Of a stretch of DNA of 64,000 nucleotides, positions 1-64,000 are shown one piece after another. The stretch is taken from contig CM074511.1 in the NCBI GenBank assembly GCA_037379345.1, positions 66,718,862 to 66,782,861 on the forward strand, given 5' to 3'. The notes beneath the pieces are model-generated. The model made no database searches, was not told where the DNA came from, and worked only from the letters and a program-made list of their open reading frames with translations. Every line of letters starts with the position of its first letter. Position 1 is the first letter of the stretch. The DNA is from Perna viridis. Taxonomy: Eukaryota. The position numbers and the translations under genes were made by a program.

Positions 1-2360
1 AGCACGAGTAACATTAAACTTAACAGTCACATTTGTCATTCCCAGTTTATCTAGATAAAAAACCTTACTGAAAACTTGATGAACATATTGATGAAATTTA
101 TATCGTTTTAAAATATTTTACCATTAAAAAATTCCCCGTATACACAATGACCCACATTCACGGGTTTGACTATGTCCGGAGACTGTGTAAAGACTTTGAT
201 GCCTTACATCGTCCGTGAGAGACTCCAAACGGTAGCCAAGGACGTTAAGAAACAGCTCATTCCGTCATGTATTACGCATATGAGTGTAAACCGTGTCTAA
301 CAGTATTGAGTATAATTATATGTCAGCACGAAAACGAAAATTAAACCAAGTATAGGAACAGTCAGCTGATTGTCAGCGTCACTCATATCATGCAAATGAT
401 TTGACTAACACTGTTATGAAAGATTTTTGGGGATTTTAGTGGTTTATATCCACAAAGACAGTCGAGTTATTTTCTATAAGCAGCGATGTTCTAGCTTTAT
501 AATGCACGAAATGAAGGATATAACGGATATACGTAAAGTGCTATCGTTTTCAAATGTATTGTTATAGTGTTATTTAAACAGATCTACATAAAAAATCTAT
601 TGAGCAGATTTAATTTAGAGCATCAAAGGTCCTAACTTATAAAGACATTTAGGTTCGTTTGTGATATTATATATTAATTCTTATAACAAATTATACTGGT
701 AATACTTATAAATAAAGCAAATCTTTAGAACAGAAAGAAATATTTATGGTTTAATTATATGGCATATATCTACATTTAAGTTTATAAGTAAAATTTATGA
801 CTACGTGTACACAGGGAGCAAATATTTGTCTTACCAAAACCGGGATTTAGTTCGCTAATACGGAAAGTTCAATATCTTATTTCAATGGTTATATAGGTAT
901 ATATAAGTATTTGGTTGGAGTGTCATTAAACGTATTATGATAAAAATGTCCGATACTTTTAGACAAAAATCGAAGCTTAATCCATTCATTAATACAAATC
1001 ACAAGGTCGGTTCTGACACCATTTGACCACGTTTATTTCTTCATTGCATTTTAGTGATTTGTACTAAATACTCACAGATTTAAGTACAATTTAAGAGATT
1101 GCAAGTCATTATTTTTGCTAGATATTGTTATCGATAAAACAATACCATATCCTGTATCAGTAACATCGATAAAACAATACCATATCCTGTATCAGTAACA
1201 TCGTTAACATTTATGGTCTCGAAATATTATATAGTATGATATTTATTTCATTAGTTGTTGTTAAAACAGTCATTCAGAGAGTACCATTCTAGAATGCCTT
1301 TATATCATTACTGTTATTTTTCTTATTTTCCATCGAATTTCCACGATGTTGAACGGAGAATGTCACTGATAACCCTTTATTGTGGTTTTGTTTTCTGTCA
1401 TCACGAATTTGTCTGTCCATTATCGTACATACACACTTGTCGTAATAGCTGCCTCCGGGAAAATGCGCTTTTGATATTCAGTCCATTTTGATTCTGATAA
1501 TTTTACCATTTTTTACAAATCGCAACAAACTTGCAATAAAAAATATATAATGTCCAAAGTAAACAACCATGACCGTTAAATTACTGCAAAAAAAATATTT
1601 TAAAAAGCAATACAACATATATTTTGCTTTTTTCGAATTCCCGACACGTAAACGAGATAGCAAATGTTGTAAATTGATTATGATAAGGACAGAAACAATA
1701 AACAGACACAATAATCTTATGGTTTCAAGCTATATTAAACTCATTTTAATTTTAATAATGCTCATTTAAACTCATTTTTATTTCAATAGTGCCTGTTTAC
1801 AATATATTTAACTCTGCCCGATGCTTTATCTAGTATCATAGCTTATATCTTACTTAATGCTTGTTTTTATCTCTTCGTCTATCACATTTGACATTAAATT
1901 TAATTTCTTTAATCCCTCATCTTTATTGAGGAACAGGTAGTCATGGGTTATATCACTGACAAATCATTTCTAGCAGGGTGTTAAAAGTTTATCGACAAGC
2001 TTATAATTTGTAAATATAAAAAGTATTATTCCTTATGTCAAGTGTCAACTTAAGATTTTGTCCTAAAAATATAATTCATTAATCGCTGTCATTCCCTAAA
2101 ATCATTTTTTATGTGGAAGAGCTTACATATATTGGTTTAATCAAACTTAAATCAGCCCAAGAACGTATGTGGTATTCATTGCTAAGATATGCTCATTTAT
2201 ACTTTAATAACCACTACATTTTCTCATTCGAATATGAAAGGTCTATATACTGACAAAAGAAATCAGCACGTTCTGACAAACCTACGTTTGCAAACAAATA
2301 ATCTTACTTTAAGAGTGGCAAAAAATACTATGAAATGAATATCGTAGTTAGAGGAAAGAG

Positions 2361-2443
2361 TAATCAATGAACCAAGATTCCAAAAGAACCAAAAGAATGT
2401 AATTCAGGGACAAAGACCAGACCTTGGTTCCCTTGGTTACTCT
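2361..2443. mobile_element. Penelope-like element 3'-end fragments joined in inverted orientation
   Basis: taatcaatgaaccaag...gggacaaagaccagac (antisense 3' end) is followed directly by cttggttcccttggttactc (sense 3' end). Both match the family terminus at 22020-22107 and 23213-23270. Confidence 0.6.
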
Positions 2444-4166
2444 TTGACAAGGAATGAATGATTTTTTTGAACCCTTACAATGTCATAATTTTAATTTTCG
2501 AGTTGCCAATCACGTCTGTCTGCTTCATGTAAACAATAAATAAGTTAAACTGACACTGGGATTAATCACAACTGTAAAAGCAGCTTCACTACAACAAATG
2601 GTATCTGTATTTAAAGAGAAACAGTGCTTTATGTGTAAATAGTTTAAAACCAAGCCTTGGCGACACTGTATTTGAAAAAAATCACATAAGTCTGAGAATA
2701 TTCTTAACGGATTATAATATTAAAAAGCCCCTATAATTAAACCCTGCTCCGAAGGTCTAAGAGAGCGGGTTTACTGTTTTAGCCTTGTTCGTGTGTTCGT
2801 GTTTTTCCATTGCAGCGGCTTGAAATTTTAAAGCATTTTTCCTGTAGGTATGCAATACGGTGAGATTCATTTTCGGAAAAATTCAACAACTTCCTGTTTA
2901 CCGATGACTTTGTTTATTTTCCTTATATCGTGATTGAAAGCGGGGAAATCACTAGTGAGCCATCCCTCACAGATTTCTTGTTTGATCGGCTTTGCCATGG
3001 AATTTAGGAATATTCTCAGACTTAAAAATCTTTTTTCATTTATTTGTGGCGGCTATTTGCTCCTCCGCTCCATCCGATCATGATTGATACAGGGAAATAA
3101 TGTAAGCATGTAGGGTCTGAAAAAAATCCCAACGGTGTTAGAACTGTCAAATTTGCGAGGATTTTTTTTGTTTTTGTTGTTGTCTCGGACTCGTACTGCA
3201 GTGACATCTATGGCAACATCCAGCGCCTCTACACTACTCTGTGAAAAGGCTTTTTAAAATATAGCTTTCTCTGGCTGGGTCATTCCTCTTCGTAGGATAA
3301 ATCTAGGGTTGAAACTTAGTATACGCTGTTTGGTAGTGCAGGACAGCTCATCTAGGTACATGTTACTATGTAGGATAGAGGGTCAAATTAACGATACACA
3401 TGATTTTTCATATATTTTTTGTAACATATGAAAAACATGTTTTTCGTGTGCTTTTCGTATGTTAAGGACCGCCATGAAAAGAAATGTTTTCAATTAAAAT
3501 AAAAATAAATAATACTTTCTCATTAAAACATTGATAGGTTAACAAATGTTTTCCCAGATGATTTCAATCATTAAAGACATATGTTTTCATTTGAATTGGA
3601 ATAAAATATACAACTCATGAGTTTTAATGGGCAAAATCAGATATATTTCCATACCGGCCCTAAACAAATGTTTCCATATGTTTGAAACGTTAGAAAACAT
3701 ATGTAGCATTTTTTTTTCCGCAAGATAACGGAAGTATGATAGGGTCTGAAAAATTCGAAATAGGGCATTCGACTTTGTCCAAATAGTTTTCCGTTCGAAA
3801 ATTTACCGTATTGGATGTTATGGATATGCATTTCTTTTGAAGAATATAAAAATCAATCGTCAAGTTTTATTTCTCATTTGTGCAGTAACCCATGCAAATG
3901 ATCTGTTGTCACGTGTTGTGCTTAGTCATATTTTTTGGGGTAAAATTGTGAAAACCAACGCAAGAATAGTAATATGAAGGAGAAAAACATAACAGATACG
4001 ATACAAACTTTAAGTTTACATCAGCATTTTGTTTTTATATAGATGTGTTGCTTTGTTTAGAACGAACCAAAATCAGATACAATAAAAATAAAGGTAAGGT
4101 ACATTATTGCATTCCAACATGAAAGTCTACGAGATAAATATATCCTTTGAATAAACGTGAAAATAC

Positions 4167-4865
4167 TCATTTTTTTACGGCACTTCCTTTGGACGATCTA
4201 TCTGAAGGCGATGCAGTTCCTGATTTCCTGAGACTATGAGGAGAACCTCCTGGAGACGTTTTGTAACCATTTCTAGTATGCCGGACTGGTGACAGGCTTT
4301 TTGTTTCTTTTACAGTTTGTTTTGATTGATTTCGCTTTGTAGTTTCCATTGTTAATACTTCTGAGTCAATTTTTCGAGCTTCCGGTGAGTTTTCCAATAA
4401 TTTTCCTACCGCAGAATCCGCATTATTGGAGTTTGTTTCGTTTTCATTGCAAAGCGGAGATCTTACATGTACAGTTTTTCTTGGTCTCTGAACAGTACCG
4501 TCATAGGTATTGCTTCTTTCCCTTCCATGGCGTAATATTCCATCCGGATGTAAATGTGTATGAATATCATCTTTTGACTTGTTCTTTTTGGCACAGACTG
4601 TAACTAAATTTGACGCAAAGTGCACACTAGGGTGGGGTTTTCTGTAAGTAGTATCGATTGTATTGCTGCGTTCTCTCGGCTGAGGAGACATTTCCTCTTC
4701 GTGTCGACATTCAAACAGCGCCTCCCTGAATTCTTGAGATCCTCTTGGCACAAATTTGTTGTCTATTTCATGAAGCCTTTTGTGAACATCTAAATCGTTA
4801 AACGCTTTTGAAATTTCATTTACTGCGTCGGTACTCATATCGAACGTCACCACAGGAATAGGCAT
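4167..4865 (-). CDS. Uncharacterised 232-aa, largely disordered Ser/Thr/Lys/Arg-rich protein; CDS lies in one exon
   Basis: 699-bp ORF in AT-rich DNA. A good acceptor (ttttattttcgttgcag) starts the exon at 4887, and an in-frame TAA lies just upstream of the ATG. The motif RERSNT occurs twice. Confidence 0.75.
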   Translation of the reverse strand: MPIPVVTFDMSTDAVNEISKAFNDLDVHKRLHEIDNKFVPRGSQEFREALFECRHEEEMSPQPRERSNTIDTTYRKPHPSVHFASNLVTVCAKKNKSKDDIHTHLHPDGILRHGRERSNTYDGTVQRPRKTVHVRSPLCNENETNSNNADSAVGKLLENSPEARKIDSEVLTMETTKRNQSKQTVKETKSLSPVRHTRNGYKTSPGGSPHSLRKSGTASPSDRSSKGSAVKK

Positions 4866-6178
4866 TAAACTGGAGTTATTTTAGTTCCTGCAACGAAAAT
4901 AAAAAGATAGTAATCCCCTATAATCCATTGCAGTTTCGCTGAATAGAATCTATGTGCACGAAAACGGTTAAAATTTAGTATCCATCGAGCATAAATGTTG
5001 AATAATTACTAGATGATCCGTGCTACAAAGACATAGTCAAAATGTATGCGTTAAATTACTACTACCTTGGAAGTTATTAGCAACTCGATGTTACGAAAAA
5101 AGTTATTACATTACCTTTACAAATTTCGTCAAAGGATGTGTCGTTATATCGCAGTTACAATCATATAATACTCCGATGAAATAAATGAAAACATTTTGAA
5201 ATAATTATATACATACAATATCATGTTAACTTACAAAGCATTGGATCAAAATGTATGTAATATAGATGAGAATGAACATTAAATAAAATATTCCCTATAT
5301 CGATTCAACAATAATCAATTTGTTACTTTCAATAGTTAGACTGACCTTCCAGACAATTGGGGTGTATTTGCTTTTGTATTCAAGAAGGTGCAATTATGGA
5401 AAGGTTTCAATTACTGAAAGAATAGGAAATTGATAAGAATCTAAAAATGTTTTTGCAGAAAATTTGAACCTGTTTCATTGCAATCTCTTTGAATGACAGC
5501 ACTTACGTAGTTATAAATATTGTTAAAGAGAATCCCAATCGCAATTACATCGATTTACAATAATTAATGACAGATGTAGCAGATGACGTGAAACTTGTCA
5601 CGAAGTCTGACATCACCAAGGGCACCATAGAATGGAAATCTTAAAAGAACAAGCTGTCAAATAAAACAAATATATTCAATATAGAAATGTGTAATAGAAG
5701 ACAGTATTTTCGACAAAAAACTGCAATGCAGACAAAATAATATGTCCAGCCTGACGAACGGACCCACATGCAGAAAATACATATTCTTTTGATGACAAAT
5801 TTATTCCAAAAGGGTTTCGTTTCAGAAATAGCATGGTTATTAGAACAGAAAAGTCTTGTTTTCTAAAACACTGCATAAAGCGCATATGTTGCTACCTCGA
5901 GATATGAAAATGGCACTATTCTGGATTGTAGATTATAAATAGTAATTGTCTTTAATTTGACTTTAATACAAAAAGTTCAAGGTAAGGTATTTTTTTTATG
6001 TATAATTCATAGTATAAATAAACAACAATAAAGAAACACAGTTTGATTGAATAAGGGTTTCGTTTCGAACTTTCGAAACATTACGTACGGCCCATACTTC
6101 AAACGAATCTCGAATACCGTATATTTGGATAAAGAATAGCTTCACAGAATATCACCGAAACATAAATTAACAGTTTAC

Positions 6179-6410
6179 CTTTTAACGATTTAGAGAAAGA
6201 AATTCATGTGTAACTTTCAACGTCTCAAGTGTAAAATACGATATTTAAAATGTTTTCTTGTCAGGAAGATTTTTTGATAGTCGGAGTCCACGTTGCTTTC
6301 GAGTTACAATAGGTATTCTTTTGAACATTCCAATATAAAAGTAATTTCAACTTGTTCGGTGATTCCACGTGAAGTGTCTTGCTATTTTCAAATTTTGAAC
6401 ATATATAAGG
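6179..6410 (-). promoter_or_regulatory. Possible TATA promoter and non-coding first exon of the 4167-4865 gene
   Basis: Minus-strand TATA-like ccttatatat at 6401-6410 and donor AG/gtaaac at 6179/6178. Supported by motifs only. Confidence 0.3.
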
Positions 6411-7222
6411 TTTAAACCGGTTCTTCTTCAACCAAGACATGTGCTGTAAATAATATTTACCCTATCGATAGAAAAACTCGCATTTAAAACCAAAACTTTA
6501 CAATTTCGAGTTGAAAATTAAAAACTACCTGAAGGGTAATCTACTTGAAATTAATCAGCTATTTCAGTTTTATAAAAAAAAAATTTTTTAAAAAATCATA
6601 CGTGTCGTGACCAATGTATTTAGTCGAGTGAATGTTGATATTTTCTTTGGAGAAAATTTACCTTGTGTCAGTGGGTTGAACGTCACATTCTGTAATTACT
6701 ATTTCCTTGTTCAAATTTAATTCTATACCTCATTAAATTTATCAAGGTGAAATATGGCAAAGCGGTTGTCATATATTATGTCATAATTCGCTAAGATTTT
6801 GATATTTTAAAAATTTCATTGGATTAGGTAATCAACAACTCAGAAAGGTACATGAACAGCTGATCAAACGGAAACATAAATCAGCTACTGTTATCGATTT
6901 TGTTTTTTGTAGTGGATGACATTTAAGATAACGAGGCTGTTACCTGATACATTAATAATGAGGTATATCAATTAAGAATTTATAATTTAACATTGTTTTA
7001 TCTATGGCTTCATTTGTAATTACTTTCATCACAACGTTAAAGGTCGGTTTTTACATTTGGAAGTAGCAACCGACAAATTTCAATTATGTTTCAGTTCTTG
7101 CAGCTGAAATTGAAATGCGTAAAACTTGATTGATAGTTTTATGCTCATTCAACAAAGTTATGGTCAAATGTCAACTGTCTCTGTACCCGTTCATCCGCTG
7201 CTTTCCATCCAATGGTTTTATC

Positions 7223-7382
7223 NNNNNNNNNNNNNNNNNNNNNNNNNNNNNNNNNNNNNNNNNNNNNNNNNNNNNNNNNNNNNNNNNNNNNNNNNNNNNN
7301 NNNNNNNNNNNNNNNNNNNNNNNNNNNNNNNNNNNNNNNNNNNNNNNNNNNNNNNNNNNNNNNNNNNNNNNNNNNNNNNNNN
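7223..7382. other. Assembly gap
   Basis: Run of N. Confidence 1.
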
Positions 7383-7482
7383 GTTATATTTTCACATAAC
7401 GTGGTTTTCTTGTTCCGCATGTACTTTTTAAAATTTATCGGCCATATCAATATATTGACACATTGTTACCTCGTATATTCAG

Positions 7483-7650
7483 GAGTAATCAAGAGAACCA
7501 AGGTTATAGCGGTAATCAAAAGAATGTAATCCAGGGACCAAGGCCAGACATGGAAAACAGACATACACAACAAAGAACATAAAGTAACTAAAATCCTACA
7601 TACAAAGTAACAAAAGCAAATGAGCAACTCGGACTCCACAAAAAACTGGG
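7483..7650 (-). mobile_element. Penelope-like element 3' UTR fragment (family A)
   Basis: Near identical to 23213-23370 and starts at the family 3' terminus gagtaatcaag. Confidence 0.8.
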
Positions 7651-9604
7651 CGCAAGAAATTAAGTATACTTCTTATTATAACTACGATGCTTTTACTCAT
7701 TGCAATAATTATATTAATGTATGTGGTAGTTTAGCAAAAATGTAATGCATGGCATTAAAATGCATGCAAATGGGTCATAGAGGACGCTTGGGTGACTAGC
7801 AAATGTATTCCCTATCATCATCCGTCATCCTTATTTGAGGAACATCACGTAAATGAGATCTAAGTTATCAAAATGCGAAATTACAGAAGAGGTATTATAT
7901 CAGTGAAGACGATATTATATAAAACTTACATGTACTCTGTATAGCTTATAGGAAAAAAATATTTTGCTCACCTATTGAAACAGCTTATTTTACAAAAAAT
8001 CACTTATTTTCTTATCCTTATTTTGATTTCGATTACACTTCTACTGTTAGTTGTTAATATCATTTGTATGCACAATTTTACCTTCGACTCACCTGATGTA
8101 ACGAACTTTTATTGACATTCCATTTTGTATTCTTCGAAATTACATTTTCTACAACCCTTGTCACTTGCAGAGACATATTGGTGGCTAAGAACAAAGAAAA
8201 ACTATAATCTTCTGGTTTAGATTAATACTTACCCTGAGATTTATTTGTTTTAGTATTTCATCCATAATTTAATTTAAACTTCAGATGTTCCTGAACTACT
8301 GAGATATTTGTCACTTTAACCACAATATTTGAAATCGGAATTACAGATCAATCCCATAATATAAATAAGGTCACTGGTGTGTTTATCCTAACATTGACAA
8401 GTGTTTATAACATGAGAATCTTAATGAAAATCCATAGATATAAATAAATCAAAATTTAAAGAATGATATCTCTCGTAATAACCGATGACAATTTTATATA
8501 GTCAATATTCCATATCAATTATGTTCCACACTTAAGCCAAATTTCTTTGGTTGTAAGTAAAGGTCTTTAGGCCGACACAATATTGCACTCTTTTATACTG
8601 TGTCTCACAAATGAAACTAGTGAGATCAAAATAAACTGTCAATACGTATTACGTGCATTTAATTTCTTGATAAGACCTTCCCTTCGAAACAGTTCTTCAA
8701 GTCCCTTTCAGTGCTACCAACGACATAATTAACTCGCACTGTATTGAAGTAACCTAAATGTAAACATTGGCTTACAAATCATTAACTTAACTCATTCAAT
8801 GCAGAAGGTACCGTTAATGTTTCTTCGTATGTTAAATATTTGTCTTGTTGATTTAAATTTCCGATTGTCACACTTTAAAATATTGGTTAATATTCAAATA
8901 TTGATACGAATCGGACTACCGTGTCATATTTCAACAAGATCGTTCGTCACTTTTATCAAATGTCACATTTAATAATTGTCCCGTACAGGGAAGGCCTTTG
9001 AATATAAATTACAGGTCATATACTCAATTGATCCTTGACCAACTTTTTAAAAGGACGTGGACTACTGTGATAGAACAATGACTTGACTAATTCGGGTTCA
9101 ATATGTCTTTTACTTTTAACAAATCTTTTAGATTTAAATTACATTTAATGTCCTCAATTTCAGGCCAATGAACCGTTAACGTCTTCCGTTCAACTTTGTA
9201 TTATGTCTTTTTTATGTGTTTTTTTTTTTGTTTGTTTTGTTTTTCAATTTAAACCTTTCAATATGACCATAATTAAATCAAATTAGTTATACATAGAAGG
9301 TTGTAAATCTTGTAAAATAATACTACCGAAAACAAATTGACAATGTATTGAAAACGTACAACAAAGAACAAGTAACTCAATAATGAATATACTGTACACT
9401 TAAAACTGTTCCAAAACAGTAATTGTCACTGTGAGTTTATTATAAATTAGTGGAGCAGCTTTACATAGCATTTAAATTGCTGTTTTATACCTAACCTATA
9501 GACTAGATGAGTTTTCTTATTGGTGGTAACTCTTTAAAAAACAAAAAAGCTGTTCGGACATTTGTCCTCAGAATAATATTAAAATTAGAAGCTCATTTCG
9601 GTTT

Positions 9605-9760
9605 GTTATGCCCCTGTTTGAAAACCGAGATGTAATAGTGATCATGTTGCCCGTCCGTTCGTCTGTCCGTCCTCAGTTCTTATCCGCTACTCTTCTAAAA
9701 CGACTGAATGAAATTTGATGAATACATTTTTATCACAAAATGCCTTTTTGTACATATACT
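9605..9760 (+). mobile_element. Degenerate Helentron-associated (HINE/pearl-like) element end
   Basis: ttatgcccc start followed by a gtccgttcgtctgtccgtcc microsatellite, which is typical of bivalve HINE elements. Confidence 0.4.
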
Positions 9761-10359
9761 ATGTTGTTTTGTCCCATCTGAATGGTGTTTTTGGGTTTTC
9801 AATATAGTATCAATGGATTGGCGCTAGGATATATAGATTTTTTCTTAGCTACATTGCATTTTTGGGTCTCTGTTTTGTTATATTGATTTTAGTGGGGCAA
9901 ACCGACACAAGTTTAATAGACGGATGAAATTGTACATCAGTTAAGGTTAAACTGTCGCCGTGTAAGTTTTACCGTCGCCTGTCTGTACGATATAATGGAG
10001 TCTTGTGGAAATAACAGGAAGGAACTTGACGTTAATAACGATAATGACATAATTGTTTCCTTAGCTGTCAAATATCGCCGTAGGGTGAGGGTTTAAAATA
10101 CGTTCAAAACAAACATCGTTATCAATTGCATTTGTACCATAACAATTGTTTTCTTTCTACATTGTTTTATCGATGAATTCAATTGTTCGGAGTAATAAAT
10201 AATTTAGCTTTCAATCAAGACAACTGTGACGTCAACATGAAGAATGAATTAAATCTTTCTTTGGCATGTTACCTTTAAGAATTAACTATTATCAGTTAAA
10301 TTCGTGTATTGGTTCCTAAAACCTGTTTCTTTTATTTCATACTAATTGTGATTTGTCAT

Positions 10360-10972
10360 TATAGGAATCCACCACACTATCCACGGAGATCCCGGCTAAC
10401 AAACTCAATTAGAGGTTTATAGGAATCCACCACACTATCCACGAGGAACCCGGCTAATAAACTCAATTAGGGGTTCATCGGAATCCACCACACTATCCAC
10501 GAGGAACCCGGCTAACAAACTAAATTAGGGGTTTATAGGAATTCACCACACCATCCACGAGGATCCCGACTAACAAACTCAATTACGGGTTTATAGGAAT
10601 TCACCACACTATCCACGAGGATCCCGGCCAACAAACTCAATTAGGGTTTTATAGGAATCCACCACACTATCCACGAGGATCCCGGCCAACAAACTCAATT
10701 AGGGTTTTATAGGAATCCACCACACTATCCACGAGGATCCCGGCCAACAAACTAAATTAGAGGTTTATAGGACACCACCACACTATCCACGAGGATCCCG
10801 GCCAACAAACTCAATTAGAGGTTTATAGGAATCCACCACACTATCCACGAGGATCCCGGATAACAAACTCAATTGGGGGTTTATAGGAATCCACCACACC
10901 ATCCACGAGGATCCCGGATAACAAACTCAATTAGGGGTTTATAGGTATCCACCACACTATCCACGAGGATCC
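10360..10972. repeat. Minisatellite, 58-bp unit, about 10.5 copies
   Basis: Unit ataggaatccaccacactatccacgaggatcccggccaacaaactcaattagggtttt is repeated head-to-tail with no spacers. Confidence 0.95.
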
Positions 10973-12060
10973 CTGTAGAAGAACATAACTTTTCCTCTTT
11001 AAAACATTCAAAAGCTTAGATATTATACATTCTTCTCTAAGGATCTGAGAGTTTTTCATCAATTGCCTAAGCTAAGGGAAATATGTAAAGTCTGTTGGCC
11101 AAGACAAATACCAAATGTCTAAGGAAGACATAAAAAGTACATTGTCCAAGACAAATCACCGATCATTATTTGCATGATTAAAAAAAACATGTCAGACTAG
11201 CATAATGAACTAGATTTAACACACAAAATTAATATGGTTTGGGCATGTTACTAGAAGAGAACCAAATTACATCACACGAGTTTTTGAAAAATGGGCACCA
11301 GCTGACGGCAGGCGAAACAAAGGAAGGCACAGAGATACCTGATGAAGAATAATGACCTGTGAATTCAGTATTATTTGAAAAACCTTGGGTAAAATGAAAA
11401 AAAAATCGCCTAAGATCGAGATCTTTGGAGATATCTGATTACAGAATGATGCGCCTCTGGGCATGAAGAAGACAAGTAAGAAATCTATTATTTCTTCGTG
11501 TTTTCTGTCATTTTCTATGTGTTACTTGTAGATTACTTTGTTATGTCTGTCATTGTTATCGCATTGACAAAATAGTTTTTGTTTCGTTTTCTAAATATCG
11601 TCTTTCTCTCTCAAATTCGAGATAAGATCGTTGCTTTGGACGAAATTGCTCAGTTATCAAAACATACAATGAAACGTGGTATGGCAGTGAAATCAGATAC
11701 AAAGAAATTAAACAGAAAGTTTTATCAGATAGTTTAGAATGGCATTTACCGTAAAGCTATGCCTTCAACAGGCGACAAGAAATATGAAGGAACGGTTTTA
11801 TTTTGAAATGAAACGGTCATGAGTGTGATATGACTTTAATGTGTCGCGTAAATAGTTTTATCTTGAACTTCCCTGCTAGGTTTAATTGTTTTATTTTAAT
11901 TTGATTTTCTTTGGTCTTGCTTGACAGTTGGTGTTTTCCTTTCGGCCTTTGCTGTTCCTCCTGATGAACCCGTTAGGCCGAAAATCTTCGTTTTCTCACG
12001 TTTTGTTAGTATTAAGATTCATTTACCTAAAATGTTGCTACTTTTCACTCATTTATTATT

Positions 12061-12545
12061 CAGAGTAATTAAAGGAACCAAATTTGAGCGGACATCGAAA
12101 GAATATATTCCAAGGTTAAAGACCAGATAGGAAAAATAGATACACACAACAAAACATGAAGTAACCAAAGTGATACGTATAATGAAACAAAATGTAAATG
12201 AGCAACCTGGATTTAACTAAATTGGGAGCACGGACCAGATTATACCGGTAGAATAGGCGTCCTTTGCTTTTCTAAAAAAAACACCGCCACTTAGTTGCTC
12301 ATAAAACGTCACGTTCGGGGTAGACGAAAGAGGAAAGGAAAACGATTGTAAGAAATCTAGCACGGTACAAAAAGTCAGCGTAGTTTCGACAAGCTCTGGC
12401 ATAACGTGTGGTTGTGATATGAAAACTCCAGCTGCTGAAGGGATATTGCCACAGATGAAAGGAAAGTTGACAATTCGGAATGAGAATTCATCACCTCTGT
12501 CGTAAAATTTGATCATGAGTTTTCCATTTCCATCGATCTCTAAAT
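12061..12545 (-). mobile_element. Penelope-like (Naiad-type) retroelement, 5'-truncated: RT C-terminus plus 3' UTR
   Basis: Translation YLEIDGNGKLMIKFYDRGDEFSFRIVNFPFICGNIPSA; the 3' UTR is shared with the other copies. Confidence 0.85.
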
Positions 12546-13494
12546 ATCGGGTTACAACGAAATAAGCAATGCTCTCCCTTTCGATAGATATACAAAATAA
12601 TTCAATAAAACATCGTAAAATATAATTTCGAAGTGAAAAGCATTTCTTATTTCGTAATTCAGAGTATTTCGGTATTAAGGGCATAGCAAGTTTAAGAGTT
12701 TATTTTCGAGTAAAGAGTTGTATTTCTGGTTTAATACTGAAGCATACGTTCACTGTCTATTGCGTTAAAAATTTAAGGAACAATGTTTAACACTGATTTT
12801 TGCTATTTTATTTATTCTTTATTTTCTGTTTAACCCACAGGTTAATATATCGTTGAACTATTTCAGGTAGTTCCTAATACTTTACTTAAATATAATTATA
12901 TAGTGATTAGTAAATCGAGAGAAACTTCTAAAACTGAATTAAACCGACGCAATAAAACACACTTGTGAAGGATAGCAACTTAAAAAGTAGTATGAAATTA
13001 GTTTCAATGACCCAGCAAACATTTCATTAAAAAAACATAAGTATATTGGCTTGAGATTCAACAAAGTAAGAATAAATGTGAAAATCATTGTATAACTTAG
13101 ATTCTTTTTAAATGTAACAGTTGGTGTTTTAAAGTATACAAACAAAAAAAGAAATTTATGAAAGAAACTTCATTAATTATACACGCTCAAAGTCAGTGCA
13201 TACAATTTGTATCCCAGTTAAGACACTTCTATTGTTCAGTAAGAACTCTGATATGAAAGAGATATAATAAAATCAACATTTTAAAAAGACAAATGATCAC
13301 GTTTTTAAGCTATAAAATATGATTTATGGCACTATTTTCTCCCATAGAAATATATAGGAACCATTTGTAAATCAGTTTTAACGTTTCTTATTTTGTCAAT
13401 TGTAGAGAATATATATAGTATGCCTAGTCCTAAAACTCCAAAAGGTGCCATTCATAAATACCGTTTATTTTAATGGGAGAAATTCGTATACACG

Positions 13495-14295
13495 AGTGGA
13501 AATCCTGTGCAGAATAAAAAAACCCAAAGGCATTCACGAGTGGAAATCCTTGCGACAAGACAAAAGTACAAATGGAGGGAAAATCCTTTTAAGGAAGTAG
13601 TAACCAAAATAGTTAAAACGCAGGAAAATCCTTGGAAGAAGCAGTAACCCTAAAAGTACAGACATAAGGGATCTTTGGAAGAAATAGTTACCACAATAGT
13701 ACAAATGGGAGAAAACTTTTGGAAGAAGTAATACCAATAGTACAAACAAACGGGAATCCTTGGAAGAAGTAGTGACACCAAAGGTACAAACGCAGGAAAA
13801 TCCTGGGAAGAATTAGTAACCCCAATGGTAGAATCGAAGCGGAAATTCTTGGCAAAAGTAGTAACCCCAATAGTACAAATGGAGGGGGAATCCTTGGAGG
13901 TAGTAACCCAAATAGTATGTACGAGGGGCCGTAACCAGAAAGCAAAAAAACGGAATTGATCCTTGGAATGAGTAGTCACCCTAATAGTACAAACGATAGG
14001 GATCCTTGGCAGAAGTAGTAACCACAATAGTACAAACTTGAGGAACCTTGGCAGAAAAAGTAACCCTAATAGTTTAAATGGAGGAAATCCTTGGAAGAAG
14101 TAGTAAGCCTGAGAAACGAGAGGGATCCTTGGCAAGAGTAGTATCACCAATAATACAAACGAGAGGGATCCTTGGCAAAAAAAGTAACGCCAATAATACA
14201 AACGAGATGGATCCTTGGCAGAAGTGGTAACGCCAATAGTATAAACGGGAAAATCCTTGCAAGAAGTAGTAACCCTAATAGTACAAACTAGGGGA
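13495..14295. repeat. Degenerate tandem array, about 41-42-bp unit, roughly 19 copies
   Basis: Recurring ggatccttggaagaagtagtaaccccaatagtacaaac. The overlapping Leu/Phe-rich ORFs are repeat artefacts. Confidence 0.9.
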
Positions 14296-14835
14296 GAATC
14301 TTAAGTAACCATAGTGTTGATTATCTTTGACATTATTGTAGGTGAGCGAAAGATATGACAAATAATGGTGAAGTGACGACTGCTTACTGTTTATTCGCCA
14401 GCAACATAATAAAAACTTTTGGAAGGGCCATTGATTTATTTCCGACGTCGATTTTCCCATTCAAATTGCTCGAAGTGTACATGTGCTTGTCACACATTGT
14501 ATTGAACACGAAAAAAAACCAAATTACTTGTGTTTATCTAATAGCAGCATTTTGCGGCATGTGCCATCCAACTTTGAATTGTTGATAGAAGGGTACTTAA
14601 CATTGAAATTATTTATATTGTATATGAAATCCCAGAATTCATCCTAAGTTAGACTCAATTAAAATTGATAGCTGGAGTGTTTATGTGGACATGTTTTCCA
14701 TTCTGTTTTCAAAACAACTGTTTACCTAAAAAGCGAAAATTAGCCACGTACGGACACTTTTTACGAACCGACTTTCTTGGTATTTTGTTCATAAAAAATC
14801 TCCCAATTCAATGTTACGATAAGACATTTCAATGA

Positions 14836-15210
14836 ATAATCAAAGGAACAAAGGCAACAAAGAACATAAAATAACCAAAATAATACATACGAAGTAACAA
14901 AAGTAAATGAGAAACTCGGACTCTACTGAAAACTTGAAACATGGTTTGGTGCACCGGTAGGGTAAGCGTTCTCTGTTTTTTTAGAAACACCCGCTGCCTA
15001 GTTGCTCATAAAATGGTGCGTCTAGGTTTGGTGAAAGATGAAAAGAAAACTATGACAAGGTGAACAAATCGGTTTTCAGGGAGCAAACGGATAAACCGTA
15101 ACAAACCACGAGCTCAAGATCACAACCATAACTTCAATTTCGTAGCAGTAATACCCTGTTCAGAGAGTCTAGCTCGGTCCGCGTAGTTACGGCAAGCTCT
15201 GGCACGGGGC
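14836..15210 (-). mobile_element. Penelope-like element, degenerate 3' part
   Basis: RARACRNYADRARLSEQGITATKLK plus the family A 3' UTR. Confidence 0.8.
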
Positions 15211-16624
15211 GTTAAACCAATGATGCTTCTTTGGAAGTGTTCATTTAGAGCAAAAATGTCGAAAATGCGGTTTTTACTAATTCTGTAGCTAATTTTGGTC
15301 CTCAAACTGATTTTTCACAAATTTGCATTTTTTGAGAACAATAGACGTTTTTCTACAGATTCTAATGCTTTAAGGCATTTGAACAACAGTTTTTTTTCAA
15401 ATAGGCCTTACTTGTGATCATAATCCTGGGGAAAATGTTTCAAATGTATTAATCTTTGTCTTTTATCGTTGTGATTAATTGTATTACACAACATGTTTTG
15501 ATGCTTGTATTACACATTTGCGTCTCAATAGCTTGAATTATTGTTTTACTTTCCACACTCTTTCTCTCAATCACGATGCAGATTTTTGCATGCTTGCGTA
15601 TCCAAGAACTTAAAAGATTTACTTATGTAATTATGTATAGTATTGTTTCAATATTTTACAGCAGTTGTCAAGTTGCTTTTTGTTAAATCCTTGTCATTGT
15701 GAACCTAGACATATTCGACAAATCGTTTCCTACTCAATAAGTGTATAAGCTTACAAAGAAAATTAGGAAAGAAAATCTTTATGTTAACGAGACAGGCTTG
15801 TTAGACAAAATTCTATCGTGTCAATATGTCGAGTATACACGCAAACCGTGCATTCAACTCCCAAGTTGTGTTTGTTCTTCTCAAGTATCTATAATTCATA
15901 CCGGTATTAGCTTATATTTCTTTCAAATAAAAAAGAAATCTTATTGAAGTGCTGTCTCGACACGACACCGTACTACAAACATTGCATTACGTGGCTATTA
16001 TAAGCATCAACATGGATGTCTCAAGATTACTTCAATGTCAACAGTTTTCCCAATACTAATGACAACGACGTAGATATATACATGATTACTGATAACCATA
16101 GATTGTGGGTTGAAACATTTCAATTGAAATGTATAAGTTGCCAGGTGTAAGTATTTTGTATTGATTTTGTCAATACCGTTTTGAGTTTAAAGTGTTTAAA
16201 CAATAAACAAAATATTCTCTTTTAATGATAAACAAATTTCATATTTTTGTCCATTTGTAGCGGTTTATGGTCTGATAGACAATGAGCATGTGACGATAAA
16301 GTCTTCTCAGTTTTCAGTACTTCATGATATAATATTTATTTATTGCAATCCAACAGATAGATATAAATACAAAATAACTCATATTAATACAGTGGTTCAA
16401 GGAGTAACCTGTCATCAGCAGCATCTGAATCAAATACAAAGTATGATCTGCATCGAAAAAAGAATTGTACTCAAGAACTATTAAAAATTAAAACTGTCGA
16501 AACAGGAAGTCAAATCCATCACCAAGAGGTTTTACCATGTGCATTACAATCAAGTGAAATGTACGAACATCATTGATAAGCCATTGAAAATGTATGGAGC
16601 GCCGCAGCTGCCGTATGCGTACTT

Positions 16625-17415
16625 ACTTCTATATATGTACATACTTGTCCATATATACACATACTTTGTCTATTTATGCAAATATTTGTTTATATGCACA
16701 TATTTGTTTATATGCACATACTTTTTCTCTTTATGCATATACTTTTTCTCTTTATGCACATTCTCCATGCAGGTCCGGGTGTTGAAGAATAGGCCTGCAG
16801 CAGCGCTAAGTTCGTCGTAAAAGGCGACTAAATAGTGCTCAGAACCCTAGCCGGGGGCTAGGGCGCTCTGCCCACAGAGCAACTGGAATGTGTGCCCCAG
16901 GAGGTGGAATGGGGTACCCCTGGTGTGTTACATGCTGGGGTTGACAGTGGCAATCAAAATTTGTCGACCCCATTGTCCTTGTGTCCCATCCCTTTTTCAT
17001 TTCATCATCATTTCATGTTCATTGTCTGAATATACCTGAAATATTGCTGCTCGGACGTTAATCCCCAACAGACAAACAAACAAACTCTTTATGCACATAC
17101 TTTGTCTTTTTATGCAAATATTGTCTATATGCACATACCTTTCTCTATATGCACATGCTTGTTCTATATATGCACATACTTTTTTCTATATATGCACATA
17201 CTTGTCTATATATGCACATACTTTTTTCTATATATGCACATACTTGTCTATATATGCACATACGTTTTTCTATATATGCACATACTTGTCTATATATGCA
17301 CATACTTGTCTATATGTGCACATACCTTTCCCTATATGCACATGCTTGTTCTATATATGCACATACTTTTTTCTATATATGCACATGATTTTTCTCTATA
17401 GTTTTTCTATATATG
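16625..17415. repeat. Subterminal tatatgcacatac minisatellite of the family 1 transposon, interrupted by a SINE; inverted counterpart at 20155-20290
   Basis: Many short units built on ctatatatgcacatac. Confidence 0.9.
16762..17084 (+). mobile_element. SINE with structured non-tRNA head, internally deleted copy
   Basis: 14-bp TSD ctctttatgcacat (16748-16761 and 17085-17098) and a ggacgttaatcccc(aaac)n tail. Homologous to 40549-41062 but missing the central part. Confidence 0.85.
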
Positions 17416-17602
17416 TCACGTAGTTCTCCATGTGTATACTTTTATCTGATTTTCCTGGTAGTTCTTCGTGGGTATACTCATATTCAATATGAGAATGGCC
17501 ATGCATATAATTTACATTTTCCGGATGGAAGGAATGCTGGGTAAAAGTAAGCATTAAATAAAAGGCAGAGCCTCTGATGCTGACTGTGTTAAAGAAAATT
17601 GA

Positions 17603-18876
17603 TTGCAAGAAGTGTACGAAAATTTGGAACTTGAAGCCATAACTCCTGATATCATTAGTCTGCTCTCAAAACAAAATTTGCAAATGTTAGGTATCCCAAA
17701 TGCATGTAATATGATGAAATTGCAGGCAGAGAGTGTCAAATATGGAAAATCCAAACTACAGGAAATAAGAGGATATTCCGGAGCACCGAAATTTGATATT
17801 GATAAATTAACGGTGGACAATTTGTTAGATTGTGCTTCCAAATATCTGAAATAGAAAAACTTTTATTAGTATCAGAGCGCACAACATATCGTCGAATGGC
17901 CCACTTTGGATTGTCAAAGCCACAGTTTTTTTCGAAATAGACGGTGATGATCTGGAAAGAGTTGTTTCGGAAACCATTAAAGATTTCCCTGTGTGTGGCG
18001 AGCAAATGCTTCGACAACTGTTAAGAACGAAGTGTTTAAAAATACTCAAGGAAATCATTCATGAAATAGATTTGTCTGGAGTTCACGTAAGAAATGCAGG
18101 TCCTCTCCATCGGAGTACTTATATAACATAATGGGCCCTAACCATTTGTGGCACATAGACACCGACCATAAACAAATTCGATGGAGTTTTGTAATAACTG
18201 GTGGCACTGACGGATCTAGTAGGGTGATTCAGTTTCTTTCATGTAATGACAACAACTCTTCTAAAACTGTTATGAAAAGCATCCTTACGGGTGTTGGTAA
18301 CTATGGCATCTATTGAAAATTAGATCTAACAAGGGCCGGGGAAATATATCTGTAGCGGATTTTGTGCTGAAGAAACGAGGTGAAAGCGGCATTATCATAG
18401 GTCCCAGTACCTACAATCAACGGATCGAACGACTCTGGAGGGACATTTTTGAATGCGTATTTTGCTACTACTTTTATAATCTTTTCTATTACATGGAGGA
18501 TCATTGCATTCTTGACCCCTTAAATGGTCAACATTCGGCACTTCACTACATGTTCAAGGATAAAGTTAACAGAAGGCTGAATGTGTACGTGGTATACGGA
18601 ATAAGGACTATAAAGGCTTCCTCTCTGAAAGTTTGGAGCCCAGGACAAATTTAGAACCCAGTCGGTATGCAAATGAATGAAGCGGAATTAACAGAAATAA
18701 GAGTTGAAGGGGACAATAACGATTGTGTTGCTAGAGATGGGAGAAACACCAATATTTCAACCCTTAAATCTCATAAGTGTAGGGAGATCCTAAGCAATGA
18801 ATTAAATAGAACAGGCGAGAACTTTGGTATTGATGACTACTGGAAGTCTTTGGTTATCATATCGGCAAATACTTAA
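17603..18876 (+). pseudogene. Frameshifted integrase-core (DDE) transposase with HTH regions and a SAM-like N-terminus
   Basis: Motifs GPNHLWHIDTDHKQIRWSFVITGGTDGSSR, KIRSNKGRGN and GPSTYNQRIERLWRD are spread across broken frames. Confidence 0.85.
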
Positions 18877-19321
18877 CATTAACATAATCATAAAAATAAT
18901 ATGCCATTTAAATACAAACATGATTATCAAAGAATACTGCCTTAGAATCAAACTATTTTGTATTGATTCAGTATTGTTCTTTTCAACAGTTAACGGGGTA
19001 GCTAAAATTGTTTTTATTATTAACCATCAACCACAAAATATTGAAAGTGAACCCTACTATACCAATATATATCTACTGACCAAGTATCATTTCCATAACA
19101 TGTCTAGTATCCGAGAAACGGGCGTTAGCCAGAGAACTTAATCAAGATAGGGATGGACGTAGGTATGTTGGGACGGACAAGGGTATAACGTTTAAAAAAA
19201 TTGTCATTTTATAAATTTTCCGAAGACCGGAAATGAGGGAATGTCGTGATACATGAATGAAATGACAAGTTGGTGTTGATGTTTAAGCAAAATTTATCGA
19301 ATATTTTTTACACCAAATCCT

Positions 19322-19990
19322 TAGTTGTCATTACATAAAAGAAACATAATCCCCTACTAAATCCGTCAATGCCATAATTTTTACAAACCTCCATCGAATT
19401 AGTTTATGGTTGGTGTCTATATGCCACAAATGGTAAGGACCCATTACGTTATAAGTTCTCCGATGGAGACGACATGCCTTTCTTACATGATTTCCAGACA
19501 AATCTATTTCATGAATGATGTCCCTGAGTCGCCATCGTTGTATTTTAAACCCTTCGTTCTTAATAGTTGTCGAAGCATTTGCTCGCCACACATAGGGAAA
19601 TCTTTAATGGTTTCCGAAACAACTCTTTCCAGATCATCATCGTCTATTTCGGAAAATTGTAGCTTTGACAATCCTAAGTGGGCCAATTCGACGATATGTG
19701 GTGCGCTCTGATACTAATAAAAGTTTTTCTATTTCAGATATTTGGAAGCACAATCTAACAAATTGTCGAATGTTAATTTATCAATATCAAATTTCGGTAC
19801 TCCGGAATATCCTCTTATTTTCTGTGGTTTTGGATTTTCCAAATTTAACACTCTCTGCTCGCAATTTTATCATGTTAGTTGCATTTAGGATACCTAACAT
19901 TTGCAAATTTTGTTTTGAGAGCAGACTAATGATATCAGGAGTTATGGCTTCAAGTTCCAAATTTTCCTACACATCTTGCAATCCCATTTT
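19322..19990 (-). pseudogene. Inverted 5' half of the same transposase (right arm)
   Basis: FSEIDDDDLERVVSETIKDFPMCGEQMLRQLL and RRTYNVMGPYHLWHIDTNHKLIRWRF; truncated after the first catalytic Asp region. Confidence 0.85.
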
Positions 19991-21515
19991 CTTTAACACA
20001 GTCAGCATCAGGGGCTCTCTGCCTTTTGTTTAAGGCTTACTTTTACCCACGATTCCTTCAATCCGGAAAGAGTAAAGTATATGCATGGCCATTCTAATAT
20101 TGAATATGAGCATACCCATGAAGAAAATCAGGTAAAAATATACACATGTGTATACTATGTGCATATATAGAAAAACTGTAGATAAAAAGTATGTGTATAT
20201 ATAGACAAGTTTGTGCATATATAGAAAAAAGTATGTGCATATATAGAAAAAAGTATGTGCATATAGAAAAAATGTATGTGCATATAGAGACATAAGGCAG
20301 CTGCGGCGTACCTCAACTTTTCACAATAGGTAGTAAATGAACTAGAATGGGGGGAAAGTAAAAAGAAATCACGTTTTCAATTAACAATTAGTATGTAAAC
20401 TATTTTCTACTATTCGACAAATATTTTACCCCAACAAACAAACAAACAAACAAATCAATGTTTTCCATGTTAAAAAAAAACATATATTTACTTGAGATAA
20501 TATTACACACATTGTATTTAAAAGATTTTAATGCAATCGGATACGCTTTACTCTTTTTGCACTTTTACTTTTTAAAAGTAGATAAAGGGCAAAACGTGGT
20601 TAAGTTTTAAAGCAACTTCAACGACGAAACGCTTCAACAGACCCATAAAATATTAAATGTAAAACTCATTAAGTCATATGATAGCAAATAACAAATATAT
20701 ACGTATATTGACATCATTTCTAAACAGCTAGTTAGGAGAAAAAGTGATATAATGTGTTAACATTTATTTATCATAGAAAACAAACCATCGTATTCTTTAA
20801 CATATGCCTCGTTGAAATCAATTCGTGGGTCATTAACGTGTCTTCATGTCGTTATTTCAGTTTTTATATTGAAGAAGTGTCATCGTTCTATTAACGTAGG
20901 TTGTATTATTTGTCGGGGCCTTTCATAACTTACTTGAAGGTGTGTTTACACTCACTGAAGAACATTCGGTGATCTCTGTAAGTATTTACCATTTTTAAAG
21001 GAGTCATACGTTGTTCGTTTGTTGCGTTTCACCATATTCGTTCCCTTTTCTTTTAATAACTTTGAGACCGTTTTTTTCTCCATAAAATTGTTTGGTTACT
21101 CATTATTCTCTTACTGTCTCCTATATATCAGTAACTTTGGGTAAGTAATAGTGTCCTTTCTACCAAATTCATAGATGACAAATTTATTTCTGTTCGAATG
21201 CAAATTTTAAAATTTCTTTTATATTTAAAATAGCATGATTGTCTGTGCTCATACCCGGTTATTATGTGTAAGATCAAAAATGCATCGTAATAAACGTATT
21301 TCATTCTTGCTAATGTCGTTATATTTATATCTTATATTAAAATTTTGTCATTTCTCATTTATTACCCCAAATATGTAAGCATTGTTTTTTTTCTATAATC
21401 ACGCTCATTTTATGTCTGTGCTAGACAGATTTCTGACAGATATGAAACTCAGTTTAGAGTATTAAGAATTGCTTTTAAAGAATTGAGATTATAAAGACTT
21501 CAAATATAAGAAAGA

Positions 21516-21690
21516 TAAATCAAGGAAACTAGGATTTAAACAGATATAACAAAAAGTACCTACTTTATGGATTACGACTACACAAAGAACGTAGACACAT
21601 GAAATAACCAAAACATCATGCACATAGAACCGTCAGTAAATGAGCCACCAGGACTCCACTAAAACCTAGGACCATGGACCAGGTACACCG
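21516..21690 (-). mobile_element. Old Penelope-like 3' UTR fragment
   Basis: Degenerate match to the family A UTR (ggactccactaaaac...catggaccaggtacaccg). Confidence 0.6.
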
Positions 21691-21696
21691 CCAGGA

Positions 21697-22433
21697 TAAG
21701 GGTGCACTATGAAGTTACGTTAAGGCACACTGTTTCGCACACCAAGTTATCCCGGTCAAATTTTGTAAAACATAAAATTAATAGTTGAATTTTGGTGGAT
21801 ACATTGTTTAAATGTAGTTAAGCATTTATACATAGACAGATGTAATATGTGTAATGGTAAACAGGTGTAATTTAAATGAAGAATGGTATCCGGAACCTTT
21901 CAGTCCCCTGCCGTATTAGATTCTCTCTTCAGCATCAGATGGCTGATTTTCAAAATACCTAATTTCGCACGAACTTTTGGAACTAAAATTGTGAGAGAAT
22001 GAATCGAAAAGAGTCTTATCATGTATGTCTGCTTTCCATGTCTGGTCTTTGTCCCTGGATTACATTCTTTTGATTACCGCTATAACCTTGGTTCCCTTGA
22101 TTACTCTTTAACCCTTTTTCCATCTACTCCATGCATGCTTTCAACCTGCGGTAGTGTCTAAGTGCCTGATATTTTATAAAACATAGTAATTGGCTGATTT
22201 GTACTAAAACTCAGTAATATTTTTTAGTATGTTACCATGGCTACTGGATTTTATAACAACAATCACTAAATTACTTATAAAAGACTTGAACCTCCACACA
22301 CCGAGGATTTCAAAAATATTCACTTTTATAACTGAACACTATAAATTTCTGTGCGGACTGCCGCAAAACAGCTTTATTTCAACAAAATGAGGCCATTTTT
22401 TTTAGAAATGACCTAACTGTATTGTACTACCTA
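21697..22433. mobile_element. Partial non-autonomous DNA transposon related to 59712-60045, with a nested Penelope-like 3' end (22020-22107, plus strand)
   Basis: Shares taagggtgcactat...ctgtttcgcacac and aaatttctgtgcggactgcc...gtattgtactacct with 59811-60045. Confidence 0.6.
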
Positions 22434-23170
22434 AGCGTCCTCTTTTTTTTCTAGAAATACCCGTCAATAAAATGTTACCTCCAGGGTAGCTTGAAAAACT
22501 ATGACTTATAACGATGCATGATTTCATGATGACGACCATAAAACTTTTTAACATATGACTTGAATCTTGTAGAATCAAAACCCTGTATCAGAAGCCTAAT
22601 TGTAAGACTGGTACAAAAAGTCATTTCGACAAGTTCCCGCATAACATATGAATGATATAAAAACTCCATACGAGGGGCTGAAGAGATGTTGCCACAGATG
22701 AATTTGGCGATACGAAACAAGAAGACATTATGCTTGTCGTATAGTTTATTCAAGGGGTATTTACCTTTCCTTCGATCTCTTATAGTAGGTCAAGATATGA
22801 GGCCGACTTCAATTTGTCTCAAGTTCTTTGAGGTACATGTCTTACATTAAAATTCACAAATCCCTTTTTAAGGACAAAACGTCGTCTGTATGGCGGAAAC
22901 TGAGATCAGAGGATCCGACTAAATGTTCCTTCGTTTAGATAAGCTTAGCTATAAAGTCAGTCTCATAAGAGTAGTGAAGGGATAGATCAGCGAGTAGGGG
23001 ATCACAGTTTGTCTGGAATGCCGACGCTTGATGAAAATAAATCCCGTCCGCTATCCAGGGCAATACGTTGTCGAAAAAATAATTCAAGCATTTTGATAAC
23101 AACTTTGGTATATTTAGAAGATGATTTGGAATCGTTATTATTACAAAGTATGAAGAATCTCTGCCAAGTA
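22434..23170 (-). mobile_element. Old Penelope-like RT relic including the catalytic region
   Basis: Degenerate TNCDPLLADLSLHYSYETDF (compare GTNCAPLLADLFLYSYE), FRHTDDVL (compare FRYIDDVL), LYDKH...ICGNISSAP and KKFYGRHHE. Confidence 0.8.
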
Positions 23171-23212
23171 ATACACTCCTTGAAACGTTCACTTTTCCCA
23201 TTCGTGCATCGT

Positions 23213-23730
23213 ATAACCAAGGTTATAGCGGTAATCAAAAGAATGTAATCCAGGGACAAAGACCAGACATGGAAAACAGATATACACAACAAAGAACATA
23301 AAGTAACTAAAATCATACATACAAAGTAACAAAAGCAAATGATCAACTCAGACTCCATTAAAAACTGGGAACATGGAGCAGGTGCCCCGGTAGAGTAAGA
23401 GTCCTCTGCTTTTCTAGCAACACCCGCCGAGTTGCTCATAAAAAGTCAAGTCCGGGGTAGACAATCGAGGAAAGGAAAACTATGACCCATTGAATAAATC
23501 AGTTTTCATGGTGCAGATGGATACACCATAACGATCCACGAGTTCATGATGACGACCATAAAACTTCTGTTGTGATGACTTCAATCTTGTAGCAACATAA
23601 CCCTGTTCCAGAAGCCTATTAGTTCTAGCGCGATACAAAAAGTCTGCGTAGTTTCGGCAAGCTCTGGCATAACGTATGAGTTGTGATATGAACACTCCAT
23701 ACGCAGGTGCCAAAGTGATGTTGCCACAGA
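23213..23730 (-). mobile_element. Well-preserved Penelope-like (Naiad-type) element 3' part
   Basis: APAYGVFISQLIRYARACRNYADFLYRAR...KFYGRHHELVDRYGVSICTMKTDLFNGS then a stop at 23480, followed by about 270 nt of UTR. There is no C-terminal GIY-YIG domain. Confidence 0.9.
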
Positions 23731-26700
23731 CTAACGTTCGAATATTAGCCTAAATATGATCAAAACTGCCAATACAATACAAAATACTACGCATCATTCC
23801 AATATGGATAGACAATAGAAACCAATTTGGAAAACTTTACACAATAATACAGTAATAAACAATGCAAAAGGAAAACTCAGTGATATTGCAATAGTGATAA
23901 TATCACTGTATTGGACATATTGCACTATAAAAACAGTGTAAAAATCACACCTCAGCTAAAAATAACACTAGAAAATGTATTGTTGTATAGACGCTATTGT
24001 ATAGACATTCCGTAACATCAGAATTCGACGTTGGTTGACACTTTCCGCTTCTTGCTTGCTTGTTTATTGAAACACGTGCACAGTAAAGCAAAATACACAA
24101 TGTTTTTTTATTGGTAGCAGTTGAAAAAAATATTAAAAAAAAGATTTAAAAAATAGAAAAGATTAATTAATTTGGTTATCAGTACCACCGGTAAATTAAA
24201 TTTACACATGCAAGTGCACCGCAGCGTGGAATGCAACCGCCACATATATGCAAATTCTGTCTGTCTAGAGAGGGAACATAGCAACTTTCTCCTGCGATAA
24301 GTAACAATGTGCATTTTGGTAAACATGTATGATTTTTTGTTACATGTACCAAAAGCAGAATTTGGACCTTTCACAACTTAGTATTTCGATTGAAAGAGCT
24401 TTCTATTCATCAGAAAATCGGGCTTTCATCAACACCCATTAGATAGCCCTTCGTTGATTCTTATTTTATTTGCTCATTTGCGTTTTCCAAAATAAAAAAA
24501 AATGTTTATGACTCCCTTTTCTGCATTCACTTTATCTATTAGCATCTGCTTTTCTATACCTTTTTAAAGTTCTGTCAACTCTTTTTTTTTTGCGTTTCAG
24601 TCATTCCACTCCGATCGAATTCCTATACACTATAAGAATTTATTCTATTCTGTTTTTGGTTTATTCTTTCGTTTGTTAATAACACAAAATACAGATACTT
24701 TTAGTCTCTTTATATCCTTTTGATATCGAGTTTTTTTTTGTTTTTTTTTGGGGGGGGGAGGGGTTATTTTGTTTTTTTTTTTTTTTTTTTTGTTTTGGTC
24801 TCTTTCAGTTGCATGTTCTACACTTGTAATTTTGTAATTGCAGAAAACGTTGCAAACGTTCAAAAAGTGACAGTTGGACAGATCGCTAGACATTTGTTTT
24901 GTTCGAATTTTCTCCGTTTTAAACGGTTTAAATCATAAAAAATGAAATAATTGTATTCCTAAGTGTATGTACAATTACATTTAGTATCATTATTTCATAG
25001 AAGAAATTGCCAAATGATTGCAGAATTGCGTTGGAGCATGAAATTTTCTCAACGAACCTGGAAAATATTGACATCTGACATTTCGTGGAAAATTTTCAAA
25101 AACACGTAACTTTTTTGTTTGTACTGAAAATTTTTTCAAATGCCGACTTAGAATTGCTGAAAGTATGTACATTGTTAGCAAATATTAATCGGAAAAGAAT
25201 ATTGTGTAAATAAGTTCTTACATTAATAATATAATTTGATTACTGAACACTTTTAGAAATCTGACCATTTACCAACACTTTCATTTTTGCATTGAACATT
25301 TTTTGCCTAAAATTAATGCAATTCGATAATTTCGATAATTATCTCATAAAGAACATATGAAATTATTCTATACTCCGCGGAGAAGCCGTTTGGCTAAAGG
25401 AATGAGCAAGTCATTTAAAACAATTTAAACGACAGTAGGTGTCAATAAAGTCGTAGAAAATATTTTTATTCAAATTTTAACAGTATGTTATTTATGTGAC
25501 GCCGAGTATAACTAGAATAACGTCTTTAATTCTATAGACGTACCGTACGATTTTGGTGTTATATTTGGTAACGTCGAAATCGGCAAAATTTCGACGTCTT
25601 TTTGTATTGCGACGTACATCGTTCTGTAATTGTTACATGTAAAAAGAAGTGTGCTTATTTAATTTTTTACATAAAATAACACACACGACATGTTTTGTTA
25701 TTTAATTGTCCGATTCGATATTAATTTTTCGTACGTTTTGGTCTATTGAAATGATCAGATTATATTCTGATATGGTCAATAGTTTGACAACCATTTAAAA
25801 ATGATTTGAAGGGAATTTTATCCTATGAGAAAAATGTAAGGAATTATGAAAAAAAAATCGTGATTCCATAATAAAATACTCTCACTAAAACAGAAATCCA
25901 ACAAACCTACAAACAAAAAAGTCAGTAACACACCCCCCCCCCCCGGAAATCAAATTGTGGATGCGTATAAAGTGAATTTATTTCTTTCCTATCTGGTTTT
26001 ATAACTCTAATGTAGATGTATGATGATATTTCCGAATATTTTTTTATTCATTACATCAACAGTCGTATTAATTGAATCTAGTATCGTAACTCTTCAATAC
26101 TATTTACTGTTTTTAAAATTGACGTTAAAAGGGTTCTTACGTTGCAAAATAGAACGTTACTCAAAAGAAAAAATGAAATGATAAAACCATAGAGGCGGAT
26201 GAATACATTTCTAAGTATATGAAGAAATCGGCTCAACACCATTTGCATTTTTGAACAATTCGTTCGAATTTTGCATGGTGTACGCGTGAATAAATAAAAT
26301 GTACAAATTTTAGATGTTGTGACATGTTGGTTAGACACAGACAAAATGCTGCGATAAGATACATGTTCAACCAAGTACCATTATTTTTAGAATATACTAT
26401 CTACAGCATATAACTCAAAATTTCATAGTTATTAGTTCACTCAAAGGTAACGAAAAAAAGCTTTTGATAAAGACCGGGTAGCACGTAACGTGTAGAAAAC
26501 GTCGGGAAAAAGACAACGTGACGTCACAACATACGTGCGTATTTATCTACTATTAGACAATAAAACTCATTGTATTTCTAGAATAAACATGATATTCTGA
26601 ATAATTATACAGTCCTTTAAGCGTGAATATACTTTGGTAAAAAATACTATTCGTTGTTATATTTTACAAACGTAAGCAAGAAAGTAGCCAGAGGCCAACG

Positions 26701-27534
26701 TCGAAAAAAAGATTTGTGACATAATTGAAATATGGACAAAAAGGCTTTTAACAAAAAGACTGATTGAACATTTTATATATAACTTCATTTGGGGTTATGT
26801 AATAAATTGTCAATATAGTTAATAAAGTTCAGATTAAAAAAAAGCATAACTTTAAAAAAAATGTCTAATATTTTGTCCTCAAATCGATTTCTTTCCATTT
26901 TTACAATGTCCACATCAAACGGGGGATATTTGTGATATTGTAATACACTTTGATCTTCTCATTACGTCATGAAAAATATGGCATCGTCTGCAGCACAAAC
27001 TGCTCTTTCCAAAAAAGTTTGTTTTTTTTCAAAAATACGACAAGAAATACCTTAGATATATTGGTGAAATGGGAAACAAGTATTTCTTAATGTTACCCGT
27101 CCACATATGGAAATGGACTTTCTTGTGATCAAATAATGCTTTTCCTCTTTCAAAGATTTATGATTATAATCCTAAAACAACAACCATTTTCGAAAATTTT
27201 AATATCTATATTGCCTTTGATAACTCCACATTCTAATAGCAACATTTAAGTTTTCGTAACCCGCCCCGGTTCAGTCGAATGTGACGCCAACAACGTACGC
27301 AACATCATACCAGTTTTTCAGCATTGAAATGACAGCAGAGAAATTCAATCAGATAACGACCTGCTTCAGCTGTATTTGTTAACTTTTATTAACACTTAAA
27401 AGATACTTCAGATACATGTATCTTAAGTGGGATTTATCAAGAAAATCATTTACATATATATATAATTATTTTTCTTTCTGTGTGCAGAGAAATTGATCTT
27501 AAACATTCCTGTTATTTCGCTACCGTACAATAAA

Positions 27535-27912
27535 GGAGTAATCAAAGGGAACCAAGATTCTAGCAAGAATGTAATCCAGGGACAAAAAAACAGTCATGGA
27601 AAAAAACAAACACAACAAAGAACATGAAGTAACAAATGATACTTACAAAGTAATAAAAGTAAATGAGCAACTTGGACTGCACTAAAAACTGGGAATGTGG
27701 ACCAGGTGCACCGGTAGTTTAAGCGTCCTCTGCCTTTCAGGAAACACCCACAGAGCTGCTCATAAAAAGTCAAGTCCGGGTTAGACGAAAGAGGGAAGGA
27801 AAAATATGACACGTTGAACAAATCAGTTTTCATGGAGCAGATGGATACACCGTAACGATCCACGAGTTCATGATGACGACCATGTAACTTCTGTAGTGAT
27901 GACTTCAATCTT
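27535..27912 (-). mobile_element. Penelope-like element 3' part (family A)
   Basis: KSSLQKLHGRHHELVDRYGVSICSMKTDLFNVS plus the UTR to the terminus. Confidence 0.9.
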
Positions 27913-27989
27913 GTTTCATTGGTTTCCTTGTTATATTTAATGTTATCCTTAATAAATTTCCCAGGCCTGTTAAAAATTGCAATCAGCTC

Positions 27990-28450
27990 TTTTGGTTAGT
28001 TAACCTACAAGCACCATTCTTCACAGTATTTAGAAAGCTTTTTTGTAGAACAGACCTTTCAGCTGAAAAAACAATGTTGTCAGTATACATAAGTCTTTTT
28101 TACGACTGATAAGGTTACCAGGGTCGGGGATGTTTTCAAAGATATTTGGCAGGTCATTTATAAAAATCTTGAACAAATTAGGCTTACAACATATCCCTGC
28201 CTTACACCAGCAGAGATCTAAATAGAGGAGTAATATAATGCCCTATTTCAATCAGGGATTTAACTACAAAAATTTGATCAGATGTTCTACAGTATTTTTG
28301 GAAAATCCAATTTGGCAATTGTTTATAATCTCATGCTTCTCTAAATATTTATCGAATCTATGGCTCAAAATGGTATTGAAAAATTGCCCCATGCTTTAAA
28401 TTAAAGCAATGCCTCTATAATTTCCAGACATTAAAGGGTCCTTTGATTTA
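27990..28450 (-). mobile_element. Decayed LINE (L2/CR1-group-like) reverse transcriptase fragment
   Basis: The minus strand gives GNYRGIAL, KYLEKHEIINNCQIGF, SAGVRQG, NDLPNIF, MYTDNIV (YADD box relic) and KYCEEWCL, with stops and deletions. Confidence 0.7.
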
Positions 28451-30908
28451 AGTATTTTAACTTTTATTTTAGCTTTCAACTTCCGTACGATCAAGTTCAC
28501 AGAAAGAGGAGCTTTTTTATGTTTTTAACCAATTTATCAATTTGTGATATATATATATATATTTTTTCTGAGAGTTAAATAACCAAACCTTTCAACTGGT
28601 TCAATTACACTTTCTGTACCAACTGTTAAAATATTTGACAGACATAACACATTTTATCAATATTGAAACTTTATTCGTCAATATGCAACCCCTTTTTCAT
28701 CATAATTTCGCCCTGACAAGATTTATAATATGACAGTTTTCAAAACACCTTAAATCATTGAAAGCACGTTTATCATTCTTAAGAAATCATTTTAGTTTTA
28801 GCTCTATCTTATGTTATAGCAAATATGTATCGAAATAACTTACAGACCAACACCACATTTTCATTTTCACTTACATGTACATGTTAGTAATAGGGATTCA
28901 GATTTTTTCTTTTATTTAATGACCCCTCACTGGACATAAACTTTAAAAAAAGTCTGTAGATAAAAATATTTGATAATGCTCTGGGACACAATGAAATAAT
29001 CTTGAAGTATTTGAGTGTAAGTGCTTGTAAGAATCAGGCAAAATTAGACAAATAAAAAACATGCATGTTAAAACTCCACCGATCTGACAATATTATTTCA
29101 CTCAAGGATGCTTTATTTATTTGAATTTTCAGTGCATTTTAATGAAATTCTAACTCAATGGTCCAGCATGGTATGGAAAATCTGGTTTATTTTCCTTAAT
29201 TACGATGGCCAAATTACACTTTCACGTTTGTCTTACCATGTTTCACCTACTGCCTGATTCTTACGCACAGGGACTGACACTTAATGTAAATGTCATATCA
29301 CGCCTGCACTTGATTGATTGATATATCTTTATTTCCTCCATTTTTAGAGATTTGGTATTCATTAAACATTTAATACAAACAGACGTTTAAACACTACAAT
29401 ACATACACGGGAATCAGTCCCCGGGTGAATACCGTTGCTACAGATGAGAGGTTTATCGTCATACGCTTTAGAAACAACTAAGTTGATTGAACAATATATT
29501 TATATATTCGAATGAAATTGAAAAAAAAAACATAAATTACTGTACTGCTATATCTCTCACTGAATCAGACTTTCTAATAGTTTGATAGGTTGTATGCTGC
29601 AAGTTGATAAAACGCATGTATTATGCATTTTTTATGATATTACACTTAAATTGCTCGTTTTTAGACTCATTTTTTAATATTTAAGTTTACATATTCTAGC
29701 ACAAATTCTGAAAAAAATGTATCAATCATCAATAATAGTTTGCTACAAGAAAATAAAGTGGTGTAGCACCGGGTACATTACAATCTTATTAATAAAGGCT
29801 ACAACTCTTGCTACTAATTTGTCATTTATAATGACGTGGCGCTCTCATGAAAAGAAGCCCCCACTCTTCTTTGTGATTGATATTTTGTTTCATTTATCAA
29901 CCATATTTGCGATATGCACCGTATTGGTAGCAACGAATTTACTGGAGTACAGTTTGTTTGTGATTTCCCATGGTTTTCAAAATAATAAACTTAATACCGA
30001 GCATATATAACGGGCGCTCCAGGGGTTCAATGCTATTACTTGTTCAATATTTCGCCAAATTCTATACAAACCTACAAACAAAAGGCTGACTCAACCCCTA
30101 AAACCGTCCTGATGTATCCGTCACTGTTTCGTGCATTTTAGAATAGCAGTATTCGTAAAAAATGGAACCTTTCTTTGCAATAATCCGTCATGTAAAAAGG
30201 GTATGTTCTAAAACTGACAAGTAGGTGAAAACAAAATATATACTGATCGTAATCTTTTCAGATTTTTTTTGTACGGTTATTGCCTGATGACAATGAAAGG
30301 AGGTGAAAAATAAAAATAGAACTTTGCTTAGACGGTCACATATAGTAATCTGCAATTTTCCTCTGGTATGTTGTAAGTCTGCGGTCTAGTGTCATTGCTA
30401 TTTGTAATAATTATTCTATTTGGATATTTTGCCATGTTTGAAGAAATATTTTATTTCAAAACTATTTGTATCTAGGATTTTATAGGATAATAAAGCTGTA
30501 GGCGTGCAGGGGACTTAAAAATGCACAGATAGTGTTTCCTTTATCAGACCTTATTGTTTAAATCATTCTCTAAGACTTCGGCAATAACGCTAATGTACGT
30601 ATCTCTGGAACTAGGTGCCCAGAAACAAAGCGCTTTTACTGGACACAAAGGTGCCGCCCTAGAATTTCCTAAGCTGAATTTCGACTTATATGCCAACAAG
30701 TAGTTTGTAGTTCAGTTATGCAGGATGGGGAGAGTTTTGCGATAATTCTTCTAGGTTTCCCATTTAACCCTATAAAAATCTGAATATTACGAAAACTGGC
30801 GCACTGCTACGATGCAACGTGAATTTTTGTTTGATATTTTCAAGGTAAATAGAATGTCATTCGCACGGAGCCCTTTTGGTCGCACAGAGATAAGAGATTG
30901 TAATTTAA

Positions 30909-31046
30909 AAAGTCCAGCGCTGTAGATTCAAAGTCCAGCGCTGTAGATTTAAAGTCCAGCGCTGTAGATTCAAAGTCCAGCGCTGTAGATTCAAAGTGTA
31001 ATATAGAGATAAAAAACGCTGTACACATAGATTAAAAATCCAGCAC
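30909..31046. repeat. 21-bp subterminal repeats (aaagtccagcgctgtagattc) of the family 2 transposon
   Basis: Four near-perfect copies plus degenerate ones; fewer copies in the right arm (38530-38605). Confidence 0.9.
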
Positions 31047-31152
31047 TTGTTGATACATAGTCAAATGTTCAAGGAAATTTAACGCTAAAATTCGTGATAA
31101 GCATTAAACGTATTGCTCCTCATATAACTTCTTCACTTTTACATGTATAGAA

Positions 31153-33409
31153 ATGGATGCAATGCAAGAAAGGAATCAGCTTATTTTTGTTTATTTTCAT
31201 CTTGGTCTTAACTACAAGGAAATAGTGGAAATCTTACACGAGAAACATGAAATTTCCATATCTTTGTGTCACCTTAAAAGACTGTTGGCTAGTTTTAGAT
31301 TATTCAGAAGAAAAAATTTCTCCGATATACTAGATGTAGCTATGTTTATTCACATTTAATGCGTGTTTTAAATCCTGATGGTGTCTGTAACAGATTGAAA
31401 CGAAGGCTCAAACGACGGGATTATAATGGACAAGGTCCAAATTTCATATGGCATCTGGACTCTTATGATAAGTTGAAGCCCTTTGGATTTTGTATAAATG
31501 GGTGTATTGACGGTTATTCAAGGTATATTATTTGGCTTCATGTTGGCAGAACAAGCAGCGACCCTCGAGTAATTGCGGGATATTACATAAAAGCAGTAAT
31601 AGAAAATAATAGAGTGCCGTTGAGAATGCGTGGTGACTAGGGGACCGAAAACATACACACGGCTGAGATGCAATCATTTTTTCATCGAAATGACCACCGG
31701 AATTCGTTCATATATGGTAGTAGCCAATATAACCTGCGTATCGAAAGTTGGTTGAGTTTACTTCGAAAGGAAGATACGGATTACTGGATCTCACTCTTTC
31801 AAACTTTTAAGAAAGATGGCTTTTACACAGGGGATTTCATCGACAAAAACCTTCTCCAGTTTTGTTTCATGCATCTTTTAAAGGTATGAAAATTGTGGAA
31901 AAAGATAATAAGAATTACTTTTCCATTTGATGCTATGTTTATGTCTTATAGGAAAAATAGCTATAACATTTTCTTTATTATTTGTTGTCATTGCATTGGT
32001 CGTTCCCTATGGACTAATCGTGTCATTGCATTGGTCGTTCCCTATGGACTAATCGTGTCATTGCATTGGTCGTTCCTTGAGGACTAATCGCTCTCTCTCT
32101 CTGTCTTTCTTTGAGTAATACCAGTGCTTTCATTATTGAATGTTTTACATGTATTAGGAAGGTTAACCATAATTGTGTCTGGGGTATGGGAGTATGGTCA
32201 CTGAATTTCTTCAACCGGCAGTACTAATCCTTGCTCGAAGGGGTGTATATTGATGTGCAGGATAAGCAAATTTACAAACTAATGTCAACATAGTGTCACA
32301 CTTAAATTGGCATCAGATGTCGGCAAAAGTATGTACCTCTAGTACAGCCCGGGGTCGTCTGTTTTGCCGGCATGGGCATTCGTGTCGTCCCGACACATCC
32401 AATTAAGTCGCCCAAAATAAGTTTGGGAGACTTNNNNNNNNNNNNNNNNNNNNNNNNNNNNNNNNNNNNNNNNNNNNNNNNNNNNNNNNNNNNNNNNNNN
32501 NNNNNNNNNNNNNNNNNNNNNNNNNNNNNNNNNNNNNNNNNNNNNNNNNNNNNNNNNNNNNNNNNNNNNNNNNNNNNNNNNTTTCCGCCAGATTTCTCGT
32601 ACACTGAGATTCCAAAAGTCATGAAACTTCATAGGAAGGTTGGTGCCTGGGCACCATGAATAGGGGTGCATCCAAATAATGGAATTCTGGTTGCCATGGA
32701 AACGGTGCAAAAATATCAAAAAACTGAAATTGGTCAATTTTTTTCCAAAGGCTACCAAACTTTATAGGAAGGTTGAGGACCAAAAATATTGGTACCATCA
32801 AGTAATGGAATTCTGGTTGCCATGGAAACAGGGTCCAACAGGGGGTTTGGGCGACTTTGAATTGGCATTTAAACACAGTATTACTATTTTAGAATTACTA
32901 CTATACGTTTTTTTTAATGCGCTCTCTTGAGACTTCCCCCTTTTTTCATATTTTTGTCTTGTTCATTTATGCAGGTATAGCCTACGTGTACTTGCATACA
33001 ATACACAGAAAATTGGATAGATACCTGCTACTGTTAGAAAGTGGAATTTCGTTGTTTTATAGCAGGAAAATTTTTACGCAATTGAAAAATGTGTTCTTTT
33101 ATTCTACAGATTGAACTGCAGGATGTGGTAGACACCTGGAACCATCACAGACTTTGGCCATGTAAGAACGAAGGAAATGTACCTGGACGTCCAGTAATGC
33201 TCTGCAATTGTCCTAGAATTGGAGATACTGTTGATTTTTTATGTCCTGTTAGACAAGACGATATCGAGGCGTGTATGGAGGAGTGTATTTTTTCAGAAGA
33301 CATTTGTGACAAAGACGTTTTTGATCTTGCTTGCATTTTAATGCGAGAAAATCGTCTGCATCAACCAGCAGACCCATATGCTGCCACTAACTTGTATATG
33401 CAGCTATGA
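31153..33409 (+). pseudogene. Two-exon DDE transposase (HTH N-terminus plus integrase core), inactivated; exons 31153-31883 and 33110-33409
   Basis: GPNFIWHLDSYDKLKPFGFCINGCIDGYSR, PLRMRGD*GTEN (in-frame TAG at 31638) and YGSSQYNLRIESW. A phase-0 GT-AG intron (31884-33109) joins HLLK to IELQDVVDTWNHHRL. There is a deletion/frameshift near 31354. Confidence 0.88.
32434..32581. other. Assembly gap inside a repetitive insertion (about 32220-32880) in the transposase intron
   Basis: Run of N flanked by aagtcgcccaaa/tttgggcgactt inverted motifs and repeated gttgccatgga units. Confidence 0.9.
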
Positions 33410-34639
33410 AATATTTTCCGTGTGCAGTTGTTGGATCCACAATTTCACTGACAATAAATTATATACAGTACTGTTCGAACAACAATAAAAAAAACTTAAA
33501 ATCGTTTTTACTAATATACGATGTATAAAAAGGAAGGTTAGACTGTCCGACAAAATATTAATTTACAATTTGATAGAACAATCTGCATTGTTTCTTGCCT
33601 TTTTAAGTTGATAATATCATGACCTGTTTCCGTCCTAACAGAATGTTGTAAATGCAGAAAATTCTGTACTGTGTTTTTATTGCATAATATACCTTGTGGA
33701 GGTACAATGCAGTGTGTGTTAGCTGAATTTGAATTGCAGAAATACTCTCAACTTTATTCTACTCTCAGAGCATATAAAGGTCTCCTTCGGTAGACTTCCT
33801 TTTACACTGTCATTTGCTACGTTAATATTTGTCAATTTCTTGGGTTGTACATATGTTTAACAAAAAAAATAAATACAAACTTTTCAGATTATTTTCAGTT
33901 TCATATTTTGGTTGATAATAGGTCTCTTGCAAAGAAATGATATGTCATAGAAAATAAAAAGGACAATATTCCAAATTTTGTTGAATTCTGTATACTTTGT
34001 ATGTATATACGCCTTGACTCAATAATTTTTATGGATCTTTACAAAATTTTGTTCAATGATAATACTTGATAAGATCTAGTCATAAAAGCTTCTTGGCAGC
34101 CTAGCATCGACAATTATCAATGGATCCTTTACAAAATTAGTACAATGGTAGTATTTATTTTCAAGGTCATGACAGGTAGTTTAAGGTCGTGGTGTGACTT
34201 TCTTGTTTTTTTTGTTTTTTTTTTTGTAGTCATAAAAGTTTGTTGGCAGCCTAGACTCAACATTCATTTGTGGGTCTAAATTGTAAAATGACAGTACTTC
34301 AGTAAGAGCTCGAATCATACTAATTTTCAAAATCGTATGATGAAGTTCAAGGTCATGGTTAGACATGATTGTTTTTTTTTAATCATGAAAGCTTGTGGTC
34401 AGCCTCGACTAAGCATTATCAATGGAACTTTACCCAATTTAGTACTGAATAAATCTGGAACCCTACTGATATGCAAAGGCATGACTAGACTTTTCCTTCA
34501 TATACACAACTTTGTGGAGTGCATGGACTTAACATTTGATTAAACTTGTTATAAAGGTATTACATGAGTGTTTTTTTTTCTTTTTTTTCTTTGTTTTTGG
34601 TTTTATTTGGATTTATTTTAAATGACATAAAGCAATGCA

Positions 34640-35132
34640 TGTCAAAATCGAACTTGACCTTCATTTTATATTATGAAACAATATGTTAAAATTTGAGAAA
34701 CCTCTGTAAAAACATTTTCTTTTAATCATATGGAAACGAAATAAACATGCTTTTTCAAACGATCATGGGCAAATAACTCTTTAACGACATTGGCAATTTA
34801 GGTCAAAATCGACTTGACCTTCATTTTATATGATGAAACAACAAATTAAAATTTGAGAAAGCTATGTTAAAGCGTTTTCTTTTAATCCTTTGGAAACTAA
34901 GTAAACATGCTTTTTCAAATGATTAAGGGCAAATAACTCTTGAACGGCAAAAGCAATTTATGTCAAAATCGAACTTGACCTTCATTTTGTATTATGAAGC
35001 AACATATTAAATTTGAGAAAGCTATGTTAAAGCGTTTTCTCTTAATCATCTGGAAACGAAAAGTGTGACGGACAGACGGACGGACGTGTGGATCACAACA
35101 TACCACCTCCCTCTAGGGGAAGGGGTATAAAA
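34640..35132 (-). mobile_element. Helentron-associated (HINE/pearl-like) element with internal satellite repeats of about 161 bp
   Basis: Three units start with gtcaaaatcg (about 34641, 34802, 34963), followed by a gacggacagacggacggac microsatellite and a ggggtataaaa end. Confidence 0.7.
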
Positions 35133-35199
35133 AGCAACGGAAGGGATATACGTCCAAATAATAAACACCCTGGCCACGGGCAAATTTATGACTAGGACC

Positions 35200-35365
35200 A
35201 AATGACTAGCATAAATCATGACAAAAGCACAACGCTGCAAACTAAAGCCTGAGTCATAATAAGACATGCATACCCTAGAAAACCGTATTGATTTGGAAAT
35301 GTAGACTTCATAAGCAAATTCACCAATAATGTTGCTACTCAAGAACGGAAAGTTCACAATTGGAA
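35200..35365 (-). mobile_element. Penelope-like RT fragment of a second family
   Basis: PIVNFPFLSSNIIGEFAYEVYISKSIRFSRVCMSYYD. Confidence 0.75.
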
Positions 35366-35413
35366 AAAAATTAGGACTTCACTAAATTTGACAATTTACT
35401 GGCTTTGACCTCT

Positions 35414-35512
35414 GGGCAGTATGACCGGTGTCGTATGCGAAACTGAGGATACCCTTACCCTTCCGGAGCACCTGGTATCGCTCCCGGTTTTTCATTGGAG
35501 TTTTTATTGCCT
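35414..35512 (+). mobile_element. Penelope-like 3' UTR structured module (family B), back-to-back with the RT fragment
   Basis: Core cttacccttccggagcacctg with flanking complementary arms. Confidence 0.7.
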
Positions 35513-37757
35513 AAAGCTTTATTTTTTGTAAAATAAGGGTAAAATGGAATATATGCCGGAAAGACGGCAAGTCACATCTTTAATAGGTTACAAATTTACT
35601 TTATGAATTCAATTGCATGTGAAGTACTTTTCTGGATTGACCGTCGTCAGACATATTTACTGTTTGTGGTGTATCTTTTGTTTGTAAGTGGGACTGTCGT
35701 TTACTTTTTTCGATGTTCATTGTTCGTGGCGTTTTTCTTCTTGTCGGCATGTCTTTGTTTGTTTGCCTCATCCCTGTACAGTTCTTTCCAGTGCGATTCA
35801 CGAATTTGCCTTTGGTAAAATTAGTTTGGTATCTTCTACACTATATTACCTCGCCAAAAATAAATGGTTCAGCTCACTGGTCCGGTCAGTACAGAAAATA
35901 TTCTCAATTTGATTACGCATATATTTTTTCTAAAGTTAAATTCAGGATAGCCGACTAGTCAAAACAGTTCACGTATTGCTTTTTTTTCTCTGACAAAATA
36001 AGTAAATTGTGGTCTTTAAGTCGGCGGTATGAATGAATACGCATTATTATATTTATAGGAATAAATCTAAGTGTTTATTTTATATTTATCAACTGTAATT
36101 ATCGAGGAACAATTAGTTCATTTAATTCACGATTTATTATCGTTGTTAGTAACAAAAACAAGAAAAACTGTGTCCATTGACTCGAATAATTCAAGCTCTT
36201 TCCGTCTTCATTGGATTGATCGTATTTGAGCGCAATATAATGACTGGATTATGCGGTCTATGCATTCTTAGGGCGTATGTCCCCGCCTCACAGAACGTCG
36301 ATGCTGCGTCACTTTAAGGATAAAGCTGCATAATAAATTTCAAAATATTCCAATAAATGGTTTCAAATTTAGTTGTGTTTGGGCATGTAAATACTCTAAG
36401 TAAAAGTCCTAAACAGGAAGCTGATGCACAACTACATTTTTAGAGTTTATAGTAGCGGTTTTTAGGGATATTTGTGCGTAAAAGAGTAATTATCCAAGGT
36501 TAAGTCCGAAAATTGTTCGTGAAACGTTCACATCGCATAATTCTCTTATACATTTGGCTTTTGAATCAAAATTTTTCAGATTTGATGAAAGGTTTATATA
36601 TCTGTCATAATGGTATTTATTGATAAAATGAATACCGTAAAATGAAACCCATTTTACTTCTGTGACTTCTTGTAAAACGGAAAGGTGCAACCCTACCCAC
36701 TATTCTAAAATTAACGTTTGAAAGAAAAAAAATAGAGTTTTCGACCAAAAAGGTATTTTCATATTTGTTTTTACACATAAGCCACAAAAAGGATATATTT
36801 CAATTACATGCCAAGAATTTGTAATTTTGTAAATTTACATTGAAAAAATTAGATTTAAAAAAAAGCGTAACCTTGTCCATTAATGATTATGTTCAGTTTT
36901 TTAAGTGCGTTAATGAGTAGCCAAACATTTTCGTCCTGTTATTGTTTAATACAATATTTTTCATTGGCAGTGATCAAAATGGTATGTAAGATAATGAGTC
37001 AACGTTTGAGCATTGCATGATTTAAAAAATAACCATCTGAAGCATTCAAGATTAAGGTTTATTTCCTCTATCTGTATACGTATAATGACAGTTTAATTTG
37101 GTAAGTGATCGAGTATTTAGGAGTATGTGTTTGACACATGAAGACTGGCACTGACATCATTGAGTTTATTCAGGTTTGGTTCATTCCCCAGTTCATAAAT
37201 ACACGATATATTATTTTTTAAAAATATGTTGGTGTGCTGCAGGGAATACACGTATGCCTTAGTGAATCTGAAGTACTTCATGTGCATGTCGTGCGTCCTT
37301 GACCGTAAATGAACAATAATTTTCATTCAATTTTTTGAAAATTATTTCATATTTTTGTTGGACCAGAGAAAGAATTCGTATTAAACATAGCATGATTAAT
37401 ATATTTTGTTACATTTGTTTGGTCGCAGTTTGTTGATTTCTTCCCTATAATTCATGTACACCGACAGACTTTCAGTACATAGTGTGAGTACCTCGGGACA
37501 GGTGTTGTGTATCGAGAAAAAATATTTAATAATGTAAAATCGGCTATTTTCTGCCTATAGTTACATTAATGAAAAGATGTCATTTCTTTAAGCTCATTCA
37601 AACTGTAGTTTTAGTTATAATAGAAAAGCTTAAGTATCAAAGGCAAATTATAAACTGTACATGAAAATACGAAGTGAAAACAGTCAGCGAGTTACAAATC
37701 CCTTTCCGTACATGGCATTAACTGTGTTCTCCTTGACGACGCTTTTCAAATTAGTCG

Positions 37758-38120
37758 CCCGATCGCGAGGTCAGCGTGCTAGCCTCGAATGCGGAAGGTC
37801 GTGGGTTCGGTCCAAGGCCTTGCTAAACCGAAGACTGTAAAATTTGTACATGCTGCTTCTCCGCCATGGGCTTGGCATTAAAGAGTAAGAGCAAAGGCTG
37901 TTTGTTTCGGAGTCAGAATAATGTGTCCGAGTAAGGTAGTATGTCTTCCTGCCGACTACTACTTAGTATCTTATGAGTTAGCATGTTAAATATCGGACTC
38001 AGCGTATCGGTTTAGTACAAAGCAGGGTTTAATAATCAATTATTAACATGCAGTCGTCCTGAATATGCATATAAATTGGCCGCTGGACGGTAAGCTACAA
38101 GTAGTCACTGACTCACTAAT
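37758..38120 (+). mobile_element. tRNA-derived SINE (Meta/MESC-domain-like) nested in the family 2 transposon
   Basis: tRNA-like head with B-box-like gggttcggtcc, central gactgtaaaatttgtacatgctgcttctccgcc...gcattaaagag, (cact)n-like tail, and 8-bp TSD attagtcg (37750-37757 and 38121-38128). Confidence 0.75.
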
Positions 38121-38428
38121 ATTAGTCGGACAATACAAAGAAAACCATGGCAGTTAATGTTTTGATGATATATCGAAATTGTGACTTTGTAAGCTTCTGA
38201 TATATAAGCAGACTTATTTACTTGATCGTGAATAAACATAGCTACATCTAGTATATCGGAGAAATTTTTTCTTCTGAATAATCTAAAACTAGCCAACAGT
38301 CTTTTAAGGTGACACAAAGATATGGAAATTCCATGTTTCTCGTGTAAGATTTCCACTATTTCCTTGTAGTTAAGACCAAGATGAAAATAAACAAAAATAA
38401 GCTGATTCCTTTCTTGCATTGCATCCAT
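38105..38428 (-). pseudogene. Truncated N-terminal (DNA-binding) part of the family 2 transposase in the right inverted arm
   Basis: The first 66 aa are nearly identical to 31153-31350. The frame continues HDQVNKS and then runs into unrelated sequence. Confidence 0.85.
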
Positions 38429-39087
38429 TTCTATACATGTAAAAGTGAAGAAGTTATATGAGGAGCAATACGTTTAATGCTTATCACGAATTCTAGCGTT
38501 AAATTTCCTCCAACGCTTGACTATGCATCAACAAGTGCTAGATTTTTAATCTACAGCGCTTTTTATCTCTATTATCAAACTTTGAACCTACAGCGCTGGA
38601 CTTTTTAAATTACAATCTCTTATCTCTGTAAGACCAACAGGGCTCCGTACATTCGTAATCAGAATGGTGAATATTAATCAAAGAATTTAATGTTAACAAT
38701 TTTTAACAACAAGCTTGACTTTATATTAGTTTGATATCGTCTCCGGTTCTTTCCTTTTATCTTATCCTATTTTTGCAATTTTAGGCGTAAAAATTCAAAC
38801 ATTCGATATAAATTGATTCAGTACATGAGTATTTTGATATATAACACTATATGACGCATTTATGACGCATTTATAAGGCAACAACGATTGTATGGGAGAT
38901 GTATTGCCACTCATTATGGACATCGTTATATTGAGCAACAAAACTCGAGAAGTCGTGTATGTGTTTTCAATTTTATAGAATATTTCTGCTTGTGTGTTTC
39001 GTTAGTATTGACATGCAAGTAACCAATGGTTGAACTCACAAACCTTTTTAACAAGAGAAACTAGTTTACACTTCAAGTGATGAAATA

Positions 39088-39542
39088 CACTCCTTGAAAC
39101 GTTCACGTTTTCCATCGTGCATCGTTTATCGTGCGTTTACACATCGTTTTGGGTGCGTTTTAAACACACGATAAACGCACGATAGAAGCGTTCGCCGATT
39201 TATTTTTGTACTTTGATTAATTATTTCCCAGATTCGGCTGTTTTTTCTTTGTGTTTTTTTTTCGTATTATTAATTTATATATTTCCATTATGTCTATTTT
39301 CTTTTCTTTCTTTCTTCATTATTTGTTAATATTATATTTAATCTTTCGTCTGTCGTGCGTTTAAACGCACGCAAGGAGCGTTCGTTTAACGTGCGTTTAA
39401 AAGTACGCTGGGAGCATCCGTTTGTCGTGAGTTTAAACGCACGATAGAAGCGTTCGTTTATCGTGCGTTTGGTGAGTGTTTACAAAATGTAGCATGCGTT
39501 TGGGTATCGTGCGTGCGGGAAACCTGAACGTCTCAAGGACTG
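39088..39542. mobile_element. Non-autonomous TIR element with CAC termini (EnSpm/CACTA-like)
   Basis: TIR cactccttgaaacgttcacgttttcc / gggaaacctgaacgtctcaaggactg and subterminal cgtgcgtttaaacgcacg palindromes. Relatives at 51737-52937 and 23174-23212. Confidence 0.75.
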
Positions 39543-39583
39543 TGACATCAAGCATTAGATCAAGCTTCAGAAGGTATAGAATT

Positions 39584-39753
39584 ACGACCCCAGCATGTAA
39601 CATGCCTAGGGGTACCCCATTCCACCACTTGGGGAACACAACCCAGCTTCTCTGTGGGCAAAGCGTCCTAGGCCCCGGCCAGGGTTCTGAGCACTATTTA
39701 GTCGCCTCTTACGACAAGCTTAGTGCTGCTGCGGGCCTATTCTTTTAACACCG
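39584..39753 (-). mobile_element. 5' head fragment of the structured-head SINE (divergent copy)
   Basis: The minus strand reads ggtgttaaaagaataggcccgcagcagcactaagcttgtcgtaagaggcgactaaatagtgct. A piece of the SINE 3' region abuts it at 39765-39800. Confidence 0.8.
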
Positions 39754-40548
39754 GCACCAGGATTAAATGAACATGAAATGATGATGAAATGAAAAATTGG
39801 AAGTCACGCAAGTCTCATGTTACAAATTCTGATATGTAGATATACAAAATTGGTAGGTATGTAGATTATATTGAGTAGCATAGACTTAATTAAATGTTAA
39901 ATACTAGTTAGTGTACATTTGATGTATGTGACCTGCGACACATACATGCATAGCATTAAAGCTATAAAATGTATAAAAAATGAGACTTTCTGGCTCCTCC
40001 CACTCACGTGATCGGCGGAACGACGTTTTTCTGGTATGCGTAAATTAATCATGGCCGCCACCATAGATACGATATAAACAAATTGCGATTACGTATCCGG
40101 TTAATCTTTTTTTTTTTTTTTGCTCTTTTGTTTCGTTTTCACCTGAATGAAATAAAAAATTATGTAAACCAAATAACGATTTTGTTTGTATTTTTTTCAC
40201 GGTCATATATATGCAAATCCCAAATCTCGTTCAGATTTGAATCATTATCAGTTTGCAGACGACTTCCCCTGTTATTTCAGTCATGTCGGACTCGGAGCCA
40301 GAGTGTCCGTCACAATTTAACATAAACTGGTCCCCACTTAAAGAAATTGAAGCATTACAAAATGATAAATCTCTTGAAGAGACAAATGACCAGGAAACTG
40401 TTATGGTCTTGGATTTATTACTGCCTATACCCCAAGATAATGAATCGGAGGAACACTACAATATAGATCTGCCCATACAACTGCCTCCTGTTCTTCAAAA
40501 ATCTCAAACAAATATTTCAAATCCCAAAGAAACTAGTGCACAAATTTC

Positions 40549-41062
40549 GTTTGTTGTTTGTTTGTTTGTTGGGGTTTAACGTCCGAGCAGCAATATTTCA
40601 GCTGTATTCAGACAATGAACATGAAATGGATGATAAAATCAACATGAAATGAAAAAAAAGGATGGGTCACAAGGATAATAGGGTAGACAAATTTTGATTG
40701 CCACTGGAAAAAGGGGGGATGGGTAAGGTCGGGCAATTTAGCCTCCTGTTGCGGAGCGCAAAGGTTCCTATTCCTATCGAATACCACAGCAGGGTTCTTT
40801 AACGTGCGAGGAACGTGGCATCTTTCCCAACACGGTGCACCACTATGGTTTGCGGTCAGGTTTTCCGTATTATAGCCTGACAACCCCAGCATGCAACACG
40901 CCAGGGATACCCCATTCCACCACCTGGGGCACACATCACAGTTGCTCTGTGGGCAGAGCGCCTAGCCCCCGGCTAGGTTTCTGAGCACTATTTAGTCGCC
41001 TTATACGACAAGCTTAGCGCTGCTGCAGGCCTATTCTTTTAACACCCGGACCTGCACGGGGC
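40549..41062 (-). mobile_element. Full-length 514-bp SINE: structured non-tRNA head, Deu/Nin-like central domain, (AAAC)n tail
   Basis: 12-bp TSD tgcacaaatttc (40537-40548 and 41063-41074), central gcacgttaaagaaccc motif, and 3' end ggacgttaaacccc(aaca)n. Confidence 0.9.
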
Positions 41063-42014
41063 TGCACAAATTTCACCCCTGAACTCTACTGCCATATACC
41101 AAACAGAAACAAGTCAGCTTCCACCTTCCTCGCGAAATTCAAAACTTTAATGTTCTTAAAATCGACTTTACAACATTCAAAATATTTGTATTTATTGTTC
41201 ATTTTACTTATTTGTCTCTTGGAATTGAATAAATTTTGATACATTGCTTATTTTCTTCAAACAGCTTTGACGGATTATATGGTGCGGATTGAATTTCAAT
41301 GTTTACTGAGTCATGCGCCATGTGTACTAATTTTTTTTCTTCGGGTTGAACGATCGGGGCTCCTCAGGTGATATGCATTTTAAAATTCATTTTAAAAATG
41401 TTCACATGCACAAGACTATTAATATAACAGGATAAAAACAATATAGATACATTGTCGAAAATTATTGAAGATATGTGTATTCGGCTTGGAACGGGGGAAA
41501 TAGCTCGGCGGAGCCACGCATTTCCTACCCGTTCCGTCGCCTCATCACATATCTTCAATAATTTTCGACAATGTACTTATATTGTATATCCAAATTACGA
41601 ATGGTATGTAGGACAATGCAAAACATGTCATTACCTTTTTTAAAAGGCTTAAATTCACTAACATCCACATATTTATTTTTACTGCCAACACCCATTTTAC
41701 AGGCAATATAAAAATGATAATGTCTCAGGTGCTTGCAGTATGCCTCTAAATAAGGTAGAATGTTACAAACGATCAATGTATTACACTCGGTTTTATAAAG
41801 ATATCTTGAATAAATATCGAGAGTTAAAAGGGATAGAAAATTTATTTTAATTCTCATTTATCTACATCCCTCTAAAGGAATGCACGCATATTCACAGCTT
41901 GAATCAAACGCGGATGTAATTTAAAATGTGAAGATTGCGCACTAAAGTAAATGTGTTCAGACGCATAAACTAGATTTCCGAGAAACTATCGTGGACCGTC
42001 TCTTTGAACACAAA

Positions 42015-42222
42015 ATGTCGTCTGCGGTGGCTATAGGAACATTTCTGCTTGTTGCTTGCTTTATTATGCAATGTGTTGGAGTAGCAACAGATTACTGGAT
42101 GGTTGTGTCAGTTTTTACAGGGTCAGTGAAATCACACGCTGGATTGTTCAAGATGTGCTACGAGGTTCTTTCCGTGAAATCATGTGTCCTATATATCACC
42201 TACAGTGAAACTTTTCGGAATA
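42015..42222 (+). CDS. Claudin/PMP22/EMP-superfamily tetraspan membrane protein, coding exon 1
   Basis: TM1 followed by the W...GLF..C...C signature (ATDYW...HAGLFKMCY...SC). Donor gtaagt at 42223, phase 1. Confidence 0.9.
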
Positions 42223-44884
42223 GTAAGTACATTTTTTCATTGAAATTGAAACTTTAAACAAAGACATTGTATTCCATTTTGCAAAATTTATTGTTACATT
42301 ATAAATGTACACCAATTTAAAAGATACAAATGGTATGTATTTTATTGGACAGACATAGAACCAACAGGCTTTAGTAGAAATAAGTATCCTAATATCAAAT
42401 TCAAGATACTTCAGAAGTACACAAACTTTGCCATAAATCACCTTATTGTCGTAGCTCATGTTATATATACCGTCTTTTTCTGTTTGTTTCAATTTTTAAA
42501 TTGTAAATTGCACTTCAGTCTAGATATGTCATTATATGTATCGCTCTATAACACAGAAAAGAAGGGAGGATTATTGCGGGGCAAGACTCATGGCCAAAGT
42601 TCTAAACTAGGAATCCAGTTTACTTCAAAACGTTTGTAATGAAAAATAAAAGTTCAGAATTTAGATATAACAATTGGAAGATGATCGTGGATTTTATCTC
42701 CTAGCTTCCATAAATTGCCCCCAAATAAGATTTAAGTTGGTCTTACTAACTTATGCGTGATTGTGTTGTTCCGTTTCTAGTTTTTAGAAACTATAATTAC
42801 TGTTTATGCGGATAGTGTTATGCAATTTATGAATTAACTTGCCAAACAAAGTTATAGATATTAAACACTGATATTTTTGTTTGTGTTTCTTTACAATTAA
42901 TGATGTTCTATATTAAGATAGACCGTGAATGCAGTAGTCGGTTTGCACTGCTGTGGCTACTTCTTGATTCAGGGGTCTCATGAAATCTTGTTCTGTAATT
43001 TGTTGAAAAAAAAAACGAAAGCCCATTGAGTCCATAAAAAAAATCGCATAATTAAAACTCGTTACTTTACGTAATGTAATGTAATAACGAGAAATATTAT
43101 ATAAATATTAATAAAAATTTCCATTCTTGATGAAAAGACTTGTTCAAAAATTGTCAGAGACCGATATTTTATTGTTATTTTTTTTCAAATTTTTGTCATT
43201 TAGTTGAGCTATTCCTTTTGTATATGTAGCAGTTTCCTTACTGCCATGGTGGTCATTATGTTCATGTAAACTTTTCATTGAAAAGTGGACCTATTTAGCG
43301 TACTTCATTTACTTATATTAAAGCTTATATGATTATGAAGTTGTCGCTGGATAGCTGTAAAATATTTTGTTACTTAGAAAAGCTACTACTTTATATTTAG
43401 AGCAAATTATAGAAAAAAAAAACAAAAAACAAAAACAAAAACAAAAAACATTAAATAGTCCAAGTGTCAAAATACAGGAGGACAGTTATTTCGTATTCTT
43501 CTTCTTTTATATATGAACAAACAAGACAAAGGTTTCGCGTTAATTTGCGATAGTATTGCGTTTAGGTTACAGACCACCAATTCAACCAATGAGCATTTGG
43601 AACGTACGCAAAAATAGTCCTACGCAGAAATTACCCCTGTTCCTCATAGTGCTGTGAAAAAAGTTCTTATCTTAATTAAAAAAATTTAAACAGTTTCTGA
43701 AAGGAAAAACATTTCTGTACATTTTATATGTGCATTTTGCTTCTTGTGATGTGAAGCCTAATCTCCATAATGATTTTTAAATATACCCCTATCTTGGGAA
43801 AACACTGGGATTTCCCATGCTATTTATAGACCCTTCACTTCCGGTGACTAGTACTGCACTGCAAGTCTGCTAACCCCACATGCCATTCTGAGGATTGTGA
43901 GCTGACATATGTAGAATCATGCTGATATATAGTCCTCTGCAGGTTAAAGTTAAGGTAAAGTCCAGAGAAGCCATTGAATATTGTGAAATTAGCATAGAAG
44001 CCTATGGGAAGTGGAATTAGTGGTTTCTAGCCTTTATATCAAGTTTGGCAAAGTAAACGTTGTTATAAAAAAACTACTTATCCATTCATTTATTTTTCCA
44101 CTTCCACACAAAACTTTAAATAAGAACAAAACTGCACCATATGTGACCGACAAAATTAATCGGCAATATTCCCGACTTGCGGACCAACATTTTGACAACA
44201 TTTATCTCCCTTTGGAGTAGGTATCTATTCGGAACACGTAAGGTTTTCCATCCGATATCGACGATACTTAAGAAAATCTCGAAAGTCAAAAGGGAATTTC
44301 TCGTTCTACTGACCCTGCCATAAATTTTCTTTACTCGGGATACAAATGAAAATCATCCTTGTGTAACCCACCAATAAAATGAAACACCCTGTAAATTTTA
44401 GAAACACCGTTGTGTTTATCTGCTGGGGATTCCATTTTCATTCGAGTTACCTCTTCTTTCTGCGCCCGTATCCGAACATCGATTAGAGAGACTTCGAAAT
44501 TATACCTGCTCTTACGGGAGGTAACTCTGCAAAAACAGGATAAAATATGGCTGCATCCCGAGCTCCGCAAGTAGGGAATAAATCCTGAAAGATCTTCATT
44601 TTCACATGCATGAAGTTTGAAATCATTACCTGAACATCAACTAACATGTATGTGCATAACTGCATTATGCGCCATTATTCAACAATCATTATATGGAAGC
44701 CATTTCACATAATCGATAAAAAAAAAATTAAAATGTAAAATTAAATTTGGACTTAAATCTGAATATAAAAGAATTGTTTCTCAAATGTAGATGAATTAAA
44801 GTGATGGAGTTGGGGTCAACTGATCCTTACCTTTTTGGAAAGGGCCATATGAAACATATTGAATTAAAAACAAGAGAGTAACAG

Positions 44885-45042
44885 NNNNNNNNNNNNNNNN
44901 NNNNNNNNNNNNNNNNNNNNNNNNNNNNNNNNNNNNNNNNNNNNNNNNNNNNNNNNNNNNNNNNNNNNNNNNNNNNNNNNNNNNNNNNNNNNNNNNNNNN
45001 NNNNNNNNNNNNNNNNNNNNNNNNNNNNNNNNNNNNNNNNNN
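44885..45042. other. Assembly gap
   Basis: Run of N. Confidence 1.
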
Positions 45043-45937
45043 AAATGAAAAAAAAACTATAAGCAAAGCTCACTAAAGTTTACCTCGCTCCCCATCCAAG
45101 TAACCATATAAGCAAAGTAATCAAACAGGGAAATTGTAAACGAACAATTATGGACAGACGAATTGACGGACGAATGGATGGACGAATACCAAAACCACTT
45201 TATACTTCCCGTCCAACAATTCAAAGGATATACATGAGACATGTAAAAATAAAAAAAAACCTGTATCTGCCAAAAATTGATTTACTTGATATCTTAATTA
45301 TGAATGCCTAAAATATGAATTCTACGGTGTCAGAATGCTGTGAATGAGAATTCTGTTTGATACTGAGACCAGTTTTTTTAGGGGTAGGGGTAATATTTTA
45401 AACATTTTTTGAAAATATTTCCTTGAACATTAGTTTTTCAATGTTTATTTATATAGAAAATTAAATTATCTATCGAATGATACCAAATTTGAGACGTTTT
45501 AGTTGAGCAATAACTTGTAGAGTTTATGTGACTTTTGACCGAAAAATCGAAAATCCCATTCTTTGCATTTTTTTATAAATGCTGACTACCAAAATCGCCA
45601 AAATTCATCAAAAGAACTCCAGAAGTATAAATTGTGACAATACTAAACAGAAAATACCAAAATAGCCATTTTTTACTGAAGCATGAATACTCCATGGGTT
45701 TTGACATTGAAAATATGTCGATTTAAGCGATTTACCACAAAACCCGAAGTGTTTCTTGGAACCATTGTAAAGCTGAGACACTGGGCTACATAATGTTTAA
45801 TACACCTCAGTTTACTTCGTTCTGTAGAAAAAACTTTAAAAATTGCATGATTTTTGCCTCAACGAGGTATAAAAAGTAGCCAAAAAATACAAAATGCTTA
45901 TTTTTTGGCGACAAAAAGATTCGTTAATGAGAGTTTA

Positions 45938-46206
45938 AGGGTACCTGAAAATCATATTTTGGTTGATGAGTGGTGGGGGGCGGGAGGGGGGTTACATGTA
46001 TCTCACGTATTAGCCCACGTACTAATATGTACGTATAAAGTTGTCGTAGATAATAAATTAAACATGATAAAGGTTATAGGGTACCTGAAAATCATATTTT
46101 GGTTGATGATTGGGGGGAGCACGGGGGGTTACATGTATCTCATGTATTCGCCCACGTACTAATATATACGTATAAAGTTGTCTTAGACACCAAATTAAAC
46201 GTGATA
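45938..46206. repeat. Tandem duplication of about 141 bp
   Basis: agggtacctgaaaatcatattttggttgatga...taaattaaac occurs twice. Confidence 0.85.
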
Positions 46207-47240
46207 AGTGTTTATTTTCCAGCAATACAAGTTTTTACTAGATAACAAAATGCTAATCTTATCATATTACTAGAAGTAAGTCGCTCAGGATAACTTGCAT
46301 ACAATAACCTGAGCATGCAATTAAATGTAACTACGAACGGTTGAGTGAAACTGCTGAAAAGAACGTACACTGTAAAGTGAAAATAGAATTCTTAATCGAT
46401 TGAAGTTTTCAGAAAATCAGCTATATATAGTATTGATGCGGTAAAACCATGCATACATATACCTGCATTAACTAAATAACATTTTGCCGATAGATATAGA
46501 TCTGTTACATTGATACTGCCACTCATTGCCTTTCTCAAATACTTAATATCAATAAACAATATTTCTCTGGTCATTTGACATGGAAGATTATTAAGCACCT
46601 GTTAAATATATTGATGGACTCATTTTTTATCCCGTCTTTTTAATGAGCATGGTGGGTCATATGAAAATTTTGTCGGTGACTATTTGCAAGGTAACACTGC
46701 TGTTATGTCAGCCTGAAATTATTCAAACGATTTTAAGCTGTCTTGTTTGCGTCGTTATGGATACATTTACGCTACGCATGGCGCCTGAACCATACATGAA
46801 GATTGATATTTTATAAAGTTGTTCTTTTTTCGCCCGGCATATACGCCCAAGTAAATTTCAGGCACTGACAATTTAACTAGCGTGGAGGGGGCTGGGATGT
46901 TTTTGATGTGCGTTAATATATTTTTCTTCTTTCAGCAGCATGCAGCTGGAGTTATTGAGCCATTTTTTTAAATTTGAAGATCTACACAGTTTTAAGTAAT
47001 TTGGGAAACATTGAAGTATATTTTTTTTCTGTCTGTGGCTGAGTATTTCATGTAATCTTCAACCCCCTCATTCCTCCTTACATGTAATAAAATAGCGGTG
47101 GTATCAACAGGAGTTCGTTGATAATATTAAAATGTCATATGAAATATGTCATATATACAGTCATGTGCATTAAACTTCACAAATTATGGTGATGAATTCC
47201 AGTTATATGCTATCTAATTTTATTACTCTCCTTATTTCAG

Positions 47241-47381
47241 TCCACTACTTTGGTATTGTCGGCTGCTCCTGTTTGGGAACATTGTTGCTATTCATAGCAT
47301 GTATTATTGGGTTCTGTGGATGTAGTAATCCAAACCCCAAATCAACAATCCAAAATATATCTGGTGTAGGACTTTTCGGGG
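47241..47381 (+). CDS. Claudin/PMP22-family protein, coding exon 2 (TM2 and start of TM3)
   Basis: Acceptor cttatttcag and donor gtaagt, 141 nt, phase 1-1, in frame with exons 1 and 3. Confidence 0.9.
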
Positions 47382-47882
47382 GTAAGTGCAATATAAATTG
47401 CTTCGATTTGCCAACATAATTAATATGCTTTTAACCAGTATAAATACAGTCACATGTTATGTATACCAAGAAAAAAAGTTCAAAACTAAAAAAAAAATGT
47501 TGCAGTCAGTTTTTCAGAACTTTAATAAATTCTCGTAAATTCTAATCATATTAACTAATTTAATTATTGTAACAAACTACTACACAAGTATTGGACAGGA
47601 TTGTGCATTTACATTCGTTATCAACGGTGAAAACAGATTTAGTAGTCACTTGATTCCACCGTCTGTTCGTCAGCTCGTCCGACCGTCACCTTAAAGTGTT
47701 TACTCTGTGAAATATGTAGCTAAAAATTTTTAAACAAATAAATGTTCAATCCTTCCAAAGTTATATATTGAAGATGTGGATAACGCCTAAAAAGAAATAT
47801 AATGTTTTACATGTACCTGTTAATCTTGTCCATTTTCAGCAGTATATGCTATTCTTAGTAAATGTACATCTAGATATTATTA

Positions 47883-48597
47883 AAGAATAATCAAGGGAAC
47901 CAAGAATCCGCGGAAATCAAAATAATGTAATCCAGGGATCAGACATGGAAAACAGACACACACAACTAAGAACACAATGCAACTAAAATAATACACACAC
48001 AGTAACTAACGTAAATGAACAACTCGGACTCCACTAAAAAGCTGGGAGCATGGATCAGATGCACGGGTAAGGTAAAAAGTCAAGTCCGGGGTAGATGAAA
48101 GAGGAAAGGAAAACTATGACATGTTGAATAAATCAGCTTTCATGGTGCAGATGGATACACCGTAACGACCCGCGAGTTCATGATGACGACCACAAAACTT
48201 CTGTAGTGATGACTTCAATCTTGTAGATTGTAGCAACATAACCCTGTTCCAGAAGCCTAATTGTACATGTAAGAAGTCTATGGCGATACTAAAAGTATGC
48301 GTAGATACGGCAAGCTCTGGCATAAGGTATGACTTGTGATCTGAAAACTCAATACACAGATGCTGAAGGGATGTTGCCACAGATGAAAGGGAAGTTGACA
48401 ATTCTGAATGAAAAGTCATCACGTTTGTCGTAAAGTTTGGTAAACAGTTTTCCTTTACCATCGATCTCTAAGTGTAGGTCAAGATACGAGGCTGACCTTA
48501 CAGTGTTTGTAGTAACTTTTATCTCAAGTTCTTTGGGGTAGATGCGATGTATCAAATCCCCGAAACTGGAATTGTTTAACGGTAACATAGTGTTCAT
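47883..48597 (-). mobile_element. Penelope-like (Naiad-type) element 3' part in intron 2
   Basis: IYPKELEIK...SASYLDLHLEIDGKGKLFTKLYDKRDDFSFRIVNFPFICGNIPSA, then KFCGRHHELAGRYG-stop and the UTR. Confidence 0.9.
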
Positions 48598-50118
48598 ATA
48601 TATTGGAAATATGTGACGTAGGTCAGTACTTGTTATGTGTCTTATTGTTTCATCCTCTGTAAAATGTACATGTATATTTACTGACTTGAAATTAAAGTTT
48701 TAATTTTCGATGCTTGATGATGAAATTCGAAGGACAACTGATTCATCTTTTTTTTTAATTTTTTTTAGTAAATGAAATTGTCCGAGCAGAAAAAGTAAAG
48801 AATAAAATGATGATCACAATTTCTTTAATCAGTTTGTCGCCAAAAATAAACTGAAGCATTTTGGTATTTTTGTCACTTTTTAACCTCGTTGAGGCAAAGA
48901 TAAAATTTTGTTTTTGTTTTTTTTTATTTTCCCAACTTTTATTTTTTTGTACAAAACGAAATAAATTTATATAATTAGGTATCATCAGGCGACTAAAGGA
49001 ATATCTTTCCATTTTCTACCAAACCAATTGCACTAACGACTTGGGATTTCGGAGTAAAATATAAAAAAAAATGTACCCCTACTCCCCGATAAATCGCTTA
49101 AATTGACATATTTTTCAATGTCAAAACCCCTAGAGTATTTGTGCATCAGTGAAGAAACGGCTTATATGGCATTTTCTGTTTAGTACTACATGTATCAAAG
49201 TTAATACTTCTGGTGTTCTTTTGATGAAGTGTGGTGATTTTCATAGTAAGAATGTATAAAAACAATCGCAGATAAATAAATTATTTGATTTTCCCATAAC
49301 AAGTTGCATAAATTAGGAAAATTATGTGAATTTGTGCGTTTTTCCGATTGGGTAGGGATACATTTTTTCAATTTACTCCAATGCCTAACTTGCTATCGCA
49401 ACTTTTTTGTACTTTTGGAAAACTGAGACATATGGCTACATGGTGATTCATATAAATATTTAGTTTCCATACACGTACTGTCCTGGGACTAAGAAGACTT
49501 AGACGCTTGACCGATTGAGTCACAGAAATCTTGTCGTTTTTGGTGAATCCTCCTAGCCCATGGACTATTTTATATTAAAATACAGTTTTGACCCTAACTC
49601 TGAAATGGTTTACTTTTAGTGGTTGGGGAGTTTTGTGGTAATTTTGTTGCTATACATAAACTGAATGCTTAAGTTATAACAGAAAATCAGCTGTCTATAT
49701 CAACAGCTCAAACCATTTTAAGTTAAGAATATTCAAGCGACAACTCCTTGCGGTAATTTGTAATATACAATAATAACCGTAATTGTATATTTATTAGGGA
49801 AAGATTTTTTTTGTCAGCCAAAATTTCAATAATGACGTAACGCAAAGGATATGCAGCTTTGTATGCATCAGTACAAAGTCTAGATTGGAGAAAAAAAAAT
49901 CATTAATTCTTTAATTTGATTTCTAGCATACTCATATTACATAATATTGTATATTTAAACCATTTAAATAAATGATATAACAAGATGCAGATGAATCACT
50001 TTACCTTTGGCTGTGTCTATATTTTTACATTGACTGGTACTTAAACAGATAAAGAATTTTAAGGTTTCATCATACAAAATAAACGCCATTCTCTTAACCT
50101 TATTGATATGTCTTTCAG

Positions 50119-50468
50119 GGTTATTTTGTAGTGCCGGTGCTGGCTGGTACTTTTTGTATTTTTTACAAGGAACATTTGGCGATGTTTCCAGTATACTTGC
50201 CAACTTTGGCGTTGACATGGGACCAGGGTGGTCCTTTTATCTTTGTTGCGCAGCAGGAGGAGCTTCATTAATCCTTTCTATAATTCTCATGGTAATTGGT
50301 TGCAATATGCCTTCGAATAATGGCATGGTTGCTCCTTTACAACCAACAACTGTCATAGCTGTCAGTGGAGGGCAAATGCAACATCAACATCCGCCCACAG
50401 CCCATAACATGCAAAATCCGGCGTACAACGACCCATTTGATCCGAATCCTAAACAAGGCTTTTACTAA
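50119..50468 (+). CDS. Claudin/PMP22-family protein, coding exon 3 (TM3, TM4, Pro/Gln-rich tail); spliced product 232 aa
   Basis: Acceptor tctttcag, the GWSFYL motif before TM4, and a TAA stop. The exons sum to 208+141+350=699 nt. Confidence 0.9.
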
Positions 50469-51736
50469 GGAAAGAATTTTACATACAAGAAGCTGAAAGC
50501 CACTGAAGTGCCCGTATATTATTTTTGACTAATGTGCTTTCATTGCTTGCTAGATTTATTCACGGACATAAATGCTGTTTTTAAGAGTAGAAATGATCAA
50601 ATTTGTCGTGAAACGTAGTTATAAATCACAGTGAAAAAAAGACAATGATGGACAGTTTGTTCAATGATCTGAACCAGAATAATCCAGTCTTTATATTTCG
50701 TCCCCAACGTTCATGACATTAACCTCGAGTTTAGAAGAGAATCTGATGCTGTCAAATATAAACTTCTTCATATACCTGACAAAATTCTGTTGATGGATTG
50801 GAGTGAAAAATTAGCAAGCTCAGAAACAACAACTAAAACATTGAAAAAAGAATATTTGATCAACACAATTACAGTTGAACGGTGCTTTTGTTTTCTTTTA
50901 GACATCAAAAGTCATGCTACAAATCACTTAGTAAGTGAGGCTAGAACAATACTGAAATATTAGTCTTTATAAGAAGCGGGCAACATTGTAATAACACTAC
51001 TATTTGTTCCATGAGAACAAAGGTATACTGTGTGGCGGTTGATTTCATACACAAATAAATAGTCGTTCATTATTACGTCATCATAGCAAAAAACAAAAAA
51101 AAGTTGTGACGTCTTAACTTACGACTCTTTCAGATTTGCAGTTCCATTATAATTTAGAATTTAATTAAATGGCATTAACATTTTAAGTATATCTAACTTT
51201 ATGGAGATGCAAAATTTCGGAATTACTTGAAACAGGAACAGAAGCAATTAACATGTCGGTCAAAATTACATTGAACTATTATGAATGAGATTGCACCCTT
51301 GTATTGTTGGGTTTTTGACATGAATGTGTAAGATTTCAATATTGTTGCCTGCTTCTCACAAAGACTTTTACATAAATATTGTATATGATTTGTTCAGTAT
51401 TATGCTCATTCCGTCCATATCTTAACTTCAGAGGTTTCTGCATTATGTTTTCTCAGTTCCATACATCTACGGACGTTCGTTTCCTTTCTTACTTGTCGCT
51501 GCAGACAGACCCTTTTGTCAGTATTTTGGACAGTATTCAAATCAATTGATCGGATATTTAATGCATTCATTTAGACTTCCCCGACATTGCAAGAATTGTG
51601 TTACTTTTGGTATGACTGGTTATAGACTACAAGAAAGCTTAGTGGAGTCAAGTATAATTAAGATTTCCGACGATAACCAGTTAAATTAAGGCTGTCTACA
51701 GCTCAAGAGGGATTGTTGTTTGGGGCTTGAATGCTA

Positions 51737-52937
51737 CACTTCTTGAGATGTTTAGGTTTCCCGCACACACGATACCGAAACGCACACTAAACGCTAATCA
51801 AACGCATGATATACGAAAGCTTCTATCGTGCGTTTAAGGAGGTAGACCTAGGGTAATGGACACAACTCTTAGAAATCATTGGAACGTTTGTATTCAGCAT
51901 TTTACATCAATCTTATGTATGCATCAAAGTATCTTTGTATTCATTCTCTTTCAAATGAAAGCTTGAAATTAGTATGATACAAGAGTTATGTCCCTTACCC
52001 TAGGTCTATCCCCTTAAACGAAAGCTTCAATTGTGCTTTGGAAGGTGTGTTCCCGTTCTGCCCACTTTTGACATTTACAAGTAAAAATATTGTGGGCAGA
52101 ATGGGAATGCAGATGTAATGACACTAATTAGAGAACAATAGATAATTACCTATAGTCTGTTTTACTGTTTGTTGGCAATTCAATGTGATTTTTTCTAGTC
52201 TTTTTAATGGCTATGTTTAGTATAACTGTTTTGTTTTTTGGAATAAGTTCATTGAAATAAGTATACACTCTGTATTGTGGTCTAAGTGCAATTCAATGTG
52301 TTTTTCTTGTCTTTCTTAATGGCTATGTTTGGTATAACTGTTTTGTTTTTGGAAATGTCAGCTCATTAAAATAAGTATACACTCTGTATTGTGGTCTCAT
52401 GTGCAACTCAGTGTGTTTTTCTTGTCATTTTAAATGGCTATGTTTGGTATAACTGTTTTGTTTTTTTTTGGAAATGTCGGTTAAAATAACTATATACTCT
52501 GTATTGTGGTCTCATGTGCTTTTACTCCATAATTTTGTATTAAGTATCTGCTTCCTGTTGTCCATTGATCAATTTAATTCAAGTCAAAAGAGAAAAAGAA
52601 ACTTTGTGGAACGTATGATAAATTAATGCTCCAAGCGTACGTTAAAACGCTCGATAAACGAATGATCACAGTGTGCGTTTAAATGCACGATAGACGAACG
52701 ATGAAAAATGATGTCGACAAATAATGAAAAAAAATGGAAAATAGAATTAATGAAAATAATAATAGCAAAAAATATCAAAGTAACAGTTGAATAAAGGAAA
52801 CAATGAATATACAAAAATAAACGGACACTTTTATTGTGCGTTTATCATGCATTTATAAATGAACGCAAAACAACTATAAACGCAAGATAGGCGATGCACG
52901 AACGCTAAAATGGGAAGCGTGAACGTTTCAAAGAGTG
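51737..52937. mobile_element. CAC-terminus non-autonomous TIR element (same family as 39088-39542, opposite orientation) with nested insertions
   Basis: TA-flanked TIRs cacttcttgagatgtttaggtttccc / gggaagcgtgaacgtttcaaagagtg. Contains a MITE and a three-unit tandem repeat (about 52175-52520). Confidence 0.75.
51838..52013. mobile_element. MITE with TTAA TSD (Kolobok-like termini)
   Basis: TIR ggaggtagacctagggtaatggacacaactctt / aagagttatgtcccttaccctaggtctatcccc, with TTAA at 51834-51837 and 52014-52017. Confidence 0.85.
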
Positions 52938-54168
52938 TACTATTATGTTTTAGTCGTTAGGTACATAATGATATTAAAAATGTTAAAGCAAATAGGCGGA
53001 GACGTAACCAACACTATTCAGTTTATTTCATCTAAATGTTTTCAGAATAAATATATGGCTTTTGTGTGAAATCAAAAGAAGAAAATTAAATACGACGTAA
53101 TACCATATAATCGATGGAATTTTACTCCCCTTTAACAATGACTCAAGTCAAGATTTATTTACATTTTAATGTAGTTCGTGAAGAAATAAATTAAAAGCTG
53201 TAATTTGTGTTTTATTAACTGTTGGATCTTCGCATTGTATGAATTCACTCTTTAATTTGTTATGTTACATTCAGATCTGCCTAGTTATGCTTGCATAGCC
53301 AACTTTGGACAATTTATGCTTGTGCATCAACCACTTCATGGTACTGTAACGTAAATTGTCCCAAAGTTGGTTTTAAAATGAGAAACTCAGAAACAGTGGT
53401 GACGTATTCTACGTTAATTTTTTGCCAAGATAAACTTATCGCTGTTTTTAACAGCACTCTCTATTACATTCGGATATTAGTTGAAATAGAATAATAAATA
53501 CATACAACATAATTTGACGTTGTAATTTCTTAGTTCTGATTCTGTTATTTAACCATTACATAATTTCCTTTTTCGTTGCTAATATCGTAAAGATGAAATG
53601 AGTGTTCTTTTTTCCAAATAATTGACTGAATAGTAAATACATATCGCAAAGAACTTGGGTTCTTGACATGCATATTACAGTTATGGGATGTTGATCTCCT
53701 TCAAGGTAAAAACACTGTATGTTAATACAAAAAAAGTATAATAATTTCCCTTTTCACTTGGACCCTTCTTGTGGTAGAAGACTACTTTTATGTATCGTGA
53801 TATTCGTTCACGAATTTAAAAAAACTGGAATCCATGTGTTAGTTATTGGTCTACACAAGTTGTAACGAACGAGTATTAAAGTTAGAGCTTAAGTCAATAT
53901 GGTATAATGATTCATCCATACACACAAGTGAAAACTGTTACGCACAAGTTCATAAATTCATGCGCCTAAGTGCATGTTTGTAAACACAAGTAAGTAAATA
54001 CCGTAGTTTTAGGCATGGATGGTTTTAGATTACCACCCCTTTACCTCTTTCGTCCACCTCGGACGTGACATTTTATGAGCAACTTACAAGTTCTAACGAC
54101 TTTTGTTCGCTCAAAGAACAAACGCGAATAGAACACAATTTTCCGAATTACGTGGTCGGTTGAATATA

Positions 54169-54403
54169 CACAGCCAAATGTGCCACACATGATAATCATA
54201 TGGTAATCATATGACAATCATATAATATTGAATATATGATAGTCATGTGATTATCATATGATTCTCATATGGTAATTTTGGCTTAAAAACATATGACAAT
54301 CATTTGTTTGTGAAAAACATATGATTATCATATGGTGCTCGATTTATATGATAATCATATGATGCAAACCATATGATTCTCATGTGTGGCACATTTGCCT
54401 GTG
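54169..54403. mobile_element. MITE with CACAG termini, TA flanks and CATATG-rich interior
   Basis: 36-bp TIR cacagccaaatgtgccacacatgataatcatatggt / accatatgattctcatgtgtggcacatttgcctgtg. Confidence 0.85.
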
Positions 54404-54858
54404 TAAACACAAAAACAACAACTGAAGAAACATTTCTAAAGGACATTTACATACAAGAACAACAATACTTTACTTATAATTTCTAAATAAAATGCTTATG
54501 CAATTCAGGATAAGTGCAGCAGAAATTTCCAAAGTCCTTTTTTAACATTTACAGCATTCCTTACCATTTTTTCTCGTGTACTTTTAAATTTGAAACTTGT
54601 TCAAAATAAATTTTGTCTATCGTGTACATACCAAAGAAGGCTGGCATTTAAGCGTGAATAATCAGAAATAGTCGGGTAGAAGTTGACCTTTGGAGTAGAG
54701 CAATTTCTTAAAAATATTGCTTTCTGTTTATATTATTTTAAATTACAAGCTGTACTTTAGCCAATAAAGCATTTCTTTATATTTATTTCTTTAAAATAAA
54801 AAAAATTCCTACAGTGTATGTATTATAATAATGATGTATTTTCCAATGTAAGATAAAT

Positions 54859-55092
54859 CTCGGTGGGTGTTTCTATAAAAGCATAGGACGCCTACCCTGC
54901 CGTTGCACCACCTGGTCCATGCTACTAGTTTTAGTGGAATTCAGGTTGCCAAAGTTACTTTTGATTTTTCTGTACTTGTTATTTTGGTGATATCATGTTC
55001 TTTGTTGTGTGTATCTGTTTCCCCTGTCTAATCTTCATCCTTGAATATGTTCTTTGATTTCCACGAGAATTTTGGTTCCCTTGATTACTCTT
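54859..55092 (+). mobile_element. Penelope-like 3' UTR (family A, degenerate); upstream part probably displaced to 54045-54085
   Basis: ctcggtgggtgtttc...ggacgcctaccctgccgttgcaccacctggtccatg...ttggttcccttgattactc. Confidence 0.75.
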
Positions 55093-55433
55093 TCCTCGAC
55101 AGGTTAATCTGATTAAAATCACCTACTATATATATTTGAAATATCACAAAGAAAATCAAATATATTACAATATAACAAAACTAGATGTAAATATAGTAAT
55201 ATCTATTAGTACGAAAGCTCTTGCACTCTTATTACATGTCAGTGATTGAGGTACTAAAGTGTTTGTCCGTAGTTACGTAACTTTGCCATATTGACAGTTT
55301 ACTTTTCATCGTATTTGTTTTGATTGTTTAATTCACCAAAACAGATAAAAAGTATTCATTTTTTTATAATTTTCGTGCTAAGTATCATTTATGCATTAGT
55401 ACTTATAGTCAAACAGAACTCATTGAATGACAT

Positions 55434-55844
55434 AACGTAAGACCCAAGCAGCGGGTGGCAGATAAAAACAAATGTTTGTCTTGAAGGGGCTTCTTAAGAG
55501 GGTGTCAACGTAAGACCCAAGCAGCGGGTGGCAGATAAAAACAAATGTTTGTCTTGAAGGAGGCTTCTTAAGAGGGTGTCAACGTAAGACCCAAGCAGCG
55601 GGTGGCAGATAAAAACAAATGTTTGTCTTGAAGGAGGCTTGTTAAGAGGGTGTCAACGTAAGACCCAAGCAGCGGGTGGCAGATAAAAACAAATGTTTGT
55701 CTTGAAGGAGGCTTGTTAAGAGGGTGTCAACGTAAGACCCAAGCAGCGGGTGGCAGATAAAAACAAATGTTTGTCTTGAAGGAGGCTTGTTAAGAGGGTG
55801 TCAACGTAAGACCCAAGCAGCGGGTGGCAGATAAAACAAATGTT
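55434..55844. repeat. Minisatellite, 74-bp unit, about 5.6 nearly identical copies
   Basis: Unit aacgtaagacccaagcagcgggtggcagataaaaacaaatgtttgtcttgaaggaggcttgttaagagggtgtc. Confidence 0.95.
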
Positions 55845-56641
55845 TTTAATTTGATTTACTTCGTTAGATATCTCATTGTTGTAAAACATGAATGTTGGTT
55901 TGAATTTTACTGAAATGGTAAGAAGAAAACAAATTAAAAACTTTTAAATGTAAATAACTGTGAACTGTCAATAATTTAGTTGATTAGGGAACTTTTCTGC
56001 AATTTACCAGATAGCGTCCAAAGCGGAAGTGTCTGTATTTTCTGAATATTGTTATGAACTTGTTAGATTTTTGAGTGCGTAAACGTTGCCGAGCAAAATT
56101 AAGCACTAACCAAATACACCAGAGAATACTATATAGAACAAGAAAGCATTTAAGTTACCAAATAAGTTGATCGAGAAACAGGCGAACAGATCATCAATAC
56201 ATGAAAAGGAACTGGACATACTAGGCTATACGTGCCTTGAATTTAAAAAAAACATTCATTTTTTATTAAATTGAATTTTATAAGTCAGGAAAACGAATCC
56301 TTGTGACCATAGAATATTCCATGAGAGCTGAAAACATGAAAAAAAAAGAAGCAAAACTGAAAAAAAAATGTCGACTGATACCTAAACAGTGCGTCCTTTG
56401 TATGACTATATATATATTGCTCATTTATACAAGCATGTTCTGAAGAAATAAACTATGGCAATAAACATCACCTAAGAACAATTTAATACACAAGCTTATG
56501 GACAATTGAGTACTAGTGTCACCACAAGGAAGACAACTGTAACAAATACAAAGGCTTACAAAACGAGCGAGCCTGGGCAAAATCAGGATCTCATCACCTT
56601 CATCTTGTTATTATCGTACTTTAAGAAAGTTTTTTCTTGAA

Positions 56642-58388
56642 TTACAATGTATACAATTTGTATTTCTTAGTTACCTCCAAAAGTAAAATTGAATCCAGAA
56701 GATTCCCTTTTGTCAGTGAAATATTTGTCGGTTCGCCCGGAAGTGAATTTAAACCGTTCGTATGCTGCATTAGACTCGTAATATTTTGGATTTTATCTTT
56801 GCTGAGCAATGATCTTTGTGTGTCCACTTCGTAGTCTATTATCTTTTCTTGACTAAACGCTAGACACTCATTTGTCCCCTTAAAATCTTTTAGTGAGGAA
56901 AGAAAGACAAGGTTATCATTTATTTTAACACTGATTCTATATCTTTAGACTTATTATTATCCTTTTGACTGCACATTTCCTTCGTGATGCCTTATCAACC
57001 AAATAATTGCATTTCTCCTTCACATTCGAAACACATTCGGAAGACGCTTCAAGGGCTAGATTTATTTTTTCATGTTTCCGATTTTCCATTTCCGGTATAA
57101 GCCTTTTTTCAAATGCCGATGCCTTTGATTCCGAAGTACGGACCTGTTTTGATACGAACTCTACATTATTATCTATGGATAGGCGTTTAAATCCTAATGA
57201 TAAACGTTTTTATGTTGTTCATAGTGTGGTGTTTTTTAAGTCGCTAATAGTGTTAGTGACTTCTTGCACGCGTAATTTCTTTATTTAATATTCGCATATG
57301 ATTTGCATTAATGTGTAATCATACGCCACATAATCCAGCAGATCTTCGCCGTGTTCACCACAAAAGTGTCGTAGTTCCAGATTAATGCGAGATAAAAATG
57401 TACCTCTTAAATATCCTACACGTGTGTTCTACGTGTGTTTATTGCTTGTATGAGAACGGAAAGTTTTCATGAAATGATCAGTAAGCTTTGGAGATTACCC
57501 GGTTTCCGATTCAGGCACTGAGGCTAGTTACAAGACTATATATGTCATATACATTAGCAAGCCCCGATATTTATGAAATTCATTGCCAGCTGTTAAATCT
57601 GGTTCATATACTGGTTCCCGGTCAATATCATAAGCGACCCAAAGATCGCTACAACGTACCTTTTTAAAACATATACATATGTCTTTGCGTGTTTTTTGCT
57701 TGTATTAGAACGGGAAGTTTACATTAAAAGATAAAACGATCAGTTAGCATTAAATTTATGTAATATTACCCAGTTCCCGATTCAAACATAGGTGTTCGTT
57801 ACTATTGATTATATAAAGTTCATATATATTATCAGTACTCCGATATCTATAAATAGCCATTCGGGTCCAAACGGTTACGAAATAGTTCGCAATAATATCA
57901 ATGGAACCAAAATTTCAGCGGAAGTCCCCCGATTATATAGCATATCGCCTTTGTATCATTTCGGATGTTTAAAGTTTGCCAAAACCAGTGAGAGTGAATA
58001 TTTGACGATTAGCGACTTTGAAGACTTCAGTCTTTGATTTCTCCCGGGTTTACTTTATCTGCGTCTCCGAAGAGGTGACTTTTACTAATATTTGCTTCAA
58101 GATGTGAAAGTTTACAATCGATACAAAAGTATTGTATTAGTGGAGTCCGAGTTGCTCATTTGCTTTTGTTACTTAATTTGTATGTATGATTTTAGTTACT
58201 TTATGTTCTTTGTTGTGTATGTCTGTTTTTCATGTCTGGTCTTGGTCCCTAGATTGCATTCTTTTGATTACCGCTATAACCTTGGTTCCCTTAATTACTC
58301 TTTCACAGTTCTTACAATACTTGTTTCCGCATGATGCTTCACATATTTCACACAAAATTACTGGAAATTGTGCAGCTGATATTGCCAT
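56642..58388 (-). pseudogene. Decayed B-box/coiled-coil (TRIM-like) gene
   Basis: MAISAAQFPVILCEICEASCGNKYCKNCE is interrupted by a Penelope-like insertion and resumes QYFCIDCKLSHLEANISKSH (B-box 1). HFCGEHGEDL near 57360 is a B-box 2 relic. Helical coiled-coil-like sequence with stops follows. Confidence 0.7.
58139..58292 (+). mobile_element. Penelope-like 3' UTR fragment inserted into the B-box exon
   Basis: gtggagtccgagttgctcatttgc...cttggttcccttaattactc. Confidence 0.85.
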
Positions 58389-59053
58389 TTCTGTTATTGT
58401 GTATTGAGGTGATATCAACCCAAACCTACAATCGTCCTTTACCTGGGCATTTTTTCTTTGCTAAATGCACGGTTAACTTCTTTTATCAACAGGTCAAAAT
58501 TATATTAAGGAGATAGGTATTACCATCTTGTGAGTGGATCTTAAATAGTCATACCAGCATTTTAACTTCGGGCTTTGGACTTATGGTTTATTATGAAAAA
58601 TCTGCAAAAATGGAGCTAACAGTCATTTATAAACCGGTATTATCTGCTCTATAATATTAATTTTCGGCATTGTGTATGCAAAACAATATGTTTCGAAAGT
58701 CAAACTAAAAGTCAAATACTTCTTAGAAACCACCACAGGTGGATAGCATGCATGGAGGAGGTGGGGAATATGGAAAATAATAGCACCCGTTACGATTCAT
58801 TATTTTACAATATAAATTTCTTAAGCATGCCAAATGTGGTATTTTAAAAATCAGTCGGCAACGATGAAGAGAGAACCTAATGTAGTGAGGATCTGAAATA
58901 CTCCGGATACCATTTTTCATTTAAATAACAGTTGTTTACAACCACTGTTTGAATTACGTGTGTTTACCATTATTTCGCCCTAGTATTGTAAAATGTTTGA
59001 CACGTGTCACGAAGCTGCATTCTTGTTTTCAGATTATTTGATTAAACCCACTT

Positions 59054-59136
59054 GCAATATAACGGTTGCTGCTGACATGTTAACCCTTCCAGAGCACTTA
59101 ATGTCACTCCCGGTTTTTTGTGGGGGTTCAAATTGC
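59054..59136 (+). mobile_element. Penelope-like 3' UTR structured module (family C)
   Basis: tgacat-gttaacccttccagagcactta-atgtca-ctccc...ggggg. Confidence 0.6.
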
Positions 59137-59711
59137 TAGTGATTTTGTTTGTTTTTGTGTGACGTCATGTTTCTCTTATCTATAAGTTTTTATGTGTACT
59201 CTATTGTATTCGGTTCGCTACATTGGTCAAGGGTAAGAGAACTTTGTCATCAGAAAAAAGAATAAATCGCTTATGATATCCGTGACAAGGGGAAAATTAA
59301 ATACACTTTTGTTGAAAAAAGGACAATGATTCAGATGCAGCTTACGAGAACAAACATAGGGGAACAGAATAGACAAATTTGACAAAATTAATTGAAAATA
59401 TCGGAATATTGTCTGGGGATAACTCATTCCGCTGGCCGTAAGTATATAAAAAAGCCGATGAAAGATTGCATTTTCAGAAGCAAGGTGTCTTAGTGTATAT
59501 ATTTCTTAACTTGAGTCCTGCTTCTAGCAGATTTCTGCAAACGCGAAGTTTTCAATTGGCATTTTTTTCGTTTTACATTCGTCACTTTACCGTTTTATCC
59601 GTTATCCTTATGTTCATGTCCTACCACATCCATTCATCATCCGTTTTATCCGTTATAACATCGGAAGAAGTCCGTTGTTGCATAGGTCTAATGGACCTCC
59701 AAAAGATTATA

Positions 59712-60045
59712 AGGTAGTACAATACAGTTAGGACATCTCTGAAAAATTGTATAGTGCACCCTAACGGATAAGTAACGGATACAAAACGGAAACGGAACGG
59801 ACGAGTGACGTAAGGGTGCACTATACAGTTACATTAAGACGCACTGTTTCGCACACTAAGTTACCCACTGGATACTGGATTACTTACTTATAAATGACTT
59901 GAACCTCCAAACACCAAGGATTTCAATAATATGCACTTATTATTACAAAACACTAGAAATTTCTGTGCGGACTGCCTCAAAGCAGCTTTATTTCAACAAA
60001 ATGAGACCAAATTTTCAGAAATGATCAAACCGTATTGTACTACCT
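59712..60045. mobile_element. MITE (Kolobok-like TIR) embedded in an aacggat-rich repeat (about 59575-60215)
   Basis: TIR aggtagtacaatacagtt...ctgaaaa / ttttcagaa...aaccgtattgtactacct, with internal inverted arms gtatagtgcaccct/agggtgcactatac. Confidence 0.65.
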
Positions 60046-63000
60046 AAAAAACGGACGCCTGTCGGATGTTCAACGAACTCTTGATCCGTTGGACGCCTGT
60101 TCAATTTTGAACATGCTCAAAATTTTCCACCGGACAGGACACTGAACGGACATGAACCGGCTATGTACGGACATCCAAAAGACATGAACGGATAGTTAAA
60201 AAGTTATCCGTCTGTTATAAGGGAGATTCTACTTACGTCTCCAGGGGATAACAAGATTTTTCCACTCAAGATATTTAAACAAAATCTCGTAATCCCCGAG
60301 GGTATTGGAGGAGAATCTGCTTCTCCAATGAAATCTGTAGAAAACTCTTGCAGAAAAATCACTGCCCGATGGTTAAAAAGTCACGTGCATTTTAATCGCC
60401 GGCATAGAATGGGAGAAGTTTTGAAAACTAATTCCAGTGTCACAACAAGCTATACGAACCAACAAAAACTGGCAGATATGCGTTTTTTTTTTCGATGCGC
60501 TTGAGTAGCAAAGAAAAACCGAATATTTGAAAATTGTAAAGCTATGTATTAATACTTATTTATTTTTTCATTTGTATTATTATTATTTTTTTTAAATCTG
60601 AGTAAAATACACTGTACAAACTGTACAGATTGGTTAAGGGCGTGAATAATGAGGCAACCCAACTGTCCAACACAAACTACGGTTACTACAGTATAATAAC
60701 CACTTATCATACTGCATTACTGTACATGTACACTTGAAACCTTATATTACAATACTCTTGAAACATCGTTACTAACATCTACTTAATGGACATGGGACAG
60801 AAAGTTATGTTCGATGAACATTAAAATTTGGCCTCACATACCTAGGCTTCTTGGTGCATTAAGAAAAATCTCAAATCTGTTGTAATAGTGACGTTCTGAA
60901 GCTTGATTTCTTTATTTATTTCTTTTTATTTTATTTTTAATCGTATTCATTATTATTATTTATTTTTTTTGTATTCATTATTATTTTTTTTAATTTTTAT
61001 TCATTACTTTTACTATTTATGTAATAATTATGGCAATTGTTTTGACTAGCATTTCTAACTGACTGAAGACTCTAAAAACTTACGCTTTGGGTCCCTCAGT
61101 AAAAAAAGATGAATACCATCGTTATCAAATAATTTCTGAAAAATAGCTGCCACCCTTTGACATAAGTTTGAATTCTCACCTTTACATCTTAAGGGGTATT
61201 TCTAATTTCATTGGTGACAAAATAAACATATATAGCATCATACATGTGTACTTGTAATATATATTTTAATATTATTAATCTCAGAAGATGAACAAATAAC
61301 TTTGTTAAAAGTTAAATATCTGTACATGCTTAATGGACGGTTTTCCTTCAGTCAGAAAGTTGTTATTTGAAGTTGTTCAGACGCTTCTGTTGTTCGTTCA
61401 ACACTACTAGGAGCATCAAATTGGTTCCCCTTAAGCACAGACAGACTGGACAGCAAATTGGTTCCTTTTATAAGCCCAGATCGACTGGGGCAGCAAATTG
61501 GTTCCCAGACGGACACCAGTGTGAAGCTAGCTGTTAATACCAGCCAGCATGGAAGCTAGTCGTCAATAACTTAGCCGTCAATAATATTCATGAATATTCA
61601 TAAGATTTGGGTGCGTTCAAACAAAAAAAAATAAAATTTGAAAGACGCGAATCAATTTCGCTATTCTTAATATTTTGCGTGCAGAAAATAAGAATAATGA
61701 TAGAACATACGTCCAATCTGTATACTAAGGCGTACTTTTAAAATTTTAATGATGTTACGAAATATAAAAAATAAGTTAAGTGTAATAAACAAAAGTATCG
61801 AATATGCAATAGGGGTGGATCCGGGATTTCAGGTTAGAGGCTTAAATAGAACGTTAAGTAAGAAAATTATGTTGGTTAGAGTTTTTAAAAAGTTAAGATT
61901 TCAGACCAAAAACAACAACTATAAATTTTAGGGGGGTGTGGCCATTATGAATCAACGCCCGTGCAGTTACTTTTTTTCAACAAGTACTCGTACATCGTAC
62001 TCTTACAATCACAATTAGACTGTTAGGTATAATGGGCAATATTCAGTACCTTATTAGTTTTTAATGGTAATAAAAAAATACTTTGATCCTAGGAACTATG
62101 ATAATTTCGCTTATTGTTTTCCTTGAAGGTCATTTTGCTAATAGAAAAAACTCTGTCACTAATAATAAACTTCAAAATTTCTTATAAAACAATAAAAAAT
62201 TAGTTCGTATTAAAGACGTAGGCATGTATTTTCAAGGTTTACAAATATATTTCTCTGTGAACTTTTCCCATGGGTTTGAAATAAGAGAAAGGGTAAATAC
62301 ATGTAATACCAACGTCGTGATAGGTGTTATCTGAATAGCAAAAAATCTAATGAATAAAATTTATGAAATAAAATGTTACATGTACTTGTTACATAAATGG
62401 CAGATCTTTAATTTCAATGATATAAGGCATGTAAAATTACATGGTAACTATTTAAATACGTAGACTCTTCAAGATACATGTACTTTCCAGCGCTATTAAT
62501 AGCATTTCAAACTTTCCATTGCACATGTATTGATAGCGAGGAAGAGATTTTGACAAAAGATACAAATTTGCTACCAAAATAACTCCTTGTAGTATCCAAT
62601 TGAAATATCGAGCAAGACGAATATAATGTGTAGCTTTTTTCAATTCCTTTGTCGAATACAAATCTGTATATATTTTCTCGCAGTCAAAATAACGAATTGG
62701 TTCATTCTGATTTTTACGTTTATTTAAATTCAGCTTATACAGAGGGCTTCATTAGGATTTGACCCTTGGGTCCCTACATTGGCTAAGCCTCCACATACTG
62801 GTGACCAATAATGCAACCAAAGATACATGTACCTCGCCCCGTTTTGTAAAAAGGAGTAAGATCTAGTAGTGCTTCTGCAAAAGAAAACGTCGAAAACAAA
62901 ATAATGAACCAAAGTCGAAGTCAACCTGGGGGACCAAGGTCTATCAGTCCGTTAGTCCATCTTGGGACTGAGATATTAAGCATACTTAATGACTATCAGT

Positions 63001-64000
63001 TCCCCAAATATTTGGAATTTCCATATCTTCCTTTGTCCTTTAGACAATATTGATAAAAAGCTTCACCGAGCTCAGCATGATGCGACCGCAGTGCTCGAAC
63101 CCTGGACGGTTGAGGCAAGCATGGACACTACATTAGTTTTTGAAACACAAAGGACTTACAATTTATGTGGACACAACACATGGTTTTGACACTATAATGT
63201 AAAAAAATAAAATTAATTAAAAATTTTCAAATCAGACCAAATGTAAAAATGTCGATTTTTGAAGTGTGCATGGTTCCCTTGACCCATTAAGACTCGAAAA
63301 ACATAAGAGATATCTTAATGTTCTACGCTAATTGCAGGCAAAGATTTTTATTGAGAAAATAAAATTTTATTTTTCGAAATCGGACCAAAAATAAAAAACA
63401 AACTTTTTTCGGATGTGGCCCTTTTGCCCGTTATGATTCGAAAACCGTACGAGATAGCTTAAGGACTATCGATTCCAAGAATATCTGGAAATTCCACATC
63501 TTCCTCTGCCGTTGAGAAAATTTTTAGAAAGGGGACCCCCCTTACCACTTATGTATCAACTTCGAGGTGGGTGGCTGGGACCAGGGTCCATTAATCCATC
63601 TTGGGACTGGGATGGGATTTTAGGCCTACTTAAGGACTTTCAATTCCCAATATGCCAGCCACCCACCTCGAAGTTAGTACAGAAATGACCGGGGTTGTTT
63701 TAATCGGATTTATAATTACTTCCTTCAGATTTTCCATAAGAGAGTGAAATCTCATTGATTTTTGGGATATTTTTATCTTTGTTTAGATTTTTTTATTCAA
63801 ACTTCTGTTAAGTTTTCGGTATTATTTCCGATAAAGCCGCGCTACGAATTAGAGAATGTAGTTTTAATTACTGTGCTGGTAAGAATAATACCAAACCTCA
63901 ATTTTCGAATCTGTATTTAATTAGGATAATGCAGTAACAATAGATCGTTAGTTTGACTTTGTTTACTATTGATAAACAATTTTAATACACTGTGCATTTT

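What the first reader, a model, noticed from the sequence alone, without database searches (positions are those of the whole stretch)
30858..38655. Eukaryotic composite-like transposon: two inverted left ends mobilised as one 7.8-kb unit
Seen: the right end (38228-38649) is not a short TIR. It is an inverted copy of the left ~490 bp, including the 21-bp subterminal repeats, the presumptive promoter and the first ~66 transposase codons. The whole unit is flanked by an exact 6-bp duplication (cattcg), and I found no separate native right end inside it. About 4.7 kb of non-transposase DNA lies between the gene and the right arm. Known: IS3EU-type elements have TAY..RTA termini and 6-bp TSDs, and bacterial composite transposons (Tn5, Tn10) use inverted IS copies. 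Inference: two left ends suffice for transposition here, so the element can capture intervening DNA.
Basis: partly seen in the sequence, partly recalled or inferred. Interest (0 to 1): 0.8.

Follow-up and report, generated by a model that had tools for sequence, protein, structure and literature searches.

The report
Dead IS3EU transposon, overgrown right end
This is a decayed 7.8-kb copy of a known kind of jumping gene (IS3EU/GingerRoot). Its right end has been lengthened by an inverted copy of its own left end, which is an unusual structural variant but not a composite transposon that captured host DNA.

Summary
Window 30864-38649 is a single insertion flanked by the 6-bp duplication cattcg. 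A related copy of the repeat it landed in shows the uninterrupted target with one copy of the 6-mer. The right end is an inverted copy of the left ~490 bp, including the first 67 transposase codons.

- **Native ends:** family members with ordinary ends and many small derivatives show that the family already has symmetric ~130-bp inverted ends (45 bp plus 21-bp repeats). "Two left ends suffice" is therefore the normal condition.
- **Interior:** 33410-37212 is the family's own body. It is also present in copies with ordinary ends, so it is not captured cargo. Only about 1 kb (37213-38210) is specific to the long-arm lineage.
- **Origin of the long arm:** it arose once. It was originally at least 680 bp, as seen in a chromosome-13 copy. 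It then transposed to at least three loci and was trimmed in this copy by two deletions.
- **State of the gene:** it is dead in every copy examined.

Termini (TACGG..CCGTA), the 6-bp duplication and the rva_4 integrase core place it in IS3EU/GingerRoot. The same layout occurs in a second family in this window, and the scan noted it earlier on other DNA of this genome (s1-766553).

The parts
30858..30863 (.). Left copy of the 6-bp target-site duplication (cattcg)
   Evidence: A paralogous empty site has a single copy.
30864..30997 (+). Left terminal inverted repeat in its canonical extent: 45-bp terminus (CACGGAGCCC..., family consensus TACGG) plus four 21-bp subterminal repeats (30909-30992)
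   Evidence: This is the same extent as the right ends of canonical copy C10 and of the small derivatives.
30998..31353 (+). Left-specific region that is duplicated in the right arm: 5' untranslated/presumed promoter region and transposase codons 1-67 (ATG at 31153)
31153..33409 (+). Transposase pseudogene (integrase-core, Pfam rva_4). Exon 1 is 31153-31886, the putative intron is 31887-33100 and exon 2 is 33101-33409. It is broken by a 97-bp deletion with frameshift at 31353/31354 and an in-frame TAG at 31638-31640.
   Evidence: The intron is inferred from GT..AG and the reading frames only.
32434..32581 (.). Assembly gap (N), inside the putative intron
   Evidence: Collinearity of both sides in three related copies. 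Not filled.
33410..37212 (.). Non-coding body of the family. It is present in all six long loci, including copies with ordinary ends. It contains a 160-bp tandem repeat (34629-35060).
   Evidence: ORFs have no Pfam match.
37213..38210 (.). About 1-kb segment found only in the long-arm lineage (window, its duplicate, C13, C3). Its origin is unknown, and it holds a dispersed repeat of about 280 bp at 37773-38052.
38211..38572 (-). Right-arm extension: inverted copy of the left 5' region and of transposase codons 1-73. It reads as a 107-aa ORF at 38105-38428 on the minus strand.
38573..38649 (-). Right terminal inverted repeat in its canonical extent: terminus TACGGAGCCC... plus one 21-bp unit
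38650..38655 (.). Right copy of the 6-bp target-site duplication (cattcg)

Best explanation
The region is an old, inactive copy of an IS3EU/GingerRoot-type cut-and-paste DNA transposon.

**Family anatomy.** The family's functional ends are a symmetric inverted repeat of about 130 bp: a 45-bp terminus TACGG... plus an array of 21-bp repeats, which are presumably the transposase binding sites. The element makes 6-bp target duplications.

**Origin of the long arm.** In one sub-lineage, the sequence just inside the right end was replaced or extended by two pieces. One is an inverted copy of the left end's interior (promoter region and the first ~130 codons, at least 680 bp). The other is about 1.65 kb of DNA of unknown source. 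The most likely cause is template switching during repair or replication: a nascent strand that had copied the right end re-paired with the identical left end and copied inwards (inferred).

**Later history.** This long-arm form was then mobilised through the same outer 130 bp as any other member. It inserted here as one unit. It later lost 97 bp in the left arm and about 920 bp next to the right arm, acquired a stop codon, and was carried along in an inverted segmental duplication 362 kb away.

**What is shown and what is inferred.** Shown: the single insertion, the family ends, the shared junctions and the later deletions. Inferred: the template-switch origin, and that the short-ended form is the older one.
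For: **Family membership.** The transposase matches Pfam rva_4 at E 6e-13 and 9e-13, and language-model neighbours are rva_4 clusters of animals. Termini TACGG..CCGTA and perfect 6-bp duplications occur in at least 8 other copies. Published IS3EU features are TA..TA or TAYGG..CCRTA termini with 6-bp duplications (PMC10045372, PMC12730594). GingerRoot has 100-150-bp inverted ends and sizes of 3.9-12.9 kb (PMC6839031).

**Single insertion.** A paralogous empty site has one copy of the target.

**Native ends of about 130 bp.** Copy C10 (L034 1723-8396, duplication GTTTAG) ends in a 128-bp inverted repeat. A dozen small derivatives have arms matching only query positions 2-134.

**Interior is family DNA.** 33420-37040 matches only the six family loci, including the short-ended C10 and C1:12.16M copies.

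**Long arm arose once and moved.**
- The window, C13 and C3 share the same junction between body and extra segment at about 37212. They also share the same ~1-kb segment.
- C13 and C3 continue into a further 650 bp.
- The C13 right arm reaches the equivalent of 31544.
- A fold-back derivative on C2 keeps inner-arm sequence up to the equivalent of 31449 and has its own duplication, GATAAT.

**Breakpoint.** In C1:12.16M the body joins the 21-bp array within about 10 bp of where the long-arm copies diverge, with an A/T-rich microhomology. Template switching guided by microhomology at repetitive inverted ends is a published route for sequence gain in such elements (PMC8277862).
Against: - The tree of the shared body is a star, with tips of 2.3-2.9%. 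It does not say whether the short or the long form is older.
- Four of the six long loci carry the long-arm segments.
- No source locus for the 1.65-kb extra DNA was found in the genome.
- The right arm of C13 lacks its last ~90 bp and C3 is truncated. The window copy and the C2 derivative are therefore the only long-arm insertions with both ends and a duplication.
- No read-level check of the assembly was possible.
Confidence: 0.75

Rival explanations
1. Long arms are the native state. The family originally had inverted ends of 0.7 kb or more that overlap the start of the transposase gene. The short-ended copies (C10, C1:12.16M) and the small derivatives are deletion products.
For: - Most long loci carry the long-arm segments.
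- A second IS3EU family in the window has arms of about 1 kb reaching the first catalytic aspartate.
- The scan reports a third family with ~2-kb arms (s1-766553, not tested here).
- The star tree does not contradict this reading.
Against: - The short-ended C1:12.16M copy joins the body to the array within about 10 bp of the array's inner edge. C10 is a further deletion of that form. A random deletion within about 2.3 kb would rarely end there.
- The extra 1.65 kb between body and arm has no counterpart on the left, so the structure is not a simple long inverted repeat.
- Described GingerRoot ends are 100-150 bp (PMC6839031).
Confidence: 0.14
2. This is a true composite. Two separate insertions in inverted orientation bracketed host DNA, and their two outer left ends were then used together, capturing what lay between.
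For: - The ~1-kb segment (plus 650 bp in C13 and C3) between body and inverted arm is not otherwise part of the family and could be former host DNA.
- The unit has a clean duplication.
Against: - No inner right end of the first element and no inner duplication exist.
- The body joins the extra segment exactly where the canonical right end would begin. That end would have had to be removed precisely, and most of the second element would have had to be deleted too.
- No host source locus was found.
- Most of the supposed cargo is family DNA.
Confidence: 0.09
3. Assembly artefact: the inverted arm comes from a chimeric or fold-back read, or from a wrong join at the gap.
For: An N gap lies inside the element. 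Long inverted repeats are prone to misassembly.
Against: - The same architecture, with the same junctions, occurs at independent loci on C13, C3 and C2 and in the diverged duplicate on C1.
- The arms differ by 2-6% and by array length.
- The flanks match an empty site.
Confidence: 0.02

Closest known systems
[quoted passage not shown] 2019, PMC6839031; Kojima and Bao 2023, PMC10045372)
   Same: - Integrase-like DDE core (rva_4) behind an N-terminal helix-turn-helix region.
- TA..TA (TAYGG..CCRTA) termini and a 6-bp target duplication.
- Canonical inverted ends of about 130 bp.
- Multi-kb size with much non-transposase DNA.
   Different: In this lineage the right end is lengthened by an inverted copy of the promoter region and the N-terminal coding sequence. 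I did not find this described for the superfamily in the papers read. Repbase itself could not be consulted.
Bacterial composite transposons Tn5 / Tn10
   Same: Inverted copies of transposon-end sequence bracket a unit that moves as a whole.
   Different: The flanking modules here are not two complete, separately mobile elements. There are no inner ends, and the DNA between the arms is the element's own body.
Mu killer (maize) and Ac killer: natural inverted duplications of the 5' part of a transposon (PMC1563492; bioRxiv 10.1101/2020.01.07.897926)
   Same: An inverted duplicate of the terminal repeat plus the 5' part of the transposase gene. It could in principle give a hairpin or double-stranded RNA.
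   Different: Those loci are immobile rearranged derivatives, and their silencing activity has been shown. Here the duplication sits inside an element that stayed mobile, and no RNA evidence is available.
Sequence gain by gap-filling / fork-stalling template switching in elements with inverted ends (Pack-TIRs; Tan et al. 2021, PMC8277862)
   Same: A breakpoint at a repetitive end, microhomology at the junction, filler DNA of other origin, and later amplification by transposition.
   Different: Part of the sequence gained here is the element's own opposite end in inverted orientation, so the inverted repeat grows. It is not a host gene fragment.

Membership tests
IS3EU/GingerRoot | Integrase-like DDE transposase core | tested here: met
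   Pfam rva_4 (PF24764) at E 6.4e-13 on 31359-31637 and 9.1e-13 on the intact 177-aa ORF of L033. D (WHLDSYD), D (RGD*GTEN) and E (NLRIES) positions are visible by eye.
IS3EU/GingerRoot | Termini TA..TA (TAYGG..CCRTA) | tested here: met
   The family consensus is TACGGAGCCC...GGGCTCCGTA in more than 20 ends. The window's right end is TACGG and its left end is CACGG, one change. The feature is as published in PMC10045372 and PMC12730594.
IS3EU/GingerRoot | 6-bp target-site duplication | tested here: met
   Window CATTCG, C10 GTTTAG, C2 GATAAT, and the small derivatives AATCGA, GAAAAG, GGTATA, CAATTA, CCTATG. Empty site.
IS3EU/GingerRoot | Terminal inverted repeats of about 100-150 bp (GingerRoot description) | tested here: met
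   128 bp in copy C10, and 125-135 bp in the small derivatives. The window copy exceeds this on top of the canonical part.
IS3EU/GingerRoot | Transposase falls in the IS3EU/GingerRoot clade in a phylogeny | not tested
   No reference set of Repbase proteins was on hand.
Composite transposon (Tn5/Tn10 type) | Two complete insertion-sequence copies, each with its own pair of ends | tested here: not met
   There are only two termini in the window and no inner ends. The right arm was about 0.7-0.8 kb at most in the least-deleted copy.
Composite transposon (Tn5/Tn10 type) | Foreign cargo DNA between the two modules | tested here: not met
   33410-37212 is shared with short-ended family copies and found nowhere else. 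The test is inconclusive only for 37213-38210.
Mu killer-like silencing locus | Inverted duplication of the end plus the 5' transposase region | tested here: met
Mu killer-like silencing locus | Hairpin transcript and derived small RNAs | not testable with these tools

The most novel reading that the evidence does not exclude
Growth of the right inverted end by copying the left end (promoter plus N-terminal coding region) may be a recurrent, superfamily-specific property of IS3EU/GingerRoot elements. In this genome it is seen in this family and in a second family in the same window. The scan also reports it in a third family with ~2-kb arms. It would reflect either how these little-studied elements are copied or repaired, or a self-limiting device: hairpin RNA, or a truncated DNA-binding protein made from the right arm.
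Probability: 0.15. Interest if true: 0.55.

Novelty: new variant of a known kind. Interest (0 to 1): 0.3.

Why it matters
The structure and mechanism of IS3EU/GingerRoot elements are little studied; PMC11934779 says so explicitly.

This locus and its relatives give a dated, internally consistent example of several things:
- how the inverted ends of such an element can grow to include the start of its own gene;
- that the enlarged form stays mobile;
- how it then erodes.

If the pattern is general in the superfamily, it bears on how these elements are copied or silenced. It also matters for annotation, because inverted 5' gene fragments can be mistaken for composite transposons or separate insertions. 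For this single locus the result is mostly a clarification. The element is ordinary, dead and not a cargo-capturing composite.

Tried and rejected
- **Captured host DNA in 33450-38200:** rejected for 33410-37212.
- **A second gene in the interior:** nine ORFs of 59-103 aa gave no Pfam match.
- **Exon 2 similarity:** exon 2 (33101-33406) has no Pfam match on its own and no similarity to the second family's C-terminal ORF. The intron model therefore rests on GT..AG and the frames alone.
- **Independent copy on C1:66.38M:** rejected. Its flanks match the window's for at least 1.7 kb on each side at about 96%, so it is a segmental duplicate.
- **Polarity from a tree:** the tree is a star and gives no resolution.
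- **Genome-wide enrichment of convergent pairs of IS3EU 5' regions:** among about 140 protein matches, only two further convergent pairs, one divergent pair and one tandem pair were seen. No clear general rule follows.
- **TSD of the second family's window copy:** its right terminus is damaged and no duplication is recognisable.
Full report
- The repeat finder reports inverted arms at 31028-31353 / 38228-38553 (326 nt, 98%) and at 30865-30934 / 38579-38648 (70 nt, 94%).
- Between these stretches the left end has four 21-bp units (AAAGTCCAGCGCTGTAGATTC) and the right end has one.
- The hexamer cattcg stands at 30858-30863 and 38650-38655, directly outside CACGGAGCCC... and ...GGGCTCCGTA.
- The terminal 33-mer occurs only twice in the 64-kb window, where none is expected by chance. 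No 21-bp units lie inside the element.

**2. Is it one insertion?** Both flanks belong to a dispersed repeat with hundreds of copies.
- In one copy (C2:7568610-7568750), the sequences matching the left and right flanks are contiguous.
- That copy aligns without a gap to the window's flanks joined with a single copy of the hexamer: TATTCT there, CATTCG here.
- A second copy on C9 has the same register.

**3. The gap.**
- The Ns at 32434-32581 lie between a GT at 31887 and an AG at 33099-33100. That is inside what I read as an intron separating ...FCFMHLLK from IELQDVVDTWNHH....
- In three related copies (L031, L034, L037) the sequences matching the two sides of the gap are collinear, in the same orientation and 47-101 bp apart. 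I used coordinates only and did not read or fill the letters.
- The gap therefore does not bear on the reading frame or on the architecture.
- The intron itself is an inference.

**4. What the element is.**
- The coding pieces match Pfam rva_4, an integrase core domain (E 6e-13). The nearest protein-atlas clusters are rva_4 proteins of cnidarians, chordates and molluscs.
- Across the genome the family's ends read TACGGAGCCC...GGGCTCCGTA.
- Paired ends carry perfect 6-bp duplications: GTTTAG, GATAAT, AATCGA, GAAAAG, GGTATA, CAATTA and CCTATG.
- Published features of IS3EU/GingerRoot are TA..TA or TAYGG..CCRTA termini and 6-bp duplications (PMC10045372, PMC12730594). GingerRoot has 100-150-bp inverted ends and sizes of 3.9-12.9 kb (PMC6839031). 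All features tested are met; only a phylogeny was not done.
- The gene is dead here. It has a 97-bp deletion with frameshift right after ...AMFIH (31353/31354) and a TAG at 31638-31640.
- All other copies translated also carry stops or frameshifts. The longest open stretch is 177 aa, in the C1:12.16M copy.

**5. The family's native ends.**
- Copy C10 (L034 1723-8396) is 6.7 kb and has the duplication GTTTAG. Its right end matches the left end only over 128 bp: the terminus plus the 21-bp array.
- About a dozen small derivatives of 0.3-0.6 kb have arms matching only positions 2-134 of the left end, each with its own duplication.
- The functional ends are therefore a symmetric inverted repeat of about 130 bp.
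- The outer 77 bp of the window's right arm are simply the ordinary right end. That 'two left ends suffice' is true but trivial.

**6. The interior.**
- 33420-37040 matches only six loci: the window, C1:66.38M, C13, C10, C1:12.16M and C3. These include the two short-ended copies.
- Apart from that, only short dispersed motifs match: a 160-bp tandem repeat and a motif of about 100 bp.
- This stretch is therefore the family's own body, not cargo captured by the left-left arrangement.
- Its ORFs have no Pfam match.

**7. The long-arm lineage.**
- The window, C13 and C3 leave the short-ended form at the same point, about 37212. There the C1:12.16M copy runs straight into the inverted 21-bp array. 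From that point they share a segment of about 1 kb (37213-38210).
- C13 and C3 continue with a further 650 bp that is found nowhere else.
- In C13 this is followed by an inverted copy of the left end reaching the equivalent of 31544. That is a 682-bp arm which has lost its last ~90 bp.
- The window copy is this structure minus about 920 bp. The deletion joins the 1-kb segment to the arm at 38210/38211.
- A 1.1-kb fold-back derivative on C2 (L035 1021-2129, duplication GATAAT) keeps inner-arm sequence up to the equivalent of 31449. It therefore descends from the undeleted long-arm form.
- The long arm thus arose once and was mobile afterwards.
- The present ~490-bp symmetry in the window is the accidental result of two later deletions.

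**8. History and age.**
- The C1:66.38M copy shares the window's flanks for at least 1.7 kb on each side at about 96%, the same duplication and the same 97-bp deletion. It is an inverted segmental duplicate 362 kb away, not a separate transposition.
- A tree of 1.4 kb of shared body is a star with tips of 2.3-2.9%. Only the window and its duplicate are joined.
- The arm sequences show the same star pattern, at 93-98.7% pairwise identity.
- Short and long forms therefore spread in the same burst, and the tree cannot say which is older.
- I favour short-first because the short form's junction sits within about 10 bp of the array's inner edge. That placement would be an unlikely endpoint for a random deletion. 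It also matches the end length described for GingerRoot.

**9. Mechanism (inferred).**
- A strand being synthesised inwards from the right end can, after copying the ~130-bp end, re-pair with the identical left end in the opposite orientation. It can then continue into left-specific sequence, and further switches add filler.
- The junction between body and extra segment lies at the tandem array and shows an A/T-rich microhomology.
- This is the pattern described for gap-filling and fork-stalling template switching in elements with repetitive inverted ends (PMC8277862).
- Two possible consequences are untested. One is a transcript with complementary ends, as at the maize Mu killer locus (PMC1563492). 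The other is a truncated N-terminal protein read from the right arm: the 107-aa ORF at 38105-38428 on the minus strand.

**10. Is it recurrent?**
A second, divergent IS3EU family (termini TATGGA.CGCC...) has inverted arms of about 1 kb that reach the first catalytic aspartate.
- A 1.85-kb fold-back derivative of that family on C3 has a 5-of-6 duplication.
- Another report of the scan (s1-766553, not tested here) describes a third family in this genome with ~2-kb arms at ten loci.
- Among about 140 genomic matches to the N-terminal 177 aa, I saw only two further convergent pairs. The pattern is repeated but not universal.

**11. Verdict.** The composite-transposon reading is only partly supported. 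The locus is a dead member of a known superfamily with an unusual, lineage-specific enlargement of its right inverted end. Interest is moderate to low for this locus alone, and somewhat higher if end growth proves to be a general trait of IS3EU elements.

Noticed in passing
window 16593-20312: A second, divergent IS3EU-type family (termini TATGGAGCGCC...) has inverted arms of about 1 kb (17142-18197 / 19378-20290). The arms include the transposase 5' half up to the first catalytic D. Its left subterminal repeat array is about 0.8 kb against about 0.1 kb on the right. The right terminus is damaged and no duplication is recognisable.
   Followed up: partly
L031 1344-4022 (C13:28083343-28086021): The 21-bp subterminal repeat of the family is expanded to 127 units (about 2.7 kb) in the left end of the C13 copy, against 4 in the window. 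It amounts to a satellite-like array born from transposase-binding repeats.
   Followed up: partly
window 29172-40548 vs L032 (C1:66379500-66389499): An inverted segmental duplication of at least 11 kb, at about 96% identity, lies 362 kb away on the same chromosome. It carries the element and its flanks. The duplicate has lost 32135-33603 and 37952-38228.
   Followed up: partly
window 30560-30863 and 38650-38840: The insertion target is itself a dispersed repeat, with 870 and 1463 first-look candidates in the genome at 70-84% identity.
   Followed up: partly
window 34629-35060: A 160-bp tandem repeat (about 2.7 units) lies inside the element body. Related sequence at about 70% identity is scattered over many chromosomes.
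   Followed up: no
window 35416-35530: A motif of about 100 bp matches dozens of dispersed loci at 76-90% identity.
   Followed up: no
window 37773-38052: A dispersed repeat of about 280 bp (about 70% identity at more than 30 loci) is nested in the lineage-specific 1-kb segment.
   Followed up: no
window 39122-39474: A 36-bp tandem and inverted repeat cluster (CGTTT.TCGTGCGTTTAAACGCACG...) lies just right of the element.
   Followed up: no
window 30864; L032 2075: The first base of the terminus is C instead of T at the window's left end. In the segmental duplicate the same change is at the opposite (right-equivalent) end. These are two separate T-to-C changes at the same terminal position.
   Followed up: no
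G000 C2:60357429-60357929, C6:35425784-35426269, C2:67155144-67155653, C9:16484127-16484588, C12:30101131-30101625: Other IS3EU-like families (37-44% identity to this transposase's N-terminal part) sit in open frames of 366-419 aa. They may be better preserved members.
   Followed up: no

What the first reader, a model, noticed from the sequence alone, without database searches (positions are those of the whole stretch)
40860..41062. SINE with a precise 5' end and a structured, non-tRNA head (candidate new RNA motif or ribozyme)
Seen: the two TSD-bounded copies (40549-41062 and 16762-17084) begin at the same nucleotide (GCCCCGTGCAGG / TCTCCATGCAGG), yet no tRNA, 5S or 7SL head and no A/B boxes are visible. 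The head folds as helix TGCAGGTC/GGCCTGCA, with a possible pseudoknot CCCG/CGGG (intact in this copy only) and an A-rich linker. Next, stem AGCGCTA/TAGTGCT (AGCACTA in the 39584-39753 copy, a G-U to A-U change) encloses an AGCTT/TAAA internal loop and a GTCG/CGAC hairpin whose loop varies (TATAAGG, TAAAAGG, TAAGAGG). Hairpins CCTAGCC/GGCTAGG and GCTCTG/CAGAGC follow. Known: some non-LTR elements define their 5' ends with HDV-like or twister ribozymes, but this head fits neither consensus as I read it. Inference: 5'-end definition by self-cleavage, exonuclease blocking or an unusual internal promoter.
Basis: partly seen in the sequence, partly recalled or inferred. Interest (0 to 1): 0.72.

Follow-up and report, generated by a model that had tools for sequence, protein, structure and literature searches.

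The report
Knotted RNA head shared with viruses
This abundant jumping element starts with an 80-base stretch, earlier described only as a presumed promoter, whose pairing pattern is conserved as a knotted RNA fold in other animals' jumping elements and in the tails of unrelated RNA viruses, and which likely sets the element's starting point by blocking RNA-chewing enzymes.

Summary
In detail: a ~515-base SINE (at least 8,821 copies) with a sharp 5' end and no tRNA head. The head is known as a sequence: the 'LP' (LINE-promoter) head of Matetovici 2016, untested and described there without a fold. Here it is shown to be a conserved RNA structure: an H-type pseudoknot (all 7 pairs of its main stem change compensatorily across 18 sequences), then a stem with a near-invariant 19-base hairpin core. 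The same fold lies just behind the last stop codon in 7 RNA-virus contigs (twice in tandem) and between genes of one large DNA virus, which a DNA promoter cannot explain. It also occupies the slot in I/Nimb-like LINE 5' UTRs that holds an HDV-ribozyme-like fold in this genome's own LINE. It fits no Rfam family, no HDV descriptor and no xrRNA class. Best reading: an exonuclease roadblock that trims read-through transcripts to unit length (0.45); self-cleavage is the main rival (0.30). Neither was tested. The scan noted this motif before on other DNA (e1-8075267); the module swap and the junction statistics are added here.

The parts
40549..41062 (-). Full-length LP-SINE copy (514 bases)
   Evidence: family of at least 8,821 head matches and 9,474 tail matches
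40984..41062 (-). Conserved LP head, 79 bases: pseudoknot domain plus stem/hairpin domain
41061..41062 (-). Two unpaired 5' bases; first base (G) is the modal start of copies
   Evidence: G at this place in 72% of 123 copies; same register in three other families
41045..41060 (-). P1 (41057-41060 with 41045-41048), loop-1 T (41056) and 5' strand of P2 (41049-41055)
   Evidence: P1 87.5% of cells paired, 2 of 4 pairs with two-sided change, one C-G pair invariant
41025..41044 (-). A-rich loop 3 ending in invariant AGAATA (41032-41037) and 3' strand of P2 (41025-41031)
   Evidence: 7 of 7 P2 pairs with two-sided change; loop 3 takes insertions of over 100 bases in other families
40984..41021 (-). 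P3 (41015-41021 with 40984-40990) enclosing an internal loop, P4 (41006-41009 with 40995-40998) and the 7-base purine-rich loop (40999-41005)
   Evidence: P3 sequence differs between families and still pairs in the per-family parse; P4 invariant but partly fixed by my search patterns
40944..40977 (-). Two family-specific hairpins behind the head, not conserved in other LP-head elements
   Evidence: two subfamilies differ by a paired gain of one base pair in the first hairpin (83 and 21 of 109 matches)
40792..40807 (-). Body word shared with Nin-type SINE bodies of molluscs
   Evidence: seen by eye in supplement passages of PMC4758252; domain assignment not tested further
40652..40712 (-). Internal T5 and T8 runs ahead of the tail (would stop RNA polymerase III)
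   Evidence: T5 or longer in 133 of 142 full-length copies
40549..40602 (-). LINE-type tail and (CAAA)n repeats
   Evidence: partner LINE not found
41063..41074 (.). Target-site duplication, 5' copy
40537..40548 (.). Target-site duplication, 3' copy
16762..17084 (+). Second copy, internal deletion of about positions 205-374, P1 decayed, inside a minisatellite
39584..39758 (-). Third, older copy lacking the first stem strands and the 3' half, preceded by a piece of SINE 3' body (39761-39796)

Best explanation
The 79-base head is a conserved pseudoknot-plus-hairpin RNA fold that likely works as a roadblock to 5'-to-3' exoribonucleases, so that host read-through transcripts would be trimmed to a unit-length SINE RNA starting one or two bases before the knot. 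Steps: (1, shown) copies start in a fixed register at the foot of stem P1; (2, shown) the stems are kept by compensatory change, so selection acts on RNA pairing; (3, shown) most head-containing reads in one RNA run continue upstream into unrelated flanks, so the SINE is largely transcribed as a passenger; (4, inferred) decay from the 5' side (XRN1/XRN2 type) stalls at the fold, the hairpin core docking on the pseudoknot to brace it; (5, inferred) the protected RNA is copied by an I/Nimb-type LINE enzyme through its tail. In viruses the same fold would yield a short non-coding 3' fragment, as known xrRNAs do.
For: Location: in 7 of 7 RNA-virus contigs that hold the fold (6 distinct viruses; RdRp or capsid families by Pfam for 5 of the 6) it is on the coding strand 5-123 bases behind the last stop codon and 90-184 bases from the contig end, twice as tandem copies. 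3'-UTR position and a stop 'precisely at the base of P1' are xrRNA traits (PMC12397905, sections 4, 19 part 1, 26); tandem duplication as an xrRNA trait is recalled from flaviviruses. Cutting there would detach the viral 3' end (inference). Covariation: score 0.356 against 0.164 +/- 0.020 shuffled and at most 0.157 when slid; RNAalifold finds P2 and P4 unaided. Fixed start in four families from different hosts. Loop 3 tolerates long insertions while AGAATA stays next to P2. RNA run X21: 494 reads with loose ends at 41060-41063 against a depth of about 610, and no pile of molecule ends. No polymerase III boxes, internal T runs.
Against: No nuclease assay exists. The fold matches none of the three xrRNA classes or coremin as described, and a plain H-type knot does not by itself make a ring round the 5' end (knowledge). 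The RNA run shows no accumulated fragment starting at the head (a fragmented library is poorly suited to show one). The slot it fills in LINE 5' UTRs is otherwise filled by an HDV-like fold, and the known 5' modules of LINEs are ribozymes. The spread of 5' junctions does not differ from that of the HDV-like LINE (20 of 72 against 5 of 28 with extra bases, p = 0.44). All four families start with a purine, as polymerase II starts tend to.
Confidence: 0.45

Rival explanations
1. The head is a self-cleaving ribozyme of a new class, possibly a rewired relative of the HDV-like fold, that cuts just 5' of position 1 and frees the element from read-through transcripts.
For: Module swap: two LINEs with the LP head (L419, L196) and this genome's LINE (L336 family; ORF1 41% identical to L419's, E 1.7e-60) share blocks of the downstream 5' UTR (E 5e-6 and 5e-5 for L419) but the latter begins with a fold that fits an HDV descriptor (0 of 300 shuffles fit) and starts at base 1 of its 7-bp P1 in 23 of 28 copies. 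The two heads share two words (TTGTCGT, GACTAA) at the same places inside the same enclosing stem; in the HDV-like head these are the active-site loop and the strand with the catalytic C. The core is invariant where my patterns left it free. Ribozymes occur in UTRs of linear RNA viruses (PMC13725137, abstract and section 13).
Against: The LP head fails the HDV descriptor in 3 of 3 heads tried: no P3, no P1 strand behind the loop, and the base equal to U20 varies. The covariance model of the LP head does not match the HDV-like LINE head. Viral copies lie behind the last ORF, whereas the ribozymes of PMC13725137 mostly precede ORFs. Most reads run through the site uncut. My HDV descriptor was written after seeing the LINE head and allowed one mismatch in P3; no homologues were found to test it by covariation.
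Confidence: 0.3
2. The head is an internal RNA polymerase II promoter as proposed in 2016, with the RNA fold doing a second job (as Pr77 of L1Tc is both promoter and ribozyme); the precise end is a transcription start.
For: Published proposal (PMC4758252 section 10); position at LINE and SINE 5' ends; purine at position 1 in four families; precedent of a dual element (PMC3185411 passages).
Against: A DNA promoter cannot explain RNA-virus copies; stem sequences are exchanged freely while pairing is kept; no pile of starts at position 1 in the RNA run.
Confidence: 0.17
3. The fold is a binding site for translation factors, ribosomes or a replicase/reverse transcriptase (like a cap-independent translation enhancer), and the sharp end has another cause.
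For: A short invariant hairpin core and a 3'-UTR position in tombus-like viruses resemble such enhancers (recalled); the DNA-virus copy lies about 190 bases before a long ORF.
Against: Does not explain the fixed start at the foot of P1 in non-coding SINEs; the virus groups and LINE clades involved share no protein.
Confidence: 0.08

Closest known systems
LP-SINEs and the 'Nimb-17 homology' head (Matetovici et al. 2016, PMC4758252; sections 9 part 1, 10, 11 part 1 and supplement parts 1-2 read)
   Same: About 70-base LINE-derived head in place of a tRNA head, shared with Nimb-17_LMi, I-3_DR and RTE-9_CPB; duplications, tandem-repeat tail; the scallop heads in Fig. S2 align by eye over the whole head, including the GTAAGAGGCGACTAA core, and can form P1, P2 and P3 with other sequences.
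   Different: The paper proposes a promoter and gives no fold for the head in what I read; viral copies are not mentioned there. Figure 3 (the LP consensus sequences) is not held, so this family could not be compared with the named LP families.
Exoribonuclease-resistant RNAs: flavivirus classes 1 and 2, plant-virus class 3 (PMC12397905), coremin (PMC10520033, passages)
   Same: Compact pseudoknot at the 5' edge, 3'-UTR position behind the stop codon, boundary at the base of the first stem.
   Different: No three-way junction with double pseudoknot; not a P1/P2 stem-loop closed by the 3' end with a T-loop; not the two small hairpins of coremin; found in retroelements; resistance untested.
HDV-like ribozymes at LINE 5' ends (R2, L1Tc, RTE; PMC3185411 and PMC6765202 passages, PMC5786205 passages)
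   Same: Same slot and same precision of 5' ends; two shared core words with the HDV-like head of this genome's LINE.
   Different: Strand order of the nested double pseudoknot is absent; descriptor test failed.
Twister variants of Perere-3 (PMC8501958, passages); pistol and hatchet ribozymes (Rfam models)
   Same: 5'-terminal structured RNA next to the duplication; an A-rich linker along a short first stem recalls pistol (recalled).
   Different: No Rfam match at E up to 10 for the window or up to 5 for five viral loci; no run of A at the junction.

Membership tests
LP-SINE | 5' head homologous to the first ~70 bases of Nimb-17/I-3/RTE-9 LINEs | tested here: met
   By-eye match to the 'Nimb-17 homology' block of Fig. 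S2; the same head found at the 5' end of two I/Nimb-like LINEs (L419, L196)
LP-SINE | Short, non-coding, duplications directly at the ends, tandem-repeat tail | tested here: met
   median 493 bases to the tail word, tails (CAAA)n 111, (CAAT)n 25, mixed 6 of 142; duplications in 72 of 123
LP-SINE | Promoter activity of the head (proposed, not shown, in the paper) | not testable with these tools
   needs reporter and cap mapping
tRNA/5S/7SL-headed SINE | Small-RNA head with A and B boxes | tested here: not met
HDV-like ribozyme | Strand order P1-P2-P3-L3-P3'-P1'-P4-J4/2-P2' with 7-bp P1 | tested here: not met
   0 fits in 3 LP heads; the LINE head of this genome fits
HDV-like ribozyme | Self-cleavage leaving 5'-OH | not testable with these tools
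   RNA run shows mostly uncut read-through, weak evidence
Twister, twister-sister, pistol, hatchet, hammerhead | Match to the family model | tested here: not met
   Rfam 15 scans
xrRNA classes 1-3 and coremin | Class-specific secondary structure | tested here: not met
   fold compared with descriptions; no Rfam match
xrRNA (functional definition) | Blocks XRN1 without proteins | not testable with these tools
   needs in vitro assay
xrRNA (functional definition) | Ring around the 5' end | not testable with these tools
   needs a structure
xrRNA (functional definition) | Typical place: start of viral 3' UTR or between ORFs, coding strand | tested here: met
   7 of 7 RNA-virus contigs and 1 DNA-virus locus

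The most novel reading that the evidence does not exclude
A new class of 5'-end-forming RNA (nuclease roadblock or ribozyme) with its own fold, interchangeable with and perhaps descended from the HDV-like ribozyme at LINE 5' ends, that has moved between LINE clades, SINEs of several animal groups, RNA viruses and a DNA virus, and lets a promoterless SINE reach about ten thousand copies by being carved out of host transcripts.
Probability: 0.6. Interest if true: 0.88.

Novelty: new variant of a known kind. Interest (0 to 1): 0.74.

Why it matters
SINEs are defined by a small-RNA head that supplies a promoter. If this head instead makes the 5' end by RNA processing, there is a large class of SINEs that needs no promoter, and a known but unexplained LINE 5' sequence gets a testable function. 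Either main outcome is new: the first xrRNA in cellular retroelements or a further class of natural self-cleaving ribozyme. An 80-base RNA and two standard assays decide it.

Tried and rejected
Rfam: nothing relevant for the window stretch, five viral loci or the LINE head. DNA search of the own genome with the head returned nothing because common words are skipped; patterns were used instead. Four patterns meant to find another family or a LINE with this head in the own genome gave only mutated SINE copies in the 95 loci examined of 600 matches; a LINE with the LP head or with the SINE's tail was not found, which is no proof of absence. A tandem array on C15 that joins the head to LINE coding sequence is a nested insertion, not a LINE 5' end. 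Looser viral patterns mostly gave chance hits in phages: of 62 loci with a 15-base core, 6 passed my pseudoknot parse, 5 of them RNA viruses and 1 a false positive; one true degenerate copy was missed; the other extra hits lack the knot, and the nine of these chance hits given to the model scored at most 16.9 bits against 43.8 for an unseen viral copy. One viral pattern and two patterns for the HDV-like head found nothing. No match in 50,697 phage records. The 5 hits in prokaryote assemblies look like eukaryotic retroelements carried along in the assemblies, so I do not count them as bacterial. No RNA holder was listed among indexed runs; one raw RNA run was laid. The idea that the first G is a copied cap was weighed: another family has A there and G does not pile up. 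Literature: ten searches; the core words were found in no relevant main text, and 'LP-SINE' only in the 2016 paper; subscription papers, Repbase/Dfam notes and most supplements are not covered, and Ruminski 2011 is not held.

Full report
1. What is there. On the minus strand, 40549-41062 is a 514-base element between 12-bp duplications, ending in (CAAA)n. A 26-base word of its head occurs 8,821 times in the 723-Mb genome and the reversed control never; a 30-base tail word occurs 9,474 times. There is no tRNA gene in the window, no A or B box, and 133 of 142 full-length copies carry a run of five or more T before the tail, so polymerase III transcription is unlikely. Rfam gives nothing relevant.

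2. The 5' end. All 31 head matches in the first 30 loci start at the C run, with unrelated flanks except for a few duplicated loci. Anchored at the tail instead, 81 of 126 copies reach positions 1-4 and 45 are truncated at scattered places. Of 123 copies with head and tail, 72 had a detectable duplication; the element began 6 bases before the conserved T in 38, 3-5 in 14, 7-9 in 19 and 16 in 1; the base at -6 is G in 72% and the base before it is random (these loci include pattern-picked ones, and a few head-tail pairings may be wrong). Three families from metagenome contigs start in the same register (A in 69% of 42, G in 82% of 17, G in 91% of 11). Long 5' carry-over is rare, so RNAs that are copied have a defined end.

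3. The head is a published sequence. Matetovici et al. 2016 (PMC4758252) describe mollusc SINEs whose first ~70 bases match the 5' ends of Nimb-17_LMi, I-3_DR and RTE-9_CPB, name them LP ('LINE promoter') SINEs and say that the promoter function needs experiment. The scallop heads in their Fig. S2 align by eye with this head and share the core. In the sections read they give no fold. The sequences of their Fig. 3 are not held. The host here is probably a mollusc (inference from these modules).

4. It is an RNA structure. With representatives chosen by me, one per family, plus viral copies (18 rows, aligned by MAFFT without a structure; families with long loop insertions and two copies of L136 left out), the 7-bp stem P2 shows two-sided changes at 7 of 7 pairs, P1 at 2 of 4, and the covariation score is 0.356 against 0.164 +/- 0.020 for shuffles and at most 0.157 for slid partners. 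RNAalifold finds P2 and the hairpin P4 unaided. P3 pairs in only 47.6% of cells at a fixed register because its position shifts between families; a per-family parse, which is biased towards pairing, finds it in most. P4 never varies, and my patterns partly forced that; where patterns left parts free, true hits kept them. The fold is: P1 5' strand, one T, P2 5' strand, P1 3' strand, a linker ending in AGAATA, P2 3' strand, then P3 enclosing an internal loop and a hairpin with a 7-base purine-rich loop.

5. It is in viruses. Eight scans of the viral collection found the full fold in 7 RNA-virus contigs (6 distinct viruses) and one 212-kb DNA virus. Five of the six RNA viruses have Pfam RdRp or capsid matches; L130 has none and looks like an RdRp only by eye. 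In all of them the fold is on the coding strand 5-123 bases behind the last stop codon and 90-184 bases from the contig end, with tandem copies in L130 and L136. Chance matches to the core in phages lack the knot, and a model built from the alignment scores an unseen viral copy at 43.8 bits and the chance hits tried at 16.9 or less. A DNA promoter cannot account for these copies.

6. It swaps with an HDV-like fold. This genome holds an intact I/Nimb-like LINE family (clade judged from domain content, no tree). Its 5' end fits the HDV strand order (0 of 300 shuffles fit; descriptor written after seeing the sequence), and 23 of 28 copies with a duplication, of 53 heads, start at base 1 of the 7-bp P1. 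A related LINE with the LP head (L419; ORF1 41% identical) shares the downstream 5' UTR blocks, and L196 shares them more weakly. So two different folds fill one slot, which points to one job: making the 5' end. The two heads share two short words at matching places within the enclosing stem; common descent is possible but unproven, and the LP model does not match the HDV-like head. The scatter of 5' junctions is alike for the two (p = 0.44), so it does not separate cutting from blocking.

7. RNA reads. In one raw RNA run (about 19% read), the element is covered about a thousand-fold on both strands, about 2:1 towards one direction, which in most stranded libraries would be the sense strand. 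At the head, 494 reads run on into mixed flanks against a depth of about 610, and no place shows many molecule ends. Most head-bearing RNA is thus uncut read-through. This fits a passenger RNA and speaks mildly against fast cleavage; it gives no positive sign of a blocked-decay product, which such a library would show poorly.

8. Mechanism. Shown: fixed start, conserved pairing, viral 3'-UTR copies, shared slot with an HDV-like fold, read-through transcription. Inferred: how the end is made. I put exonuclease blocking first (0.45) because cutting behind the last stop codon would detach the viral 3' end, while xrRNAs sit there and stop the nuclease at the base of P1 (PMC12397905, sections 4, 19 part 1 and 26). 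Self-cleavage (0.30) is favoured by the LINE slot and the invariant core, and ribozymes do occur in RNA-virus UTRs, though mostly before ORFs (PMC13725137, abstract and section 13). A promoter with a second RNA role (0.17) and a factor-binding site (0.08) remain.

9. Known or new. As an element it is a new member of the LP-SINEs. As an RNA it fails the tests for HDV-like and other Rfam ribozymes and for the described xrRNA classes, which lowers membership, not likeness of action. Ten literature searches found no description of the fold or of the viral copies; subscription papers, repeat databases and most supplements were out of reach. Papers seen only as search listings are not used as evidence; PMC10294476, PMC11481361, PMC5786205, PMC8501958, PMC6765202, PMC10520033 and PMC3185411 were seen as passages. 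Added here are the high-copy SINE context, the junction statistics with an internal control, the swap with an HDV-like fold and the read-through evidence.

Noticed in passing
L336:1699-1850 (G000:C8:23536000+), also L333-L352, L438-L477: A young, intact I/Nimb-like LINE family (endonuclease, reverse transcriptase, RNase H) begins with a fold that fits the HDV-like ribozyme order with an unusual first C-G pair and a G-C swap in the small pseudoknot; no Rfam match; copies start at its first base.
   Followed up: partly
L132:2480-2556: A 212-kb DNA virus carries the LP fold between genes, on the coding strand, about 190 bases before a long ORF and near an NAD-dependent DNA ligase gene.
   Followed up: partly
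L170, L178 and related metagenome loci: SINE-like families in which loop 3 of the pseudoknot has grown by 50 to over 100 bases of simple repeats while both stems' ends are kept.
   Followed up: partly
L415-L419: Five prokaryote assemblies contain eukaryote-type SINE or LINE pieces with this head, probably host DNA left in the assemblies; L419 holds a LINE 5' end with ORF1.
   Followed up: partly
L065-L068 (G000:C1:9835984-9837514) and G000:C15:5527144-5572571: Head-to-tail SINE array with a 504-base period, and a roughly 3-kb tandem unit of nested SINE and LINE pieces repeated about 15 times.
   Followed up: partly
window 41946-42257 (+): Probable first coding exon of a claudin/PMP22-like gene about 900 bases from the SINE's 5' end (weak Pfam hits below cut-off).
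   Followed up: no
window 40241-40548 (+) and 38105-38473 (-): The SINE interrupts a short open frame of unknown kind; a weak Clr5-domain fragment lies nearby, possibly a decayed DNA transposon.
   Followed up: no
L134, 3' UTR behind the motif: A further hairpin with a core-like loop, possibly a decayed second copy; the model did not score it.
   Followed up: no
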